This document shows, piece by piece, positions 1 to 50,495 of a stretch of 50,495 nucleotides of DNA. Source of the DNA: Candidatus Enterousia sp. (GTDB lineage Bacteria > Pseudomonadota > Alphaproteobacteria > Rs-D84); contig JAZSAG010000016.1 of NCBI GenBank assembly GCA_045601765.1, positions 1 through 50,495 of the forward strand, read 5' to 3'. How positions within the stretch are numbered: position 1 is the first letter of the stretch; each line of letters begins with the position of its first letter. Under the pieces are notes generated by a model. It ran no database searches, was not told the DNA's origin, and saw only the letters and a list, made by a program, of their open reading frames with translations. The translations under genes and the position numbers were made by a program.

Positions 1-2373
1 GCCATGCGTTATACCGAAGCGCGCCTGTCAAAACTGGGGGCGTCGTTAATGGACGACATGGACAAAGACACCGTTGATTGGCAACCGAACTTTGATGGTT
101 CATTACAGGAACCTGTTGTATTGCCGGCCAAGTTTCCAAATTTCTTGGTAAATGGTGGTTCTGGTATTGCGGTTGGTATGGCGACAAATGTCCCGACGTA
201 TAATCTGGGCGAAATTTGCAATGGTATATTGGCGATATTGGACAACAAAGATTTAACTGATGATGAATTGTTCGGTATTATCCCTGGACCTGATTTTCCC
301 ACTGGCGCAATGATTATGGGGCACGCCGGCGCGTACAAGGCGCACACTACGGGTCGTGGTTCAATTATCGTTCGCGCAAAAACGCATATCGAAGATTTTC
401 GTGATCACCAGGCTATTATTGTCGATGAAATTCCGTATCAGGTAAACAAGGCGCAAATGATTATCAAAATTGCGGAATTGATAAAAGACAAACGTATCGA
501 GGGTATTTCTGAAATCCGCGACGAATCGTCCAAAGAGGGCCTGCGTATTGTTATTGAATTAAAGCGTGACGCAATTGCAGATGTTGTTTTGAATCATTTG
601 TTCCAGTACACAGAAATGCAAACAAATTTCCCTGTGAACATGATGGCATTAAATCGTGGTCGTCCAATGTTGTTTAATGTCCGTGGTGTTTTGGATTCAT
701 TCATAGAATTCCGTGCCGAGGTTATACGTCGTCGCACAATCTTTGATTTGAACAAGGCGCGTAATCGTGCGCATACATTGTTGGGCCTGTCTGTTGCGGT
801 TGGTAATTTAGATGAAGTTATTGAACTGATTAAATCCAGCCCAAATCCCGAGGCCGCCCGCGAAGCGTTAATTTCACGTGGCTGGCGCGCGTCTGATATT
901 GAATCTTATATCCAATTGATTGACGATCCAAACACAGAATACAAAGACGGCATGTTCTATATGTCCGAAGACCAGGCCCGTGCGATTTTGGAATTGCAAC
1001 TGCATCGTTTGACCGGTCTGGAACGTGACAAGATTCACGATGATTTAACTGCGCTGGGTGCGACAATCAAAGATTTGTTGGAAATTTTGGGCAGTGCCGC
1101 GCGCATCATGGACATTATACGCCAAGAAACAATATCTGTTCGTGATAATTGGGCGTCTCCACGTCGCACAGAAATTTCCGATGCAGAAATTGATATAGAT
1201 ATCGAAGATTTGATTGCCCGCGAAGATATGGTTGTGACGGTCACAAATACCGGCTATATCAAGCGTGTCGCATTGGATACATATCGTGCCCAGAAACGTG
1301 GTGGCAAGGGCCGTAACGCCATGGCGACCAAAGAAGACGACTATGTGGTCCAGGTATTTGTGGCAAATACCCATACGCCATTGTTGTTCTTTAGTTCCAA
1401 GGGACTGTGTTATAAATTAAAAACATATAAATTGCCCGAGGCCGCTGCCGCCGCCAAGGGTCGTCCGTTGATTAACCTGTTGCCATTGGCCCAGGGCGAA
1501 ACGATAACTGCGATATTACCTGTATCCGAAGAAGATGTCGCACGCGTCAAAGAATCTGGCAAAGAACATTTCTTGATGTTTGCAACCGCGTCTGGAACGG
1601 TTCGTCGCAATCGTATGTCTGACTTTGATTCAATCCGTGCCAACGGTAAAATTGCCATGAAATTGGACGAAGGCGACAGTCTGATATCTGTTCTGCCATG
1701 TAACGAAGACCAAGATGTATTCTTGGCGACATATCGTGGTCGTGCAATCAGATTCCCTGTGCCTGAAATTCGCGTATTTGCGGGCCGCAATTCAACCGGT
1801 GTTCGTGGTATAACATTGGGTGCAGATGACAGAATTATCGGCATGGCAATGTTGAACCATGGCGAATCAGATTCTGCAATTCGCAGTGCCTATATCAAGC
1901 AATCGCGCGCCGCGCGTCGTGCCGCAACCGGTATCGAAGAAGAGGCCGACGCAGACGAAGAAGAAACAAGCATTGTTTTAGATGATGCAAAAATGGCAGA
2001 AATGGCATCCCGCGAAGAATTCATTTTAACTATATCTGAAAATGGATTTGGCAAGCGCACCAGTTCGTATGAATATCGTCTGACCCATCGTGGTGGTGGC
2101 GGTTTTGCGAACATTAAACTGGGCGGTAAAAACACAGCGGTTGCAGGTTCATTCCCTGTAACAGATGACCAAGATATCATCATGGTGACCGACGGTGGTA
2201 AAATCATTCGCACACCTGTATCTGATGTTCGTATTGCGGGTCGTTCGACTGCGGGCGTAACATTATTCAGAACGGCTGAAAAAGAAAAAGTCGTATCTGC
2301 AATTTCTATTGAAGGTGCCGGTGACGAAGGTTCAGACGCGGACATTGTTGAATCTGAACCGGTGACCGAATAA
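1..2373 (+). CDS. gyrA: DNA gyrase subunit A, 5'-truncated by window edge
   Basis: Frame 1 is open from base 1 to TAA at 2371-2373. Translation has GyrA hallmarks (AMRYTEARL, FLVNGGSGIAVGMATN, EIPYQVNKA) and C-terminal beta-pinwheel blades (GRNSTGVRGI, GRSTAGVTLF). The catalytic-Tyr/QRDR part lies upstream of the window. Confidence 0.95.
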   Translation, partial: AMRYTEARLSKLGASLMDDMDKDTVDWQPNFDGSLQEPVVLPAKFPNFLVNGGSGIAVGMATNVPTYNLGEICNGILAILDNKDLTDDELFGIIPGPDFPTGAMIMGHAGAYKAHTTGRGSIIVRAKTHIEDFRDHQAIIVDEIPYQVNKAQMIIKIAELIKDKRIEGISEIRDESSKEGLRIVIELKRDAIADVVLNHLFQYTEMQTNFPVNMMALNRGRPMLFNVRGVLDSFIEFRAEVIRRRTIFDLNKARNRAHTLLGLSVAVGNLDEVIELIKSSPNPEAAREALISRGWRASDIESYIQLIDDPNTEYKDGMFYMSEDQARAILELQLHRLTGLERDKIHDDLTALGATIKDLLEILGSAARIMDIIRQETISVRDNWASPRRTEISDAEIDIDIEDLIAREDMVVTVTNTGYIKRVALDTYRAQKRGGKGRNAMATKEDDYVVQVFVANTHTPLLFFSSKGLCYKLKTYKLPEAAAAAKGRPLINLLPLAQGETITAILPVSEEDVARVKESGKEHFLMFATASGTVRRNRMSDFDSIRANGKIAMKLDEGDSLISVLPCNEDQDVFLATYRGRAIRFPVPEIRVFAGRNSTGVRGITLGADDRIIGMAMLNHGESDSAIRSAYIKQSRAARRAATGIEEEADADEEETSIVLDDAKMAEMASREEFILTISENGFGKRTSSYEYRLTHRGGGGFANIKLGGKNTAVAGSFPVTDDQDIIMVTDGGKIIRTPVSDVRIAGRSTAGVTLFRTAEKEKVVSAISIEGAGDEGSDADIVESEPVTE

Positions 2374-2392
2374 TTACGGGGGTGTGTCGGCA

Positions 2393-2758
2393 ATGGAAAA
2401 CAAAGAATATTTTTCATCAATAAACGATGTTTCTAAACGGTTGGATGTACCGGCACACACGTTGCGCTATTGGGAAAAGCAGTTCCCGGCGGCGATTAAG
2501 CCCACAACAGGTGCCGGTGGACGCAGATACTATCGCGCCGAAACAGTTGATACATTGGTTATGATAAAAGATTTGTTATACAATCACGGTATGACAATTG
2601 CCGGTGTAAAAAAAATGTTGCGCAATGGCGACATTGATTCATCAACTGGTGCGGTCACAATGCCCACTGGCGACACTATTTCTGTTGGTGCCATAGAAGA
2701 TGCAAATATTGACACCGCAATCGGTTTACTGGAATGTGCGCGTAATTTATTGCAATAA
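2393..2758 (+). CDS. MerR-family transcriptional regulator
   Basis: N-terminal MerR HTH signature (VSKRLDVPAHTLRYWEKQF...GGRRYY). ATG 2393 sits about 10 nt after a GGGGG RBS. The ORF track's alternative GTG at 2384 abuts the RBS. Confidence 0.8.
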   Translation: MENKEYFSSINDVSKRLDVPAHTLRYWEKQFPAAIKPTTGAGGRRYYRAETVDTLVMIKDLLYNHGMTIAGVKKMLRNGDIDSSTGAVTMPTGDTISVGAIEDANIDTAIGLLECARNLLQ

Positions 2759-2787
2759 AAAATCCCCCGATTGGGGGATTTTTTTAA
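2757..2787. terminator. Bidirectional rho-independent terminator
   Basis: aaaaaatccccc-gatt-gggggattttttt: perfect GC stem flanked by an A-tract and a T-tract, between convergent genes. Confidence 0.7.
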
Positions 2788-3290
2788 CGCAGTCTTTGAT
2801 TAAATATTGCGTTCCAGTTATTTCTAAAACGTGGTCCCAATGGTTGGCGTGCAATAGAATCTGCGATAACGCTGTCACGGGCCAGTCTTTCAATTTGTTC
2901 GGTTGTATTTGCATGTTCTTTGTGTAATGCATCCATTCTGCCAGTATATGTTTCCAACGCATGATTTTCCAAAGAATCAATAACATTTGACAGTGAATCC
3001 ATCTTTGGTTCCAGATGCGCATATACTTCTGGGTTTTGAGAGTGAATTTTATATAATTCTTGTAATTGTGCATATTGCGCGGTCTGCTTTGCCAGATTGC
3101 GTGCCTGTTCACGATTATTGTGACGTTCATCATCGATATCGCGTTCAATATGTGATAATTTGGCGCGTGCAGAATCTAAATCAGATTGATAGAAATCATA
3201 CGCGTCATAATTTGTTATACCCAACAAAGTCATAGTGCCAGCCACAAAAATAATGGCCATAGCAGCAGTAATTTTTTCTTTTTTTGACAT
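2784..3290 (-). CDS. Hypothetical membrane-anchored coiled-coil protein
   Basis: 168-aa ORF with AAGGA RBS 9 nt upstream. N-terminal hydrophobic anchor (ITAAMAIIFVAGTMTLLGI) followed by charged helical sequence. No family recognised. Confidence 0.55.
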   Translation of the reverse strand: MSKKEKITAAMAIIFVAGTMTLLGITNYDAYDFYQSDLDSARAKLSHIERDIDDERHNNREQARNLAKQTAQYAQLQELYKIHSQNPEVYAHLEPKMDSLSNVIDSLENHALETYTGRMDALHKEHANTTEQIERLARDSVIADSIARQPLGPRFRNNWNAIFNQRLR

Positions 3291-3363
3291 TGTAAAAAAT
3301 CCTTTTTTATTGTTACTTTATATTAATATAGCACAAAACAACAAATTGTCAACCTTTTATGTG

Positions 3364-3440
3364 TAATCGGTAATCGGTGTAAGTGGTTAGTGGTGCTGAC
3401 GCAAGTGTAAGTGATTAATGTAAGTGGTTAGTGGCGGTGG
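3364..3440 (+). repeat. Degenerate short tandem repeats (taatcgg x2; gtaagtggttagtgg-type x3)
   Basis: gtaagtggttagtgg at 3379-3393 and 3420-3434, and gtaagtgattaatg at 3407-3420. The reverse complement of the same motif family recurs at 37293-37339. Confidence 0.7.
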
Positions 3441-3473
3441 GATGATACAAAAAATTTTTGTCATTATTCTTCT

Positions 3474-3506
3474 TTGTCATTGCGAGCGTACGCGTGGCAA
3501 TCCAGT
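3474..3506 (+). repeat. Palindromic REP/MITE-like unit A (ttgtcattgcgag...gtggcaatccagt), copy 1
   Basis: Near-identical to copies at 3520-3560, 3687-3719 (reverse complement) and 37171-37203. Has internal dyad cattgc/gcaatc. Confidence 0.8.
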
Positions 3507-3519
3507 CTGTTCTTCCTTT

Positions 3520-3560
3520 TTGTCATTGCGAGGGAACGATAGTGACCGTGGCAATCCAGT
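3520..3560 (+). repeat. Palindromic REP/MITE-like unit A, copy 2 (longer spacer)
   Basis: ttgtcattgcgagggaacgatagtgaccgtggcaatccagt; same termini as copy 1. Confidence 0.75.
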
Positions 3561-3573
3561 AAATCATTCTCCT

Positions 3574-3610
3574 CTGTCATCCTGTGGCTTGTTCGGGCCC
3601 CGCAAAAATG
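3574..3610 (+). repeat. Palindromic repeat unit B (ctgtcatcctgtggcttgttcgggccccgcaaaaatg)
   Basis: Reverse-complement copy at 3835-3873 and partial copy at 3798-3823. Confidence 0.75.
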
Positions 3611-3686
3611 AAATTTTTGTGGGTGATGTCTCCAGGACCCAGGTGGATGTGTAGTGCGAAGCACACATTATTATAATAATGTATCA

Positions 3687-3719
3687 ACTGGATTGCCACG
3701 CGTCCGCTCGCAATGACAA
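3687..3719 (-). repeat. Palindromic REP/MITE-like unit A, copy 3 (inverted)
   Basis: Its reverse complement ttgtcattgcgagcggacgcgtggcaatccagt is identical to the copy at 37171-37203. Preceded by cattattataa, as is the inverted A copy at 37232-37275. Confidence 0.8.
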
Positions 3720-3797
3720 GGTTTCAAGTTTTCATATTACGAACCGAACAAAATACCACGTTGGGTGCAGGTAATAATAAGGCCAAACCTGAGTCGA

Positions 3798-3873
3798 GGG
3801 GTCAAGCCCCAGGATGACAAAGGAAAGAAATTTACATTTTTGTGGGGCCCGAACAAGCCCCAGGATGACAGGA
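3798..3873 (-). repeat. Repeat unit B, one partial and one full inverted copy
   Basis: gggtcaagccccaggatgacaaagg (3798-3823) and catttttgtggggcccgaacaagccccaggatgacagg (3835-3873) are reverse complements of unit B. Confidence 0.75.
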
Positions 3874-3895
3874 GTGCTTAATTTCTTGTATAACG

Positions 3896-3922
3896 AACAA
3901 AAAAATCCCCCGACGCGGGGGA
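3896..3922 (-). terminator. Rho-independent terminator of the 3953-5449 gene
   Basis: On the minus strand tcccccg-cgt-cggggga is followed by a T-run, about 30 nt after the stop codon. Confidence 0.7.
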
Positions 3923-3952
3923 TACGAACGAAAGAAAAGGAAGCTATTGTGT

Positions 3953-5449
3953 TTACTCGGTTGTTGTGCTTTCGACCAATTTCCATCCCATAAACGTATA
4001 CCCTGGTTTAACTGGGTCTTCTGGTAATGTAACCGGCCCATCATAATAACACATATTTTGTGTTGACGCACCACCATTATCCGGATTCCAATCGATATTG
4101 ATTGTATTTGCGGTACATGCGTATGTGATATATGCGCCACCTGGGTATTCATAAAAGGTTTCTGGTATCGGAACTATACACGACTGTGCACCAGTATTAT
4201 ACATCATAATACACATAAGCATAGCTAACCAACCCGTGCCAGCCGCTTCAAACATTGTTTCTTCGGTAATTTTTTCTGTCCCAAATGTTGAAACGTGGTC
4301 GTATTCAGGGATATCTATACCCTGAATGCTTGTATACTTAGTTTCTACTATATAATATGTAGATTCATAATACGATGTTTCACCACTGTAACTTATGCCA
4401 CGAGAAGATACATATACATACCAATCACCATTTTTTGCATTTTGACGAAATTCCGATAAATTTGGCATTTGTTTTGCCGCCGTACTGCAATCAATAGCGG
4501 TTGGATCTGCCAGAGTTGCTCCAAAATAGTCTGGCCCCTTGCCAACATCTTTAAACTTATTAAAAGTATAACAATGTTCGATGCCATCAAAATCCTTGTC
4601 ATAAAAGTAACCGCCTTCTGCTATATATGCATTACCGGACTCTTCAAGTTGGTCTGCAATAAGGTTTAGCCATGGTTGTGCCGGCATTTTTGTTGATAAA
4701 TCGTCAGGGTGTTGTATTTTATCAATAGACGTTAATATCGTTTGATATTCTATTGAGTCTTCGGGCAGTGCTTCTGTCAACTCGTTCCAATTGTCACGAA
4801 TCATTATTGCATATTCTTTTGAACTTGACCGCATTTCTTCAAGCGTGTCTTTTGGCACAAATTCTATGTACGAACCAGATTCTATTCTTAGCATAAAATC
4901 AATATAGGCATCTGTAGCCTGCTCTTCTGTTAAATCTGGTGCCTTATGATAACCTGTATCGCATTGAAAATTTATAGAACATTCCGGTGCAACTGCAGTA
5001 CATGTTCCACCGTAATATAATTTGCCGTTGGCTGTCTCATTACCATGTATTACGTTTATTGCATGGTTTGGTATAGATTGTTGGATACAGTTTACAGAAC
5101 ACCCCATATAACATTCAGATTCTGCCGTCGCGGCGGCGTCTGATGTGTAATCAGTGGGGCATGCGGTTTTACTGTTATTTGCCTCGACCGTAAAGGTTCC
5201 GCCCGGGCAATATGAACCAACGGGGCATTCGGTGCAGTTCAGTGTCGTTTCATCCAGGTATTGCCCCGCCGCGCATTCATAACTGTTCAGTGACCATGTT
5301 GCAATTGTGTTCGCGGTTGCATTATTGTCAGACACACCCAGGACGTCCACGGTACATGTGCCCGCGCCACCTGTTATAAGTCCGTCTTCTGCAAACGCGC
5401 CCGTCATGGTCATTATCAGTGTACTGGATAAAAATAAAACTTTTTTCAT
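3953..5449 (-). CDS. Secreted Cys-rich protein with C-terminal Listeria-Bacteroides (Flg_new)-type repeat; paralogue 1
   Basis: Start moved to ATG 5449 (GGGGGGA RBS; MKKVLFLSSTLIMTMTGAFA signal peptide). The N-terminal ~190 aa and C-terminal ~45 aa (NIDWNPDNG...PVKPGYTFMGWKL) match the 35781-37097 product. CxxCPxGSYCPGG motif. Confidence 0.85.
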   Translation of the reverse strand: MKKVLFLSSTLIMTMTGAFAEDGLITGGAGTCTVDVLGVSDNNATANTIATWSLNSYECAAGQYLDETTLNCTECPVGSYCPGGTFTVEANNSKTACPTDYTSDAAATAESECYMGCSVNCIQQSIPNHAINVIHGNETANGKLYYGGTCTAVAPECSINFQCDTGYHKAPDLTEEQATDAYIDFMLRIESGSYIEFVPKDTLEEMRSSSKEYAIMIRDNWNELTEALPEDSIEYQTILTSIDKIQHPDDLSTKMPAQPWLNLIADQLEESGNAYIAEGGYFYDKDFDGIEHCYTFNKFKDVGKGPDYFGATLADPTAIDCSTAAKQMPNLSEFRQNAKNGDWYVYVSSRGISYSGETSYYESTYYIVETKYTSIQGIDIPEYDHVSTFGTEKITEETMFEAAGTGWLAMLMCIMMYNTGAQSCIVPIPETFYEYPGGAYITYACTANTINIDWNPDNGGASTQNMCYYDGPVTLPEDPVKPGYTFMGWKLVESTTTE

Positions 5450-5469
5450 GGATTCCCCCCAATTGTTGC

Positions 5470-5595
5470 AAATTAAAAACCGCCACAAGTTTGACGGTCG
5501 GGGAGTTAGCAATCATTTCAACGGTGATTCTGATGTTTTCGGGTTACCCCTGTTGTATAACAATCAGCCCCCCGACTGCACACACAGTCAGGGAT
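5470..5595 (-). promoter_or_regulatory. Structured 5' leader (hairpin + alternative pairing + intrinsic terminator) of paralogue 1
   Basis: Minus-strand order: ccctgactg/cagtcgggg hairpin, GGCTG, spacer, then ctccccgacc complementary to the hairpin 3' arm. That segment overlaps terminator accgtca-aacttg-tggcggt + TTTTT. Same architecture as 35620-35736. Confidence 0.55.
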
Positions 5596-5774
5596 AATTA
5601 ACGATGCAAAAACATTGAAAGATATCGGATTTACGATGTCTGTATCTTTGCACCGGTTGAAACAGGCCGCTACAGCCCCGAACCGACATCCCTGTCAGTT
5701 CAATATACATATTACTAAAAAATAGGGGTTATTGCAAGTGTGAAAGCGTGTTCAAAATATAAAGTGTGGAATTG

Positions 5775-5792
5775 TGGCACGCCCAACGGGAA
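5775..5792 (-). repeat. 18-nt duplicate of the tRNA-Glu 3' end (att-like scar)
   Basis: tggcacgcccaacgggaa at 5775-5792 is identical to 5890-5907, the 3' end of the tRNA. Direct orientation, 97 bp apart. Confidence 0.7.
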
Positions 5793-5889
5793 ACCGATTG
5801 AATAAAAACCCTGTGAGTTGCGTTATTAGCAACGAACAGTTGGTTTGCGTCAAGAGATTACCCGTTTCCAACACAATACATGACAATTT

Positions 5890-5964
5890 TGGCACGCCCA
5901 ACGGGAATCGAACCCGTGTTGTCAGAATGAGAATCTGATGTCCTAACCGCTAGACGATGGGCGC
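5890..5964 (-). tRNA. tRNA-Glu (anticodon CUC)
   Basis: The reverse complement folds as a 75-nt cloverleaf: GCGCCCA acceptor, GTCT/GGAC D-stem, TCAGA-TTCTCAT-TCTGA anticodon arm, ACGGG-TTCGATT-CCCGT T-arm, encoded CCA. Confidence 0.85.
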
Positions 5965-6083
5965 GTATCTACATTGACCAACATATCTTATACTGAAACT
6001 TCAGATTTTTCAAATGAAAGTTTTCCTTGTACCCATGATTTTATTCTTTTAAGATATACATCGTAAATCAAAAGGATGTTTAT

Positions 6084-6827
6084 ATGGCTCTTAGACGCTT
6101 TTTGTCCAATGTTATATCTGGATTGATACCAAATAAAAAATTACGTGGCAAGGTTCGTGTTTCTTTGCGTTATCCGTCTGTGCGGTCTTATATACGCTGG
6201 GTACGCGATTGGGCACGACAACATGACGGTGGTGTTCAGAAAATGTCAATCGCGTTTGGGGTTGGTTGCAAAAATCTGATTGTTATTTTAAATGAAAAAA
6301 ATGTGTTTAAGTTTTCATTGGTAAATGACGGCCACGATGCCGCAATGCGTGAAATGCGTATTACAGATGCTTTTCATAAAATAACACCAATTCGCATGCC
6401 AAAAATGGAAATCATTCAATGGCGTGGCATAACAATCAGACGCCAGGAATTTTTCAGTGGAAAATTAATCGGTGATTTTGAACCTTCTTATGTCTTGGCG
6501 CACCGCACACATATTGCGCAACAATTGGCAAATTTTTTACATGTTATCGGTTCATCTGACCCGGCGTCAATTCGTGATTTAAAGCCAACCAAGACCGCAA
6601 AACCTGGTTATTTATATGGATGGTTTCATAATGACATTGGCCAAAATTTTATGATGGACGATGATTTAAATATCACAGGCTTTATAGATTGGGAAAACAC
6701 TGAATTTTGTGATTTTAAGCCAACTTTGTATGCGGCTGAACGTCATTGGGACAAACATGGCTATCGCGGTTTGATGGTTGATGTCATGGCCGAGTATTCA
6801 AAATTATACCACAACGACAAAAAATAA
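6084..6827 (+). CDS. Aminoglycoside/choline-kinase-type phosphotransferase (APH family)
   Basis: AAGGA RBS. Catalytic-loop pattern GWFHNDIGQNFMMDDD...GFIDWENTEF (HxDxxxxN ... IDWE), typical of the APH family. Confidence 0.7.
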   Translation: MALRRFLSNVISGLIPNKKLRGKVRVSLRYPSVRSYIRWVRDWARQHDGGVQKMSIAFGVGCKNLIVILNEKNVFKFSLVNDGHDAAMREMRITDAFHKITPIRMPKMEIIQWRGITIRRQEFFSGKLIGDFEPSYVLAHRTHIAQQLANFLHVIGSSDPASIRDLKPTKTAKPGYLYGWFHNDIGQNFMMDDDLNITGFIDWENTEFCDFKPTLYAAERHWDKHGYRGLMVDVMAEYSKLYHNDKK

Positions 6828-6830
6828 AAG

Positions 6831-6853
6831 AACCGCCAAATGGCGGTTTTTTA
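6831..6853 (+). terminator. Rho-independent terminator
   Basis: aaccgcc-aaa-tggcggtt followed by a T-run, directly after the stop codon. Confidence 0.7.
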
Positions 6854-6914
6854 TTGCATTTCTGCGTTTCCTGTGTTAATTTGTGCCTTACCATAATAAT
6901 AAAAGAGGTACAAA

Positions 6915-7889
6915 ATGAATTTATATCCCGTTATATCAAAACCATTATATGCACAAACAAAAGGCACAGATAGTAATATAAAAAAATCAAAACTGCCTGC
7001 GCAAAAGAAATCACACCGTAACGGCCGTTTGGCGCGTAATGGTATTGGAAACAGACGTGTCAAAACTGAAAAATATCCGGTATTACATGAAATGGGTGTG
7101 GATATAAATGTATATATCATGGTGCCTGGTATGTTTGTTTTCAGTTCTGTATATGACCCCAATGGCCTTGATAAGAGTATCGCTGACATGATAATGCAGG
7201 GCAGACAAGAATCAATTTATACCGATGACAAAACAGAAAATATGGCAATGTTGGTCGAAGAACTAGATGCGGAACAAAAATTGAATGCCGATAAAAAACA
7301 TGCTAAGAAAGTACATCACCTTGCGAAATGGATGTCAGAATTACAAGAATATGAAAAACAACGTCAACATATTGACAGCATATCGGCCAAATTAGATACG
7401 TTTATTGAATTAATAAAAGCGTATGATTATGTCCAGCATGGTGAATCTGTTGATAAAGAAAATGCACAAATCTTGTCTTCTGATTATAAAAATGCGTTTT
7501 CTAAAGCCAAGGCTTTTGCCCAGGCCCGTGCAGAAAATTTGGAACAATTGGTCGCAGAACTGGAACAATATTTTGATACCAAGTGCTGGGTCCAGGAAAT
7601 CAAAGACCAAGAAAAACATCAAATGGATATCCTGCAAACAAAACAGCGTATGCGGGCAGAATTGGCTGCGCAAGATTATTTCAAGGCAGGGCGTATGATT
7701 GATGTAAAAAATGCACGTGCATTGTATGAAAAATCACGTCATGTATCGAATAAAGATCAAGATTCTTATTATATCTTTGGTATGCCAGATGATGTAACAA
7801 ATATTGCAGCGCAATGTCTGGACAAGACCCTGTCGCGCCGGCGTATAAATGCGATTGTAGATCAATTTGTGCACAGTCGTATAAAATAA
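6915..7889 (+). CDS. Hypothetical protein, basic N-terminus and long coiled-coil
   Basis: 324-aa ORF with AGAGG RBS. Lys/Arg-rich N-terminus, one hydrophobic stretch, then Glu/Lys/Gln-rich heptad-like sequence. No family recognised. Confidence 0.55.
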   Translation: MNLYPVISKPLYAQTKGTDSNIKKSKLPAQKKSHRNGRLARNGIGNRRVKTEKYPVLHEMGVDINVYIMVPGMFVFSSVYDPNGLDKSIADMIMQGRQESIYTDDKTENMAMLVEELDAEQKLNADKKHAKKVHHLAKWMSELQEYEKQRQHIDSISAKLDTFIELIKAYDYVQHGESVDKENAQILSSDYKNAFSKAKAFAQARAENLEQLVAELEQYFDTKCWVQEIKDQEKHQMDILQTKQRMRAELAAQDYFKAGRMIDVKNARALYEKSRHVSNKDQDSYYIFGMPDDVTNIAAQCLDKTLSRRRINAIVDQFVHSRIK

Positions 7890-7920
7890 AAAATACCCGC
7901 CAATTGGCGGTTATTTTTTT
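7890..7920. terminator. Bidirectional terminator
   Basis: aaaaaataccCGCC-aatt-GGCGgttattttttt between convergent genes. Confidence 0.65.
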
Positions 7921-10900
7921 ACTTTCGCAATTTCCATCTGCGTGCGCGTTCCATCAAAAAGAACAATGCAGGCGTTAATGTAAATGTGAATATTAAACTG
8001 GCCAACATGCCCCCAATCATAACGGCGCCCATTGCAACCTTCATACCATCGGCGGACCATAATTGTGGGACCATACCTGCAACAACCGCAATTGATGTCA
8101 TCAGTACCATGTTCTTTTTATCCATTAATTCCGACCATAATGCATCAAATACTTTTTCGCCACGGTTAATACGCCCGATTGCTGGTTCCAGTACTAAGAT
8201 GTTGTTGTTTACAACCAGACCAACCAACATAACGAATGCCAACATTGCACCAACATTCATTGTTGCGCCAGATAAAAACATCAATACAAACACGCCAATA
8301 AAACTGGTCAATATAGATGTCGCAATTGTAAATGGATGGGCCAGTGAATTCAATATCGCGGCCAGCAACATATATGTCAAAATCGTTGCCAAGAAAAATG
8401 CCTTGCCGATTTCGCCAACTGTTTCGCCTTGAATTTCGGACATGCCACCAAATTCGGCATAATATCCATTTTGCCAATCAATTTTATCTAATTGTTCCTG
8501 TATTTTTGCCTGAACAGGTCCCATCGTAGATTTTCCAATATTGATATCAATTTCAGTCAATCTGTTTTTATTTTGACGACGAATATCTGGTGTTGATAAT
8601 TCTGTTTTTATTTCCCCCAGTTCTGATAACGGAACCATACCCTTGCTGGAATTAACATATACATTATCAAACAAAGATGCGTTTTTAAATGGTTTTGCAA
8701 ATTCCAATATAATTGGATATTCTTCGCCATTTTCTTTGTATTTATATGTGTCATTTCCAAACAAGGCGGTACGCAGTGTTGTTCCCGCATATGAATTTTG
8801 AACGCCCCAGAAATTCATTTTTTCTTGGTTTGGAATAAATTGTGTTTCTGTGCTGGGCAATTGTTGGGCGCGAACCGCAGATTGCACTTCGGGAATTTGA
8901 TTTACAATATCAATAATTTGATTTGCATATCTTTCACGAATTTCATCATCTGCCCCAAATACATTTAACACCAGGTCCGAAGATATACCGGCATTAGTTG
9001 CCTCGCCGGCACGGATTTGAATTTCTGCATCTGCGATATCTGATATCACAGGTAACATTTTCTGGGCCAGCATTTTATCAGAAATATTACGTTCTGATGC
9101 ATCTACTAATTCGACAATGATATCTATATTTTGTAAACCTTGGTCACCAATTTTTACAGTTGTCGCGGTTACTTCTGGGAACGTTGCCAGTTTCTGTTCA
9201 ATTTGAATCGCGACAGATTCTGATTTTTCAAACGTAGACCCCATTGGCGTACGTGCAGTAATTGTTATTTCATTTGCATCTGTTGAAGGTGAAAATTCGT
9301 TTCCGACAAATTTCATCAACATTGTTGAACCAATAAATATTGCAAATGCAATTCCAATAACGCGCCATGGATGTGCATACTGAAAATCATACCATTTACG
9401 TAAACCAGAATTTGTATTTTGCTGTTCTGATTTTTTGACTTTTGCCACGCTTTTTTTACCCTTGCCCAGACGCAAGAACTTTGCAATCATCATTGGGGTC
9501 AGCGTAAAAGAAAACATCAACGATAACACGGTCAAATATACAACAGTCATACCGAATTGGTCCATAAATTGCCCAATAATTCCACCCATAAACGCCAATG
9601 GCAAGAACACAACAACGTTTGTTCCAACGCCCGCCAGCACGGACACGGCAACTTTCTTGGTTCCGTCAATGGCGGCATCTTCTGGGTTCTTACCGGCATG
9701 CATTTCTTGTAATGCGGATTCAATCAAAATAATCGCATTTGACACCAATGTTCCCAACGCAGACGAATACGCCAGTAATGTTAATGCATTGATTGTAAAT
9801 CCACTGTTGTCCATAAAGAAGAATCCGGCAATCAATGATGCAGGAATCACGACGCCTGCGATAACTGTGGAACGCCAGTTTCGTGTGAAGGCCAATAACA
9901 CTAACACAGTAAATATAACACCCAATATAATTCCATTTATTGTGCTGTCTGTTTCATCAGATACCGCGGTTGAAGAATCTGCCGCGATGAACATTTCTGC
10001 ACCTGGGAACTGTGATTGCAAATCGGATTCCAGTTCGGGCATTTTTTCGCGTAAATCACGTGATATGTTTATTGCATTTCCATCCGAAGATTTTACAACA
10101 GATGCCACCACCACTGGTTCGCCATTATAACGTGCACCATTTTCGACATCACGCGCATCGTCTGATATTGTTGCGATATCAGATAATTTAAAGTTGTTAC
10201 CTTCCACCGTTGTCAGACGCAGGTTTTCTATTTCATCAATTGATGCAAATTCGCCAATAAACCGAACATTTGATGCATTTTGTGATGTTTCTATTTTACC
10301 GCCTGGTACATTTAAATTATGGGCCGCCAACGCAGATACCACATCCATAACGGTAACCCCATACGCCGCCATTGTATCAGGATTCATTTGCACACGTATT
10401 GCGCGTTCCTTGCCACCAAACACAGATACACTTGCCACACCTGAAATCGCGGTTATTTTTGTTGATAACACATCATCAACATATTCTTCGACGTCACGCG
10501 CATCGGCGCCACGTATAACAACATCAACCACAGATTGTTGCAGTGGATTTAATTTTTCCACCACCGGTTGTTCCATATCATCTGGGAATTCAGAAATCAA
10601 AGAATCGATTTTGTTTTTTACTTCGCTGGCCTTGTCGTTAACATTTACGCCCAGGTTAAATTCAGCAATAACAAACGCGCTGTTTTCATATCCATATGAT
10701 ATAACTTTTTTTACTTCGGCGACTTCGGATATAGCATCTTCGGCGCGTTTAATAACCTGGGATTCGATTTCTTCGGCGGATGCGCCTGGGTATATAAATG
10801 TTGCCGTCACCATTGGTAAATCCAGTGGTGGTGTGCGTTCAATATTCATATTTGGAAAAGAAACAAAACCCAATACCACCCATACCAAGACGAACATCAA

Positions 10901-10936
10901 TGTTGTAATTGGTCTGCGAACAAAAAACTTTAACAT
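7919..10936 (-). CDS. RND efflux transporter permease (AcrB/AcrD/AcrF family)
   Basis: 1005 aa. Opens with FFVRRPITTLMFVLVWVVLG. Two large periplasmic loops alternate with TM bundles. Last gene of the marR-tolC-MFP-RND operon. Confidence 0.9.
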   Translation of the reverse strand: MLKFFVRRPITTLMFVLVWVVLGFVSFPNMNIERTPPLDLPMVTATFIYPGASAEEIESQVIKRAEDAISEVAEVKKVISYGYENSAFVIAEFNLGVNVNDKASEVKNKIDSLISEFPDDMEQPVVEKLNPLQQSVVDVVIRGADARDVEEYVDDVLSTKITAISGVASVSVFGGKERAIRVQMNPDTMAAYGVTVMDVVSALAAHNLNVPGGKIETSQNASNVRFIGEFASIDEIENLRLTTVEGNNFKLSDIATISDDARDVENGARYNGEPVVVASVVKSSDGNAINISRDLREKMPELESDLQSQFPGAEMFIAADSSTAVSDETDSTINGIILGVIFTVLVLLAFTRNWRSTVIAGVVIPASLIAGFFFMDNSGFTINALTLLAYSSALGTLVSNAIILIESALQEMHAGKNPEDAAIDGTKKVAVSVLAGVGTNVVVFLPLAFMGGIIGQFMDQFGMTVVYLTVLSLMFSFTLTPMMIAKFLRLGKGKKSVAKVKKSEQQNTNSGLRKWYDFQYAHPWRVIGIAFAIFIGSTMLMKFVGNEFSPSTDANEITITARTPMGSTFEKSESVAIQIEQKLATFPEVTATTVKIGDQGLQNIDIIVELVDASERNISDKMLAQKMLPVISDIADAEIQIRAGEATNAGISSDLVLNVFGADDEIRERYANQIIDIVNQIPEVQSAVRAQQLPSTETQFIPNQEKMNFWGVQNSYAGTTLRTALFGNDTYKYKENGEEYPIILEFAKPFKNASLFDNVYVNSSKGMVPLSELGEIKTELSTPDIRRQNKNRLTEIDINIGKSTMGPVQAKIQEQLDKIDWQNGYYAEFGGMSEIQGETVGEIGKAFFLATILTYMLLAAILNSLAHPFTIATSILTSFIGVFVLMFLSGATMNVGAMLAFVMLVGLVVNNNILVLEPAIGRINRGEKVFDALWSELMDKKNMVLMTSIAVVAGMVPQLWSADGMKVAMGAVMIGGMLASLIFTFTLTPALFFLMERARRWKLRK

Positions 10937-10965
10937 ATCAAAACTCCCCTTAATATTAAATTTAT

Positions 10966-11562
10966 TTATTTAACTTTGACTTTATCGCCTGCATGAACAT
11001 TAGACAGTATGACAATGTCACCATCATTTATACCTGATGCAATGTATGCGTTTTCAGAATCTTGTCTTGCAATTTGAATATCACGTGCCACTGCAATATT
11101 GTTTTCGGCAACATATACGGTGTTGTTTTTTATTGCATACAGTGGGATAAAGAATCCATCCGCAACAAATTCTGCGAATTGCAACCCATCATCAACGCCA
11201 GTTGTTTTAACAACAAACATTCCTGTATCCAGATCGATGTTTTTTGATACATATACGATTTTACCATTTCCAATTTTTTGCCCGGCCTTGAAGTGCTTTG
11301 CGCGCGCCCCAGATATATATGCGCGATTATTTTTGATTGCCAATGGTTCATATATAACCCCGGGCTTGTTTGTCATAACAATAGATTCAATCGGGGCGCC
11401 GTTATCTGCGGCATTACGTGACGCATTAAAAACATATCTGGCATTTTCAGACGCCACTGCGGCAAATCTGAATATGACCCACCCGATTATTGTTACGATA
11501 AGTGCAACATAAACAATCTGTTTAAATTTCTTGCTTTTAAAAGTGCTGTGTATTTTTTCCAT
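10966..11562 (-). CDS. Short periplasmic adaptor (MFP-like) subunit of the RND pump
   Basis: 198 aa. N-terminal TM anchor, then beta-rich sequence ending ...GINDGDIVILSNVHAGDKVKV, as in MFP C-termini. Sits between the tolC-like and RND genes with 3-nt and 29-nt spacers. Confidence 0.6.
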   Translation of the reverse strand: MEKIHSTFKSKKFKQIVYVALIVTIIGWVIFRFAAVASENARYVFNASRNAADNGAPIESIVMTNKPGVIYEPLAIKNNRAYISGARAKHFKAGQKIGNGKIVYVSKNIDLDTGMFVVKTTGVDDGLQFAEFVADGFFIPLYAIKNNTVYVAENNIAVARDIQIARQDSENAYIASGINDGDIVILSNVHAGDKVKVK

Positions 11563-11565
11563 TTT

Positions 11566-12894
11566 TTATTCACCTAATTTTTTTACAGTTTCTGCCGACA
11601 TTAAAATTTTATATTTTGTATTTAACAGTGCTAAATCCAATTGATATAACCCTGCGGAAACATCGGCCAATTCAACCGCAGATGTCTGGCCAGATGCAAA
11701 TCTGTTTTGTGACAGTTTGTATGTTTTAGCGGCCAAATCGCGTGCGTTTTCCAATGTCGCCAAATTTCCGCACAGACGATTATATTGTTTAATTGCGTTA
11801 TTGTATTCTTCGGTTGTGACCTTTTTTGATTGTTCTAAATCTTGGCGTGCGGCTTCGGCGTTCATTGCTTCTATGGTTGCATTTGCGCGATTGATACCAC
11901 CGCTAAAAATAGGGACCTGTAACGCCACACCCCAGTACGCAGATTGACTGCCTTTTTTATCAAACATGTGCCCCATATCGTCTGCCAGTGTTGAATAGGT
12001 ATAAGATGCGGTCGCCGCCAGTGTTGGGTATGCACCTGCGCGTTTTGAACGTGCGGACATTTCATACATTTTTACCTGTTCGCCCAATATTTCCCATTGT
12101 GGTGTTGTGGTCAATTTTTCTGCACTTAATTCACCAAATTTTTCTGGGAAATTGTCTGTCAGAACCAGTTCTTCGTACATATCAATCCCGGCCATAATTT
12201 TCAGCATTCTGTGCGCGACATCGCGATTAAATTCTGCATCAGAAACATTGATTTCTTTGGTTGCAATATCCGATTCTATTTTTAATAAATTGCTGCGATT
12301 TGCGCGTCCTGCACTGGTCAGGTTCTTTTTTGCAACACGTGCATTTTTCAAATCTTGCTGGGCCAGTTTAACAATTTCATCTGTCATCTTTGCGGTCCAG
12401 TATAAATCGACTGCGGCATAACGAACCTCACGATTGGTCATTTCTTTGGCGCTTTCAGACATTTTTATTGCAGATTTAACACTTTTAACCGCATTACCAA
12501 TTTTTCCAAATGTATAAATAGGTTGCGTTACAGAAACGCCCGCTGTAAAAATATTATCTGGGATACTAAGTGTCACAGATTGATTTTTCAACGAATCTGA
12601 AATCAGCCCCCCCATAGATGGTGGCAACGTGATTTCTTTTGATTTTGTTGGGTCTTCTATATTGACCAGATTCATATATGACGCGGTCCCTTCTATGTTA
12701 AACCATCTGTTTGCATTTGCAGCGTCTAATGAAGCCTCGGCTTTTTTTAAATTTGCATCGGCTTTTTTTAAATCGTGTGATTCTGCGACTATTTTTTCAA
12801 CGGCGTTTTCCAAAGATAAATCCAGTGCGTTTGCTGGATTTATTACCAATACAGCGCCGACAAAAAAATAAAACATATTTTTTATTTTATTCAT
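11566..12894 (-). CDS. TolC-family outer-membrane efflux protein
   Basis: Start moved to ATG 12894 (MNKIKNMFYFFVGAVLVINPANA signal peptide). Two OEP-type repeats with long helical segments. ATG overlaps the marR stop (ATGAATAA). Confidence 0.85.
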   Translation of the reverse strand: MNKIKNMFYFFVGAVLVINPANALDLSLENAVEKIVAESHDLKKADANLKKAEASLDAANANRWFNIEGTASYMNLVNIEDPTKSKEITLPPSMGGLISDSLKNQSVTLSIPDNIFTAGVSVTQPIYTFGKIGNAVKSVKSAIKMSESAKEMTNREVRYAAVDLYWTAKMTDEIVKLAQQDLKNARVAKKNLTSAGRANRSNLLKIESDIATKEINVSDAEFNRDVAHRMLKIMAGIDMYEELVLTDNFPEKFGELSAEKLTTTPQWEILGEQVKMYEMSARSKRAGAYPTLAATASYTYSTLADDMGHMFDKKGSQSAYWGVALQVPIFSGGINRANATIEAMNAEAARQDLEQSKKVTTEEYNNAIKQYNRLCGNLATLENARDLAAKTYKLSQNRFASGQTSAVELADVSAGLYQLDLALLNTKYKILMSAETVKKLGE

Positions 12895-13336
12895 TTTCCA
12901 ACTCCACATTTTCCAAGACGTCACGCATAACCCGCAAGGCATCAGTTAAACGTTTTTCGTCTTCTTTTGTCAGACACGAAAACAATTTTTCAACACTTGT
13001 GCGAAAAACATCCATTGCCCTCAGTGCCAATTCAACCCCTGATGGTGACACGCAGTACCATGTATTGCGTCTATCTTCGTCATCGGTTGTCCGAATAACC
13101 AACCCATCATGTTCCAGTTTGCGAAATGCCGCACACAGATTCGGTGCAGACACATGTTCACGACGTGCAATATCTTTTAATTTTGCACGCCCCCCCTGGT
13201 GCAGTCGAACCAAAATAGATAACATCTGGCGTGGATATCCGACGGCTTCGGCCCTGTCCAGGCGCAGTTTTTCCGCCAATTTATCCAATGTCCAAATATT
13301 ATTTTCCAATAAAGAAACAAATTCCTTGCGTGCCAT
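12887..13336 (-). CDS. MarR-family transcriptional regulator
   Basis: 149 aa with winged-HTH pattern (LSILVRLHQGGRAKLKDIARREHVSAPNLCAAFRKLEHDGLVIRTTDDEDRR). First gene of the efflux operon. Confidence 0.85.
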   Translation of the reverse strand: MARKEFVSLLENNIWTLDKLAEKLRLDRAEAVGYPRQMLSILVRLHQGGRAKLKDIARREHVSAPNLCAAFRKLEHDGLVIRTTDDEDRRNTWYCVSPSGVELALRAMDVFRTSVEKLFSCLTKEDEKRLTDALRVMRDVLENVELENE

Positions 13337-13486
13337 TTTTTTCTCCTATATAATAGGTCTGATTGATGTAATTATTAAAATTCATAATTATTATAGTTTT
13401 TAATAAATATTTTTCAAGTAAAAAATTTCATGTTCAAAAAATATTATTGCAATTTGTTAAAAGATAGTTATAATCATTGTCGCTAT

Positions 13487-13560
13487 TGGGGTGTCGTCTA
13501 ATGGTAGGACAAGAGATTTTGGTTCTCTTTATCATGGTTCGAATCCGTGCGCCCCAACCA
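13487..13560 (+). tRNA. tRNA-Gln (anticodon UUG)
   Basis: 74-nt cloverleaf: TGGGGTG acceptor, GTCT/GGAC D-stem, AGAGA-TTTTGGT-TCTCT anticodon arm, CATGG-TTCGAAT-CCGTG T-arm, encoded CCA. Confidence 0.9.
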
Positions 13561-13660
13561 CACTTCGCGTCTGCGACGCTTCGTGTGGCGGGCCACACAA
13601 GCGGAGTAGTTATCGCGAAGTAGTGTCCACCGTAGCCTTGGCGTAGGCGGACAGGAATAA
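13561..13660 (+). other. GC-rich structured element between tRNA-Gln and the GIY-YIG gene
   Basis: Composition is clearly more GC-rich than the surroundings. Nested stems: acttcgcg (13562-13569)/cgcgaagt (13614-21), gcgtc/gacgc (13567-79), gtgtgg-cggg-ccacac (13583-98), gtccacc...ggcggac (13625-51). Confidence 0.4.
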
Positions 13661-13667
13661 AAATCAA

Positions 13668-13913
13668 ATGTTTTATGTCTATCTTATAAAAAGTATTTCC
13701 CATCCAGAACAAAAATACATCGGGCAAACTGGCGATTTAAAAAAACGACTAATGCAACATAATGCAGGATATTCAATACATACAGCAAAATATAAACCTT
13801 GGGAATTGGTAAATTATTTTGCGTTTAGTTCCAAAGACGCTGCATTGGAATTTGAACAATATCTTAAAACGGGTTCCGGATATGCGTTCGCAAAAAAACA
13901 TTTTTGGAAATAA
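13668..13913 (+). CDS. GIY-YIG nuclease superfamily protein (small stand-alone type)
   Basis: 81 aa. FYVYLIKS...KYIGQTGDLKKRLMQHNAG is the GIY-YIG core. Confidence 0.8.
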   Translation: MFYVYLIKSISHPEQKYIGQTGDLKKRLMQHNAGYSIHTAKYKPWELVNYFAFSSKDAALEFEQYLKTGSGYAFAKKHFWK

Positions 13914-13964
13914 TTTATCAAGGATACGTAGCGCATTCCAGATAGCAAAATAATAAAATTTCAC

Positions 13965-14018
13965 AAGTTCGAAAGTTAATTTTAGAAAATTTTTGTCATT
14001 ATCAACACTTTCGAACTT
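13965..14018. repeat. 12-bp perfect inverted repeat enclosing a truncated unit-A repeat start
   Basis: aagttcgaaagt (13965-13976) and actttcgaactt (14007-14018). The loop carries aaaatttttgtcatt, the 5' end motif of unit A. A degenerate ttgcctgcgaggcaatc follows at about 14044-14062. Confidence 0.6.
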
Positions 14019-14122
14019 ACAATAAATCACTCACCCCCTCAGATGTTGCCTGCGAGGCAATCGCGACGATTGTACTGCACTTCGTTTACAAAATCTAACT
14101 TGTCGAGCCAACAAAAAACGAC

Positions 14123-15103
14123 TTAAAAGCGTTCATTATCAAATCGTTTTGGGACCCCCAACGCATCATTTTGTATTGGACACACTGCGATCTTTCTTGT
14201 TTCGACATCATATAACGGCGACGCTCTCAAAACCCCAGGCATTAACAGTCTGATCCCCATTAATTTATCTTCTTCGGCTGTCATTTTTTTCTGCACGAAA
14301 GACTTCATCGGTATGTCACGATATATTTCACCTGTTAAAGTATTTACCGCGAAAGATTGAGGACCATTTAATTCACACCGCACATGTATTTTTTTATCTT
14401 GCCCAACATATTTTAAAATGTTCTTTAGTATTTCTACAGCGCGCCCTCGTTCATTTTCCGAGGATAACATAACAATATCAAGAGTGTCCGCCGTACCCGA
14501 AGCCAAGACAAGCTTTCCCAAGGATTTTAAGTCCGTCAGTGCATCTATATGCGCCACACCTACCTGCGAAACTTTATTATTTTGTCTAGCTATAATCGCG
14601 ACCCCTATACATGGTTTCAAACCGTATGTACCTATAAATTCTGGAAAATCTATGGTATTTAAAACTAATTCTTCACGCATAGACACTGCAAAAACTTTCT
14701 TGTTTATATCAAAAATTTGATATTGTGGTACAACACTCAACATATCATACAAGACCTGTTCTTCCGATTGCTTTGGATGGTATATTTTCATTTCATATTC
14801 AGACAAACGCGCAAGTCCTAATATATCAAAAATTTTATCTCTTTTTTGTTCGGGTAATTTACTAAACGCATAACGACAATCTTGTTTTGTATCTTTTTTT
14901 ACTATCCTTGTCTTTCTATTAAACCCAGTAAAAGAAATACGATCAAAAACTTGGCATTTTGAAATATTGCCTCGCAAAGCACATAAAGTCTCGTCACCTA
15001 ACCTAATATAACAATATTGACTATCATCATAAGTATCTAAAGATAGTTCAAATTCAGTATCTTTAAACAAATCTTGTATTTCTTTTAAACTAATTGGTTT
15101 CAT
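14123..15103 (-). CDS. Hypothetical protein with CheD-like (Cys/His deamidase fold) central region
   Basis: 326-aa ORF. Residues ~160-265 (TYGLKPCIGVAII...VGVAHID ... ERGRAVEILKNILKYVG...NGPQSFAVNTLTGEIY) resemble the CheD pattern GLGSCVAV...VGGMAHxMLP...GxRNxxxxxxxL...GGxxxRxVxxxxxTG. Confidence 0.6.
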   Translation of the reverse strand: MKPISLKEIQDLFKDTEFELSLDTYDDSQYCYIRLGDETLCALRGNISKCQVFDRISFTGFNRKTRIVKKDTKQDCRYAFSKLPEQKRDKIFDILGLARLSEYEMKIYHPKQSEEQVLYDMLSVVPQYQIFDINKKVFAVSMREELVLNTIDFPEFIGTYGLKPCIGVAIIARQNNKVSQVGVAHIDALTDLKSLGKLVLASGTADTLDIVMLSSENERGRAVEILKNILKYVGQDKKIHVRCELNGPQSFAVNTLTGEIYRDIPMKSFVQKKMTAEEDKLMGIRLLMPGVLRASPLYDVETRKIAVCPIQNDALGVPKRFDNERF

Positions 15104-15286
15104 ATCCTATCCTTTATGCGGAATATTATAAATTTATCCCAAGTTTTGTACAGCATTTTTTTACAAGAACAAAATGGCATTGTATTTCAAACATATTTTC
15201 AACTCGCGTTTTGTACGTATTTCGCTAAATCACAGATTTTACAAAACACTAGTGGGGAACATCCCCACAAGGCGCATTTTTTAGTA

Positions 15287-15315
15287 AAATAAAAATGCCC
15301 CGTTTGGGGCAATTT
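15287..15315 (-). terminator. Rho-independent terminator of the autotransporter gene
   Basis: On the minus strand ttgcccc-aaac-ggggca is followed by a T-run, immediately after the stop codon. Confidence 0.7.
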
Positions 15316-18300
15316 TTAGAATTCATATCTAAACTTTACACGACCTGTTTGCGATGTATAATCTGCGCGTGCTTCTATGTCGTAATTCAAAGACATTTCC
15401 AGACCGCGATAATTCATTCCGATTGCAACACCGACCTCGTTTGCGATACGTGACAGACGTTCGCCATCCAGTATATATGAATTCACACCCGGCATTGTGA
15501 CAATTGCACTGTGGTCATCAGATATTAAATCATATTTTACCGCATAGTGCATCTGGGGACGGAATACCCATCCGTTCATCAAATAGATATCAAATTCATA
15601 TCTTGTTCCCATGGCGGCCGTCAAATAATCTGCGCCGTCAAAGTGATTTTTTATTCCCAATGAATTTGTATAATCAGATGAGTTTATATGCATATATCGC
15701 ATTGATAATTCCGGGGTCAGACCACCGATAAAGTTATAACCTGTGGCGACTGTTGCACCAAATACATCTACGTCATAATCAGACGATACTGCGACGCCCA
15801 ATGCGCTGCCATCTTCTGTGTAATCGGACATAGTATAATTTGCAATTGCGTTCATATACCATGCACTGGGCTTATATTGTCCGTATACAAAGATGCTTGA
15901 TGAATCAATGTCTGTATCACGTGTATTGCCACTTACATCAGAATGTGCGAACATGTATCCCAACCCGACGGTCCATACGTCATTTATTGTGCCGTCAATT
16001 CCGGCTGTGATACCGCGGGTATAGCCATTAAAACTGTCATTCAGTTTTGTTTTGTTATATAACCCCTGGGCCCAGATTCCACCGAAATCCATATACATAT
16101 CCCCGCCGTTGCGTCCCATGCCAATCATAGACATCCGGTCTGATATTACCGACGCCAACGTGTTTTGTGTTGCGACAACTGATGATTGCGTCACAGATTT
16201 TTTTTCTGGATTTATTGCGGCGCTGGCCTGTTCAACGGCTGCGATATCTGCATCGGTCCCAGACGATAATTTTTCTTGGAATAATACAGACAGGTTGTTC
16301 AGTTGCGCAGACGATGAATCAGATGTGCTGGAAATGACCCGTGCGGCATCCGATGTCAGGTTGTTTTGTGTGGCAATATCTTGGACAGATTTCATTGTTG
16401 CTGTGACGTCGCCACCGTTCCACACCAAATCATAAATAGGATTCGTAATATCTATGTTTTCAAATGTTTGATTTCCAAAAACATGATATGTGCCGGCCTG
16501 GTCAAAGGCTAACTTTAATGTGCCACTGCCACTGAATCCGTTTTCGTTGTTTACGGTAATTTGTGCATTGTCTGCATTGCGCAGTGTCGCGTGCATTGTC
16601 CCATTCAGTATAATTTCGCCCTGGGTTATATCAGATGTTCCGATATTCAATGTTGCGCCACTGGCGATATTTAATGTCCCGTTCCCGTCGATACCGCCGT
16701 TGATGTTTGCATCTTTGTTAAAGTTGACGGTGCCGTCGTTAAAGATATCGTTTGCAACCCCATTTGCGGTATTGCCCACAAAGTTTGCAATACCGTTAAA
16801 TGTAATTGTGTCGTTGTTGTATATTGCGCCACCATTGCCACCGGATACATTATTTTCAAATGTTGTATCGCCATTAAATACAATTACAGACGTTCCTGTT
16901 GTGCCACCTTCTGCGGCGACCATGTTCCAAATCGCACCACCATCCAGTGCAGATTGATTCCCAGAAAAATAAGTTTTCCCATTCATGGTAATTTCAGAAT
17001 CTTGGCCTGCGCCATCAAACGCACGCGCAACAATTGCCCCACCGTATGCCTGGGAAGTATTTGAATTAAATCTGTTTATACTGTTGTTTGTTCCGACAAC
17101 TAATGTTGCGGTATTTGTGTTCCCGCGATTATGAATTGCCCCACCGCCACTTTTTGTTGTGCCTGTATCATTGGCGGTATTATTGCTGAATATATTTTCG
17201 TTTCCGCTGATTGTTATGTCGCCTGCATTAAATATTGCCCCGGCATATCCTGCGTCAGACGCATTGTTTAAAAAAGATACATTTGCCGCGGTCATTGTGA
17301 CGGTGCCACCATTATCAAATGCGCCTGCGGAACTGGATGTGGTATTTGTGTTAAATAATATATTTCCACTGGTATTTACTGTGACGGTACCAGCATTTTT
17401 TAATCCGCCACCATTACTGCCTGTGTTATTTGTAAATATTAAATTACCACTGGTTACATTAACCGTGCCGGCATTTACCAAAGAACCGTTCAGTGTATTT
17501 GTATTTTTATCAAATGTTGCACCATTAGCAAATGTAACAGATGCGCCACTGGCGTTGTTTAACAGTGTGCCCACACCGGTATTTTCAGAAAATGTTGCAT
17601 TGCCTAAAAATTCCAGTTCACTTGCAGAACCCGTGATATATATCGCAGACGCGCCCGCGGCAGTGTTGTTTGTAAATGTTGCACCCTGGTCAAAAGATAC
17701 GGTCCCCCCCATAATGGCCATTGCGCCACCGTTTGTGCCGGCCGAATTCCCATCAAAAGATGTTGCGCCATTAAATATTATATCACCCCCAGATATAATT
17801 GCACCGCCCTGGGATGCAGATTCATTGCCTGAAAATTCGGCAGATTTATTAAATACAATCATTCCATTTCTGTGATTTATTGCGCCGCCCCCGGCATATA
17901 CACTGGACATAGGTACTGTGGCTTTGTTGTTGTTAAATGTCGCCGTGTCATAGAAAATAATATCGGGCGATGTTGCATTCCCCAGACCGTAATTAAATAT
18001 TGCACCTGCACCATTTGGGTTGTTTGTGCTGTTAGAATCAAAAGTTGTTGTGCCATCAAAGACTATTTTGCCGCCCTGTGTATAACCTGAACCGGACAAT
18101 GATGATAACCATCCGTTTCCGATAACGCCGCCCATACCACCATTATTTAATGAATTGCCTGAAAAAGAGGATGGACCTTCAAACGTCAGAACAACGTTTG
18201 GAACGTCTTGCATATAAAACACGCCCCCGTTATTTGCAACGGTTGATGCGATGTTGTTTGCCACCGCGTTATTGTATGTTGTGTTTGCTGAAATGACCTG

Positions 18301-18396
18301 ACGTTCTGTAATGTTTTCCGCCGTTGCTGGCATAACAAATAATAATGCAGGCACTACGGAAACGCCAATCAAAGTATTGTGAATATAGTTTTTCAT
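15316..18396 (-). CDS. Autotransporter outer-membrane protein with Pmp-type (GGA[ILV]/FxxN) passenger repeats
   Basis: 1026 aa. Signal peptide MKNYIHNTLIGVSVVPALLFVMPATA. Many GGAI/GGAM/GGGL and F(x)xN motifs in an Asn/Gly/Thr-rich passenger. C-terminal ~280 aa have alternating beta-barrel sequence ending RVKFRYEF. Confidence 0.85.
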   Translation of the reverse strand: MKNYIHNTLIGVSVVPALLFVMPATAENITERQVISANTTYNNAVANNIASTVANNGGVFYMQDVPNVVLTFEGPSSFSGNSLNNGGMGGVIGNGWLSSLSGSGYTQGGKIVFDGTTTFDSNSTNNPNGAGAIFNYGLGNATSPDIIFYDTATFNNNKATVPMSSVYAGGGAINHRNGMIVFNKSAEFSGNESASQGGAIISGGDIIFNGATSFDGNSAGTNGGAMAIMGGTVSFDQGATFTNNTAAGASAIYITGSASELEFLGNATFSENTGVGTLLNNASGASVTFANGATFDKNTNTLNGSLVNAGTVNVTSGNLIFTNNTGSNGGGLKNAGTVTVNTSGNILFNTNTTSSSAGAFDNGGTVTMTAANVSFLNNASDAGYAGAIFNAGDITISGNENIFSNNTANDTGTTKSGGGAIHNRGNTNTATLVVGTNNSINRFNSNTSQAYGGAIVARAFDGAGQDSEITMNGKTYFSGNQSALDGGAIWNMVAAEGGTTGTSVIVFNGDTTFENNVSGGNGGAIYNNDTITFNGIANFVGNTANGVANDIFNDGTVNFNKDANINGGIDGNGTLNIASGATLNIGTSDITQGEIILNGTMHATLRNADNAQITVNNENGFSGSGTLKLAFDQAGTYHVFGNQTFENIDITNPIYDLVWNGGDVTATMKSVQDIATQNNLTSDAARVISSTSDSSSAQLNNLSVLFQEKLSSGTDADIAAVEQASAAINPEKKSVTQSSVVATQNTLASVISDRMSMIGMGRNGGDMYMDFGGIWAQGLYNKTKLNDSFNGYTRGITAGIDGTINDVWTVGLGYMFAHSDVSGNTRDTDIDSSSIFVYGQYKPSAWYMNAIANYTMSDYTEDGSALGVAVSSDYDVDVFGATVATGYNFIGGLTPELSMRYMHINSSDYTNSLGIKNHFDGADYLTAAMGTRYEFDIYLMNGWVFRPQMHYAVKYDLISDDHSAIVTMPGVNSYILDGERLSRIANEVGVAIGMNYRGLEMSLNYDIEARADYTSQTGRVKFRYEF

Positions 18397-18560
18397 GTAT
18401 TATCCTTTTGGTTTGCACACTCTTAGATATACACACTAAACACACAAAAATAACTAGGTTCGTTTTCATAGGTATAAAGATGATTTTGAAAAATAAATTG
18501 TTACTTGCGGCCACCGAATAAATTGCTATAATCAAACCGTAAATAACCCAGGGATTTAAA

Positions 18561-19166
18561 ATGTTACAAAAAAAAGATATTGTCTTGTTTGATTTTGATG
18601 GTACGTTATCTGGCAAAGATGCCAATACAGAATTTGCAAAATATTGTTTCCGTCACAGTATCCGTCCCTGGTTGTTTCTGCCAATGATATTGTTTTGTGG
18701 TGCGTTTCGTAAATCGCAACCTGACGGCATTTGGTGGCGCCAGGGCATGCGTCGTTTTATAAATAAAAAAATGGTAAAAAAATTGGCACCCGCATTTATC
18801 AAAGAACATAAATTAAATCGTTTTGGTTGGTCCAAGGAACGTGTCCAGGCCGAACGCGACGCGGGTCGTATTGTGATAATGGTTTCTGCATCTGTTGATT
18901 ATTTGTTGCGTCCATTGGTGCGTGATATGAATTTTGATATTGTGTTTTGTTCTGAAACAGAAAAAGATAAACCATGGAAATATAAATCTTTGTGCTTTGG
19001 CGCTAACAAGGTCAGAATGATGGACGAATGGGCGGCATCAAATAAAATAATTCCAAACGTTGTTCGTGCATATTCGGACAGTAAATCAGATATGCCAATG
19101 ATGGAAATTGCCACCGAACAGGTGTGGATAGATGCTAAAACAGGTCTAAGAAAACAAGCCCAGTGA
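18561..19166 (+). CDS. HAD-superfamily hydrolase (subfamily IB-like)
   Basis: Motif I IVLFDFDGTLS, later VSAS and YSDSKSDMPM (motifs II-IV). Confidence 0.75.
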   Translation: MLQKKDIVLFDFDGTLSGKDANTEFAKYCFRHSIRPWLFLPMILFCGAFRKSQPDGIWWRQGMRRFINKKMVKKLAPAFIKEHKLNRFGWSKERVQAERDAGRIVIMVSASVDYLLRPLVRDMNFDIVFCSETEKDKPWKYKSLCFGANKVRMMDEWAASNKIIPNVVRAYSDSKSDMPMMEIATEQVWIDAKTGLRKQAQ

Positions 19167-19197
19167 ATATATTTATAAAACATGTTATTGTGTTTCC

Positions 19198-19461
19198 ATG
19201 GCTGTAATGGAAACACTTTTTGATATACTCAGTGCGTCTTTTGGTGCGATTTGTGGTGCAATATTTGCATTTTTTCTTAATCGCCGGCGCAATCGTCGCA
19301 TAACGGATGAACAGATAATCAGTCGACGTGAACTGGATAAAATGCGCCAAGAAAATCAACGCTTATTAGAACAAATCAAAGACAAAGAAAACATAATCTT
19401 GAAAATGCAAATGCAGTTGTTAGAAAGCGACACCGACAAAAAATCTAAGATAAAAAAATAG
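19198..19461 (+). CDS. Small hypothetical membrane/coiled-coil protein
   Basis: 87-aa ORF. One TM (FGAICGAIFAFFL), an RRRNRR stop-transfer, then a charged helix. Sits just upstream of rmuC. Confidence 0.4.
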   Translation: MAVMETLFDILSASFGAICGAIFAFFLNRRRNRRITDEQIISRRELDKMRQENQRLLEQIKDKENIILKMQMQLLESDTDKKSKIKK

Positions 19462-19544
19462 GGCCATTGGCGGGAAAATTTTATATATAAAAAAGTGGAA
19501 TTGCTGTATTTTTGCTATATAATTCATCAAAAAGGTGTTACGGC

Positions 19545-20768
19545 ATGGATTATATTTCAATTGCAATTGGTTTATTTGCGGGATTTGTTATTGGTTGGTT
19601 GTCACGTCCCCAACAAAAAACTAATGCGGATAAAACTATTCGCCTGGAAACTTTGGCCAAACAATTGCAGTCTGAAAATGATGGGTTGCGTATTAAGTGT
19701 GAAAAATTGGTCGCAGACAGTGCTGCAAATGCTGCCCGTGTGGCGGAACTGACCAGTGTTCGTGAAAAAATGCTGAATGATTTTCGTGCTGTGTCTGCTG
19801 AATTGATTGAAAAACAAAAAGAATCTGTGGTTGGAACTCAAAAGACAGTATTGATACCGGTCCAGGAAGAAATGCAAAAATTAAAGGCCGGTTTTGATAA
19901 ACAAATTCAAGAAATGTTGAAAAATTCTACTGAAAACAAGGTCAGCATTGATGAACAAATCAAATCTATGAAACAACACAGCGACAGATTACAACAAGAG
20001 GCCAGCAATTTGGCCAACGCGTTGCGTAACAAAAAAACACAGGGTTGTTGGGGTGAAACATATTTGGAAAATGTGTTGCAAATGTTGGGTTTTGTCGAAA
20101 ACGTTGATTATACCAAAGAAGAATTTTTCCGCAGCGAAGATGGCGATGTTCGTCCTGACTTTATTGTAAATCTGCCGAATAAAAAGCGCATAATTATCGA
20201 TTCCAAGGTGTCACTGGAAAGTTATTTAAATTATGAAAATGCGCAAAATGACCAAGACCGTGAAAAATACGCAGATGAATTTTTGCGTGCAACGGAAAGT
20301 CACATAGATAAACTGGGGGCCAAAGATTATCAGAAAAAGGTCAAAGATTCTGGATTGGATTATGTGTTTATGTTTATGCCTTTGGAATCTGCATATATTT
20401 TGGCAATGCGCAGAAAGCCTGAATTATACGCCGGTGCGCAAAAGAAAAATGTCGCATTGATAACATCATCATTGTTGTTCCCGATTTTAAAAACAGTTGA
20501 AATGTTATTAAAGTTAGACAAACAAAATAAAAACATATCCGATGTTGTTGAAATGGTAAATAAACTGTATGAAAAATATGTTGGCTTTACAAACAGTTTC
20601 GCGGCAATCGGTAAAAGTTTAACGGCCGCCCAAAACACATATGACCAGGCTAATAAACAGTTGTCTACGGGTTCTGGGAATATGTCGGCGTGGTTTGAAA
20701 AAATTAAAAAGAAAAGTGGAATAACAACAAATAAAACAATAGCCTTGGAATATAAAGATGAAGAATAA
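19545..20768 (+). CDS. rmuC: DNA recombination protein RmuC
   Basis: Start moved to ATG 19545 (AGGTG RBS 7 nt upstream). N-terminal TM, long coiled-coil, then RmuC nuclease-like core (GCWGETYLENVL...PDFIVNLPNKKRIIIDSKVSL...DYVFMFMPLESAY). Confidence 0.85.
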   Translation: MDYISIAIGLFAGFVIGWLSRPQQKTNADKTIRLETLAKQLQSENDGLRIKCEKLVADSAANAARVAELTSVREKMLNDFRAVSAELIEKQKESVVGTQKTVLIPVQEEMQKLKAGFDKQIQEMLKNSTENKVSIDEQIKSMKQHSDRLQQEASNLANALRNKKTQGCWGETYLENVLQMLGFVENVDYTKEEFFRSEDGDVRPDFIVNLPNKKRIIIDSKVSLESYLNYENAQNDQDREKYADEFLRATESHIDKLGAKDYQKKVKDSGLDYVFMFMPLESAYILAMRRKPELYAGAQKKNVALITSSLLFPILKTVEMLLKLDKQNKNISDVVEMVNKLYEKYVGFTNSFAAIGKSLTAAQNTYDQANKQLSTGSGNMSAWFEKIKKKSGITTNKTIALEYKDEE

Positions 20769-21267
20769 TCTTGAAATGAAACTTTGTGGTGATTTGGTTT
20801 TGCGGACTTTGTGTGCGCCGGTTTCGGATATTGATTCAAATATTTTATCTGTTATGGACGATATGGTTGAAATGATGAAATCGCAAAACGGTGTTGGTCT
20901 TGCCGCCCCCCAGGTTGGAATCTTGTCCAGATTCTTGGTCATGATGGATCCTGATACTGAAACGGTATACCGTATGATAAATCCGCATATTTTGGAACAT
21001 GGTTCTGACACCTGTACTATGGAAGAGGGCTGCTTGTCTGTTTTGGGACATGACGGTTTACCTGTTTATGCAAATGTTACGCGCCCGTCCAGTGTAATCG
21101 TTGAATGGACAGATGAATCAGGCGCGCAAAAAACAGCCCAAATGTCGGGTTTGCCTGCGCGTATTGTGCAACATGAAACAGATCATTTAGATGGAAAATT
21201 GTTCATTGATTACCTGTCACCGGTTCGTCGTGAAATGTTAATGCGCAAGGTAAGGAAACGTAAATGA
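20758..21267 (+). CDS. def: Peptide deformylase
   Basis: Motifs GVGLAAPQVG, EGCLSV and QHETDHLDG. ATG overlaps the rmuC stop. Confidence 0.9.
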   Translation: MKNNLEMKLCGDLVLRTLCAPVSDIDSNILSVMDDMVEMMKSQNGVGLAAPQVGILSRFLVMMDPDTETVYRMINPHILEHGSDTCTMEEGCLSVLGHDGLPVYANVTRPSSVIVEWTDESGAQKTAQMSGLPARIVQHETDHLDGKLFIDYLSPVRREMLMRKVRKRK

Positions 21268-22070
21268 AATTAGTTTTAATGGGCACTAATGCGTTTGTTG
21301 TACCAATGTTTGACGCGATAAAAAATGCGGGTCATGAAATAATGGCGGTCTTTACGCGTGCCCCCAAACCGGTTGGTCGTAAACAGGTCTTAACGCCATC
21401 GCCGGTGCATACCTGGGCGGTCCAGAATGATTTGCCTGTGCATACCAATATCACAGAATATAATCTTGCGCCAGACATGGTTGTTGTTGTTTCTTATGGT
21501 GTTTTGTTGCGTGACAATGTGCTGTCCAGTGCGCCTGTTATCAATATTCACCCCAGTGATTTACCGCAATATCGTGGCCCATCGCCAATTCGTACTGCGA
21601 TTTATAATGGTGACACAAAATCGGCAGTGTGTTTGATGCAGGTTACGCCTGAAATGGATGCCGGGGATATTTATATGCGTCGCGAATTTGATATCGGGTT
21701 AAATGAAACAAATTCAGATATAGAAAATCATGTATCGTCCATTGGTGCCGATATGTTGGTTAAATATTTATCAAACCCGGGCGCGTATGTCGGCGTTCCA
21801 CAATCGGGCACGCCAACATATACACGTAAATGGACGGGCACAGATGAAATTATTGATTGGTCACGTGGTGATGTCGCGGTTCACAATCAAATACGCGCGC
21901 TGGGGTGCGGACGTACCAAAATAAATGGTGCGGATGTTAAGATTTTATCAACACGGCTAAATGGTGATAAATTGGAAATATTGCAAATTCAGCCTGCCGG
22001 TAAAAAGCCGATGGATTGGCGCAGTTTTGTAAATGGTCTGCATGGCACAGAAATAAAAATAGGGGAATAG
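21264..22070 (+). CDS. fmt: Methionyl-tRNA formyltransferase (short form)
   Basis: 4-nt overlap with def. N-terminal formyltransferase fold with INIHPSDLPQYRGPSPI (HPSLLP-type motif). At 268 aa it is shorter than typical Fmt. Confidence 0.85.
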   Translation: MKLVLMGTNAFVVPMFDAIKNAGHEIMAVFTRAPKPVGRKQVLTPSPVHTWAVQNDLPVHTNITEYNLAPDMVVVVSYGVLLRDNVLSSAPVINIHPSDLPQYRGPSPIRTAIYNGDTKSAVCLMQVTPEMDAGDIYMRREFDIGLNETNSDIENHVSSIGADMLVKYLSNPGAYVGVPQSGTPTYTRKWTGTDEIIDWSRGDVAVHNQIRALGCGRTKINGADVKILSTRLNGDKLEILQIQPAGKKPMDWRSFVNGLHGTEIKIGE

Positions 22071-22073
22071 TTT

Positions 22074-22445
22074 ATGTTAAACAAGTGTAATACTATCAGT
22101 GAAAATTGCAAAGATTGTTGCCATCATGATCATGGCTATTGTTATTATGGTCCGAAAATACTGGTCAGTATATTTGGGCCAATGCGTGTGCCGAAAACCG
22201 GTTGGTGTAACAGATTTGACAATAAAATAAAAAATGATATGGTAATGACTATACAAAAAACAGATAATATGAAATTAACGCAAGAACAAAAGGCATGCAG
22301 AAACTGTGTTGGTTTTAGGGACTGTGCATGCTATCGCAGACCATGGATATTGTTGTATTTATTTGGTCCATTGTTTGTTGGCCCGGGTGATAAATGTTGG
22401 AAATTTAAAAATAAACACATGGCGGAAAACACCAGATCCAGATAA
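22074..22445 (+). CDS. Small Cys-rich protein with internal duplication, unknown function
   Basis: 123 aa. Two ~45-aa repeats (CKDCCHHDHGYCYYGPKILVSIFGPMRVPKTGWCNRFDNK / CRNCVGFRDCACYRRPWILLYLFGPLFVGPGDKCWKFKNK). Starts 3 nt after fmt and overlaps the truA start (ATAATGA). Confidence 0.55.
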   Translation: MLNKCNTISENCKDCCHHDHGYCYYGPKILVSIFGPMRVPKTGWCNRFDNKIKNDMVMTIQKTDNMKLTQEQKACRNCVGFRDCACYRRPWILLYLFGPLFVGPGDKCWKFKNKHMAENTRSR

Positions 22446-23194
22446 TGACACGATATAAAATCAATCTTGAATACGACGGTACAGATTTAATTGGCTGGCA
22501 GGAAAATCGGCAGGGTCCATCTGTGCAATCAATTGTCAAAGACGCAATTGAAAAATTTTGTGGCATTCGTCCCGATGTCGTCGGGGCAGGGCGCACGGAT
22601 GCCGGCGTTCATGCCGTAAACATGACGGCGCATTTTGATTTGCCGGAATCCTGTCACAGTGGTCAAACTGTTCAAAGTGCATTGAATTTTTATATGACTG
22701 AAAAACCTGTGTCGGTGTTAAATTGCGAAATTGTATCGGATGATTTTAATGCGCGTTTTGCATGTTCTGCGCGTCATTATAAATATGTTGTTTTGAATCG
22801 CAGTGCCGCACCCGTATTACAAAAAAATCGTGTTTATTGGATGCCCAGAAAATTAAATGTGGACGCAATGCGTTCCGCCGCAACTATGTTGTTAGGCAAC
22901 CATGATTTTACCAGTTTTCGCGCATCCCAGTGCCAGGCAAAATCACCGGTAAAAACATTGGATAAAATAGAAATAACCCAGAACGGCGATGAAATTATAT
23001 TTGAATTTTCTGCGCGTTCATTTTTGCATCACATGGTGCGAAACATTGTTGGGACGTTGATAGAAATCGGGCTGGGTAAACCATACGATATTGATGAAAT
23101 TTTAAATGCGAAAAATCGCAGTGCCGCGGGTCCAACCGCACCGGCATCTGGTTTGTATTTTATTCGTGCCGATTATAATGCCATCGACGTTTAG
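22445..23194 (+). CDS. truA: tRNA pseudouridine(38-40) synthase TruA
   Basis: YKINLEYDGTDLIGWQ...GAGRTDAGVHA catalytic Asp motif; later FLHHMVRNIVG. Confidence 0.9.
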   Translation: MTRYKINLEYDGTDLIGWQENRQGPSVQSIVKDAIEKFCGIRPDVVGAGRTDAGVHAVNMTAHFDLPESCHSGQTVQSALNFYMTEKPVSVLNCEIVSDDFNARFACSARHYKYVVLNRSAAPVLQKNRVYWMPRKLNVDAMRSAATMLLGNHDFTSFRASQCQAKSPVKTLDKIEITQNGDEIIFEFSARSFLHHMVRNIVGTLIEIGLGKPYDIDEILNAKNRSAAGPTAPASGLYFIRADYNAIDV

Positions 23195-25106
23195 TTGGTG
23201 TGTATTTTATATTTCCATCTGGGTATATTACAAATCCGCCACGTAGAATTTTATGTGCGCACTTTTCAGAATCTATATCGAAATAAGAAACAATATAATC
23301 AATGTTTTTATCATTGCATAATTTATCGATATTGTTCATCAATGGGACAAATTTTTGTATATAGACTAAATTAAAATGTTCTGTGTTATATTCATACACG
23401 CCCTTGTTATGCTTTCTGCGTTTGTTTTTGGGTTGTGGTTCTTCACCATTTATTTGCCGCCATGTATCGAATGCAAAAAAGTGATTTGCCGAACGTGATT
23501 TATTAAATTCTAATTTGTTATCTGTGCCAACAAACGCAACCAATTCGGTATCGTACGCAGAATAAAATACTGGTTTATCCGCCGTGTATACATTTATTAA
23601 CCCGGCGCATATGAACATACAAAACAGTGCATAATTTTCTTTGAATTTACTGGGCTTGATAATGATAAGGCAAATAAATGCAATAATAAAACATATCATT
23701 GCGGTATTTGGTATATACGGCACACTGATTTGCGCAAATGGCATTTCAGAAATATATTGTGCGATATTCAGTGAAAACGTGTAAATATCATGTGCAATCT
23801 CTATTGGGAAATATAAACCAAATATTGCAGAAATAGTTCCGATTAAAACCAGTGGCATTATCATCACAGAAAATATCGGCAGCAAAATTAAATTCCCAAT
23901 CAGTCCATATATCTGAATTATGCCAAAGTGTGCCGCAACAAAAGGCGCAGTAAACACAGACGCCACCAGTGATGTTAAAATTGTCGCATAAATTATTTTC
24001 ATTAATTTATTTTTCGGCATCTTTGGTTTGACGACTGTATATAACCACACCAGTCCAAATACTGCCGCGAATGATAATTGAAATCCTGCCTGCATAACGC
24101 TGTGTGGGTTCATCAAGAATATTGCACAAAATGCCAACGCAACATTACGCAAAGAAATCGCACTGCGTCCCAGAATAAATGCACCAAATACAAATGTTGT
24201 CATTAAAAACGCGCGAATTGTTGCAATGTCTGCACCTGATAAAAACAGATATAACATCAGTCCCACCCATGCAATAATCATCGCGGGAATTTTGGCTGGG
24301 ATTCTGCGTGTGATATATGGCACAGATCTGCATATTAAATAAAAAATTGCAAACAACCAACCGCCAACCAATGTCATGTGAAAACCACTGATTGACCAAA
24401 TGTGTCCAACACCTGTGGCCGTCCATACTTTATCATCGGTTGCCGGCACTTTGTCTTTATATCCCAATACCAGTGTATCGACCAGAAAAGACCGTGATAC
24501 ATTATGCAAAAAATCACGATATGCATTTATTCCACTGCTGGGCGCATCGTCAGTGACGGTAATATCTTTTGCATACCCTGTTGCGGTTAAATTATTAAAA
24601 TATGCCCAACGTGCATAGTCAAATGTTCCCGGCGCAAATGCAGGGCTTGGTTTAAATATCCCGCCATTCACAGTTATTGTATTCCCGATATATGGAATTG
24701 TAATATCATCAGTGACAGATATTCGTACATTTGCAAAACCATCACCCGCATTGATAATATCGGCAGGTGTCTTGATATAAATTTTTGTTTTACCATCCGC
24801 ATAATCAATAGATTTAACAGTACCTGTAAAGGTTATATTATTTATATCATGACTGATTTGTGGTGTGTTTAAGAAATTAGTAAATGCACATGCATAGCAA
24901 AAACCGAACAGTATTAAAACGATTGCGCGAATTGCGCGCGGTATTTTATGAATGCATGCAGTGATAAACAGTGCCCCAGATAATAACAGTGGTGCGATTA
25001 AATTTGGTTCGGTCGGCATTATAAAATACAACGCTGCGCCACCTGCCAGTAAAAATGGCACATACAGAAAAGAATTTTCTTGTTGTGATATCAACCATTT
25101 ATTCAT
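23160..25106 (-). CDS. comEC: ComEC/Rec2-family competence channel protein
   Basis: 648 aa, polytopic, with a DUF4131-like N-terminus and competence domain (WTATGVGHIWSISGFHMTLV). No metallo-beta-lactamase domain visible. 35-nt convergent overlap with truA. Confidence 0.8.
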   Translation of the reverse strand: MNKWLISQQENSFLYVPFLLAGGAALYFIMPTEPNLIAPLLLSGALFITACIHKIPRAIRAIVLILFGFCYACAFTNFLNTPQISHDINNITFTGTVKSIDYADGKTKIYIKTPADIINAGDGFANVRISVTDDITIPYIGNTITVNGGIFKPSPAFAPGTFDYARWAYFNNLTATGYAKDITVTDDAPSSGINAYRDFLHNVSRSFLVDTLVLGYKDKVPATDDKVWTATGVGHIWSISGFHMTLVGGWLFAIFYLICRSVPYITRRIPAKIPAMIIAWVGLMLYLFLSGADIATIRAFLMTTFVFGAFILGRSAISLRNVALAFCAIFLMNPHSVMQAGFQLSFAAVFGLVWLYTVVKPKMPKNKLMKIIYATILTSLVASVFTAPFVAAHFGIIQIYGLIGNLILLPIFSVMIMPLVLIGTISAIFGLYFPIEIAHDIYTFSLNIAQYISEMPFAQISVPYIPNTAMICFIIAFICLIIIKPSKFKENYALFCMFICAGLINVYTADKPVFYSAYDTELVAFVGTDNKLEFNKSRSANHFFAFDTWRQINGEEPQPKNKRRKHNKGVYEYNTEHFNLVYIQKFVPLMNNIDKLCNDKNIDYIVSYFDIDSEKCAHKILRGGFVIYPDGNIKYTPTKRRWHYNRHE

Positions 25107-25187
25107 AGTTATCAGTATAGGAATTTATTCAATTGCACTGCAACGAAAAATTTCGTAACATAGACACACATAAGGGGGTATTATCTT

Positions 25188-26759
25188 ATGGCAAAGTATA
25201 TATTTATCACAGGTGGTGTTGTTTCCAGTTTAGGCAAGGGCGTCGCGGCGGCAAGTTGCGGTGCCCTTCTTCAATCACGGGGCTACAGCGTGCATGCACG
25301 CAAATTTGACCCGTATTTGAACATAGACCCAGGTACCATGTCACCATTCCAACATGGCGAAGTTTACGTCACCAATGACGGCTATGAAACGGATTTAGAT
25401 TTGGGCTATTACGAACGGTTCTTGGGGGCGCGTCTGACCCGAAACGATTCGGTGTCTGGTGGTCGTATTTATTGGGATGTTTTAAACGCGGAACGTCATG
25501 GCGATTATTTGGGTGCGACGGTCCAGATGATTCCGCATGTTACCAATAAAATCAAAGAATATATATCTGCCCCCACAGATACAGATTTTGTTGTTTGTGA
25601 AATTGGTGGCACTGTTGGTGACATCGAAGGCAAAGTGTTCTTGGAATCTATTCGTCAATTTGCAAATGATGTTGGACGTAAAAATGTTATGTTTATCCAT
25701 TTGACGTTGGCACCTTATTTAGAAAAATCTGGTGAATTAAAAACCAAGCCTACACAAATGTCTGTGCGTAATTTATTGGAAAACGGTATCCAGGCAGACA
25801 TGTTAATTGTTCGCAGTCCGCGAATGTTGACCGCGTCAGAACGTGATAAAATCGGTATGTTTTGTAATTTGCCTGCGAAAAGCGTTATCAGTGGTATTGA
25901 TGTTGATAATATCTATAAAATTCCATTGGCGTACGAAGCGCAACATGTGTTTGACATAATCGCAGATCATTTTAATTTACCGCACGCACGTGGTGATATG
26001 ACCCGATTTGAAAAAATAGAAAGATATTTAACATCTGATATTCCAACTGTGACAATTGGTGTTGTTGGAAAATATTTTGATGTTCCTGATGCGTACAAGT
26101 CTTTGAACGAGGCGTTATTTCACGCAGGTCTGCAAAACAATGTCCGTGTAAAATTACAAAAAATCAACGCCGAAGAATTCAGCCCTGACAAGTGTAGTGA
26201 CATAGATGGTATTTTGGTTCCGGGCGGTTTTGGTGAACGTGGTGTTTCTGGGAAAATTGCTGCGGCAACATTTGCGCGTGAAAATAATATCCCATACATG
26301 GGAATATGCCTGGGGATGCAGGTCGCAGTTATTGAATTTGCGCGTAATGTTCTGGGAATAACAGATGCAAATTCAACTGAATTTAAAAAAGACTGTACCC
26401 CGGTCATAGGCATAATTTCTGATTGTGATTCTGACAATTATGGCGGCACATTACGTCTGGGGGCGTATCCGTGTGAAATTACACCTGATACATTGGCACA
26501 TAAAATCTATGGCACCACACAAATCAGTGAACGCCATCGCCACAGATATGAAATGGATATTGATTTAGAACAAAAATTTGCATCTGCTGGTATGATAATA
26601 TCCGGCCGCAGCCCAGACGGCAAATTGCCCGAGATAATAGAATTAAAAAATCATCCATTCTTTGTTGCGGGTCAATTTCATCCTGAATTTCAATCCAGTC
26701 CGTATTCTGGTCACCCCATGTTTAATGCCTTTATTGGTGCGGCAAAACACAGGAAATAA
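25188..26759 (+). CDS. pyrG: CTP synthase
   Basis: MAKYIFITGGVVSSLGKG, and glutaminase domain GICLGMQ...HRHRYE. Confidence 0.95.
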   Translation: MAKYIFITGGVVSSLGKGVAAASCGALLQSRGYSVHARKFDPYLNIDPGTMSPFQHGEVYVTNDGYETDLDLGYYERFLGARLTRNDSVSGGRIYWDVLNAERHGDYLGATVQMIPHVTNKIKEYISAPTDTDFVVCEIGGTVGDIEGKVFLESIRQFANDVGRKNVMFIHLTLAPYLEKSGELKTKPTQMSVRNLLENGIQADMLIVRSPRMLTASERDKIGMFCNLPAKSVISGIDVDNIYKIPLAYEAQHVFDIIADHFNLPHARGDMTRFEKIERYLTSDIPTVTIGVVGKYFDVPDAYKSLNEALFHAGLQNNVRVKLQKINAEEFSPDKCSDIDGILVPGGFGERGVSGKIAAATFARENNIPYMGICLGMQVAVIEFARNVLGITDANSTEFKKDCTPVIGIISDCDSDNYGGTLRLGAYPCEITPDTLAHKIYGTTQISERHRHRYEMDIDLEQKFASAGMIISGRSPDGKLPEIIELKNHPFFVAGQFHPEFQSSPYSGHPMFNAFIGAAKHRK

Positions 26760-26761
26760 AA

Positions 26762-26783
26762 ATCAGCCCCAAACGGGGCTGAT
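26762..26783. terminator. Bidirectional terminator
   Basis: atcagcccc-aaac-ggggctgat between convergent pyrG and the RNHCP-type gene. Confidence 0.65.
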
Positions 26784-27097
26784 TAATTTCCAAAAATAAA
26801 AGATTTATTGCTGGATAATTCTATGATTGCGTCAATATTGTCATCATCAGATGTTCGTTGACGTTTTTCTTTGCCACATATTTCACATTTATGCGTGATG
26901 ACAAAGCGTTCGCCATCTGGGGTCACAGATATTGGTGCCATCATTCCGCCACATGTTGCCCCGCGGTCGCCAGGATTGTTGTCGACGTGTTTTGACCACA
27001 GACAATTTGGACAGTGATTGGTATATCCATTACCATGAACAACTGTGCCACAATGGGCACAGTTAAAATCTTCAACTTTTTTTGTAAACGTCTTCAT
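26783..27097 (-). CDS. RNHCP-domain zinc-ribbon protein
   Basis: CAHCG...YTNHCPNCLWSKHVD...CGGMM...CEICG pattern of the RNHCP family. Confidence 0.7.
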   Translation of the reverse strand: MKTFTKKVEDFNCAHCGTVVHGNGYTNHCPNCLWSKHVDNNPGDRGATCGGMMAPISVTPDGERFVITHKCEICGKEKRQRTSDDDNIDAIIELSSNKSFIFGN

Positions 27098-27345
27098 TAT
27101 AACCCCAACGCACTGCGGTACATTTTTGTCAGTTCATCTGCTTCGTCTAATTCATCCGGGTCCAGTTTACGCAAACGTATCATTTGTCTGATGTATTTTG
27201 GGTCAAAACCTGCAGATTTTGCTTCGCTGTATACTTCCTTGATATCTGCGGCGATTGCAGCGGTATCTTCATTCAGTTTTTCAATACGTTCAATAATGCT
27301 GATTAATTGCTGGTTATCAATTGCACCGTGATTTTCTTGTTTCAT
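27097..27345 (-). CDS. gapR: UPF0335/DUF2312 protein (GapR-type nucleoid-associated protein)
   Basis: QLISIIERIEKLNEDTAAIAADIKEVYSEAKSAGFDPKYIRQMIRLRKLDPDE matches the alphaproteobacterial DUF2312 consensus. Confidence 0.8.
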   Translation of the reverse strand: MKQENHGAIDNQQLISIIERIEKLNEDTAAIAADIKEVYSEAKSAGFDPKYIRQMIRLRKLDPDELDEADELTKMYRSALGL

Positions 27346-27435
27346 ATTTGTTTTCCCCTTGTTTATTTGACGACTTTATGATATACCATAAAAGACAAAA
27401 ATCAAGAAAAACAAAAAAAGAGTTAGGAAGAAAAT

Positions 27436-28806
27436 ATGAATAAATATACAAAAATTACTGCATCAATTGGTCCAAAATGCGAAGACCGTGAAACATTGAC
27501 CCGTATGATCAAGGCAGGTGTAAATATGTGCCGTATGAATTTTAGTCATGATACCGGCGATGTCCAGGGACGCAAGATTGATATGATACGCGAAATTTCG
27601 GCCGATTTAGATACCCCTGTTGCAATAATGATTGACCTGCAGGGTCCAAAACATCGTATTGGTAACTTTGAAACCGAAGGTGTTTATCCATTGGAAATCG
27701 GGCAACGTTTCAGATTTGATTCAGACACCACACCTGGGAATTCATCGCGTGTTAATTTGCCTGATTCTGATGTTTTAGGATCATTGCATGTTGGCGACAG
27801 AATTTTATTAAATGACGGTAAAATTGAAATGCAGGTTGAAAAAGTTGGCGATGGATTTGTTGATACAATTGTGTTGCGGGGTTCTGAAATATGGTCACGT
27901 CGTGGCTTTAATTTGCCAGATACAGAAATTTCAACATCTGTCTTAACAGAAAAAGACAGGGCAGATTTGGAATACGCAATTACTAAAAAACCAGATTATG
28001 TCGCAATATCATTTGTCCAGCGTCCCGAAGATGTGGCCGAGGTGCGTGATTTTATCACCCAACGTACATCACATCCAATTAAAATAATTGCTAAAATAGA
28101 ACGCCCAAATGCGGTTGAACGTATTACTGATATTGCCAGTGCCGCAGACGGTATAATGATTGCGCGTGGCGACCTGGCGGTAGAGGTCCCGTATGCCGAA
28201 GTCCCCGCAATTTCACGTCATATTATTCGTGAATGTCGCAAAATGAACAAGCCTGTAATTGTTGCAACACAAATGTTGTGTTCTATGGTCAGCAGTGAAT
28301 TTCCAACACGTGCAGAAATTACAGACGTTGCAAATACCGCATATTTGCGCGCAGATTCCACAATGACCAGCGAAGAAACAACAATTGGAACCAATCCTGT
28401 AAATGTAATTGAAACGATGTATAACATTTTGGCGCATGCAGACAGTGACGCCATTGCAAATCCATATGATTGGTCGCGTGTTGAAAATATTCCTGAAAAC
28501 GATTGGTCACGTTCTGTTGCGTCAATGGCATATTTGAACAAGGCGTCTGCGATTATTGTTTTTGCACGTGACACAATTGCCACCACACAAATTTCATGTC
28601 GTAAACCAGATATTCCTGTTATTGCGGTGTGTAACGAATCTGTAATCGCGAACCAGTTATGTTTGTGTCGTGGCGTGTTTCCAATTTATGATACTGAATT
28701 ATTTGGTATGCGCGATGGGTTCAATGCCGCCCGCCGGTTTAATATAAATTCTGGAAAATTGGTAATCGTAGACGAAGAAAAAATTAGTTTACGTGCGCTC
28801 GATTAA
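27436..28806 (+). CDS. pyk: Pyruvate kinase
   Basis: TKITASIGP, NMCRMNFSH, IIAKIE, MIARGDLAVE and VATQML motifs. Confidence 0.9.
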   Translation: MNKYTKITASIGPKCEDRETLTRMIKAGVNMCRMNFSHDTGDVQGRKIDMIREISADLDTPVAIMIDLQGPKHRIGNFETEGVYPLEIGQRFRFDSDTTPGNSSRVNLPDSDVLGSLHVGDRILLNDGKIEMQVEKVGDGFVDTIVLRGSEIWSRRGFNLPDTEISTSVLTEKDRADLEYAITKKPDYVAISFVQRPEDVAEVRDFITQRTSHPIKIIAKIERPNAVERITDIASAADGIMIARGDLAVEVPYAEVPAISRHIIRECRKMNKPVIVATQMLCSMVSSEFPTRAEITDVANTAYLRADSTMTSEETTIGTNPVNVIETMYNILAHADSDAIANPYDWSRVENIPENDWSRSVASMAYLNKASAIIVFARDTIATTQISCRKPDIPVIAVCNESVIANQLCLCRGVFPIYDTELFGMRDGFNAARRFNINSGKLVIVDEEKISLRALD

Positions 28807-28836
28807 AAAAAAGTCCCCAAAATGGGGATTTTTTAT
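28804..28836 (+). terminator. Rho-independent terminator
   Basis: aaaaaaaagtcccc-aaaa-tggggatttttt right after the pyk stop. Confidence 0.7.
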
Positions 28837-28876
28837 TCATTGACCTGACGGGTGTTATTTTACTAACCTGTATGAC

Positions 28877-30034
28877 ATGAAAAGAATTTTTCTGATTCTT
28901 TGTTGTTGTATTTGCATGCCATTGCATGCGGCCCAATATCGTGCGGCCTTGGTGGCAGACATTGATACAGGTGATGTTTTATACCAAGAAAATGCGAACG
29001 AGTTAAATTATCCGGCCAGTTTAACTAAAATTATGACATTGTATTTAACGTTTGATGCGCTGGAACACAAAAGACTTAGTCTGGATGATTATTTAATCGT
29101 ATCTAAATCTGCCGCAAATGCAGAACCTGTAAAACTGGGGTTGGTGGCTGGTTCTAAAATACGTGTAGAAGACGCAATCAAGGCGGTCGCGGTTTACAGT
29201 GCAAATGATGTCGCACGCGTGTTGGCTGAAAATTTAAGGGGGGGCCAGGAAGAATCTTTTGCGCAACTAATGACACGCGTTGCACGTGAAATAGGGTTGC
29301 AAAATACTAATTTTGAAAATTCATCTGGTCTGCCAGATGACGATCATTTATCAACCGCGCGTGATATTGCGTTGCTGTCAATGGCGGTATATAAACATTT
29401 TCCACAGTATTGGCATTTTTTTGGTATTAAAACATGGGTTTATAATGGAAAAACATATACTAATGGCAACCGATTGTTAACATCTTTCAGGGGTTGTGAC
29501 GGTATGAAAACAGGGTATACAAAAAAATCTAAATATTCATTGGTTGCAACGGCACATCGTGATGGTGCGCATTTGATGTCGGTTGTTTTGGGTGCTGAAA
29601 ACAAAGATGTCCGTGCAAATGTTTCTGCGCAAATGCTGAACAAGGGTTTTGCGATGTTGAAAAATGGTGCGGCGCCTGTGGTTGTATCTACGCCTGTCCA
29701 GTCGAATACTAAAACCTATTCCGCAGACGATACATTATCTGGGGCGTATAATAGCGCCACGGCCGCAGCCGCACCAACGTACGCCAAGAAAACAACCAGT
29801 GTCCAACAAAGGTCATCGGGTGGCGTCGGTGTGCAATTCGGGGCGTTTTCTTCACGCGGTTCTGCGGACGGTCATGTAAAGACCATAAAAAATATGCTTG
29901 GTGTAAATGCGGTTGTTGAACCAACAGGGACCGGGTTGTTTCGGGTGCGCGCATACGGTCTGACCGAAGAAGCGGCAAGGCAGATAAAATCTGCGGCCAC
30001 GGCAAACGGTATTGACAGTTATATTTTTCATTAG
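28877..30034 (+). CDS. D-alanyl-D-alanine carboxypeptidase (PBP5/6 class) with C-terminal SPOR domain
   Basis: Signal peptide. SLTKIMT (SxxK), SAND (SxN-like) and KTGYT (KTG) motifs. C-terminus GVQFGAFSSRGSADGHV...LFRVRAYGLTEEAARQI is SPOR-like. Confidence 0.85.
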   Translation: MKRIFLILCCCICMPLHAAQYRAALVADIDTGDVLYQENANELNYPASLTKIMTLYLTFDALEHKRLSLDDYLIVSKSAANAEPVKLGLVAGSKIRVEDAIKAVAVYSANDVARVLAENLRGGQEESFAQLMTRVAREIGLQNTNFENSSGLPDDDHLSTARDIALLSMAVYKHFPQYWHFFGIKTWVYNGKTYTNGNRLLTSFRGCDGMKTGYTKKSKYSLVATAHRDGAHLMSVVLGAENKDVRANVSAQMLNKGFAMLKNGAAPVVVSTPVQSNTKTYSADDTLSGAYNSATAAAAPTYAKKTTSVQQRSSGGVGVQFGAFSSRGSADGHVKTIKNMLGVNAVVEPTGTGLFRVRAYGLTEEAARQIKSAATANGIDSYIFH

Positions 30035-30049
30035 TATTGTGTGATTGCG

Positions 30050-30646
30050 ATGAATCCAAAAATTGAAAAATTAATAAAGTTATTTGCAAAGTTACCCCGT
30101 GTTGGTTCCCGGGGTGGCCAGCGTATAGCATTGGCATTATTACAGGATAAAACAGGACGTGCCACCGCATTGTCTGATGCGATTATTGACGCGGTTGAAA
30201 ATATTGCGCCATGTCCAACATGTGGTGTATTGACGGGGCGGGGCGATGTGTGTGAATTTTGTCGCGACGCATCACGTGCAAATGGCCAGTTGTGTATCGT
30301 GCGTGATTTGTCAGATGTTTGGACACTGGAAAAGTCATCCGTCTTTCATGGCCGTTATCATATTATTGGTGGATTGTTGTCAGGTGCATCTGGCATCCTG
30401 CCCCAGGATTTAAATATATCGGGATTGGCAGACAGGCTAAACACCGAAAAAATTTCAGAGGTTATTTTTGCCCTGCCTAATACGGTCGAAGGCAAAACGA
30501 CCCAGCATTATATTGTATCAGTACTGGATAATGTTTCAGATGTTAAATTCACAGAATTGGCATCTGGTGTTCCATTGGGCGGCGATTTAGATTATATTGA
30601 TGATGGAACATTGTCATTGGCATTCGGGGGGCGTAAATCGTTATAA
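30050..30646 (+). CDS. recR: Recombination protein RecR
   Basis: LIKLFAKLPRVGSRGGQRIA HhH, CPTCG...CEFC zinc finger, Toprim (LCIVRDLSD). ATG 30050 preferred over the track's GTG 30041. Confidence 0.9.
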   Translation: MNPKIEKLIKLFAKLPRVGSRGGQRIALALLQDKTGRATALSDAIIDAVENIAPCPTCGVLTGRGDVCEFCRDASRANGQLCIVRDLSDVWTLEKSSVFHGRYHIIGGLLSGASGILPQDLNISGLADRLNTEKISEVIFALPNTVEGKTTQHYIVSVLDNVSDVKFTELASGVPLGGDLDYIDDGTLSLAFGGRKSL

Positions 30647-30648
30647 TT

Positions 30649-31473
30649 ATGGCGAATAATATTTTATCTTTACCACCTGTATCAGATATGATGCGCGAAT
30701 GCGGATTGGAACCTAAAAAGCAATTCGGTCAAAACTTTTTGTTTGATTTAAATTTAACGGGTCGCATTGCACGCAGTGTACCGGATATTGAAAATATACC
30801 GGTAATAGAGGTTGGCCCCGGACCAGGTGGCTTGACACGTGCGATTTTAATGGCGGGCGCAAAACGTGTTGTCGCGATTGAAAAAGACAAAACAACCATG
30901 CCAATATTGTCGCAAATCATTGATGCGTCTGATGGACGGTTAAGTGTTATTTATGACGATGCATTACGTGTTGATTTTTCGGCGTTTGGTTTTAATGAAT
31001 ATGCCGTATGTGCAAATTTGCCGTATAATGTCGGCACAGAATTGTTGATTGGTTGGTTAAGAAAAATAGCCGCTGGTGAAAAAATTAAATCTTTGACATT
31101 AATGTTCCAGCGCGAAGTTGCATGGCGTATAACGGCAACGGTTGGTGATGTACATTATGGTCGCCTGGCGGTTTTAACATCTTTGTTGGCAGATGCGAAA
31201 ATTTTATTTGATGTTCCCAATACCGCATTTGTCCCGCGTCCCAAGGTACAAAGTGCCGTTGTTCAAATAATTCCGAATCCAGACAAAATTGCGAAAATTC
31301 ATGATTTGTTAAAAATAGAGAAAATCACTGCAAAATTATTCGGCCAGCGCCGTAAAATGATACGTGGTATAATACCTGGGGTTGATTGGGGGGCGTTTGG
31401 ATTGTCTGGGACCGAACGCGCGGAAAATTTATCCCCAGAAACATTTGCATTACTGGCTAATAATTTGCTATAA
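30649..31473 (+). CDS. rsmA: 16S rRNA (adenine1518/1519-N6)-dimethyltransferase
   Basis: KKQFGQNFLFD, VIEVGPGPGGLT SAM motif, ANLPYNV. Confidence 0.9.
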   Translation: MANNILSLPPVSDMMRECGLEPKKQFGQNFLFDLNLTGRIARSVPDIENIPVIEVGPGPGGLTRAILMAGAKRVVAIEKDKTTMPILSQIIDASDGRLSVIYDDALRVDFSAFGFNEYAVCANLPYNVGTELLIGWLRKIAAGEKIKSLTLMFQREVAWRITATVGDVHYGRLAVLTSLLADAKILFDVPNTAFVPRPKVQSAVVQIIPNPDKIAKIHDLLKIEKITAKLFGQRRKMIRGIIPGVDWGAFGLSGTERAENLSPETFALLANNLL

Positions 31474-31506
31474 TTGTTACAACCGGGGAAACCAAGAGAG
31501 AGAAAT

Positions 31507-33216
31507 ATGTCGATATCTATTTTAGTTTTTGTTGGGGTGTTATTTGCGCTGGTTTATTTATTGCGTGTTGCTAAAATTGGTGCATTAGTTGCCTTTTTGA
31601 TTGCGGGGATATTATCAGGCCCCTATGTTTTAAATATATTTCAATTATCAGAAACATGGACATTCTTGGGTGATATTGGGATATTATTTTTGTGGTTTAA
31701 TATCGGTCTGGGGATAAATATGACCCGGCTGTGGCGTTTACGTCGGACGATTTTCGGTTTTGGCGCGGCCCAGGTTTTAATGGTTGTGATAATGTTTTTG
31801 CCAATGTTGTATTATTATACCCATTGGTCATTATTAGGTTGTGTTATGGTATCGATGTTGCTTGCCATGTCCAGCACATCCGCAGATATGCAGTTGATGA
31901 TAGATCGAAATCAATTAAATACAGATGTTGGCGGGCAAACATTTTCCATATTGTTATTCCAAGATTTATTGGCGATACCATTGCTTGCGATGTTGCCGGC
32001 CTTGACCGGGAAAAGTTTTAGTATGGGTGCTGTTGCAATAGACGTTGTTGTTATATCTGTTGCGCTGGTATTATCTGTTATTGTGATTGGTCGTTTTATA
32101 ATGACGCCATTATTGCGCCTGGTCAGCAAATCAAAATCCAAAGAGGCATTTTTATTAGCGGTTGTATTAAATATTGTCTTGTGGGCGGTGTTACTGGACC
32201 TGATGGGATTGCCTGCGGGGTTGGGTGCGTTTTTGGCTGGTATGTTAATGTCTGAAACGATATACAGTCATCAGATAACAGCCGGCATTTCACCGTATGC
32301 GACATTATTTTTGGCGTTATTCTTTATTTCTATTGGCATGGGATTAAATGTCCCGGTGTTATTAGAATCTTGGCCGATGGTATTGGGTGGTGTGTTGGCA
32401 TTGGTGTCATTAAAATTTGCTGCGATTTATATTGTTGCCCGCGTTCGTTGTGTTGCCGCCCCCAAGGCAACTATGATAGCCCTATTGTTGGCCCAGGGCG
32501 GTGAATTCGCATTGTTGATGTTGCAAACGATGAAAACCAGCGGAATCGAGGCGATACCCATTGAACACAAAGAAATTCTGACTGCGGTAATTATTATTTC
32601 TATTATGGTGACGCCATTATTGCTGTGTATTTATGATTGGCGGCATCGTCGTGGTCGCCTGGCGTCTCAGCGTATTGCGCGTGCGATTGACTCAGACCAA
32701 GATAAAATCAAACCCGAGGTTATTGTTTGTGGTTTTGGACGCGTTGGACAAATCATATGTCAAATGTTGGATGCCGAAAAAATACCGTACGTTGCACTTG
32801 ATTTAGACGTTGGTTCTGTGATGATGGGGCGTGAACAAGGCTTTAATGTTTTGTACGGTGACGCCACCAACCGCGATGTTCTGACCGAAATAGGGCTGCA
32901 GCCACGGCAAACCCGTGCGGTTGTTGTTGCGATGGACAATGCGACCACTGCGCGTAAATCAATTGTTATGGTAAAATCTATTGCGCCACGCGTTGCAATA
33001 TTTGCCCGTGCGCGCACACTGGCAGATTCCCAGATTTTATTACAAGAAAAAATAAATGCTGCCACACCTGAAACAATAGAATCTTCGTTCTTTTTGGGAT
33101 ACAGTGTTCTGGATTATCTGGGGGTATCAGAAACAGACATTTCTAATTTACTGGAAGACATGCGTGCAAATAATTATGCGGCCCTGTCCACGGTTGAATC
33201 TGAAATGCTAGATTGA
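31507..33216 (+). CDS. CPA2-family monovalent cation:proton antiporter with TrkA-N domain (KefB/KefC-like)
   Basis: Polytopic N-terminal domain plus Rossmann VIVCGFGRVGQ. ATG 31507 with a purine-rich RBS preferred over the track's TTG 31474. Confidence 0.8.
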   Translation: MSISILVFVGVLFALVYLLRVAKIGALVAFLIAGILSGPYVLNIFQLSETWTFLGDIGILFLWFNIGLGINMTRLWRLRRTIFGFGAAQVLMVVIMFLPMLYYYTHWSLLGCVMVSMLLAMSSTSADMQLMIDRNQLNTDVGGQTFSILLFQDLLAIPLLAMLPALTGKSFSMGAVAIDVVVISVALVLSVIVIGRFIMTPLLRLVSKSKSKEAFLLAVVLNIVLWAVLLDLMGLPAGLGAFLAGMLMSETIYSHQITAGISPYATLFLALFFISIGMGLNVPVLLESWPMVLGGVLALVSLKFAAIYIVARVRCVAAPKATMIALLLAQGGEFALLMLQTMKTSGIEAIPIEHKEILTAVIIISIMVTPLLLCIYDWRHRRGRLASQRIARAIDSDQDKIKPEVIVCGFGRVGQIICQMLDAEKIPYVALDLDVGSVMMGREQGFNVLYGDATNRDVLTEIGLQPRQTRAVVVAMDNATTARKSIVMVKSIAPRVAIFARARTLADSQILLQEKINAATPETIESSFFLGYSVLDYLGVSETDISNLLEDMRANNYAALSTVESEMLD

Positions 33217-33233
33217 TTTTTATCTTATACAAA

Positions 33234-33260
33234 ATGTCCTCGGTTGGGGACATTTTATTT
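33234..33260 (+). terminator. Rho-independent terminator after the antiporter gene
   Basis: atgtcc-tcggttgg-ggacat + ttttattt. It lies inside the track's extended lspA ORF, which supports the later lspA start. Confidence 0.55.
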
Positions 33261-33312
33261 GCATTTATGCGAACATATTGATATATTTCAACAAAAGCCA
33301 GGAAAGAAAATA

Positions 33313-33849
33313 ATGAAAAAGATAACGTTTATTTTATCAGTAATTTTTGGGACCGTCCTTTTGGACCAGTTAACCAAGGGAATATTATTACTTCTTATAA
33401 CGGGCACTGTGCCATTATTTGGTCCGGCATGGTCTGTGGTTCCTGTGCCGTATTTAATGGCGCACGTTTTTGATTTGTTTAACATTGTCTTTACGTGGAA
33501 TCCTGGGACATCATTTTCCATGTTTCGTGCCCTGGGTGAAAGTGCACCAATTGTGATTATAATTGCGACCACTGGGATTATCGCGTGGATTTTGTACTAT
33601 TTATTTTCACGTGCCCAGCAATATGAAATCTTGCCGTTATCATTGATTGCAGGTGGTGCGATTGGTAACTTGATAGACCGCGTACGTTTTGGTGCGGTTA
33701 TTGATTTTCTTGATTTCCACATTGGTGGTTATCATTGGCCTGCGTTTAATATTGCAGATATATGTATTGTGGTTGGCGTTGGATTATATTTATTAAATTG
33801 GTATATTGCGCGCCGTAAATGTTTAAATTCAACAAAGGGTGGTAAATAG
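33313..33849 (+). CDS. lspA: Lipoprotein signal peptidase (signal peptidase II)
   Basis: Start at ATG 33313 (AGGAAAG RBS). DQLTK, NPGTSFSM, GGAIGNLIDR and FNIAD motifs. Confidence 0.9.
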   Translation: MKKITFILSVIFGTVLLDQLTKGILLLLITGTVPLFGPAWSVVPVPYLMAHVFDLFNIVFTWNPGTSFSMFRALGESAPIVIIIATTGIIAWILYYLFSRAQQYEILPLSLIAGGAIGNLIDRVRFGAVIDFLDFHIGGYHWPAFNIADICIVVGVGLYLLNWYIARRKCLNSTKGGK

Positions 33850-33851
33850 TC

Positions 33852-35417
33852 ATGGTTCAGTATATGAATAATAATGCATCTGGTTTTAATCAGTGGAATG
33901 CCAATAAAAATGCGTCCGCTAACAAGGGTGGTTTATCTGGTTTTTTATGGTGGATATTGATATTCTTTTTTGCATGGTGGGCGATTGGTGCGATAATGTC
34001 GCCGAAGAAACCAGGGCATGATGTCACGGTGGATGCGCCTGTTGTTGATTTGTCTGGGGTACCTGTAACAACGGCGACATCAGATGTTTTATCTGCATCG
34101 GTCCAGGGTCTGCGCATTTCAGACGCCAATTTAAATAATTATCATGCAACTGCGACATCTGATGAATTGGTCACCTTATTTGGTGCAGACGGCGATTACA
34201 TAGAGGTCGGCCTGTTACCCAGTGGCACCATTGCTCCCGTTGCCACCACTGTATGGCAGGGCAAAGACGGTGCATATTCGTGGCGCAATTCTGATGGCGT
34301 AAATTTTGCACGTAATATCACTGTTGATGGCTATGTTATCCATGTCCAAGACACAATTACAAACAAATCTGGCCAAGACGTTGCATTTACACCATACGCG
34401 CACATTGTACGTGAAAATAATATGAAATCTGCATCTGGGGTAACGACAGGCGCAATATCGTATGTAAATTCAGATGTCGAAGAAATTCCATGGCATAAAT
34501 TGGATAAAAAAGCATACGCATATTCAACGACACATGGTTTTTCTGGGTTTGCGGACCAGTATTGGGAAACGGTTGCATCCATTGACAGTCCTGATCAAAC
34601 GGTTCGTGTAAAAAAATCTGCGGAAAAATATATATCTGATATATCTGCGGCGGCCGTATCTGTACCGGCGGGCGCGACCAGTGTTATTAACACGTATTTA
34701 TTTATTGGTCCGCGCGATCAATCGGTGCTGGATTCTGCAGAAAAGTATATCGCGGGCATTGGTGAATCAATTGATTATGGTTGGTTTTGGTTTTTGGCGC
34801 GTCCAATGCTGTGGATTTTAAATGGCATACATTCAGTTGTTATGAATTATGGTGTTGCGATTATTATAATGACAATATTATTGCGCTTATTGATGTGGCC
34901 ATTGACGCGCAAATCGTATACATCAATGGCTGCGATGCAGAAAATGCAACCTGAAATGCAACGTATTCAGAAATTGTACGGCAATGATAAGATGCGTCTG
35001 CAAATGGAAATGATGAAATTGTATCAGACGCATAAAACGTCGCCTATGTCTGGTTGTTTGCCAATGTTGATACAAATACCAATATTCTTTGCATTGTACA
35101 AGGCATTATTGGTATCTGTCCAAATGCGCAGTGCCCATTTCTTGTGGATATCAGATTTATCTGCCATGGATCCATATTTTATATTACCGATATTGATGGG
35201 TGGGACAATGTGGCTGCAACAGCGTCTGCAATCTGGCACGAAACGTTCAACGGGTGGAAATGATGCATTGGCGCAAACCCAAAAAATGATGCAGTGGATG
35301 CCGATATTATTTACGATAATGTTTGCATGGATGCCGGCTGGGTTGGTTTTATATTGGACGGTATCAAATATCTTTGGCATTATTCAGATGGAAATAATTA
35401 AAAAGACCAACAAATAA
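33852..35417 (+). CDS. yidC: Membrane protein insertase YidC
   Basis: N-terminal TM, large periplasmic P1 domain, and conserved C-terminal core (MQKMQPEMQRIQKLY...GCLPMLIQIPIFFALY...LVLYWTVSN). Confidence 0.9.
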   Translation: MVQYMNNNASGFNQWNANKNASANKGGLSGFLWWILIFFFAWWAIGAIMSPKKPGHDVTVDAPVVDLSGVPVTTATSDVLSASVQGLRISDANLNNYHATATSDELVTLFGADGDYIEVGLLPSGTIAPVATTVWQGKDGAYSWRNSDGVNFARNITVDGYVIHVQDTITNKSGQDVAFTPYAHIVRENNMKSASGVTTGAISYVNSDVEEIPWHKLDKKAYAYSTTHGFSGFADQYWETVASIDSPDQTVRVKKSAEKYISDISAAAVSVPAGATSVINTYLFIGPRDQSVLDSAEKYIAGIGESIDYGWFWFLARPMLWILNGIHSVVMNYGVAIIIMTILLRLLMWPLTRKSYTSMAAMQKMQPEMQRIQKLYGNDKMRLQMEMMKLYQTHKTSPMSGCLPMLIQIPIFFALYKALLVSVQMRSAHFLWISDLSAMDPYFILPILMGGTMWLQQRLQSGTKRSTGGNDALAQTQKMMQWMPILFTIMFAWMPAGLVLYWTVSNIFGIIQMEIIKKTNK

Positions 35418-35442
35418 AAAATGCCCCACCGGGCATTTTTTT
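35417..35442 (+). terminator. Rho-independent terminator of yidC
   Basis: aaaaaatgccc-cacc-gggcattttttt. Confidence 0.75.
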
Positions 35443-35619
35443 GTGCAATGTGATTCAGGGCCCGACCACTAACACATTTTCCCCTTGCGGGTAACAGTCA
35501 TATTTGATAAAATAGTTACGTCATCAGTGGTTATTGATGATGGGGTGTGACTACCCGTGCACAAAGCGTCTGGGATAAGAACAAGGCGCCATTTGGCGTA
35601 TTTTTTATATCACAGATGA

Positions 35620-35736
35620 CAAATCTCCTGACTTAGACGGTCAGGAGGGCTGCGAATATATTGAATAAGCACACAATACTTTGTGATTGTAGTCAACCTC
35701 CTGACCACTGTTTTAATCGGTGGTTTTGTTTTTTTG
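35620..35736 (+). promoter_or_regulatory. Structured 5' leader (hairpin + alternative pairing + intrinsic terminator) of paralogue 2
   Basis: ctcctgac (35625-32)/gtcaggag (35640-47) hairpin, then GGCTG. cctcctgac (35697-705) is complementary to the hairpin 3' arm and overlaps terminator gaccactg-ttttaat-cggtggtt + T-run (35703-35735). Confidence 0.55.
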
Positions 35737-35780
35737 CAAAACCCCGATACAGACAGAAAAAACAAGGGGAGAATGCACAC

Positions 35781-37097
35781 ATGAAAAAAGTTTTATTTTT
35801 ATCCAGTATGCTGATTATGACAGCTTTTAACGCATTTGCGGACGACGCAGCGCCAAACACAGACAAAAAAATTACGGGCGGTGCGGGTACATGTACGGCG
35901 GACGTCCTGGGCGTATCCGACAATAACGCAACGGCAAACACCATTGCAACATGGTCGTTGAACAGTTATGATTGCGCGGCGGGACAATATCTGGATGAAA
36001 CAACATTAGAATGCATCGAATGCCCAACCGGTTCGTATTGTCCGGGCGGCACGTTCACGGTCGAGGCAAATAACAGTAAAACCGCATGTCCCGCCGATTA
36101 TACATCAGACGCCGCCGCCACGGCAGAATCTGAATGTTACATGGGGTGCGAATTGGTGTGTACACAACAAACATGTCCCGAACATTCTGAAAACTGCACG
36201 CACGGCGTGTCTGTTATTAATGGCGCGCAATATTATGGGCAATCAACATGTGACGCATTACCAAGATTTTGTAGTATGGATTTCGCATGCAAAACAGGTT
36301 ATACAAAAGTATCAACAATAATGAATTATATCTTGAATGATATATATGCTAAAACATTTGATGAATCTGGTATAGATTCACCGGTGGTGCATTTTGATAC
36401 GTGCGATGCAACAATGGAAACATGCACCGCAATTTTACAGTGGCGAATGCCTGAATTTGGGGACACAATAATTGCAATAATGTTTGAATACCGCTTTAAT
36501 AATGATAAAAATATTATACAAAATAATAAAATTAAAGACTTGGATATTAACGGACGTGGCGAACCGATACAAATATCTGTATTATCATATGATACAAATA
36601 TTTCTATGGATAATAATTTTTCCGTTATCTATGCACGCCCATCTGCATTTGTATTATTGACCCAAAATCTGATGTCTGAATTAAGCATATTACAAACAGA
36701 ACTTGAAAAAGATTTTGCAGATGGTTTAATTACAGAAGAAGAAGCGACGGAAAAATTTTCTGAGTTTGAAGCCAGATTATTAAAACCTATGAATTTACCC
36801 TGGATGGCTTTGATTAATTCTGAAGAACCTATTAGTTATAATGATCCAGAGGGTTGGGCGGAATTTGCAGTACAAATGTTTCTATTGCTTACTATGCAAA
36901 CCCCATTTTTTGTTGATGCAGTATATGGTGATATATCATACGTAAGGTGCGACAAGAATATAATCAATATCAACTGGAATCCGGATAATGGGAAAGATAC
37001 GATACAAGATATGTGTTATTACGATGGTGCAATCAGAGTACCAGACGACCCAGTTAAACCAGGATACACGTTTATGGGTTGGAAATTGGCCGAGTAA
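35781..37097 (+). CDS. Secreted Cys-rich protein with C-terminal Listeria-Bacteroides (Flg_new)-type repeat; paralogue 2
   Basis: Start moved to ATG 35781 (AAGGGGA RBS; MKKVLFLSSMLIMTAFNAFA signal peptide). N-terminal ~190 aa and C-terminal NINWNPDNG...PVKPGYTFMGWKL are shared with 3953-5449; the centre is unrelated. Confidence 0.85.
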   Translation: MKKVLFLSSMLIMTAFNAFADDAAPNTDKKITGGAGTCTADVLGVSDNNATANTIATWSLNSYDCAAGQYLDETTLECIECPTGSYCPGGTFTVEANNSKTACPADYTSDAAATAESECYMGCELVCTQQTCPEHSENCTHGVSVINGAQYYGQSTCDALPRFCSMDFACKTGYTKVSTIMNYILNDIYAKTFDESGIDSPVVHFDTCDATMETCTAILQWRMPEFGDTIIAIMFEYRFNNDKNIIQNNKIKDLDINGRGEPIQISVLSYDTNISMDNNFSVIYARPSAFVLLTQNLMSELSILQTELEKDFADGLITEEEATEKFSEFEARLLKPMNLPWMALINSEEPISYNDPEGWAEFAVQMFLLLTMQTPFFVDAVYGDISYVRCDKNIININWNPDNGKDTIQDMCYYDGAIRVPDDPVKPGYTFMGWKLAE

Positions 37098-37123
37098 AAA
37101 AATGCCCCAATGGGGCATTTTTT
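37096..37123 (+). terminator. Rho-independent terminator of paralogue 2
   Basis: aaaaaaatgcccc-aat-ggggcatttttt directly after the stop. Confidence 0.75.
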
Positions 37124-37170
37124 AAGTGGTAAGTGAATGCACAATACAAAAAATTTTTGTGAAAAATTTT

Positions 37171-37203
37171 TTGTCATTGCGAGCGGACGCGTGGCAATCC
37201 AGT
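37171..37203 (+). repeat. Palindromic REP/MITE-like unit A, copy 4
   Basis: ttgtcattgcgagcggacgcgtggcaatccagt, identical to the reverse complement of 3687-3719. Confidence 0.8.
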
Positions 37204-37231
37204 TGATGCATTATTATAACAAGGCACAATT

Positions 37232-37275
37232 AACTGGATTGCCACGGGGGTTGCGCCCCCTTGCAATGCCAAAGG
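37232..37275 (-). repeat. Degenerate inverted unit A copy
   Basis: aactggattgccacgggggttgcgcccccttgcaatgccaaagg; forms an inverted pair with copy 4 across a cattattataa-containing spacer. Confidence 0.6.
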
Positions 37276-37292
37276 AAAATCTATCCTTCCTT

Positions 37293-37339
37293 CACTAACC
37301 ACTTCCCACTTCCCACTAACCACTAATCACTAACCACTT
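37293..37339 (-). repeat. Degenerate short tandem repeats (reverse complement of the 3379-3434 family)
   Basis: cactaaccacttcccacttcccactaaccactaatcactaaccactt. Confidence 0.7.
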
Positions 37340-37661
37340 TATACAATTCATTTGGGGTTTGGATAAATATGTTACGCATTCCAATCGCATATTTGCAAAA
37401 TTGTACACACGTCCACGCGTGGCACGTATCTAAATCGCGGGGCAGGTCGCATGGCAAATACACAAATCGCCAACCGTGTGCCGTCAGTATTTTTATATCG
37501 CGCATATTTAATTTTATCTGTGCAATATTTCCGCGTGATATAAATTGGTGCATAATCAGGTTATCTGACGTCATTTCAATTGGCGCACAGTGTTTTATTT
37601 TACCACATAAAATGCGTGGCAATATTTTGGAAGTTTTTTCGGCAAATGCAATAATAATCAT
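37323..37661 (-). CDS. Hypothetical protein
   Basis: ORF shortened to ATG 37661 (AAGGA RBS 8 nt upstream). 112 aa, no family recognised. Its last codons and stop are supplied by the tandem repeats. Confidence 0.4.
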   Translation of the reverse strand: MIIIAFAEKTSKILPRILCGKIKHCAPIEMTSDNLIMHQFISRGNIAQIKLNMRDIKILTAHGWRFVYLPCDLPRDLDTCHAWTCVQFCKYAIGMRNIFIQTPNELYKVVSD

Positions 37662-37719
37662 TTTTTTATTCCTTGGTATATTTTGTATGCCACCGGCATA
37701 ACCGGTGGCACATGTTTCT

Positions 37720-38061
37720 TTAATCAATCCAGCCTCGTTTTTGTGCCGCATCATGCAGAATATTCATTGCGCGTCTCCATTGGTCGGCGGCGCGATTTTC
37801 GGCCCAAATATGTTGATGTGGTGCGCGTCTTTTGTCACCAAATTGTTTCATTATCATTAACTGTTCATCGCTAAGTTGCCCCGATAAGTATAATTTTGTA
37901 ATCATTGTTTCCACGTCCAGTATTTCACATGGTCGCCGTGTTTGAACTGTGCGCATACGTGCAAAATCATTTCGTACGGCCTTGGAATATAAAAACCAAA
38001 ACCACATTTGTTCGGCTGATTGAAATTTTTCGACAGATACCATTGTCATAACAGAGTTCAT
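37720..38061 (-). CDS. Hypothetical protein (possible small regulator)
   Basis: 113-aa ORF. WFWFLYSKAV... and LYLSGQLSDEQLMIMKQFG are reminiscent of a sigma-r4/LuxR-type helix pair, but I cannot assign a family. Confidence 0.45.
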   Translation of the reverse strand: MNSVMTMVSVEKFQSAEQMWFWFLYSKAVRNDFARMRTVQTRRPCEILDVETMITKLYLSGQLSDEQLMIMKQFGDKRRAPHQHIWAENRAADQWRRAMNILHDAAQKRGWID

Positions 38062-38320
38062 TTTTCTTTCTCCTTTGGTTGTTTTGTTATTGTTTACATA
38101 TATAATCTAAGAAAAGATTCCTGTGAAACACTACAACCAATGGTTGAAGTGTGAATCGGAAAACAGATTCGGAATTGCAATTTATGCTTTATGCGGCGAA
38201 TCGTTTTTCTTTACCTGATATATACATGTCTTAGATAAAAAAAAGTGCGCAACATTGCGCACGAAAAAGTATTGTTTTTTGTATGTTTTTGTCTTGTTTT
38301 TTATCCTTTTGGTTATTATA

Positions 38321-38347
38321 TTTAAAAACCGCCGTTACGGCGGTTTG
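38321..38347 (-). terminator. Rho-independent terminator of the virB8-10 operon
   Basis: On the minus strand caaaccgcc-gtaac-ggcggttttt, 3 nt after the virB10 stop. Confidence 0.75.
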
Positions 38348-38349
38348 AA

Positions 38350-40740
38350 TTACAGTATTGGCGGGAAACAATCTCCCCCAGATTCTGGACAACAGTTGAA
38401 TCCCATTTCGCCCATATCAGTATATATTTCACCCGCACAGCAACCATTTGCATCTGGCAGACTGCCATCTTCACAGGTTAAAACTGCGGCGGCTGGTTCT
38501 TGCGATGTTGATTCAGGTGCATCAAATGGATTTTGAATACTGCCATCATCATTATATGTCAGACCCAAAACCTGTTCATTATACGCCTGGTCACCCAGGA
38601 TTCCGAACGAACCACTGACGCTGTTATCGAACGATTGCGTTTGGTATTGGTTTTGGAATTGTTCTTGTTGGCTTTGGAACAAGGCATCTTGTTTTGCATT
38701 ATTCTTGGCCTGATAATTCAATGATTCGCAATAGAACAAAATGGTCCTGTAATCATATCCCTCGGTGGTGCCATCTACGGCAATGTTACTATTTGCTGTC
38801 CACAAACCTTTTGAATCCTTGGTACAATATTTTTGCATATCAAATGATCTGACCTGGCCGACCCATGAACCGTCATCTTTGCGTGTCACGCGTTCTTGTT
38901 CTGATTTCCATCCATCATAACGCGGCGCATTGCCATATCCCAACGCGCATTTTTTGCCATTACCATCACCGCATGACGCGATTAAATCAACAGGTGAATA
39001 TACCGTGATACGTGTGCCGGCGGCAATTGTAAACGGTGGAACGGTATTATCCATCATATCGACCAATAATTTCTGGGCAACCTGATTCCATGCAGTTATA
39101 ATTTCATTCTTTGCCAGTTCAGACGAACGTACTGTTCCACTTTGTACGACGGTATTATTATCCAAATCAATCTGATTGACGAACGCATCAGATACAGGCG
39201 CAATTAAATTTACCGCCGCAGGCACAATCGCAGTTAACATTGGCATAAAGAATTGTTCCAGATAATCTGAACTGCCATAACCGGGTATCCCAGAACGTCC
39301 CTGGGCGTCGCCTGAAAATGGTGCATTACCGCCATTAAAATTAAACTCTATACCATTTGGCAATATAAATTGATACCATCTTATATTCATGCGTCCGACC
39401 GTTGTATATGGCCCCGGCAATTCACCGGTGACATATCCCATCAACAATGTTCCGGTCGGTATTATAACATTACGGCCATTATCAGAATAAACATTTCTGT
39501 CCACTGTCGCACGCACAGGCAGAAAGCTGTTGGCTAATGCCTCGGGGTCTGCGCGAACATCAGACACAATTGTCGCAGGAATTGGTTTATATTGGCGCAA
39601 AACAAATTGTCTGTCATATTGCACAGATGATATCACAGAATCACCCGAAGATGTGTAATCGATATCCTCTTGTGGTTTTTGACGCAATACCAGTCGTTCT
39701 ACACCACCACTATCTTCTGGTATATCAGATTGTGTTGCGCGGTTTACTGTTTTTATCGCCGGTGTATTTGACAATTCTGGCATAATCCCAGACAGCACCG
39801 CACTGAACCCAATATGTTCTGCATCTGTACCGATTTTTTTGCCTGGATTGTCTATATCAGTAATAATGCCGTTATCTGGGTTATATATACCGGTTGGGTT
39901 ATCGCATTGTGTATCAGAAAAAGGATGAAACTTATATGTTCCTGCCTGGGGCTTGATCCAGCCAATTTGACGACCATAATTATCATATCCCGCAAATGCA
40001 TAATCTGAACATGCCTCGGGCGGGCGGGTGTACACAGGTTCCACCGGCTGTGAAAAAGACGCGATTGGTGGCGCAATTGATTCAATTTCTGATATAAATT
40101 CGTCTTCATAATAATCTGGTTCTGGTTCATATTCAGAACTGTAATCTGTTTCGTAAACTGCGGACGTATCGTATTCTTCATATGAATCTGGTTTTGCAAC
40201 AGGCGTTGAAACAGGCGTTGGTTCCACAACCACCGGGGATGTCGCGCCCAATGTCACAACAATCTTGGATGTTTTTTGCATTGCGTCATCCGCATCTGCA
40301 TCGTGCCATACAACAGATACAATATTTTGTTCAACCTTGCCTGCGACCGTCGGTTCATATTTCATATTTATCGAACATGTTATTGTATTGTCAATCATAC
40401 CCATTTGGCTGCACGCACTGGCAACAGAAAAACCATTTCTTTCGTTGTCTGGGGTCACAGACAGTATTTTGACAGGCGCCGTTGCAGATAATTCAACCTT
40501 TTGTTGTTTTTTATCGCCAACCAATACATCTGCCCAATTTATAACATCTGGTGAAATATTTAGTTCTGCGGACACACCATGATGTTGCCCCAGCCCCGCC
40601 TGACCAGCATTTTTTTTACCAGAAATCAGCAACGTTAACAAGATTAATACAATAATAAACGCAGCCCCCAGCAGTAACCACTGAACATTTTTTGGTATAT
40701 TCTGACGAATTTCTGATAAACTTATTTTTAGTTTTCCCAT
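38350..40740 (-). CDS. virB10: VirB10/TrbI-family type IV secretion protein with extra N- and C-terminal modules
   Basis: 796 aa. TM anchor (WLLLGAAFIIVLILLTLLISG). TrbI core (IIPTGTLLMGYVTGELPGP...IRWYQFILPNGIEFNF...DAQGRSGIPGYGSSDYLEQFFMPML...AAGTRITVYSPVDL) plus additional domains (see findings). Confidence 0.85.
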   Translation of the reverse strand: MGKLKISLSEIRQNIPKNVQWLLLGAAFIIVLILLTLLISGKKNAGQAGLGQHHGVSAELNISPDVINWADVLVGDKKQQKVELSATAPVKILSVTPDNERNGFSVASACSQMGMIDNTITCSINMKYEPTVAGKVEQNIVSVVWHDADADDAMQKTSKIVVTLGATSPVVVEPTPVSTPVAKPDSYEEYDTSAVYETDYSSEYEPEPDYYEDEFISEIESIAPPIASFSQPVEPVYTRPPEACSDYAFAGYDNYGRQIGWIKPQAGTYKFHPFSDTQCDNPTGIYNPDNGIITDIDNPGKKIGTDAEHIGFSAVLSGIMPELSNTPAIKTVNRATQSDIPEDSGGVERLVLRQKPQEDIDYTSSGDSVISSVQYDRQFVLRQYKPIPATIVSDVRADPEALANSFLPVRATVDRNVYSDNGRNVIIPTGTLLMGYVTGELPGPYTTVGRMNIRWYQFILPNGIEFNFNGGNAPFSGDAQGRSGIPGYGSSDYLEQFFMPMLTAIVPAAVNLIAPVSDAFVNQIDLDNNTVVQSGTVRSSELAKNEIITAWNQVAQKLLVDMMDNTVPPFTIAAGTRITVYSPVDLIASCGDGNGKKCALGYGNAPRYDGWKSEQERVTRKDDGSWVGQVRSFDMQKYCTKDSKGLWTANSNIAVDGTTEGYDYRTILFYCESLNYQAKNNAKQDALFQSQQEQFQNQYQTQSFDNSVSGSFGILGDQAYNEQVLGLTYNDDGSIQNPFDAPESTSQEPAAAVLTCEDGSLPDANGCCAGEIYTDMGEMGFNCCPESGGDCFPPIL

Positions 40741-40768
40741 TTAATAAACCCACTGCGTATATTTTTTA

Positions 40769-42298
40769 CTATTGCATTCTGACAACACTGCATGATTCTT
40801 GGCCACCGGTGTATTTAATCAGTTTATCACACAGTGTTTGCGCGGTGCTGATATCTGAAATTGGCCCGATACGCAGACGATATACCTTGGCCGCAGAAGA
40901 ACCCGCACCCAAATCGCCAACACCTTCGGCGTCTACTGCAAAGAATGCCATTTCTTCGTATGGTTTTAATATACCATTACCTTCGCCACCGCTGAATTTA
41001 GCCAACAATGCGGTCCAATGATCTTCCAGTGCCTTTACAGATGTATCTGATTTTAATTCAACCGCGACACCATTTTGATTGCTGGTAATCAGTGGAATAT
41101 TATTCTGTGGCAAATATGCACCTGCGGTATTACGCACAGTTGGTAACATGTTGACCACACTGCCTGATGATAACGCCGGTTGTGGTGCGTTATATGTGCC
41201 ATACCCCGCAGGCATATAATAACCTGCACCTGTTACCGGGTTAACTGTTGCAGTGTCTCCCATATACATTGGTGTTCCGGTATAATTCATGCCCATGCTC
41301 ATTGCGGCCATATCCTGGGTATATGCGATATTGTTCAAAGATTGCCCAGACAACATGCTTTGCGCAACATTGGCCTCGGCCAATGCCATAACAGATGCGG
41401 TATCTGCAATCAAGAACGGCTTTTCACGTCTTTTAATACAAACAATTCTTTGTCCACTGCGCAAAACCATATCACCCACAGCCTCGACAATCAATAAACG
41501 ACCATCTTCGCCATCTGTGCGGAACCCAACAGGGGATTCGCCACCTTCGACCAATAATGATACAACCGGTCTTTGGGTCATTGATATAACCTTGTCGCCA
41601 AAGTCGATATATGTAAAGATTCTGTCGCGCCATACACGTTCAGGGGCGATAACATAGTCATCTGGATTTGGTACAAATATATCTAAATCAAAACGAAATT
41701 CAGATGGATCAATTTTCATTGATTTTATCCAACCATAATCTTCGCCATCAACGCCCACGGTATTTGTTGATTTGGCTTGTTTGTTGAATATAGATTTTGC
41801 GCCACTGGATGTTGTTTTTGCACCGGCCATTGGCAATGCGCTATTGCCATCTAATAATACATCAACATGTGAATATGTAACCTCGCTGGCGTTTGATGGT
41901 TCGCTGCGCAGATAGAAAACGTATTTATTCCCAGATTGCCCCGTTACAATTAGATTTGTATCAGACCCCTGATTGCCGGACGCCGGTGATATAAACATAG
42001 TTCTGTCACCCTGGGTTGCGTCTATTTGAAATGCGCCGCTGTCACCAACAATTGCGTCTGCAATTTGTTCCCCGTTGGGCAGGTTAATCATTGTTACCAT
42101 ACCATTGCGTAATTTGACGGGCAGAACCGAACCTTCGGACCAAGACAGTTGTGCGTATCCTGGTTTAACACTGCCTGCGGCCATATTGGCACTTGGGTTA
42201 TCCCACGCCGCCTGTATTCCGGCGTACCCCGGTAACATAAACAACCCCGTCATGCAAATAACAGAAATATTCCATTTTAATATTTTTACAAGTGTCAT
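40769..42298 (-). CDS. virB9: VirB9/TrbG/CagX-family type IV secretion protein with C-terminal SPOR-like domain
   Basis: Start moved to ATG 42298 (signal peptide MTLVKILKWNISVICMTGLFMLPGYAG, AAGGA RBS). VirB9 N-domain (TNLIVTGQSGNKYVFYL) and C-domain (RIFTYIDFGDK...LRSGQRIVCIKR). About 200 aa extension ends in a SPOR-like fold. Confidence 0.85.
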   Translation of the reverse strand: MTLVKILKWNISVICMTGLFMLPGYAGIQAAWDNPSANMAAGSVKPGYAQLSWSEGSVLPVKLRNGMVTMINLPNGEQIADAIVGDSGAFQIDATQGDRTMFISPASGNQGSDTNLIVTGQSGNKYVFYLRSEPSNASEVTYSHVDVLLDGNSALPMAGAKTTSSGAKSIFNKQAKSTNTVGVDGEDYGWIKSMKIDPSEFRFDLDIFVPNPDDYVIAPERVWRDRIFTYIDFGDKVISMTQRPVVSLLVEGGESPVGFRTDGEDGRLLIVEAVGDMVLRSGQRIVCIKRREKPFLIADTASVMALAEANVAQSMLSGQSLNNIAYTQDMAAMSMGMNYTGTPMYMGDTATVNPVTGAGYYMPAGYGTYNAPQPALSSGSVVNMLPTVRNTAGAYLPQNNIPLITSNQNGVAVELKSDTSVKALEDHWTALLAKFSGGEGNGILKPYEEMAFFAVDAEGVGDLGAGSSAAKVYRLRIGPISDISTAQTLCDKLIKYTGGQESCSVVRMQ

Positions 42299-42323
42299 AC
42301 CAATCCTTCCCTTGTTTTTGTTT

Positions 42324-43001
42324 TTATTCCGCCAGCAATCCTGTATCCAGCGGATCACCATTGCCAGATGTTATTTCATATTCAGAAACACGTATCCCCA
42401 GTGGGTTGTCAATTTTACTTGCCCACTTAATGATATTCTCCTTTTGTGTTTCAATCTTTATCCGTATTGTATAATCTTTTTGTGCCACAGGTCCAGCAGA
42501 ATCTTCACAAAAATACCTAAATTTTACCTGATAAGTATCTTGGCCATATGCACTGGACAATAATAACGGTTCTGTATCAAAGTATACATCGCACTTTACA
42601 TCATAATTCGGTGCCCCGGTCATTATTTCATTAAACGCAAATGTGTTCGCGAATTTAGAATAAACGTTGTCCGTGGAAATAGTTCTGACAAACCCGTCAA
42701 GACTGTTCCATTTTTTATTCATCACCTTGGCATTATTAATAATTTCGTTGCGGTGTCTGACATATTCGCGTACCAAAGACTTTTTGTATATGTCCAAATT
42801 TTCACTTTCTGGCGGCATTTGTTCCAGTTTTACACTTTGGTCTGCGCGCATAGTTGTTGTCAAAAAGAATATTTGCGGTCTGTTCAGTGGGAACATTTTG
42901 TACAACGTAAACGCCAATACCCCCAGTACAACCAATGCGGTTGCCAACACAAATGTCATCAATCTTGACAGCAAAACAGGCGGTTTTAAAGGCTGTTGCA
43001 C
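42324..43001 (-). CDS. virB8: VirB8-family type IV secretion protein
   Basis: 225 aa, GTG start with GGGGAG RBS 6 nt upstream. N-terminal TM, then NTF2-like periplasmic domain (SLVREYVRHRNEI...YQVKFRYF...YTIRIKIE). Position directly upstream of virB9/virB10. Confidence 0.75.
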   Translation of the reverse strand: MQQPLKPPVLLSRLMTFVLATALVVLGVLAFTLYKMFPLNRPQIFFLTTTMRADQSVKLEQMPPESENLDIYKKSLVREYVRHRNEIINNAKVMNKKWNSLDGFVRTISTDNVYSKFANTFAFNEIMTGAPNYDVKCDVYFDTEPLLLSSAYGQDTYQVKFRYFCEDSAGPVAQKDYTIRIKIETQKENIIKWASKIDNPLGIRVSEYEITSGNGDPLDTGLLAE

Positions 43002-43110
43002 GAATTTCTCCCCTTTTAATAAAATGATTGTAGAAAAAAACAGATAACTTATGCAAGGAAAATTTTTGCATAATCAAATAAATAAAATAAAAGAATATGA
43101 AAAAATGTTC

Positions 43111-43139
43111 TTGCCTGGGGCGACGAAAAATATTATAAT
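43111..43139 (+). promoter_or_regulatory. Candidate sigma70 promoter for tRNA-Trp/secE-nusG
   Basis: TTGCCT (43111-16), 17-nt spacer, TATAAT (43134-39), about 90 nt upstream of tRNA-Trp. Confidence 0.4.
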
Positions 43140-43231
43140 ATTTCCGCTTGATTTTTTGTATTGGTGTGCTATTCTGTCGCAGACTATTGTATGGCATGCG
43201 GTACATCAGACGGGTGTTGTATTTGGTTTAC

Positions 43232-43305
43232 AGGGGCATAGTTCAACGGTAGAATATCGGTCTCCAAAACCGCGGATGAGGGTTCGATTCCTTCTGCCCC
43301 TGCCA
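43232..43305 (+). tRNA. tRNA-Trp (anticodon CCA)
   Basis: 74-nt cloverleaf: AGGGGCA acceptor, anticodon loop CTCCAAA, GAGGG-TTCGATT-CCTTC T-arm, encoded CCA. Canonical position upstream of secE. Confidence 0.9.
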
Positions 43306-43348
43306 GAAAATAGTTAGTAAAAACAATATAATAACTAGGCAGATTTTT

Positions 43349-43528
43349 ATGAAGAAAATACTAGAATTTTTTAAGTCCGTGCGCCGTGAATGGTTCAAGA
43401 TTGTATGGCCGTCACGTGACAGTGTTATTCATGCAACTATTATGATTTTGGTGTTTTCTGGTTTGGCGACATTGTTCTTTTTTGTTGTGGACAGTTTGCT
43501 GAACGCACTTGTTGGGTGGATTTTTTAA
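43349..43528 (+). CDS. secE: Preprotein translocase subunit SecE
   Basis: Absent from the ORF track. My translation: MKKILEFFKSVRREWFKIVWPSRDSVIHATIMILVFSGLATLFFFVVDSLLNALVGWIF. KxVxWP motif plus a single TM. Lies between tRNA-Trp and nusG. Confidence 0.85.
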   Translation: MKKILEFFKSVRREWFKIVWPSRDSVIHATIMILVFSGLATLFFFVVDSLLNALVGWIF

Positions 43529-43549
43529 AACTGGCAAAGGATGTCTATT

Positions 43550-44083
43550 ATGGAAGAAAAAATGCAATGGTTTGTTGTTAACGTTCATACTGGCTGCGAA
43601 GACAAGGTTGCGCGCGGTCTGCGTGAACAGATTGATAATCGTCGCTTGAATGCGTTGTTTGGCGAAATATTGGTCCCAACGCGTGAGGTTACAGAAATCA
43701 AGGGCGGAAAACGTGTTAAGTCAGAAAAAAAGTTTTTCCCAGGTTATATTGTTGTTCAAATGGTTATGAATAATGAAACATTTACATTGGTAAAACAAAA
43801 TCCCCAGGTTGTTATGTTCTTGGGTGCGCGCAGCAAACCAATCGCGGTCAGCGAAGAAGAGGCGCGCCGCCTGTTAAAGCAGGTCGAAGAGGGTTCTGTG
43901 GTCGCTGATGATGTTGTATACGAAGTTGGCCAAGAGGTTCATGTTATTGATGGGCCATTTACTGGCTTTAACGGCGTAACGTCCGAGGTTGACAATGTAA
44001 AACAAAAGATGACTGTTAAAATCTTGGTATTTGGTCGTGAAACATCGATCGATTTAGATTTTGAACAGGTTGAACGGGTGTAA
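43550..44083 (+). CDS. nusG: Transcription termination/antitermination factor NusG
   Basis: MEEKMQWFVVNVHTGCEDKV NGN domain, FPGYIVVQM, and C-terminal KOW (VGQEVHVIDGPFTGFNG). ATG 43550 has better RBS spacing than 43541. Confidence 0.9.
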   Translation: MEEKMQWFVVNVHTGCEDKVARGLREQIDNRRLNALFGEILVPTREVTEIKGGKRVKSEKKFFPGYIVVQMVMNNETFTLVKQNPQVVMFLGARSKPIAVSEEEARRLLKQVEEGSVVADDVVYEVGQEVHVIDGPFTGFNGVTSEVDNVKQKMTVKILVFGRETSIDLDFEQVERV

Positions 44084-44084
44084 T

Positions 44085-44249
44085 ATGGAAAAATTTTTGT
44101 CGTTTTCTGATAGTCCTGTAAAAGAAAAAGTGGAAATACCGCCAGAATATAGTGCGTATTTGGAAAAGTGCTGGGATGAGGCAAGAGAACGACAAATGCG
44201 TGCATGGCAAGAATTAGGAAATAAATTAATTGTGTTTTATACGAGGTAA
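44085..44249 (+). CDS. Small acidic hypothetical ORF in the nusG-rplK spacer
   Basis: 54 codons from ATG 44085, 1 nt after the nusG stop: MEKFLSFSDSPVKEKVEIPPEYSAYLEKCWDEARERQMRAWQELGNKLIVFYTR. No family recognised. Confidence 0.3.
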   Translation: MEKFLSFSDSPVKEKVEIPPEYSAYLEKCWDEARERQMRAWQELGNKLIVFYTR

Positions 44250-44258
44250 AAAAATAAA

Positions 44259-44399
44259 ATGCAATTAACAAGAACAGAAGATGGTAGATTAAAGGTTGTG
44301 TGTTCTGAAGTATTTGTGTCCAAATTGGTTAGACAATATAGAATTGTTCAAAGATATAAACCGATTGTGCACAAGGCTTTGTTGCAACAGGTAAGATAA
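44259..44399 (+). CDS. Small basic hypothetical ORF in the nusG-rplK spacer
   Basis: 46 codons, absent from the ORF track: MQLTRTEDGRLKVVCSEVFVSKLVRQYRIVQRYKPIVHKALLQQVR. GAGGT is 11 nt upstream. Confidence 0.25.
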   Translation: MQLTRTEDGRLKVVCSEVFVSKLVRQYRIVQRYKPIVHKALLQQVR

Positions 44400-44508
44400 A
44401 GATAAAGTTTTTTGTGGTTTTCTGAAAAATATGCAGTAAAATCACAGCAAATCGTGGTAGATACGCCATATCGTACCACGGACACTAACAAAAAAATGGA
44501 GTGAAAAA

Positions 44509-44940
44509 ATGGCAAAAAAAGAAGTTAAGGGATTGGTTAAATTAGTCGTCCCTGCAAAACAGGCAAATCCTGCGCCACCAATTGGTCCTGCGCTGGGTGC
44601 TGCTGGTGTAAATATCGCAGAATTCTGCAAACAGTTTAATGACAAAACGGCTGATAAAGAACCTGGGATGCCAATTCCATGTATTATCACTGTTTATACA
44701 GACCGCAGTTTTGAATTTATAATGAAACTGCCACCTGTGTCATATTATATTAAAAAAGCATTAAAGGCAAAAATTGGTTCTCATAAACCAGGTCGTGATT
44801 TCATTGGTACATTGTCCAAGGCACAAATCAAAGAAATCGCAGAAGCAAAAATGCCAGACTTGAATTGTTCCGCTGTTGAATCTGCAATGAACATTGTTGC
44901 GGGTCAGTGCCGTTCAATGGGCGTAAAGGTGGAGGAATAA
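44509..44940 (+). CDS. rplK: 50S ribosomal protein L11
   Basis: [36 protein letters not shown]... canonical L11. Confidence 0.95.
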
Positions 44941-44944
44941 TATC

Positions 44945-45619
44945 ATGAAACTGACAAAAAAACAGCAAACTTGGAAAAATTTAGACATGGACAAGGTTTA
45001 CACTTTGTCTGATGCGATTGATGCATTGCGCGAATACACATCCAAGAAATTTGATGAAACATTGGAAATCGCAATCCGTTTGGGTATTGACGTGACCAAG
45101 GCCGATCAAAATATTCGTGGTATGTTGTCTTTGCCAAATGGTACCGGTAAATCTGTTCGTGTTGCCGTATTTACTGCAAATGCACAAGACGAAGCGAAAA
45201 AAGCAGGTGCAGATGTTGTTGGTGGCGAAGAATTGATTGAATCAGTTGCGGCTGGTAATATCAACTTTGACCGTGTTATCGCAACACCAGATATGATGCC
45301 AAAAATGTCAAAAATTGCACGTGTTTTGGGACCAAAAGGTTTGATGCCAAATCCAAAATTGGGTACGGTTACAAATAACGTTGCCGACGCCGTTGCCACG
45401 GCCAAGGCCGGTCAAATTGAATACCGTGCGGAAAAGAAAGGTATCATTCACGCAGGTATTGGTAAAATGTCATTTGAAACCGCAAAATTGGTTGAAAATG
45501 CAAATGCCTTGATTGAACAATTGAAAAAGGTAAAACCTGCATCTGCCAAGGGTCAATATATCTTGGGTATATCCGTTGCGACAACCCAGGGACCTGGCTT
45601 GAAAGTTGATGCGAAATAA
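44945..45619 (+). CDS. rplA: 50S ribosomal protein L1
   Basis: FDETLEIAIRLGID...NIRGMLSLPNGTGK...VIATPDMMPKMSKIARVLGPKGLMPNPK. Confidence 0.95.
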   Translation: MKLTKKQQTWKNLDMDKVYTLSDAIDALREYTSKKFDETLEIAIRLGIDVTKADQNIRGMLSLPNGTGKSVRVAVFTANAQDEAKKAGADVVGGEELIESVAAGNINFDRVIATPDMMPKMSKIARVLGPKGLMPNPKLGTVTNNVADAVATAKAGQIEYRAEKKGIIHAGIGKMSFETAKLVENANALIEQLKKVKPASAKGQYILGISVATTQGPGLKVDAK

Positions 45620-45624
45620 ATAGA

Positions 45625-45655
45625 CGCACAATCGTGAGGCAATCACGATTGTGCG
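45625..45655 (+). promoter_or_regulatory. 13-bp perfect hairpin at the start of the rplJ leader
   Basis: cgcacaatcgtga-ggcaa-tcacgattgtgcg, 6 nt after the rplA stop, with no T-run. Lies within the 188-nt rplA-rplJ spacer where L10 leaders are found. Confidence 0.4.
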
Positions 45656-45807
45656 CACAGATTTCTGTCCAAGACTGATGGTGTTCCCCCCGGAACTTAA
45701 TTTCCATCATAGACAAAGAAAATTCTTTGGGGCAGGAACAAAAGCCCCACCCAAGGGCAACCTTGGATGGAAAGTTAAACAAAACAGAAGCTTGAAGGAA
45801 AAAATAG

Positions 45808-46287
45808 ATGAGACGCGAAGAAAAATCAGATTTGATTTCAGCGTTGCAGTCGTCCCTGAAAGAAGCAAACGGTGTTTTCGTTGTTGAAAACCATGGTTTG
45901 ACTGTAAAAGAATTTGAAACCTTGCGCAATGAATTGCGTCCACTGGTTTCTGTATTCAAAGTGGTCAAAAACCGTTTGATGAAGTTGGCGTTAAAAGACA
46001 CCGACTTTGAACCTGTATCCGAAATGATGAAACGTCCGACCGCCGTTGCTGTTGCGACAGACGGTTTGGCTGTGACCAAAGTTTTGGCCAAATTTGCAGA
46101 AGAACATCCAAATTTGACAATTTTGGGCGGTAAAATGGATGCAGACGTTCTTGATGCGAACGGCGTATTGCAATTATCCAAGCTTCCTTCGCTGTTGGAA
46201 ATCCGCGGTACAATCGCACGCATTTTGGTCGAACCGGCGTCACGTATTGCACGCGTTTCAGCAGAGTATGGAAAAAAAGAACAATAA
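45808..46287 (+). CDS. rplJ: 50S ribosomal protein L10
   Basis: GAAGGA RBS. MRREEKSDLISALQSSLKEANGVFVVENHGLTVKEFETLRNELR is typical of L10. Confidence 0.9.
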   Translation: MRREEKSDLISALQSSLKEANGVFVVENHGLTVKEFETLRNELRPLVSVFKVVKNRLMKLALKDTDFEPVSEMMKRPTAVAVATDGLAVTKVLAKFAEEHPNLTILGGKMDADVLDANGVLQLSKLPSLLEIRGTIARILVEPASRIARVSAEYGKKEQ

Positions 46288-46335
46288 AAATCAGAATAGC
46301 AATATTCTGACCTACCTACAAATAGGAGTAAGAAA

Positions 46336-46701
46336 ATGGCAGACATTCAGAAATTAGTTGAAGAATTGTCAAAATTGACTGTTTTGGAAGCAGTTGAACT
46401 GTCCAAAGCATTAGAAGAAACATGGGGCGTAAGTGCCGCTGCTGCTGTTGCAGTTGCTGCTGGTCCTGTTGCTGCTGCTGCAGAAGAAAAAACAGAATTT
46501 GATGTTGTATTGGCCGAAGTCGGTGCAAACAAATTGGCTGTTATCAAGGCAGTAAAAGATATCACAGGTTTAGGTTTGGGCGAAGCCAAGGCTTTGGTTG
46601 AATCTGCACCAAAGGCAATAAAAGAAGCTGTTGCAAAAGATGAAGCCGACAAAATGAAGGCTACATTAGAAGCAGCAGGTGCCAAAGTTGAATTGAAATA
46701 A
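46336..46701 (+). CDS. rplL: 50S ribosomal protein L7/L12
   Basis: Ala-rich hinge, then [24 protein letters not shown]...AAGAKVELK. Confidence 0.95.
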
Positions 46702-46763
46702 TTCAACCTGGAACCGCATGGTTCTGAAAAATATCGTCATATGTGAATATGACAAATACGCCG

Positions 46764-46791
46764 CCCGTGTGAGATAAAAATCTCATACGGG
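46764..46791 (+). promoter_or_regulatory. Hairpin in the rplL-rpoB spacer (possible attenuator/processing site)
   Basis: cccgtgtgaga-taaaaa-tctcatacggg (11 bp, one G-U) with no T-run. An rplL-rpoB attenuator is known from E. coli. Confidence 0.3.
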
Positions 46792-46882
46792 CACCGAGGC
46801 GTAATAAAAAACACAAATAATAGAACGGTATTACAATATCGTTTGTTTGCACGAAACGCGTAAAAAAAAAGGATTAAAACCG

Positions 46883-49800
46883 ATGGCAGTTATCCAGAAA
46901 CTTAGAAAATCTTTTGGTAAAAGTTTTTTGCAAACTCCGCTTCCTGATTTAGTTGAAATTCAACATAGTTCCTATAAAGATTTCTTGCAGAAAGATGTAG
47001 ACCCACAAGAACGTAAAAATGTGGGCTTGCAGAACGTTTTCAATTCTATGTTTCCTATTACGGACAAAGAAGAAAATGTTAAATTGGAATTTGTTGAATA
47101 TACATTAGACGAACCTGTCTATGATGTAAAAGAATGTATGTTGCGTAACTTGACATATTCCAGCAAGCTGAGATTAAAATTAAAATTAAAGGTATTCGAC
47201 CCCGCAGATGAAACCAAAAAGGACGAACGGATACCTATTCATGAAATAGAACAAGATGTTTTCATGGGTGAAGTGCCACTGATGACAGAACGCGGCAGCT
47301 TTATCGCAGCCGGCGTTGAACGTGTTATCGTATCACAGATGCACCGCGCCCAGGGTGTTGTGTTTGCAACAACCAAAGAAGCCAAGATTGCTGGAAATCC
47401 GGTTACATATACTGCACGTATTATCCCAGAACACGGTTCTTGGATTGATTTTGAAGAATCCAAGGGTGTGATATACGTACGTATTGATCGTCGTCGCAAG
47501 GTTCCTGCCACGGTATTATTGCGTTGCCTGCCATCTGCCGAAGATGAAGGCAAATGGGCTGATAAACCACGTGATACATCAATTCGTGGTATGTCTGATA
47601 CAGAAATTTTGGGAACATTTTATAAACGTATTCCACTGTCATTCAATGGCAAATTGTGGACGGGTGACATTTCTGCCTTTGAAGGATTGGATAAATATCG
47701 TTTAAATTATGATTTGATTAATCCAAAAGACAAAAAAGTTATCGCATCCAAGGGCGACAGATTAAACGCCAAACGTTTCAAAAAATTATCCGAAGCGTCC
47801 AAAAACTTTGGTATTATGCCAGAGGCATTGTTGGGTGAATACTTGTTTGATCCAATTATGGTTGACGGCAAAGTCGCATTCCCATCTGGTACAGAATTAA
47901 CCGAAGAAGTCTTGAATGATTTGGACAAAATGAATATCAAAGAAATCAGTCTGATTTCTATTGATAATGCGACAATCAGCGCCCACATTCGCAATACTTT
48001 GATGGTTGATAAAACAACAAATCGCGAAGAAGCCTTGATTGAAATTTATAATATCATTCGTCCAGGCGAACGTCCAACATTAGAGGCCGCTATCAACCTG
48101 TTTATGCGCCAAGGTTTCGAGGCCGCATATTACGATTTGTCTGCGGTTGGTCGTTTCAAAATGAACAAGCGTTTGAAATTAGATTCTGGCAAACAACCAG
48201 AAGAAGAACGTTTGTTAAGCAAAGGCGACTTCTTAGCGGTGTTAAAGACATTAACAAATATTATTGACCGCAAAGACAGTGTTGATGATATTGATAACTT
48301 GTCAAATCGTCGTGTCCGTACGGTTGGTGAATTGTTGGAACAAAATTTCCGCACAGGTATGGTTCGCATTGAACGCCTGGTTCGTGAAAGTTTCACATCG
48401 CCAAAGATTGCAGAAATGCAACCCCAAGATGTTATCAATGTAAAACCATTGATGTCTTTGGTATCTGAATTCTTGGGCACGTCTCAGTTATCTCAGTTTA
48501 TGGACTCTTATAATCCATTGGCAGAATTGGAACATAAACGTTTGGTATCTGCATTAGGGCCCGGTGGTTTGAACCGTGACCGTGCCGGTATTGACGTTCG
48601 TGACGTTCATCCAACACATTATGGTCGTTTGTGTCCAATTCATACACCCGAAGGTCCAAATATTGGTCTGATTAACCACTTGTCTGCATACGCACGTGTA
48701 AATCCATATGGATTCATTGAAACACCATATTATATTGTTGAAAATGGTCGTGTCACAGACAAGATTGTATATCTGACCGCAGATGAAGAATTAGATCACA
48801 AGATCGCCCAGGGTAATACCCCAACAACAAAAGATGGTTTGTTGGCCGAAGACACAGTAACTGCACGTGTTGATGGTGAATTTACCATGGTTTCAAAAGA
48901 CGAAGTTGATTTGATTGACGTTGAACCACGTCAGGTTGTATCTATTGCAACTGGTCTGATACCATTCGTTGAAAACGACGACGCGAACCGTGCATTGATG
49001 GGTTCAAACATGCAACGTCAGGGCGTTCCATTATTACGTGTCCAGGCCCCATTGGTCGGTACAGGTATTGAACGCGAAGTTGCACGTGATTCCCGCACCG
49101 GCAAGGTTGTTCAGGCAAATCACAGTGGTATTGTTGAATCTGTTGACGCAAACCGCATTGTGGTTAAATGTATGAACAGTCGCAACGTTGTCACAGGTGT
49201 AGATATCTATAATTTGGAAAAATTCGGACGTTCTAACAGTGAAACAATCGTTCACCAAAAACCATTGGTCAAGGTTGGCGATCGTATTTCAGATGGCGAC
49301 ATTATTGCGGACGGTTCATCAATGAATTACGGTGAATTGGCGTTGGGTCGCAATGTATTGGTTGCATTTATGCCATGGCGTGGATACAACTATGAAGACT
49401 CTATCGTTATATCTGAAAAGATTTCACGTGATGACGTATTTACATCTATTAAAATCGTTGAAAAAGAATTCAAGGTTCGTGATACCCAATTGGGTCCCGA
49501 GGCTTTGACCCGCGACATTCCAAATGTTGGCGAAGAAGCGTTAAAGAATCTGGACGAATCTGGTATTATCTATGTTGGTGCACATGTTAAACAAGGTGAT
49601 ATTTTGGTTGGTCGTGTGACCCCTAAATCTGAAACATTGTTAACACCCGAAGAGGCATTATTGCGTAACATCTTTGGTGAAAAGGCATTGAATGTAAAGG
49701 ATACATCACTGCGTGTGGGACCAAACGAAGAAGGTACAGTTATCGGTGTAAACGTTCTGACCCGTCACGGTGTCAAGAAAGACGAACGCACCCAGATGAT

Positions 49801-50495
49801 TGAACAACAAAAGATAGAAAAAATAAACCAAAACTGCGAAGCAGAAACATCTATTATGGAAAAGGGCTTTGCGGATGTAATATTCCAATTGGCTGCCAAA
49901 CAGACAATTGCGGATGTCGCAGATAACAAGGCGCGCAGTGCATGGGCCAAGGGTATTATCAGTGCCAATGTTCCATCCAATGCAAAATTGTTAGGTGATA
50001 AAAAGACCAAAGATATTGTTGATGAAATCAGCAAGAATTTGGGCATAGATTCCAGTTTGGGTTCATTAAAGCCATTCGTCGGCAAGGTACTTGACAGCGA
50101 AGTATTCGAAGGTATCCGCCCAATAGATATCAAGAAATTGGTTGTCAAAGACGCCGCTGTTCAGGCCAAGATAGATGAAGAATGCGAAAAGCATTTAAAG
50201 AAACTGACAGCACTGCAGTTAAAAGCCGAAGCAGAACGCGTCAAGGCCAAGGAAAGCAATTCATTAAGTGCCGGTGTATTAAAAGAAGTAAAAGTGTATA
50301 TCGCACACAAAATGAAATTGCAACCTGGTGATAAAATGGCTGGACGTCACAAAAACAAAAATATCATATCCAAGGTTGTGCCCGTTGAAGACATGCCGCA
50401 TTTGGCAGACGGTACACCTGTTGATATCGTGTTGAATACATTGGACGTACCATCACGTATCAACATCGACCAGATTTTGGAAACCCACCTTGGTA
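46883..50495 (+). CDS. rpoB: DNA-directed RNA polymerase subunit beta, 3'-truncated by window edge
   Basis: Absent from the ORF track because the frame (positions congruent to 2 mod 3) stays open to base 50495. Translation from ATG 46883: MAVIQKLRKSFGKSFLQTPLPDLVEIQHSSY... Motifs GTSQLSQFMD, RDVHPTHYGR, NDDANRALMGSNMQRQ, PGDKMAGRH, QILETHLG. Confidence 0.9.
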   Translation, partial: MAVIQKLRKSFGKSFLQTPLPDLVEIQHSSYKDFLQKDVDPQERKNVGLQNVFNSMFPITDKEENVKLEFVEYTLDEPVYDVKECMLRNLTYSSKLRLKLKLKVFDPADETKKDERIPIHEIEQDVFMGEVPLMTERGSFIAAGVERVIVSQMHRAQGVVFATTKEAKIAGNPVTYTARIIPEHGSWIDFEESKGVIYVRIDRRRKVPATVLLRCLPSAEDEGKWADKPRDTSIRGMSDTEILGTFYKRIPLSFNGKLWTGDISAFEGLDKYRLNYDLINPKDKKVIASKGDRLNAKRFKKLSEASKNFGIMPEALLGEYLFDPIMVDGKVAFPSGTELTEEVLNDLDKMNIKEISLISIDNATISAHIRNTLMVDKTTNREEALIEIYNIIRPGERPTLEAAINLFMRQGFEAAYYDLSAVGRFKMNKRLKLDSGKQPEEERLLSKGDFLAVLKTLTNIIDRKDSVDDIDNLSNRRVRTVGELLEQNFRTGMVRIERLVRESFTSPKIAEMQPQDVINVKPLMSLVSEFLGTSQLSQFMDSYNPLAELEHKRLVSALGPGGLNRDRAGIDVRDVHPTHYGRLCPIHTPEGPNIGLINHLSAYARVNPYGFIETPYYIVENGRVTDKIVYLTADEELDHKIAQGNTPTTKDGLLAEDTVTARVDGEFTMVSKDEVDLIDVEPRQVVSIATGLIPFVENDDANRALMGSNMQRQGVPLLRVQAPLVGTGIEREVARDSRTGKVVQANHSGIVESVDANRIVVKCMNSRNVVTGVDIYNLEKFGRSNSETIVHQKPLVKVGDRISDGDIIADGSSMNYGELALGRNVLVAFMPWRGYNYEDSIVISEKISRDDVFTSIKIVEKEFKVRDTQLGPEALTRDIPNVGEEALKNLDESGIIYVGAHVKQGDILVGRVTPKSETLLTPEEALLRNIFGEKALNVKDTSLRVGPNEEGTVIGVNVLTRHGVKKDERTQMIEQQKIEKINQNCEAETSIMEKGFADVIFQLAAKQTIADVADNKARSAWAKGIISANVPSNAKLLGDKKTKDIVDEISKNLGIDSSLGSLKPFVGKVLDSEVFEGIRPIDIKKLVVKDAAVQAKIDEECEKHLKKLTALQLKAEAERVKAKESNSLSAGVLKEVKVYIAHKMKLQPGDKMAGRHKNKNIISKVVPVEDMPHLADGTPVDIVLNTLDVPSRINIDQILETHLG

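Follow-up and report, generated by a model that had tools for sequence, protein, structure and literature searches.

A covarying leader RNA with three competing helices and a pseudoknot, probably a transcription attenuator, upstream of surface-protein genes in Candidatus Enterousia

Candidatus Enterousia (order Rs-D84) comprises uncultured gut Alphaproteobacteria with genomes of less than 1 Mb (PMC12306168). More than 30 genes of a family of secreted Cys-rich proteins were found in one genome, and at least 13 of them carry the leader described here. Two members lie in the 50,495-nt stretch of DNA that was analysed (the window): paralogue 2, encoding a protein of 438 aa (ribosome-binding site AAGGGGAG at 35764-71 and ATG at 35781, together 35764-37097, + strand), and paralogue 1, encoding 498 aa (3953-5449, - strand, ATG at 5449). 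The question raised by this locus is what the region ahead of these genes does. A preliminary description had proposed that a hairpin, a long-range pairing and a terminator exclude one another upstream of both genes. Our results revealed that a folded RNA leader of ~215 bases precedes both gene copies and that these pairings are mutually exclusive at both loci, with helices that covary in 28 homologues. The leader is probably a cis-acting terminator/antiterminator/anti-antiterminator switch which controls read-through into the surface-protein gene by transcription attenuation, in a riboswitch-like or a protein-dependent manner.

A covariance model (CM) search found exactly two copies of the element in the 50-kb window, and every CM match lay immediately ahead of a secreted Cys-rich or Flg_new gene, in the sense orientation. 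The homologue set consisted of 28 leaders, collected from contigs of Candidatus Enterousia, each of which immediately precedes a gene for a secreted Cys-rich or Flg_new-repeat protein; a metagenome scan for extra homologues gave few usable loci. The paralogue-2 protein had Pfam matches to Flg_new and Ephrin_rec_like, both under the curated cut-offs, and 236 homologues in gut metagenomes. Both leaders were much more stable than their shuffled sequences (z of -6.9 and -3.95), and the U tract is separated from the start codon by 35-45 nt at the two loci. Base pairs were counted on N-padded, hand-curated alignments (A5 and A7) and on a CM-made alignment (A6), the curation of the main alignments having been done with the structure in mind. 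Plain MAFFT alignments (A1 and A3) put the G-rich helices one column off and were therefore excluded from the pair counts.

In paralogue 2, the three competing pairings are at 35623-35735 (+): the S1:S2 hairpin, the long-range S2:S3 stem and the S3:T intrinsic terminator with its U tract. S1 (35623-35633; AUCUCCUGACU, also given as CUCCUGAC) is the anti-antiterminator strand and pairs with S2 (35639-35649; GGUCAGGAGGG, also given as GUCAGGAG), the shared strand, which pairs either with S1 in a local hairpin or with S3 in the helix P1. S3 (35696-35706; ACCUCCUGACC, also given as CCUCCUGACC) is the 3' strand of P1 and the antiterminator, and the 5' arm of the terminator begins with the last 4 nt of S3, so that the overlap of S2:S3 with the terminator reads GACC or AACC. 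The terminator (35703-35735) has the stem GACCACUG/CGGUGGUU at 35703-35725 and the U tract UUUUGUUUUUUU at 35726-35735. The switch of paralogue 1 (5596-5470, -; 66.2 bits with our own CM) is likewise built of mutually exclusive pairings, with S1 at 5596-86, S2 at 5577-67, S3 at 5506-5496, the terminator at 5499-5478 and the U tract at 5477-70. Both terminators were found by a terminator scan, which returned 4-5 terminator-like sites per region against 0.7 expected. Both loci have the features of an intrinsic-terminator attenuator, that is, a G+C-rich hairpin with a U tract behind it, both ahead of the start codon, and a conserved antiterminator helix overlapping the terminator 5' arm. In the MFE fold, the terminator 3' arm and the U tract pair with a downstream CAAAACC to form an alternative hairpin (GGUUUUG-UUUUUUUG-CAAAACC, 35722-35743, +); this was observed in paralogue-2 type leaders only, and GGUGGUUUUG...CAAAACCAC is kept in the type I leaders.

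The compensatory change which had been noticed between the two paralogues extends to all three competing helices across the 28 homologues. In 27-28 leaders, pairing in the three helices was 94-99% (about 97% over all helices) and each helix had 4-7 doubly substituted pairs, whereas partner-shifted controls were 26-57% paired. The S1:S2 helix was 94-95% paired (double changes in 5-7 of 10 pairs), P1 was 96-97% paired (4 of 10 pairs with double changes) and the terminator helix was 98.6% paired (4 of 8 pairs), with the first four U-tract columns invariant. When the P2 and P3 helices described below were added, 94-100% pairing was obtained in 20-28 leaders, with 17-23 doubly substituted pairs. 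The hand-curated and the CM-made alignments gave the same pairing result, A6 being unusable for the P1 test because of its gap placement in types II and III. As about six or seven stem types of one genus supply the compensatory changes, the number of independent events is small, the pseudoknot excepted. G-U pairs were strand-specific (for example, the terminator had GU:22 and UG:11, and S1:S2 had UG:14), which points to a fold of the sense-strand RNA. The ON and OFF states, folded under constraints, differed by at most 6.8 kcal/mol in 28 of 28 leaders. The cognate S2:S3 duplex was stronger than S1:S2 in 6 of 7 stem types and the base of S1:S2 was G-U or mismatched, which is the layout expected of strand displacement.

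What the preliminary description had read as a conserved GGCTG followed by a spacer turned out to be structured. Rather than a conserved box, GGCTG comprises the end of S2 and the P2 5' strand, which covaries, and the spacer consists of P2 and P3, which together with P1 make up a three-way junction. P2 (35651-35671, +) is a 3-bp stem, UGC/GCA, closing the conserved loop GAAUAUAUUGAAUAA; it was 98-100% paired with double changes in 3 of 3 pairs, and its variants include UGC/GCA, GGC/GCC, GAC/GUC and GAU/AUC. P3 (ACAAU/AUUGU, 35673-35690, +) was 100% paired with double changes in 4 of 5 pairs, and its loop (35678-85) contains the strand PK3' (CUUUGUG, 35679-85). The corresponding parts of paralogue 1 (-) are P2 at 5567-30, P3 at 5529-11 (5511-5529) and PK3' at 5522-16. 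The nucleotides of the junction itself showed little conservation, which would be unusual if a small molecule were bound there.

A pseudoknot of 7-9 bp connects the P3 loop to a strand located ~100 nt upstream, which in paralogue 2 is PK5' (CACAAAG, 35560-35566, +). Since the loop pairs outside its own hairpin and the pairing is supported by covariation, it corresponds to an H-type pseudoknot. Of the 27 leaders whose upstream sequence was usable, 26 have it at the homologous position, the exception being L050, in 13 sequence versions that are all Watson-Crick; for example, UUUCAAC/GUUGAAA occurs in paralogue 1 and CGUCAUU/AAUGACG in L002. Double changes were found in 7 of 7 pairs, with 3-4 pair types each. 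An energy-only test over 110 nt discriminated poorly, the observed energy being reached by 5.8% of shuffles, and we therefore used contiguous Watson-Crick runs and cross-pairing instead. The longest run between a P3 loop and its own upstream sequence was 7-9 nt for 15 of 15 distinct loops while non-cognate combinations gave mostly 2-4, and a run of at least 7 was seen in 2.1% of shuffles. The linkers (1 nt from the P3 5' strand to PK3', 0 nt from PK3' to the P3 3' strand) fit a coaxial stacking of the pseudoknot on P3, by geometric reasoning rather than computation. A single genome smaller than 1 Mb has 13 leaders with 11 distinct codes of 7-9 nt, each perfectly complementary, while the rest of the leader is nearly invariant. 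These results also change the reading of the GTGCACAAAG box: it is real in paralogue 2, but its role is that of the pseudoknot 5' strand, paired with the P3 loop. In paralogue 1, the look-alike GTGCAAAG belongs to another hairpin, H-c (see below), whose 5' strand it forms. Long-range stems had been proposed to close just before this box, and neither was upheld: in paralogue 2, cgggta...tacccg overlaps the conserved -35 box and the other members are not complementary there, and in paralogue 1, cggtt...aaccg overlaps the better-supported pseudoknot strand and is neither conserved nor compensated in homologues.

RNAfold placed hairpins on both sides of PK5' in the 5' domain. H-a (GUCAUCA-GUGGUUAU-UGAUGAU, 35520-35541, +) occupies a position where a hairpin was seen in the folds of 16 leaders' 5' domains, though with different stems (GUCAUCA, UAAUCAAUAA, ACAG, GACAU, GAUUUACA, CUGACA). 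A "segment 0" within H-a that could pair with S1 was also considered; CAGGGAU/AUCCCUG (7 nt) exists in the paralogue-1 type, no equivalent was seen elsewhere by eye, and the candidate was rejected. H-b (GGGGU-GUGACU-ACCCG, 35542-35557, +) is a small hairpin with a conserved 5' side, GGGG(Y)UGU, which was predicted in 15 of 16 folded leaders and was absent from the L009 fold; it lies within one of the two most conserved blocks of the leader, and a DNA depth spike spans 35518-35559. H-c (CGUCUG...CAGAUG, 35567-35618, +) is long and variable and surrounds a terminator-like hairpin with U6 (35586-35599), which was flagged by the terminator scan; its basal stem covaries (CGUCUG/CAGAUG, CAUCUG/UAGAUG, CGUCA/UGGCG, UGUCCAA/UUGGAUA). 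The 5' domain of paralogue 1 (5698-5602, -) contains H-a at 5698-5683, H-b at 5679-5664, PK5' at 5662-5656 and H-c at 5655-5602.

A putative promoter precedes this domain in paralogue 2 (35485-35513, +), just past the yidC terminator (35419-35446): a -35 box TTGCGG (35485-90), a 17-nt spacer, a TG (35505-06) and a -10 box TAAAAT (35508-13), with a predicted transcription start at ~35518-35520. The putative paralogue-1 promoter (5737-5709, -; TTGCAA 5737-32, 17-nt spacer, TAATAT 5714-09) aligns with it and is conserved in L001, L002 and L065, and an alignment of the upstream regions showed that boxes and spacing are conserved across divergent leader types. We count both promoters as predicted from conservation; a consensus scan did not call the paralogue-2 boxes. 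The same scan reported a single weak promoter-like site, no better than chance, within the leader at 35634-35662. A promoter downstream of the terminator would have contradicted the preliminary description; the conserved boxes sit upstream of the element. Among the assembled contigs of one metatranscriptome, one ended at 35733 in the U tract, contig ends not being equal to transcript ends, and a contig of a paralogue-1-related leader, likewise assembled, continued past the predicted transcription start. The run search listed no RNA run containing paralogue 1.

Is the leader a member of a known RNA class? The view that it belongs to no known riboswitch class was borne out, since Rfam 15 (4227 families) at gathering thresholds returned only 3 tRNAs in the whole window. 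Permissive scans of both leaders gave nothing significant beyond a sub-threshold match to sRNA-Xcc1 (RF02221), which scored 38.6 bits in paralogue 1 (5488-5577), 41.1 in L031, 36.0 in L001 and 28.8 in L002; the gathering score is 53 bits and genuine members gave 69.7-72.6 with the same tool. Paralogue 2 had no match at E below 10, which is explained by its P2 having shrunk to a 3-bp stem and a 15-nt loop; GAAUAUAUU-GAAUAA is kept in this type and the apical P2 hairpin is missing. With 29-41 bits, below 53, the paralogue-1 type junction is a distant relative of sRNA-Xcc1. It aligns with the full length of the model and has the P1-P2-P3 junction and the A-rich P2 internal loop. Both RNAs have a three-way junction in which the 5' strand of P1 is rich in G, an A-rich internal loop in P2 (AUACAAuA ... 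GAAuaa; the P2 loop of the leader resembles that of Xcc1), the P3 hairpin and a UUnnA-type J3/1. Genuine Xcc1 members also lie ~40-60 nt upstream of a gene where one is annotated on the same strand, and their P3 loop also takes part in a covarying long-range pairing. However, the Xcc1 P3 loop is complementary to the downstream ribosome-binding region (five loci read), whereas that of the leader pairs ~100 nt upstream, and Xcc1 loci have neither the S1 competitor nor a U-tract terminator. The contexts differ as well: Xcc1 is found on mobile elements (integrons, plasmids, phages) upstream of symE, BRO or antirepressor genes, while the leader is chromosomal, with yidC and a tRNA gene as neighbours and surface-protein genes downstream. 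In a reciprocal search with the OFF-state model, the Xcc1 core of genuine loci was not matched, and an Aeromonas Xcc1 locus gave a weak 13.5-bit match to the S3-plus-hairpin part only. The literature presents Xcc1 as a trans-acting sRNA; an RNA of 88 nt was detected and its ends were mapped (PMC2996969).

In the model we propose, the transcript would present, after the promoter, H-a, H-b, the single-stranded 7-nt PK5' "code", the variable H-c, S1, S2, P2, P3, S3 and the terminator. S1 and S2 would pair first as the local anti-antiterminator hairpin. P2 and P3 would then fold, and the P3 loop would pair with PK5' and stack on P3, closing a compact domain. In the ON state, the emerging S3 would take the place of S1 on S2, giving P1, which closes the three-way junction; as P1 holds the GACC of the terminator stem, RNA polymerase would read through. 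In the OFF state, S1:S2 would stay, the S3 tail would pair with T, and transcription would stop prematurely in the U tract (~35726-35735 or 5477-5470). A putative effector would tip the balance, most likely a small ligand or an RNA-binding protein which recognises the A-rich P2 loop, the junction or the H-a/H-b domain.

Parts of this scheme are familiar. The pyr leader of B. subtilis with PyrR is the textbook terminator/antiterminator/anti-antiterminator attenuator, and as in pyr-type attenuators, a 5' hairpin of our leader shares a strand with the antiterminator stem-loop, whose 3' strand overlaps the terminator 5' arm. However, the leader does not match the PyrR binding site or any other Rfam leader. 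Its conservation is concentrated in the 5' domain and within the antiterminator and does not extend to the loop of the S1:S2 hairpin, so that a protein is unlikely to recognise the anti-antiterminator. The pbuE adenine riboswitch is an ON-type riboswitch with a three-way junction; there too, the 3' strand of the junction P1 is common to the terminator, P1 formation leads to read-through and a hairpin-loop tertiary contact organises the fold. The leader differs from it in sequence and junction, in having no Rfam match, in its poorly conserved junction nucleotides, in the extra competitor strand S1, and in a pseudoknot with a far-upstream strand instead of a loop-loop kiss.

Several other explanations were weighed against cis-acting attenuation. 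The element could be a stand-alone trans-acting sRNA of ~215 nt, its alternative pairings being incidental and the gene being expressed by leakage or from its own start, and the promoter-like boxes, the strong terminator, the contig end at the U tract and the likeness to sRNA-Xcc1, an RNA detected at 88 nt, all agree with this. However, the element invariably has the sense orientation and directly precedes members of one gene family, no conserved promoter lies in the 35-45 nt before the start codon at the window loci, and S1:S2, S2:S3 and the 4-nt terminator overlap are all preserved though a plain sRNA needs none of them; we consider an sRNA of this kind decidedly unlikely. A terminated leader could also act in trans, which is compatible with a cis-acting switch. 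It is unlikely, too, that the switch works with no dedicated effector (responding to temperature, RNA polymerase speed, NTP pools or NusA/NusG) or is a constitutive partial terminator setting the expression level. The nearly isoenergetic ON and OFF states, the poor conservation of the junction nucleotides and the U-rich, pause-like hairpins within H-c would be expected of such a device, but the conserved P2 loop, the H-a/H-b block and the elaborate pseudoknot exceed the needs of a simple kinetic terminator.

The 1:2 / 2:3 / 3:4 layout of classical attenuators is also that of trp- or his-type leader-peptide control, where a ribosome over S1 would free S2 for S3, and a 6-codon ORF (ATGACAAATCTCCTGACTTAG) does run across S1 in paralogue 2. 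However, a script listed ATG ORFs covering S1 for only 7 of 13 representative leaders (short ORFs may escape, since it did not list the 6-codon ORF of paralogue 2), and these ORFs share no frame, length or sequence, so that no conserved leader peptide over S1 was found in the 13 representatives. The ORFs that were read have no Shine-Dalgarno-like sequence ahead of them and Rfam leader models scored at most 17 bits here, making a peptide attenuator highly improbable. Hardly more credible is an element acting as DNA, with S1/S3 direct and S2 inverted repeats serving recombination or inversion and hence phase variation of the surface-protein gene. The family has many members and probably varies, and (GA)n repeats occur in other paralogues; against this, many of the pairs are G-U, which are mismatches in DNA and on the other strand, the S2-S3 segment is only ~46-68 bp, no strand-changing joints were present in four DNA metagenome runs, and the pseudoknot and terminator features have no rationale at the DNA level.

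We regard the well-supported ~200-nt structured RNA, with its three-state terminator switch and pseudoknot, as a strong candidate for a new class of regulatory RNA. It is possible, if speculative and rather doubtful, that it is a new class of effector-sensing RNA built on an Xcc1-like junction, in which the fast-evolving pseudoknot serves as a locus-specific "bar code". If so, the more than 30 surface-protein paralogues could be regulated independently, terminated leader RNAs might cross-talk with nascent leaders, and selective or mutually exclusive expression, an RNA-level antigenic variation, could follow. As a corollary, the widespread sRNA-Xcc1 family would be a cis-regulatory sensor and not a trans-acting sRNA. 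The sub-threshold but consistent link to Xcc1 and the complementarity of its P3 loop to the downstream ribosome-binding region suggest that Xcc1, which occurs on integrons, plasmids and Stx-type phages and is filed as a trans-acting sRNA, may be a sensor that acts in cis. For Candidatus Enterousia, the leader offers a starting point for understanding the control of a variable surface repertoire in a host-associated bacterium whose genome is reduced.

Candidatus Enterousia is an uncultured gut alphaproteobacterium (order Rs-D84), and the source genome is smaller than 1 Mb. Both paralogues encode secreted Cys-rich proteins with weak matches to Ephrin_rec_like and, at the C-terminus, to Flg_new (Listeria-Bacteroides repeat). 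Paralogue 2 (438 aa; ATG at 35781, forward strand) lies downstream of lspA, yidC and the yidC terminator, and paralogue 1 (498 aa; ATG at 5449, reverse strand) comes after a tRNA. Gut metagenomes contained 236 detectable homologues of this protein family, and a single Enterousia genome, JAZNBN01, carried more than 30 copies. The upstream regions, taken from genome and metagenome contigs, fell into three classes: the switch leader as in the window, a (GA)n-repeat class and a MITE-like-insertion class. A covariance model trained on 20 leaders of the first class recovered 28 full-length copies, plus one truncated at a contig end, from about 0.5 Mb of Enterousia sequence (51-90 bits), exactly two of them in the window (35617-35733 and 5470-5602). 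All copies were in sense orientation, directly 5' of a gene for a secreted Cys-rich or Flg_new protein; at one locus MITE-like insertions separated the leader from the gene. The first ~28 nt of the two coding regions were identical (ATGAAAAAAGTTTTATTTTTATCCAGTA; 35781-35808 and 5449-5422) whereas the leaders were only about half identical, and the signal-peptide start was kept at the nucleotide level throughout the family. Type IV secretion genes (37323-42361, reverse strand) adjoined paralogue 2; among these, the domain scan covered the TrbI/VirB10-like gene only (38350-40740). The same neighbourhood, including CagX/VirB9 and VirB8, was found at the syntenic locus L062.

The preliminary description had proposed a hairpin (S1:S2), a downstream segment complementary to its 3' arm (S3) and an overlapping intrinsic terminator (S3 tail:T), and all three were found where it had placed them at both loci. 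A terminator scan called both terminators, and both leaders folded far more stably than shuffled sequence (z = -6.9 and -3.95). The stems occurred in six or seven sequence versions, for example CUCCUGAC/GGUCAGGAGG/CCUCCUGACC, CCUCCAACC/GGUUGGAGG, GCCCGAC/GGUCGGGAAG/CUUCCCGACC and CCCUGACU/AGUCGGGGGG/CUCCCCGAC. In curated alignments, the OFF set (S1:S2, helices P2 and P3, terminator) was 96.7-97.5% paired with double substitutions in 17-23 pairs, and the ON set (S2:S3, here called P1, with P2 and P3) was 97.0-97.5% paired, compared with 26-57% when the 3' partners were moved by 1-3 columns. The OFF set gave the same picture on an alignment made by the covariance model. G-U pairs were common and strand-specific, indicating a structure of the sense-strand RNA. 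Cognate S2:S3 duplexes were best or near best among cross-combinations; for six of seven stem types they exceeded the cognate S1:S2 duplex in strength, and for the seventh the two were equal. The base of S1:S2 was G-U or mismatched, while the same S2 bases formed Watson-Crick pairs with S3. Constrained ON and OFF folds differed by at most 6.8 kcal/mol in all 28 leaders. The last four bases of S3 (GACC or AACC) also belong to the terminator stem, so that P1 and the terminator are mutually exclusive. Leaders of the paralogue-2 type have a conserved CAAAACC(AC) further downstream, with which the 3' arm of the terminator and the U tract can also pair (35722-35743 in the window); this hairpin could form in read-through transcripts only.

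What had been described as a spacer between S2 and S3 turned out to hold two more helices, P2 and P3, both 98-100% paired with double changes in nearly every pair, so that together with P1 they make up a three-way junction. P2 of the paralogue-2 type was reduced to a 3-bp stem with a 15-nt loop (GAAUAUAUUGAAUAA) resembling the two halves of the sRNA-Xcc1 internal loop fused; L004 represented an intermediate form in which the apical hairpin was retained.

The P3 loop was complementary to a segment 20-70 nt 5' of S1 and about 100 nt 5' of the loop itself, forming a pseudoknot. In paralogue 2, CACAAAG (35560-66), inside the GTGCACAAAG box noted earlier, pairs with CUUUGUG (35679-85) on the forward strand; in paralogue 1, UUUCAAC (5662-56) pairs with GUUGAAA (5522-16) on the reverse strand. 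Strands at other loci (UCAAACG, UUACCAG, UCAGAAG, UCCAUAG, CACUAAG, CGUCAUU, AACUUGCA, UUUAGCCU, AAAACGG, AACAAAG, AUAUAAGUU) each matched their own loop. For 15 of 15 distinct loops, the longest Watson-Crick run with the cognate upstream sequence was 7-9 nt, against mostly 2-4 nt for non-cognate combinations; with shuffled upstream sequence, a run of 7 was reached in 2.1% of trials. In a hand-curated alignment (A7), double changes affected all seven pseudoknot pairs, each of which took three or four Watson-Crick forms, and in the paralogue-2 type the pseudoknot was far more variable than the remaining leader. The paired loop bases are joined to P3 by linkers of 1 nt (5' strand) and 0 nt (3' strand), which fits, by our own geometric reasoning, coaxial stacking of the pseudoknot helix on P3. 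At L051 (337-454), on a low-coverage metagenome contig, the strand CUCAAAG was not complementary to UCUGGUA, the P3 loop of the same leader; this leader is either a recombinant of two leaders or a chimeric assembly.

Nearly all folded leaders had the same order of parts, namely hairpins H-a and H-b, the pseudoknot strand between H-b and H-c, hairpin H-c, a short A-rich linker and S1; the exceptions were L017, without a clear H-a, and L009, in which H-b was not predicted. H-a stems covaried, H-b was small (GGGG(Y)UGU...CCC) and H-c was variable. In many leaders H-c enclosed a small hairpin, rich in G+C, with a U run 3' of it (35586-35606 in the window; equivalents in L018, L025, L009 and L013), possibly serving as a further terminator-like element or as a pausing site 5' of the switch. 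Upstream of H-a, TTGCnn and TAnAAT boxes separated by 17 nt were common to divergent leader types, many of which also had an extended TG; this arrangement places the predicted transcription starts at about 35518-35520 and 5700-5702. The far-upstream stems proposed previously were not supported: cgggta/tacccg of paralogue 2 overlapped the -35 box and was uncompensated in homologues, and cggtt/aaccg overlapped the paralogue-1 pseudoknot strand. The leader described at first is real and its interpretation was largely right; the junction, the pseudoknot, the structured 5' domain and the link to Xcc1 come in addition.

As transcription proceeds, S1:S2 would form first, followed by a compact domain closed by P2, P3 and the pseudoknot. 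Emerging S3 would then either oust S1, so that P1 forms and transcription reads through (ON), or leave S1 bound to S2, allowing the terminator to form (OFF). The layout is that of terminator/antiterminator/anti-antiterminator leaders, and the logic is that of ON-type three-way-junction riboswitches. The A-rich P2 loop, common with Xcc1, and the H-a/H-b block could be recognized by a putative effector.

A stand-alone sRNA gene would be a rival to this cis-acting switch, but leaves the conserved competitor helix and the overlap with the terminator unexplained. The terminated leader of the cis switch could also act in trans. In a single metatranscriptome, one assembled contig spanned 35553-35733 and stopped within the U tract, although contig ends need not be transcript ends; for paralogue 1, one from a related leader extended beyond the predicted start. 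A leader-peptide attenuator was rejected, as no conserved short ORF covered S1 among 13 representative leaders, and so was DNA inversion, as no strand-changing joints appeared in four DNA metagenome runs. In these runs, two blocks, 35518-35559 and 35644-35685, where the leader is most conserved, reached depths of ~35-780 against ~5-10 in the flanks; the sampled communities contain these blocks in many copies or many strains.

Many other paralogues had a different leader, with two extended -10 boxes followed by TCTA(GA)n; none was found in the window. The repeat number varied by locus from 6 to about 15, which suggests phase variation by slippage. The repeat was followed by two hairpins, GCAAAC..GUUUGC and a long terminator-like one (AAUAAUCACCUUAAUGGCA...UGCCAUUAAGGUGAUUAUUUUUUU). 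Such leaders were located ~250 nt before position 3001 in L005, L006, L007, L011, L015, L020, L021, L028 and L030, and at L063 20502-20800 (reverse strand), L064 9750-10000, and L067 9750-10000 and 16650-16950. MITE-like inverted repeats (UUGUCAUUGCGAG ... GGCAAUCCAGU) lay just 3' of both window paralogues (3476-3715 and 37173-37245); in a related genome they were inserted between leader and gene or replaced the leader (L026 2300-3000; upstream regions of L012, L014, L016 and L023).

The paralogue-1 type junction aligned over the full length of the Rfam sRNA-Xcc1 model at 28.8-41.1 bits (gathering score 53), and three genuine members scanned with Rfam scored 69.7-72.6 bits. We regarded the leader found in Enterousia as distantly related or a variant rather than as a family member; it is a real element with a predicted regulatory function. 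Genuine Xcc1 copies lay on plasmids and phages, ~40-60 nt 5' of a same-strand gene encoding a hypothetical protein, a BRO protein or an antirepressor, and a small hairpin overlapped the 3' end of their P1. At the five loci read (L072 1182-1320; L073 1198-1320; L074 1185-1312; L075 699-822; L076 688-812), the P3 loop was complementary to the ribosome-binding-site sequence of the downstream gene, and this pairing covaried (CUUUGUG/CACAAAG, CCUCUGCUUGG/CCAAGCAGAGG, CUGUUU/AAACAG, CUACUUG/CAAGUAG and, at the fifth locus, a pairing with a bulge). Long-range pairing by the P3 loop is therefore common to the two families, which differ in its partners and in their output modules. The covariation with the downstream ribosome-binding region, together with the hairpin over the P1 3' end, suggests that Xcc1 acts in cis to regulate the translation of antirepressor, BRO or symE-type genes.

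What the first reader, a model, noticed from the sequence alone, without database searches (positions are those of the whole stretch)
38350..43001. Stand-alone virB8-virB9-virB10 core-complex operon, no other T4SS parts in 50 kb
Three tightly spaced minus-strand genes (25- and 28-nt spacers, each with its own RBS) encode VirB8-, VirB9- and VirB10-family proteins. The unit ends in a strong intrinsic terminator 3 nt after virB10. It is bounded upstream by a divergent tRNA-Trp. No virB1-7, virB11, virD4, relaxase or pilin gene is visible anywhere in the window. Rickettsiales rvh clusters usually continue virB8-9-10-11-virD4, and trb operons have trbL before trbF. Both large subunits also carry extra domains (see next two findings). 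This is either a scattered, remodelled T4SS island or an envelope-spanning scaffold reused for something else.
Basis: partly seen in the sequence, partly recalled or inferred. Interest (0 to 1): 0.75.

Follow-up and report, generated by a model that had tools for sequence, protein, structure and literature searches.

The report
Conserved remodelled VirB8-9-10 secretion island
Three adjacent genes encode the outer shell of a type IV secretion machine, each large subunit carrying extra domains; this block sits at the same chromosomal spot in a whole lineage of uncultured gut Alphaproteobacteria, with none of the motor genes nearby, and I could not check whether those lie elsewhere in the genome.

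Summary
Window 38350-43001 (minus strand) holds virB8-like (225 aa), virB9-like (509 aa) and virB10-like (796 aa) genes with 25- and 28-nt spacers. A hairpin terminator lies 3 nt after the last stop and a divergent tRNA-Trp lies upstream. No other T4SS gene was detected in the 50 kb.

It is not a one-off. In 66 related loci (816 kb) the block B8-B9-B10 plus two small unknown genes lies between secE-nusG-rplKAJL and yidC. It is under purifying selection as strong as its housekeeping neighbours.

VirB9 carries a C-terminal SPOR (peptidoglycan-binding) domain. VirB10 carries an N-terminal ASH/PapD-like Ig domain, a small disulfide beta-domain and a 210-aa Cys-rich C-terminal extension.

Two sister classes share the SPOR-VirB9. 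One keeps B8-B7-B8-B9-B10-VirB11, the order of the Rickettsiales rvh islet, next to yidC. So the trio is most likely a derived islet of an rvh-like scattered T4SS that lost VirB11 locally (about 0.55).

An ATPase-less, peptidoglycan-anchored envelope scaffold remains possible (about 0.25). Deciding needs a whole-genome scan for VirB4/B6/B11/D4, which these tools could not do. No paper describing it turned up in my searches. I rate it a new variant of a known kind, of moderate interest.

The parts
42324..43001 (-). virB8-like gene (225 aa): N-terminal TM helix plus periplasmic VirB8 domain with an NPLG motif (aa 199-202)
   Evidence: Pfam VirB8 E=2.8e-10, covering aa 15-211. A family profile hits solved VirB8 structures: TraE 6e-12, Bartonella VirB8/TrwG 1e-10, Brucella VirB8 1e-8. 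GTG start with GGGGAG RBS.
40769..42298 (-). virB9-like gene (509 aa): signal peptide, VirB9 N- and C-terminal domains (aa ~48-295), Met/Gly/Tyr-rich linker, C-terminal SPOR domain
   Evidence: Pfam CagX E=8.3e-24. The AF2 N-domain matches TrwF/VirB9 NTD at TM 0.80-0.84. dN/dS is 0.04 against L002. Over 120 homologues are at least 75% identical.
40772..41071 (-). SPOR-like peptidoglycan-binding domain at the C-terminus of VirB9 (aa ~410-509)
   Evidence: Pfam SPOR E=0.0027 in the window protein, and a hit in 31 of 32 lineage homologues (best 9.5e-6). The AF2 model shows a beta-alpha-beta-beta-alpha-beta fold at pLDDT ~78, matching the RlpA SPOR domain at TMt 0.70. Also flagged in sister-class VirB9s.
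38350..40740 (-). virB10-like gene (796 aa), multi-domain
   Evidence: Pfam TrbI E=9.9e-18 and NCBIfam VirB10 4.7e-16. Foldseek hits CagY, TrwE, ComB10, Xanthomonas VirB10 and TraF at E 6e-9 to 4e-6. Over 120 homologues cover 100% of the length.
40237..40572 (-). ASH/PapD/MSP-like Ig domain of VirB10 (aa 57-168), just outside the inner-membrane anchor
   Evidence: AF2 pLDDT ~86. Foldseek hits MSP, CEP192 ASH and HYDIN PapD-like domains. NCBIfam choice-of-anchor D E=6e-6. Also present in classes II and III.
39811..40011 (-). small beta-domain of VirB10 (aa 244-310) with invariant Cys244 and Cys279
   Evidence: AF2 pLDDT ~80. Columns are invariant in 40 homologues. The region recurs in class II. 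In class III giant VirB10s it gives only multiple weak, non-significant repeat-like hits.
38983..39615 (-). TrbI/VirB10 C-terminal barrel (aa 376-586) with two predicted long antenna helices (aa 494-527 and 540-565; AF2 pLDDT <50 across 469-571)
   Evidence: This is the only part that matches plasmid VirB10s, at about 30% identity.
38353..38982 (-). lineage-specific C-terminal extension of VirB10 (aa 587-796). It has conserved Cys pairs, a long helix, and a terminal 6-Cys module (aa ~753-796; window 38353-38484)
   Evidence: All cysteines are invariant. The extension is absent from plasmid VirB10s and from class II. The 6-Cys module also occurs as 2-3 tandem copies in small secreted proteins.
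38326..38346 (-). intrinsic-terminator hairpin 3 nt after the virB10 stop
   Evidence: 9-bp stem, -13.5 kcal/mol, z = -4.1.
43002..43231 (.). divergent intergenic region between virB8 and tRNA-Trp; presumed operon promoter
   Evidence: Position only. The sigma-70-like consensus matches are not significant evidence. Inferred.
43232..43305 (+). tRNA-Trp(CCA), the upstream boundary; first gene of the secE-nusG-rplKAJL block
37720..38061 (-). h113: conserved 113-aa protein with no predicted signal peptide, found directly downstream of virB10 in nearly every class I locus that extends that far (absent in L068); function unknown
   Evidence: dN/dS 0.08. No hit in Pfam, NCBIfam or PHROGs.
37323..37661 (-). 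h143: conserved ~112-aa Cys-containing protein following h113 in class I loci; function unknown
   Evidence: dN/dS 0.12. No family hit.

Best explanation
The three genes encode the VirB8 assembly factor and the VirB9/VirB10 outer-membrane core complex of a chromosomal, vertically inherited type IV secretion system. That system belongs to an undescribed SPOR-VirB9 family found in uncultured, mostly gut-associated Alphaproteobacteria.

Proposed working model, inferred by homology with solved VirB, Trw and Cag complexes. VirB10 is anchored in the inner membrane by its N-terminal helix and crosses the periplasm. Its TrbI barrel oligomerises with VirB9, and its two antenna helices form the outer-membrane pore. 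VirB8 nucleates the inner-membrane side. The added SPOR domain of VirB9 clamps the ring to peptidoglycan glycan strands. The Ig-like, beta and Cys-rich modules of VirB10 decorate the periplasmic and outer faces, possibly replacing the missing VirB7 lipoprotein.

The island descends from an rvh-like islet (B8-B7-B8-B9-B10-B11) located next to yidC. In this lineage the islet has lost B7, one B8 copy and VirB11.

By analogy with the scattered rvh islets of Rickettsiales, the energising ATPases and inner-membrane channel (VirB3/4/6, perhaps B11/D4) are expected elsewhere in the genome. This last point is inferred, not shown.
For: Family membership of all three proteins is supported.

The block is fixed in the lineage. 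All 66 related loci (816 kb) conserve the B8-B9-B10-h113-h143 order. Wherever the contig extends far enough, the block lies between rplKAJL-nusG and yidC-lspA-kefB-ksgA-recR-dacC-pyk, with insertions in L002 and L006 and h113/h143 missing in L068.

dN/dS is 0.04-0.12, the same range as neighbouring housekeeping genes.

Sister classes share full-length SPOR-VirB9 at E 1e-112 to 1e-130, against 3e-8 for Agrobacterium VirB9. Each class is monophyletic in 60 of 60 bootstraps.

Class III keeps B8, a 58-62-aa lipoprotein, B8, B9, B10 and a VirB11-type ATPase. This is the gene order reported for the R. typhi rvh islet, whose remaining genes lie in separate islets (PMC4676284). In L101 that island abuts yidC, as the window's does.

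A class II contig has a VirB11 gene directly after the module.

The sequence spanning the predicted VirB10 antenna helices is nearly invariant across homologues, although AF2 confidence there is low (pLDDT <50). The 20-aa cytoplasmic N-tail is conserved, with P16, Q20 and W21 invariant.
Against: No VirB4, B3, B6, B11, D4, pilin or relaxase was found in the 50-kb window, in 66 class I loci, or in about 15 class II loci.

VirB4 was not seen even within 10 kb of the class III islands.

The rvh islets of Rickettsiales keep B11 and D4 with B8-10, and here they are gone.

None of the relatives I searched carries a name linking it to a characterised T4SS.

The acquisition of a SPOR domain and of new VirB10 modules would also fit a change of function.
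Confidence: 0.55

Rival explanations
1. Autonomous, ATPase-less envelope-spanning module. VirB8/9/10 were retained after the rest of the T4SS was lost. They now act as a peptidoglycan-anchored complex linking inner membrane, wall and outer membrane, either as a trans-envelope staple or as a passive or gated outer-membrane conduit. SPOR provides wall attachment and the new VirB10 domains provide the new function.
For: No motor or channel genes lie near the module in any of about 80 loci of classes I and II, although T4SS genes usually cluster. VirB11 was lost from the ancestral position. There are lineage-wide domain gains: SPOR, Ig-like, and a Cys-rich tail that also exists in free secreted proteins. 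VirB9 conservation is at housekeeping level, unusual for a host-interaction machine.
Against: I know of no precedent for a functional VirB8-10 set without VirB4. Relatives retain VirB11. The conserved cytoplasmic tail of VirB10 suggests a cytoplasmic or inner-membrane partner. Absence from the rest of the genome was not tested.
Confidence: 0.25
2. ComB-like DNA-uptake apparatus. The module would be the outer part of a competence T4SS that brings DNA into the periplasm for ComEC/DprA, as in Helicobacter. That kind of system needs no VirB11 or VirD4.
For: The best sequence hits of the VirB10 profile among solved structures are the Helicobacter proteins CagY (1e-4) and ComB10 (7e-3). NCBIfam ComB10 scores 3.5e-12. 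One JGI homologue of VirB9 is named 'ComB9 competence protein'. comEC lies 13 kb away in the window, and dprA abuts the module in L010.
Against: The VirB10 model scores higher than the ComB10 model. The comEC and dprA proximity is not conserved across loci. ComB systems still need ComB4, B2, B3 and B6, and none was seen. Sister classes carry VirB11, which ComB lacks.
Confidence: 0.1
3. Decaying remnant of an integrative conjugative element that once inserted at tRNA-Trp.
For: The island is adjacent to a tRNA gene. A PcfJ-like gene lies downstream in L002-L004. T4SS genes are typical cargo of such elements.
Against: All reading frames are intact. dN/dS is 0.04-0.12. The position is identical in 66 loci that have diverged to 53-85% identity in housekeeping proteins. 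There is no integrase, relaxase or repeat boundary, and GC content matches the surroundings.
Confidence: 0.03

Closest known systems
Rickettsiales vir homolog (rvh) T4SS islet rvhB7-rvhB8-rvhB9-rvhB10-rvhB11(-rvhD4)
   Same: Both are chromosomal, vertically inherited and embedded among housekeeping genes. In both, T4SS genes are split into islets. The class III sisters of this island have the same B8-B7-B8-B9-B10-B11 order (PMC4676284).
   Different: The window's island lacks B7, the second B8, B11 and D4. Its VirB9 has a SPOR domain and its VirB10 has Ig-like, beta and Cys-rich additions. No direct sequence comparison with Rickettsia proteins was possible here.
Canonical VirB7/VirB9/VirB10 outer-membrane core complex (pKM101 Tra, R388 Trw, Agrobacterium VirB)
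   Same: The VirB9 N-domain fold and the VirB10 barrel are supported by the models, the two antenna helices are predicted at low confidence, and VirB8 has the NPXG motif.
   Different: The TrbI core is only about 30% identical. There is no VirB7 gene, there are additional domains, and the island is not part of an 11-gene operon.
Helicobacter ComB (comB6-10) and Cag (CagX/CagY) systems
   Same: These give the closest sequence matches of the VirB10 profile among solved structures. ComB shows that a B8-B9-B10 block can sit apart from the ATPase operon and work without B11 and D4. CagY is a precedent for an enlarged VirB10, as in class III.
   Different: The matches are weak (E 1e-4 to 7e-3). There is no ComB6 or B7 here. 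The lineage is alphaproteobacterial, and sister classes carry VirB11.
Xanthomonas X-T4SS core complex (VirB7 with extra N0 domain)
   Same: It is an example of a core complex decorated by an added periplasmic domain. Its VirB9 and VirB10 are among the structural hits.
   Different: In Xanthomonas the decoration is on VirB7, and the system sits in a complete cluster.
SPOR-domain proteins (RlpA, FtsN, DamX)
   Same: The C-terminus of VirB9 is predicted to have the SPOR fold.
   Different: Known SPOR proteins are division or wall-remodelling factors. My two-term search for VirB9 with 'SPOR domain' found no report of such a fusion.

Membership tests
VirB8 family | Bitopic protein: N-terminal TM helix plus periplasmic NTF2-like domain matching the VirB8 profile | tested here: met
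   Pfam VirB8 E=2.8e-10 over aa 15-211, 40.9 bits against a cut-off of 23.2. The profile hits solved VirB8, TraE and TrwG structures at 6e-12 to 8e-8.
VirB8 family | NPXG motif near the C-terminus (PMC4676284) | tested here: met
   NPLG at aa 199-202. N, P and G are invariant across the three classes.
VirB9/CagX family | Secreted protein with VirB9 N-terminal and C-terminal beta-sandwich domains | tested here: met
   Pfam CagX 84.9 bits against a cut-off of 34.2, covering profile positions 5-197 of 198. The N-domain model matches TrwF NTD at TM 0.80-0.84, rmsd 2.0 A. The C-domain is invariant in sequence but was modelled poorly, at pLDDT ~24.
VirB10/TrbI family | N-terminal TM anchor, extended Pro-rich or acidic linker, C-terminal TrbI beta-barrel | tested here: met
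   Pfam TrbI 65.1 bits against a cut-off of 35. Foldseek hits CagY, TrwE, ComB10, Xanthomonas VirB10 and TraF. TM helix at aa 17-39 and linker at aa 169-240.
VirB10/TrbI family | Two-helix antenna projection that forms the outer-membrane pore | tested here: inconclusive
   Two long helices are predicted at aa 494-527 and 540-565 and are nearly invariant in 40 homologues. Model confidence there is low in the monomer. Pore formation is not testable in silico here.
Type IV secretion system (any MPF class) | A VirB4-family ATPase, the only ubiquitous T4SS protein (PMC4027160) | not testable with these tools
   None was found in the window or in any fetched locus. Whole genomes could not be scanned.
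Type IV secretion system (any MPF class) | Inner-membrane channel components (VirB3, VirB6) and a pilin encoded with the system | tested here: not met
   Absent from the 50-kb window and from within 10 kb of the module in about 90 loci. This is a locus-level result only.
Rickettsiales rvh T4SS | Islet containing B8-B9-B10 together with B11 and D4 | tested here: not met
   The window and all 66 class I loci lack B11 and D4 at the island. Class III sisters have B11 but no D4 nearby.
Rickettsiales rvh T4SS | Duplicated, divergent B8, B9 and B4 paralogues and several B6 copies, scattered in islets | tested here: inconclusive
   There are no paralogues in the window. Class III has two divergent B8 copies flanking a B7-like lipoprotein. 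Islets elsewhere in the genome could not be examined.
Helicobacter-type ComB competence T4SS | comB6-comB10 operon plus comB2-comB4 operon; best match to ComB profiles | tested here: not met
   There is no B6 or B7 at the locus. The NCBIfam VirB10 model (58.9 bits) outscores ComB10 (46.2 bits), and both are far below their equivalog cut-offs.
SPOR domain | About 70-aa RNP-like beta-alpha-beta-beta-alpha-beta fold matching the SPOR profile | tested here: met
   Pfam SPOR gives 18.5 bits in the window protein, just below the cut-off of 21. It hits 31 of 32 homologues, best 9.5e-6. The predicted fold matches RlpA SPOR at TMt 0.65-0.70. Glycan binding was not tested.

The most novel reading that the evidence does not exclude
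A whole order-level lineage of gut Alphaproteobacteria, and a sister class, has kept only VirB8, VirB9-SPOR and a decorated VirB10, with no VirB4, B6, B11 or D4 anywhere in the genome. These proteins would have been exapted into a peptidoglycan-anchored complex that spans the envelope and works without a T4SS motor. That would be the first T4SS core complex with a function independent of secretion ATPases.
Probability: 0.25. Interest if true: 0.8.

Novelty: new variant of a known kind. Interest (0 to 1): 0.5.

Why it matters
These bacteria are common, uncultured members of human, ruminant, rodent and termite gut communities, and nothing is known of their cell biology.

A core-complex island that is as conserved as ribosomal neighbours, and that carries a wall-binding SPOR domain and new VirB10 modules, defines a previously undescribed branch of T4SS architecture related to the Rickettsiales rvh system.

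If the motors exist elsewhere, the island extends the 'scattered islet' organisation beyond the recognised Rickettsiales. It also offers natural variants for studying how core complexes attach to peptidoglycan: giant VirB10s, a SPOR-VirB9, and a complex without VirB7.

If the motors are absent, it would be a clear case of a secretion-machine scaffold re-used for another envelope function.

Tried and rejected
1. The exact window VirB10 is not on record in the contig index, so the source genome could not be recovered.

No genome-wide search for VirB4 was then possible.

3. I considered recognising co-resident VirB4 genes by matching contig lengths in homologue tables. I dropped this because only the top 120 hits are listed.

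4. Five literature searches found nothing on this module. They covered VirB8/9/10 with 'orphan', RF32 with T4SS, CAG-239, VirB9 with 'SPOR domain', and VirB8/9/10/4 with Alphaproteobacteria MAGs.

5. h113, h143, the class II fourth gene (S4) and the class III upstream genes gave no hit in Pfam, NCBIfam or PHROGs. S4 is not homologous to h113 or h143.

6. I tested whether the VirB10 C-terminal extension is a fused copy of S4. No similarity was seen by eye, and the idea was not pursued.

7. Looking up names for the nearest non-family VirB10 representatives returned only unnamed metagenomic proteins. The rvh affinity therefore rests on gene order, not on a phylogeny with Rickettsia references.

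8. The first bootstrap mapping on the rooted NJ tree gave meaningless values. I replaced it with split counts.

9. dS is saturated (above 1) in all pairs, so the dN/dS values are only comparative.

10. The AF2 monomer models are of low overall confidence (pLDDT 56 and 46). I used only the well-predicted domains.


Full report
**1. What is in the sequence**

The minus strand of window 38350-43001 holds three ORFs of 225, 509 and 796 aa. With the MTLVK start for the middle gene, the spacers are 25 and 28 nt. The first gene starts at a GTG, 7 nt after a GGGGAG RBS.

The products hit the three expected families:
- VirB8: E=2.8e-10
- CagX/VirB9: E=8.3e-24
- TrbI/VirB10: E=9.9e-18

NCBIfam agrees, giving VirB9 4.7e-16, VirB10 4.7e-16 and ComB10 3.5e-12, with TrbI and TrbG much weaker.

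Three nt after the virB10 stop lies a 9-bp G+C-rich hairpin at 38326-38346. Its dG is -13.5 kcal/mol, z = -4.1, and it runs into UUUUUAAAU. A second hairpin with a T8 run follows at 38245-38262.

Upstream, 230 nt away and divergent, is tRNA-Trp(CCA) at 43232-43305. It is followed by secE, nusG and rplKAJL, and probably by rpoB; rpoB was not annotated here and is inferred from L001, where it follows rplL.

The rest of the 50 kb is housekeeping:
- DNA and RNA functions: gyrA, rmuC, recR, ksgA, truA, comEC
- Translation and metabolism: def, fmt, pyrG, pyk
- Envelope: an AcrB/OEP efflux pump, an autotransporter, dacC-SPOR, kefB, lspA, yidC
- Two Cys-rich Flg_new surface proteins

phmmer with a full Agrobacterium VirB1-B11/D4/relaxase set found only the three genes themselves. 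It was run against every stop-to-stop ORF of at least 50 aa.

**2. It is a lineage-wide fixture, not a local oddity**

More than 120 proteins cover 100% of the 796-aa VirB10 at 52-98% identity. More than 120 cover the VirB9 at 75-89% identity. Where named, they come from MAGs called 'Alphaproteobacteria bacterium', from goat omasum and other gut samples.

Contexts came from contig look-ups, a genome scan and a metagenome scan. They gave 66 related loci, 816 kb in all. In essentially every one the order is the same:
- upstream: rplL-rplJ-rplA-rplK-nusG(-secE)
- the block: B8-B9-B10-h113-h143
- downstream: yidC-lspA-kefB-ksgA-recR-dacC-pyk

h113 and h143 are two small proteins of unknown function with no family hits. 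They correspond to window 37720-38061 and 37323-37661.

Against L002, dN/dS is 0.11 for B8, 0.04 for B9 and 0.12 for B10. Neighbouring housekeeping genes give 0.05-0.16. dS is saturated, so these values are only comparative.

This rules out a decaying mobile-element remnant, despite the tRNA neighbour and a PcfJ-like gene inserted in L002-L004.

**3. Anatomy of the proteins**

VirB8 is ordinary. It has a TM helix, the VirB8 domain and an NPLG motif (the motif is defined in PMC4676284).

VirB9 has these parts:
- A signal peptide.
- A VirB9 N-domain. The model matches TrwF NTD at TM 0.80-0.84.
- An almost invariant C-domain.
- A low-complexity linker.
- A C-terminal domain of about 100 aa, predicted as beta-alpha-beta-beta-alpha-beta at pLDDT ~78. 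It matches the RlpA SPOR domain at TMt 0.70. Pfam SPOR hits 31 of 32 homologues.

VirB10 has these parts:
- A conserved 20-aa cytoplasmic tail and a TM helix.
- An ASH/PapD/MSP-like Ig domain at aa 57-168, pLDDT 86.
- An acidic, Pro-rich linker.
- A small beta-domain at aa 244-310 with an invariant Cys pair.
- The TrbI barrel at aa 376-586, with two long predicted antenna helices (low AF2 confidence, pLDDT <50).
- A 210-aa extension with invariant cysteines, ending in a 6-Cys module.

Only the TrbI core matches plasmid VirB10s, at about 30% identity. Among solved structures, only CagY and ComB10 are detectable by sequence.

The 6-Cys module also occurs as two or three tandem copies in small secreted proteins from metagenomes.

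**4. Relatives outside the lineage**

An exhaustive search of 50%-identity representatives, followed by a profile search, uncovered two sister groups.

Class II is named 'Rickettsiales bacterium' or 'bacterium' in termite- and mouse-gut MAGs. It has B8, B9(SPOR), B10 (660-720 aa, with the same Ig and beta domains but no Cys extension) and a small secreted protein. The module is again embedded in housekeeping genes, with no other T4SS Pfam within 10 kb.

Class III has the following order:
- B8
- a 58-62-aa lipoprotein with a LAAC lipobox
- a second B8
- B9(SPOR)
- a giant VirB10 of 2250-2360 aa, or a split version
- a VirB11-type ATPase

Its VirB9 matches my class I+II profile over the full length at E 1e-112 to 1e-130. 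Agrobacterium VirB9 reaches only 3e-8.

Each class is monophyletic in 60 of 60 NJ bootstraps. Classes I and II group together in 39 of 60.

The class III order equals the R. typhi rvh arrangement, which is rvhB8-II | rvhB7-rvhB8-I-rvhB9-II-rvhB10-rvhB11 | rvhD4. The remaining rvh genes of R. typhi lie in separate islets (PMC4676284). The rvh system is regarded as a Rickettsiales signature (PMC11077975).

Two further links:
- In L101 the class III island ends VirB11-|engB-yidC, the same yidC neighbourhood as the window's island.
- One class II contig has a VirB11 gene directly after the module. It is 68% identical to class III VirB11, E 2e-24.

**5. Interpretation**

The most economical reading is that the trio is a derived islet of an rvh-like, chromosomally scattered T4SS. 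The common ancestor had B8-B7-B8-B9-B10-B11 beside yidC. The window's lineage lost B7, one B8 and B11 from the islet and gained h113 and h143 there. It also elaborated VirB10.

The mechanism is inferred from solved Trw, Tra, Cag and Xanthomonas complexes, and was not tested here:
- VirB10 would bridge the inner and outer membranes.
- VirB10 and VirB9 would form the ring and pore.
- SPOR would fasten the ring to glycan strands.
- VirB8 would organise the inner-membrane side.

That the ATPases and inner-membrane channel are encoded elsewhere is inferred only by analogy with rvh.

I could not test this because the genome-scale tools were exhausted, and no VirB4 was seen even near class III islands. 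A motor-less, exapted envelope scaffold therefore remains a live alternative. It is supported by the complete absence of motor genes from about 80 class I and II loci, by the local loss of VirB11, and by the domain gains. A ComB-like DNA-uptake role is a weaker variant.

**6. Novelty and score**

NCBI already labels these proteins 'TrbG/VirB9 family' and 'TrbI/VirB10 family'. My searches turned up no paper describing the SPOR-VirB9 fusion, the decorated VirB10, the fixed three-gene island or its sister classes.

It is a new variant of a known kind. Interest is moderate at 0.5. It would rise substantially if whole-genome scans show that no VirB4 is present.

Noticed in passing
window 37720-38061(-) and 37323-37661(-): Two small genes (h113, with no predicted signal peptide; h143, Cys-containing) follow virB10 in nearly every class I locus that extends that far (L068 lacks them), under purifying selection. 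They have no hit in Pfam, NCBIfam or PHROGs. They occupy the position where class III relatives have VirB11.
   Followed up: partly
window 38353-38484(-) (VirB10 aa ~753-796); proteins P0322, P0348, P0375, P0395, P0408; locus L097: The terminal 6-Cys module (C-x-PDxNGCCxGExYTDMGxxGFNCCPxxGGDCFPP) also occurs as 2-3 tandem copies in small signal-peptide proteins. One of these (P0348) lies next to a MacB/FtsX-type ABC transporter. This is an undescribed disulfide-rich module family.
   Followed up: partly
L086-L088, L091-L095, L098, L101: Class III islands encode giant VirB10 proteins of 2250-2360 aa, or two split genes. The precomputed Pfam annotation reports Bflower_2 repeats in them. The profile of the small beta-domain from the window's VirB10 gives only multiple weak, non-significant repeat-like hits there. 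Seven co-directional secreted proteins without any family hit precede the island in L098. An ankyrin-repeat protein lies beside it in L092.
   Followed up: partly
L008, L012, L014 (class II): The class II module is divergently adjacent to an N-type ATP synthase operon (AtpR and ATPase_gene1 present) in three loci. In L010 dprA abuts it. It is unclear whether this is more than chance.
   Followed up: no
window 3953-5512(-) and 35661-37097(+); L006 4457-7606(-): Cys-rich surface proteins with Listeria-Bacteroides (Flg_new) repeats flank the region. In L006 a 1049-aa paralogue is inserted between nusG and virB8. This looks like a variable surface-protein family in the lineage.
   Followed up: no
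L002 7098-9053, and the corresponding position in L003 and L004: A PcfJ-like gene (651 aa) is inserted downstream of h143 in the closest relatives but is absent from the window. It is a small indel hotspot between the island and yidC.
   Followed up: no
proteins P0304 and P0310: Two metagenomic proteins join an unrelated N-terminal region to the C-terminal part of this VirB10 (from aa ~554 or ~660). They could be assembly chimeras or real domain shuffling.
   Followed up: no
window 15316-18396(-): A 1026-aa autotransporter with a Chlamydia polymorphic-membrane-protein repeat. It is another surface factor in this genome region.
   Followed up: no
window 28877-30034(+): The D-Ala-D-Ala carboxypeptidase DacC in the same window also ends in a SPOR domain (E=2.5e-6). 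SPOR fusions to envelope proteins may therefore be common in this organism.
   Followed up: no

Follow-up and report, generated by a model that had tools for sequence, protein, structure and literature searches.

A Candidatus Enterousia VirB10 with added N-terminal modules and a family-restricted, Cys-rich C-terminal tail

An open reading frame from Candidatus Enterousia sp. (order Rs-D84) encodes a genuine VirB10, the scaffold and channel subunit of type IV secretion systems (T4SS), that at 796 aa is about twice the canonical length. The ORF is one real gene, whose product comprises a TM helix, an Ig module, an acidic linker, a two-Cys beta module, a second linker, the VirB10 barrel with its antenna, and a 210-aa Cys-rich tail. 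Of its additions, the two modules on the N-terminal side occur throughout order Rs-D84, whereas the tail is confined to one family. The last ∼42 residues of the tail form an autonomous, separable six-Cys module that also closes other exported proteins.

Results

The 796-aa ORF is a single gene

The window analysed here is the whole 50,495-nucleotide stretch that makes up positions 1 to 50,495 of contig JAZSAG010000016.1 (assembly GCA_045601765.1); all the window coordinates given below are on its (-) strand. An earlier, sequence-only reading had placed a 796-aa VirB10 at 38350–40740. The ORF list agrees, giving virB10 at 38350..40740 with an ATG start and 796 aa plus a stop, and its identity is borne out by the Pfam TrbI match and by the fold matches. 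Alignment with all relatives begins at M1. The N-tail and TM helix (residues 1–41; 40618..40740) consist of a short cytoplasmic segment and a helix at 17–41 in the AF2 model; this helix is hydrophobic and conserved, as expected for a bitopic inner-membrane VirB10, its transmembrane nature being a prediction. W21, L22 and L23 are the same in all relatives and Q20 in nearly all, and the mean top-residue frequency over residues 1–41 is 0.83.

The source genome is a fragmented MAG of 62 contigs, 77% complete, and a long ORF in such a genome might have arisen if assembly or gene calling had joined virB10 to a gene downstream, a possibility that the sequence-only reading had raised against itself. 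We rejected an assembly fusion because an intact, full-length ORF, matching residues 1–796 or nearly so, is present in 80 independently assembled loci, one of them in a closed 958-kb chromosome from metaFlye (L080), and because the gene context, nusG / virB8-virB9-virB10-orf113 / yidC, is constant over these 80 loci. Conservation is also unbroken across the junction between core and tail, with P583, D585, L586 and C590 invariant. The chance that the ORF is an artefact is, in our judgement, negligible.

The core is a divergent TrbI/VirB10 barrel

The beta-barrel core, residues 376–586 (38983..39615), was identified with HMMs and Foldseek. Pfam TrbI (PF03743) matches residues 383–582 over profile positions 4–182 of 188 (E 1e-17; 65.1 bits against a cut-off of 35, and so above it), and NCBIfam T4SS_VirB10 (NF038091) matches residues 376–586 over positions 6–189 of 197, its 58.9 bits falling below the 220-bit equivalog cut-off. 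On these scores we take the 796-aa protein to be a divergent VirB10 and no equivalog of the Agrobacterium-type protein. The limits of the two matches place the end of VirB10 homology at ...RITVYSPVDLIAS, which is where the sequence-only reading had ended the core. Foldseek related the core to ComB10, CagY, TrwE, X. citri VirB10 and TraF (E 2e-8 to 1e-4, probability 1.00), and a profile search also links it to CagY and ComB10, CagY being the best PDB sequence match (E 3e-5). Inside the core is a two-helix antenna (492–564), modelled by AF2 as helices at 492–525 and 540–564, which is the most conserved segment of the protein (92% mean identity). A barrel with a two-helix antenna is also the fold of solved VirB10 C-terminal domains; the pLDDT of the core itself is only moderate.

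virB10 lies in a conserved virB8–virB9–virB10 operon

The first gene of the operon is virB8 (42324..43001), assigned by PF04335 (E 3e-10) and synteny. It is followed by virB9 (40769..42361), upstream of virB10, whose product carries a CagX domain (PF03524, E 9e-24) and a C-terminal SPOR-like domain that is below the Pfam cut-off (E 0.003). Downstream of virB10 in 75 of the 80 related loci is orf113 (37720..38061), encoding a small, cytoplasmic-looking protein with no match in Pfam or NCBIfam. Both virB8 and virB9 are directly upstream of virB10, and T4SS ATPases are encoded elsewhere in the same genome, virB4 on contig C6 together with a virB3-like gene, virD4 on C29 and a virB11 candidate on C30. 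Pfam searches of this 77% complete genome found neither VirB2 nor VirB6. The best explanation of this gene complement is that virB10 would belong to a chromosomal T4SS that has been fixed across the lineage of Candidatus Enterousia. The adjoining and unlinked T4SS genes, the unchanging synteny and the wide occurrence of full-length homologues argue that the machine works.

Two folded modules and two linkers precede the barrel

The sequence-only reading had noticed, in the ∼110 aa that follow the TM helix, a strand pattern like that of ASH, HYDIN and PapD-like Ig folds, and the structural model supports it. Residues 58–168 (40237..40569) are modelled as a beta-sandwich with a pLDDT of 84–92, and the fold is of the seven-to-eight-strand MSP/PapD type according to Foldseek, which returned C. 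elegans WR4 (E 1.7e-5), the ASH domain of CEP192 (2.6e-5) and a PapD-like domain of HYDIN (3.4e-4), with TM 0.59–0.69. Profile matches to this module are fainter: NCBIfam 'choice-of-anchor D' (NF012200) covers residues 58–140 at E 6e-6 and is sub-threshold, with 26.7 bits against a cut-off of 45, and Pfam ASH (PF15780) has no match in the 796-aa protein at E <= 0.01, while a precomputed PF15780 match is present in two relatives. Its Cys pair, C110/C122, is retained in five families of order Rs-D84.

The first linker, residues 169–239 (40024..40236), had been described from the sequence as Pro/Glu/Tyr-rich, in accordance with its composition (D+E 24%, P 15%, Y 11%) and its predicted disorder; pLDDT is below 50 for most of its length (173–216, 218–220 and 222–237). 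In relatives the linker ranges from 56 to 92 aa. Its richness in Tyr is restricted to this genome and the nearest relatives, others having PEPEP-type linkers. A second disordered linker, residues 321–375 (39616..39780), has a pLDDT below 50 over 323–383 and is 55–74 aa long in relatives.

Between the two linkers is a two-Cys beta module, residues 240–320 (39781..40023; pLDDT 72–86; Cys pair C244/C279), a fourth conserved addition beyond the three that had been recognized earlier. It shows 69% mean identity and also occurs in VirB10 of sister families. No match was found in Pfam or NCBIfam at E <= 1, nor in a single-sequence search of 248 other sampled Alphaproteobacteria.

The tail combines a variable proximal part with a conserved six-Cys end

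VirB10 proteins had been said to end, canonically, shortly after the core, and this is so for 30 other alphaproteobacterial VirB10 proteins, whose tails past the TrbI match are ∼10 aa long at the median and reach at most 127 aa. The 210-aa tail described here falls outside this sampled range. The Cys-rich extension, earlier put at ∼215 aa, is real, as are its Gln-rich stretch and its terminal Cys cluster, which reads as quoted. Residues 587–796 contain 10 Cys (C590, C598, C639, C671, C756, C767, C768, C783, C784 and C791), and the check that had been proposed for them, conservation of the pattern in relatives, found all 10 to be invariant across 62 sequences. It had also been allowed that the extension might prove both common and already annotated in close homologues. 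Common it is, in 268 of the 271 genomes of the same family; annotated it is not, there being no match in Pfam or NCBIfam at E <= 1 and none in the PDB by Foldseek at E < 2.

The proximal extension, residues 587–753 (38482..38982), holds a C590/C598 hairpin, a C639/C671 region and variable stretches, and accounts for four of the invariant Cys. Its mean identity is 30–51%, and 30–42% in the variable middle of the tail; pLDDT is low to moderate, and there is a Gln/Asn-rich helix at ∼664–698. It was found only in the ∼800-aa VirB10 proteins of the family to which Enterousia belongs.

The six-Cys end module, residues 754–796 (38353..38481), has the pattern C-x10-CC-x14-CC-x6-C-FPPIL. Its mean identity of 85% equals the conservation of the core, and AF2 predicts a beta-hairpin with a pLDDT of ∼78–81. 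This conservation, the invariance of the 10 Cys and the near-universal occurrence of the tail in the family speak for selection on the tail. The module matches nothing in Pfam, NCBIfam or the PDB, and a profile built from 25 of its copies gave zero matches to PDB sequences even at E <= 10; by these searches it appears to be an uncatalogued domain family. Known C-terminal sorting signals are either a TM helix followed by a basic tail or a beta-sandwich CTD of ∼80 aa. The module is polar, ends in FPPI[KLF] and has no hydrophobic helix, and neither the tail nor the other proteins that carry the module matched any curated model of a sorting or anchoring signal (PEP-CTERM, GlyGly-CTERM, LPXTG, T9SS CTD) at E <= 1. 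In Foldseek, the only small-domain entries for the tail were granulin-type stacks (2JYE, 2JYU), which share with it paired CC, a CCP motif and a predicted beta-hairpin; the matches are non-significant (E 3.9 and 9.5) and the module has six Cys rather than twelve. In view of these E values and the absence of PDB profile matches, we did not adopt a granulin identity.

The six-Cys module closes a set of exported proteins

About 130 protein clusters other than VirB10, all of them of exported or membrane-anchored proteins, end in the same module. Only about 15 of 147 representatives are VirB10, and in 143 of the 147 the module lies within 6 aa of the end. Among 148 non-VirB10 copies, conservation is 99% for five of the six Cys, and strictly conserved Gly, Pro and Glu surround them. 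The carriers include small proteins, multi-copy proteins and bitopic proteins of ∼700 aa, one class being an inner-membrane-anchored protein of ∼700 aa. In some, only a few residues separate the N-terminal hydrophobic segment from the start of the module, and some consist of hardly anything besides a signal peptide and the module. An N-terminal or internal hydrophobic segment is present in 97 of 125 complete-looking carriers; a crude hydropathy test found none in the other 28. Near-complete genomes have four carriers and the present genome has three, VirB10 and two others. We rejected an operon link between the carriers and the T4SS, the two other carrier genes here adjoining lolCD-like and gcrA-like genes. 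The module was not found in 298 other sampled Alphaproteobacteria.

The tail is restricted to one family of order Rs-D84

More than 900 full-length VirB10 homologues were recovered, and 293 species-level genomes carry VirB10. None of the 29 genomes from sister families has the Cys-rich tail, and sister-family VirB10 proteins have other tails, so we rejected the idea that the tail is an ancestral feature of the order. In four sister-family loci (L085–L088) VirB10 has the TM helix, the Ig module, the two-Cys module and the core, with both Cys pairs aligning. Unlike the Enterousia protein, these end in tails of 15 or 21 aa, or in unrelated acidic tails of 122–135 aa, and none has the six-Cys module.

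Discussion

Comparison with known VirB10 proteins

The Enterousia protein resembles canonical VirB10/TrbI proteins (pKM101 TraF, 3JQO; R388 TrwE, 7O3J and 8RT6; X. citri VirB10, 6GYB; H. pylori ComB10, 2BHV) in its N-terminal TM helix, its bitopic layout, its C-terminal barrel with a two-helix antenna and the position of its gene directly after virB8-virB9. It differs from them in being about twice as long, in having two folded, Cys-paired modules and acidic linkers in place of the proline-rich region, in extending 210 Cys-rich residues past the barrel, and in the weakness of its sequence similarity to the models. The ASH/MSP/PapD-like domains whose fold is shared by residues 58–168 are parts of surface or ciliary proteins, whereas here the fold forms one module inside a T4SS scaffold and follows the TM helix.

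H. pylori CagY (6ODI, 6X6S, 8CB2, 9VGF) is likewise an oversized VirB10 with lineage-specific additions in a host-associated bacterium. In CagY, however, large repeat regions have been added ahead of the VirB10 domain (PMC9371333). Unlike Enterousia VirB10, CagY lacks a Cys-rich tail at its C-terminus, and its core is decorated at the periphery by separate proteins, Cag3, CagT and CagM. We found no description of an architecture like that of the Enterousia protein in the literature searched on VirB10 C-terminal extensions, cysteine-rich tails or Enterousia.

A periplasmic docking tail and its alternatives

Our overall reading, which we hold with about as much confidence as doubt, is that the protein is a T4SS VirB10 scaffold/channel subunit with a periplasmic, disulfide-stabilised docking tail below the outer membrane. 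The N-terminal modules and linkers would serve as a periplasmic spacer and as decorations at the level of the I-layer, in the stretch occupied by the canonical proline-rich region. The tail would exit the barrel on its periplasmic side and stay under the outer membrane, where its five Cys pairs may be oxidised by the membrane-anchored DsbA-type protein of this genome. In the multimeric core the tails could build an extra periplasmic ring or skirt; the minimal T4SS core is 14-fold, and by analogy with such systems the ring would be of 14 × 23 kDa. The six-Cys end may then dock this ring on an envelope partner that is also used by the other carriers and that could be the cell wall, the module itself, or a protein or lipoprotein of the outer membrane. 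Such docking would combine with the SPOR-type domain of VirB9 to steady the core complex within the envelope, a function that elsewhere belongs to separate peripheral subunits, either VirB7 and its N0 domain or Cag3/CagT/CagM.

The sequence-only reading had suggested that a domain added after the outer-membrane-proximal end of VirB10 could be surface exposed, and the extension might indeed thread to the cell surface as a T4SS adhesin or target-recognition domain. The position of the tail after that domain, the variability of its middle, as for exposed surfaces, and the frequency of small disulfide-rich modules in extracellular proteins would all fit. No pilin gene was detected, so that another contact structure might be needed, and a partner-dependent organism with a tiny genome plausibly requires cell contact (PMC12306168). 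Yet in solved core complexes only the loop connecting the antenna helices is extracellular, the rest of the VirB10 C-terminal domain lining the O-layer below the outer membrane and the C-terminus of the barrel being periplasmic (PMC9371333). Because the antenna lies upstream of the tail, this topology implies that the tail emerges from the periplasmic face of the barrel, and the AF2 model has no segment in the tail that looks capable of crossing a membrane. The module also ends inner-membrane-anchored and Sec-exported proteins, some nearly without a spacer, which suggests that it works in the periplasm, and its 85% conservation is unlike that of typical exposed receptor-binding tips. The hydrophobic segments of 97 of the 125 complete-looking carriers also favour the periplasm, while the 28 carriers in which none was seen speak against it. 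We therefore consider it more likely that the tail and its six-Cys module dock in the periplasm than that they form a surface-exposed tip, which we regard as quite unlikely.

Two further alternatives concern what the Cys and the module do. A search of 41 genomes of the genus gave no DsbB, and VKOR was not found in this genome, so that in this anaerobe the Cys could bind metal instead of forming disulfides: the paired CC motifs, vicinal pairs of a kind frequent in metal sites, would hold Zn, Cu or Fe, and the tail would be a structural or sensing element that depends on metal. The lineage also lacks a respiratory chain and lives in the anoxic gut (PMC12306168). Oxidative folding is nevertheless possible, given a DsbA-type protein with a CPYC site encoded on contig C57. 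Every module has an even number of Cys (2, 2, 2+2 and 6), the conserved Gly, Pro and Glu near the Cys and the predicted beta-hairpin suit a small knotted fold, and the sole fold resemblance, itself non-significant (E 3.9), is to disulfide hairpin stacks of the granulin type; we consider metal binding very doubtful. The module may otherwise be a recruitment tag, with module–module or module–core binding bringing Sec-exported carriers to the T4SS core as accessory subunits or as periplasmic substrates that follow a two-step route, as in the Ptl system. Its place at the extreme C-terminus in 143 of 147 carriers, the fixed set of four carriers, VirB10 included, in near-complete genomes, and the existence of carriers that are barely more than a signal peptide and a module would be expected of a tag. 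Against this, the neighbours of the carrier genes here are housekeeping genes and not T4SS genes, and a ∼700-aa protein anchored in the inner membrane is an unlikely secretion substrate. Recruitment to the T4SS seems to us unlikely.

Implications

VirB10 is the only subunit that spans both membranes in every Gram-negative T4SS studied. Its known enlargements, in CagY and DotG, lie N-terminal to the barrel, so that a conserved, folded and Cys-paired C-terminal tail is a different kind of core decoration. As a more speculative proposal, which we think rather improbable as it stands, the 42-residue six-Cys module might be a new, lineage-restricted envelope docking domain that ties a fixed set of proteins to a common partner or to each other; with similar reserve, the set would consist of VirB10, the ∼700-aa inner-membrane-anchored protein, a secreted protein of ∼200 aa and a mini-protein of ∼90 aa. 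Were this true, the module-bearing proteins would be joined to the T4SS as physical accessories or would serve as its periplasmic clients, and the expanded core would have a modular build unseen in the systems studied so far.

With genomes of ∼0.75–1.0 Mb, Candidatus Enterousia and related bacteria do without respiration, flagella and standard nutrient transporters (PMC12306168). Virtually every one of these genomes has kept the T4SS at a fixed chromosomal site. Its retention in spite of such tiny genomes suggests that this machine is probably central to the partner dependence of these uncultured gut bacteria, and the six-Cys module, in marking a small set of envelope proteins, offers a handle on what the T4SS touches.

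A divergent VirB10 encoded by an intact reading frame

The ORF at 38350..40740 (minus strand, 796 aa, ATG start) lies downstream of virB8 (42324..43001, minus) and of virB9 (40769..42361, minus; 530 aa), whose stop is 28 nt before virB10. Residues 383–582 matched Pfam TrbI above its cut-off (profile positions 4–182 of 188), and residues 376–586 matched NCBIfam T4SS_VirB10, far under the equivalog cut-off. In a search of PDB sequences the family profile matched CagY and ComB10, and an AlphaFold2 model made with 62 relatives retrieved ComB10, CagY, TrwE, X. citri VirB10 and TraF in Foldseek (E 2e-8 to 1e-4). We therefore conclude that the protein is a genuine, though divergent, VirB10 of the TrbI family. 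HMM matches stop by residue 586, in agreement with the sequence-only reading, which had VirB10 homology ending at ...RITVYSPVDLIAS.

A search of 5.8 billion proteins gave 929 matches, the best 120 of which have 100% query coverage, 52–98% identity and lengths of 778–833 aa. Among one-genome-per-species contigs a relative is encoded at 293 loci; nearly all of the 80 that we kept match residues 1–796, a closed 958-kb chromosome among them, and the order nusG / virB8-virB9-virB10-orf113 / yidC is almost invariant in these 80. Full-length relatives in a nearly constant gene order rule out an assembly fusion. The small gene orf113 (37720–38061, minus; 113 aa, Trp/Phe-rich with a basic C-terminus; no signal peptide, no Pfam or NCBIfam match) follows virB10 in 75 of the 80 related loci, and is therefore probably the operon's fourth gene. 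Between orf113 and yidC sits an inserted gene (35661–37097, plus) for a secreted Cys-rich protein of 478 aa with sub-threshold Ephrin_rec_like and Flg_new matches, detected in 1 of the 80 related loci.

The lineage, which bears the name Candidatus Enterousia at related loci, belongs to order Rs-D84 in GTDB. Bacteria of this order inhabit the gut of farm animals and have genomes of ~0.75–1.0 Mb, without respiration or standard transporters (PMC12306168). In the source genome (977 kb, 62 contigs, of which the window is contig C16) T4SS genes are scattered as islets amid housekeeping genes. A virB3-like gene, virB4 and a gene for a 207-aa signal-peptide protein without family match are on contig C6 (3202–6531, minus); virD4 is alone among T4SS genes on C29 (1688–3931, minus), where a paralogue of the 478-aa protein lies beside it (8–1333); and C30 has a virB11 candidate around 5129–5461 (plus; TIGR02788, E 6e-43, full-length alignment, below the equivalog cut-off). 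Pfam detected neither TrbL/VirB6 nor TrbC/VirB2 in this genome, which is 77% complete.

Architecture of the protein

The anatomy of the protein was drawn from the AlphaFold2 model and a 62-sequence alignment. An N-tail (residues 1–16) and a predicted TM helix (17–41) precede an Ig beta-sandwich (58–168; pLDDT 84–92; Cys pair C110/C122), for which Foldseek returned the MSP/ASH/PapD-like domains of WR4, CEP192 and HYDIN (E 1.7e-5 to 3.4e-4, TM 0.59–0.69). Together with a sub-threshold ‘choice-of-anchor D’ match, this bears out the earlier guess of an ASH/HYDIN/PapD-like fold after the TM segment. The Pro/acidic/Tyr-rich linker noted earlier corresponds to residues 169–239 (24% Asp+Glu, 15% Pro, 11% Tyr; disordered in the model), and is 56–92 aa long in relatives. 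It is followed by a beta-rich module that the sequence-only reading had not listed (240–320; pLDDT 72–86; Cys pair C244/C279; 69% mean identity), a second disordered linker (321–375), and the barrel (376–586) with antenna helices at 492–525 and 540–564. The antenna is the best-conserved stretch of VirB10, with 92% mean identity across the family; its helices and intervening loop (residues 492–564; 39049–39267, minus) are the part expected to face outward.

The remaining residues, 587–796, form the tail, whose ten cysteines are invariant in all 62 sequences. C590 and C598 come directly after the barrel, C639 and C671 flank a variable insert and are followed by a Gln/Asn-rich helix, and the other six fall within the final 42 residues. 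Along the tail mean identity amounts to 30–51%, as against 85% in this terminal module. AlphaFold2 confidence was low to moderate over the tail in both runs, except in the terminal module (pLDDT ~78–81, with a beta-hairpin), and the best Foldseek match of the tail model had E 2.4.

Distribution of the tail and its terminal module

Within the same family, sampled across 17 genera, 268 of 271 genomes have the tail; in 29 genomes from the order's five other families it was not found. These sister families encode VirB10 proteins of 626–760 aa in whose translations the TM segment, the Ig module, the middle module with its two cysteines and the core are all retained and both Cys pairs align; they end in 15 aa (one C-x8-C pair), 21 aa or an unrelated acidic 122–135 aa. 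Comparison of sequences thus shows the N-terminal decorations to be order-wide and the Cys-rich tail to be one family's invention, at a site with variable tails. Among 30 other alphaproteobacterial VirB10 homologues, the median length of the post-TrbI tail is ~10 aa and the longest such tail has 127 aa. This sample also includes giant TrbI-containing ORFs of 1,280–2,838 aa in small genomes (1.1–2.5 Mb), so that oversized VirB10 as such is not unique to Rs-D84. Examples are on contigs C14, C28, C11 and C3 of genomes G324, G499, G339 and G407 respectively.

Residues 583–796 alone gave 219 matches among 1.84 billion representatives. The whole tail occurs only in VirB10 proteins of ~800 aa or their fragments; the final ~42 residues are found without the rest as well, at the extreme end of many other proteins. 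By this distribution the terminal module is a separate unit. Its HMM found 147 representatives, only ~15 of them VirB10, and in 143 of the 147 the module ends <=6 residues from the C-terminus. Besides VirB10, carriers comprise proteins of 70–90 aa (hydrophobic N-terminus plus module), 180–280 aa (signal peptide, helical Cys-pair domain, one to three module copies) and 680–750 aa (cytoplasmic coiled-coil domain, one TM helix, long acidic linker, module); a simple hydropathy test placed an N-terminal or internal hydrophobic segment in 97 of 125 complete-looking carriers. The consensus of 148 non-VirB10 copies is C-x-DG-x2-PD-x2-GCC-x-GE-x-YTDMG-x2-GF-x-CCP-x2-GGDC-FPPI, in which five cysteines reach 99% conservation and the first reaches 87%.

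Each near-complete genome in the genus contains four carriers. Two further ones in the source genome have neighbours other than T4SS genes: a 189-aa protein with signal peptide and helical Cys-pair domain, beside lolCD-like genes (C2:6008–6577, plus), and a 749-aa bitopic protein whose pre-module linker is Tyr/acidic-rich, beside a gcrA-like gene (C26:1200–3449, plus). The module profile had no match in 298 other alphaproteobacterial genomes (~200 families), no Pfam or NCBIfam model matched the module at E <= 1, and no PDB sequence did at E <= 10; nor did the literature searched describe tail or module. The extension is thus common in relatives but unannotated.

Location and likely role of the tail

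The earlier suggestion that the added C-terminal domain is surface exposed finds no support. In the minimal systems with solved structures, the central lining of the O-layer is formed by VirB10, whose only part demonstrated to lie outside the cell is the loop joining its antenna helices (PMC9371333). Here the antenna lies N-terminal to the tail, which therefore sets out from the barrel's periplasmic face; no part of the tail model looks like a membrane-crossing element, and the same module ends inner-membrane-tethered proteins. We therefore consider a periplasmic tail the probable arrangement. The original observation is confirmed and its interpretation partly supported: the fold assignments stand, and surface exposure is unsupported.

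Within the tail, the even Cys count of each module and a DsbA-type oxidoreductase that is membrane-anchored and has a CPYC site (C57:1180–2004, plus) fit disulfide-stabilised folds. Metal binding by the tail cysteines is a live alternative in this non-respiring anaerobe, because searches of 41 genomes of the genus gave no DsbB, and those of the source genome no VKOR.

VirB9 has a SPOR-like match C-terminal to its CagX domain (PF05036, E 0.003, below cut-off). The role that we favour for the tail is that of a docking or bracing unit, which would tie the multimeric core to a putative common envelope partner, supplement the SPOR-type domain of VirB9, and do what separate peripheral subunits do elsewhere. 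The protein works like a VirB10 and belongs to the TrbI family; what sets it apart is its four added parts, among them an uncatalogued domain family.
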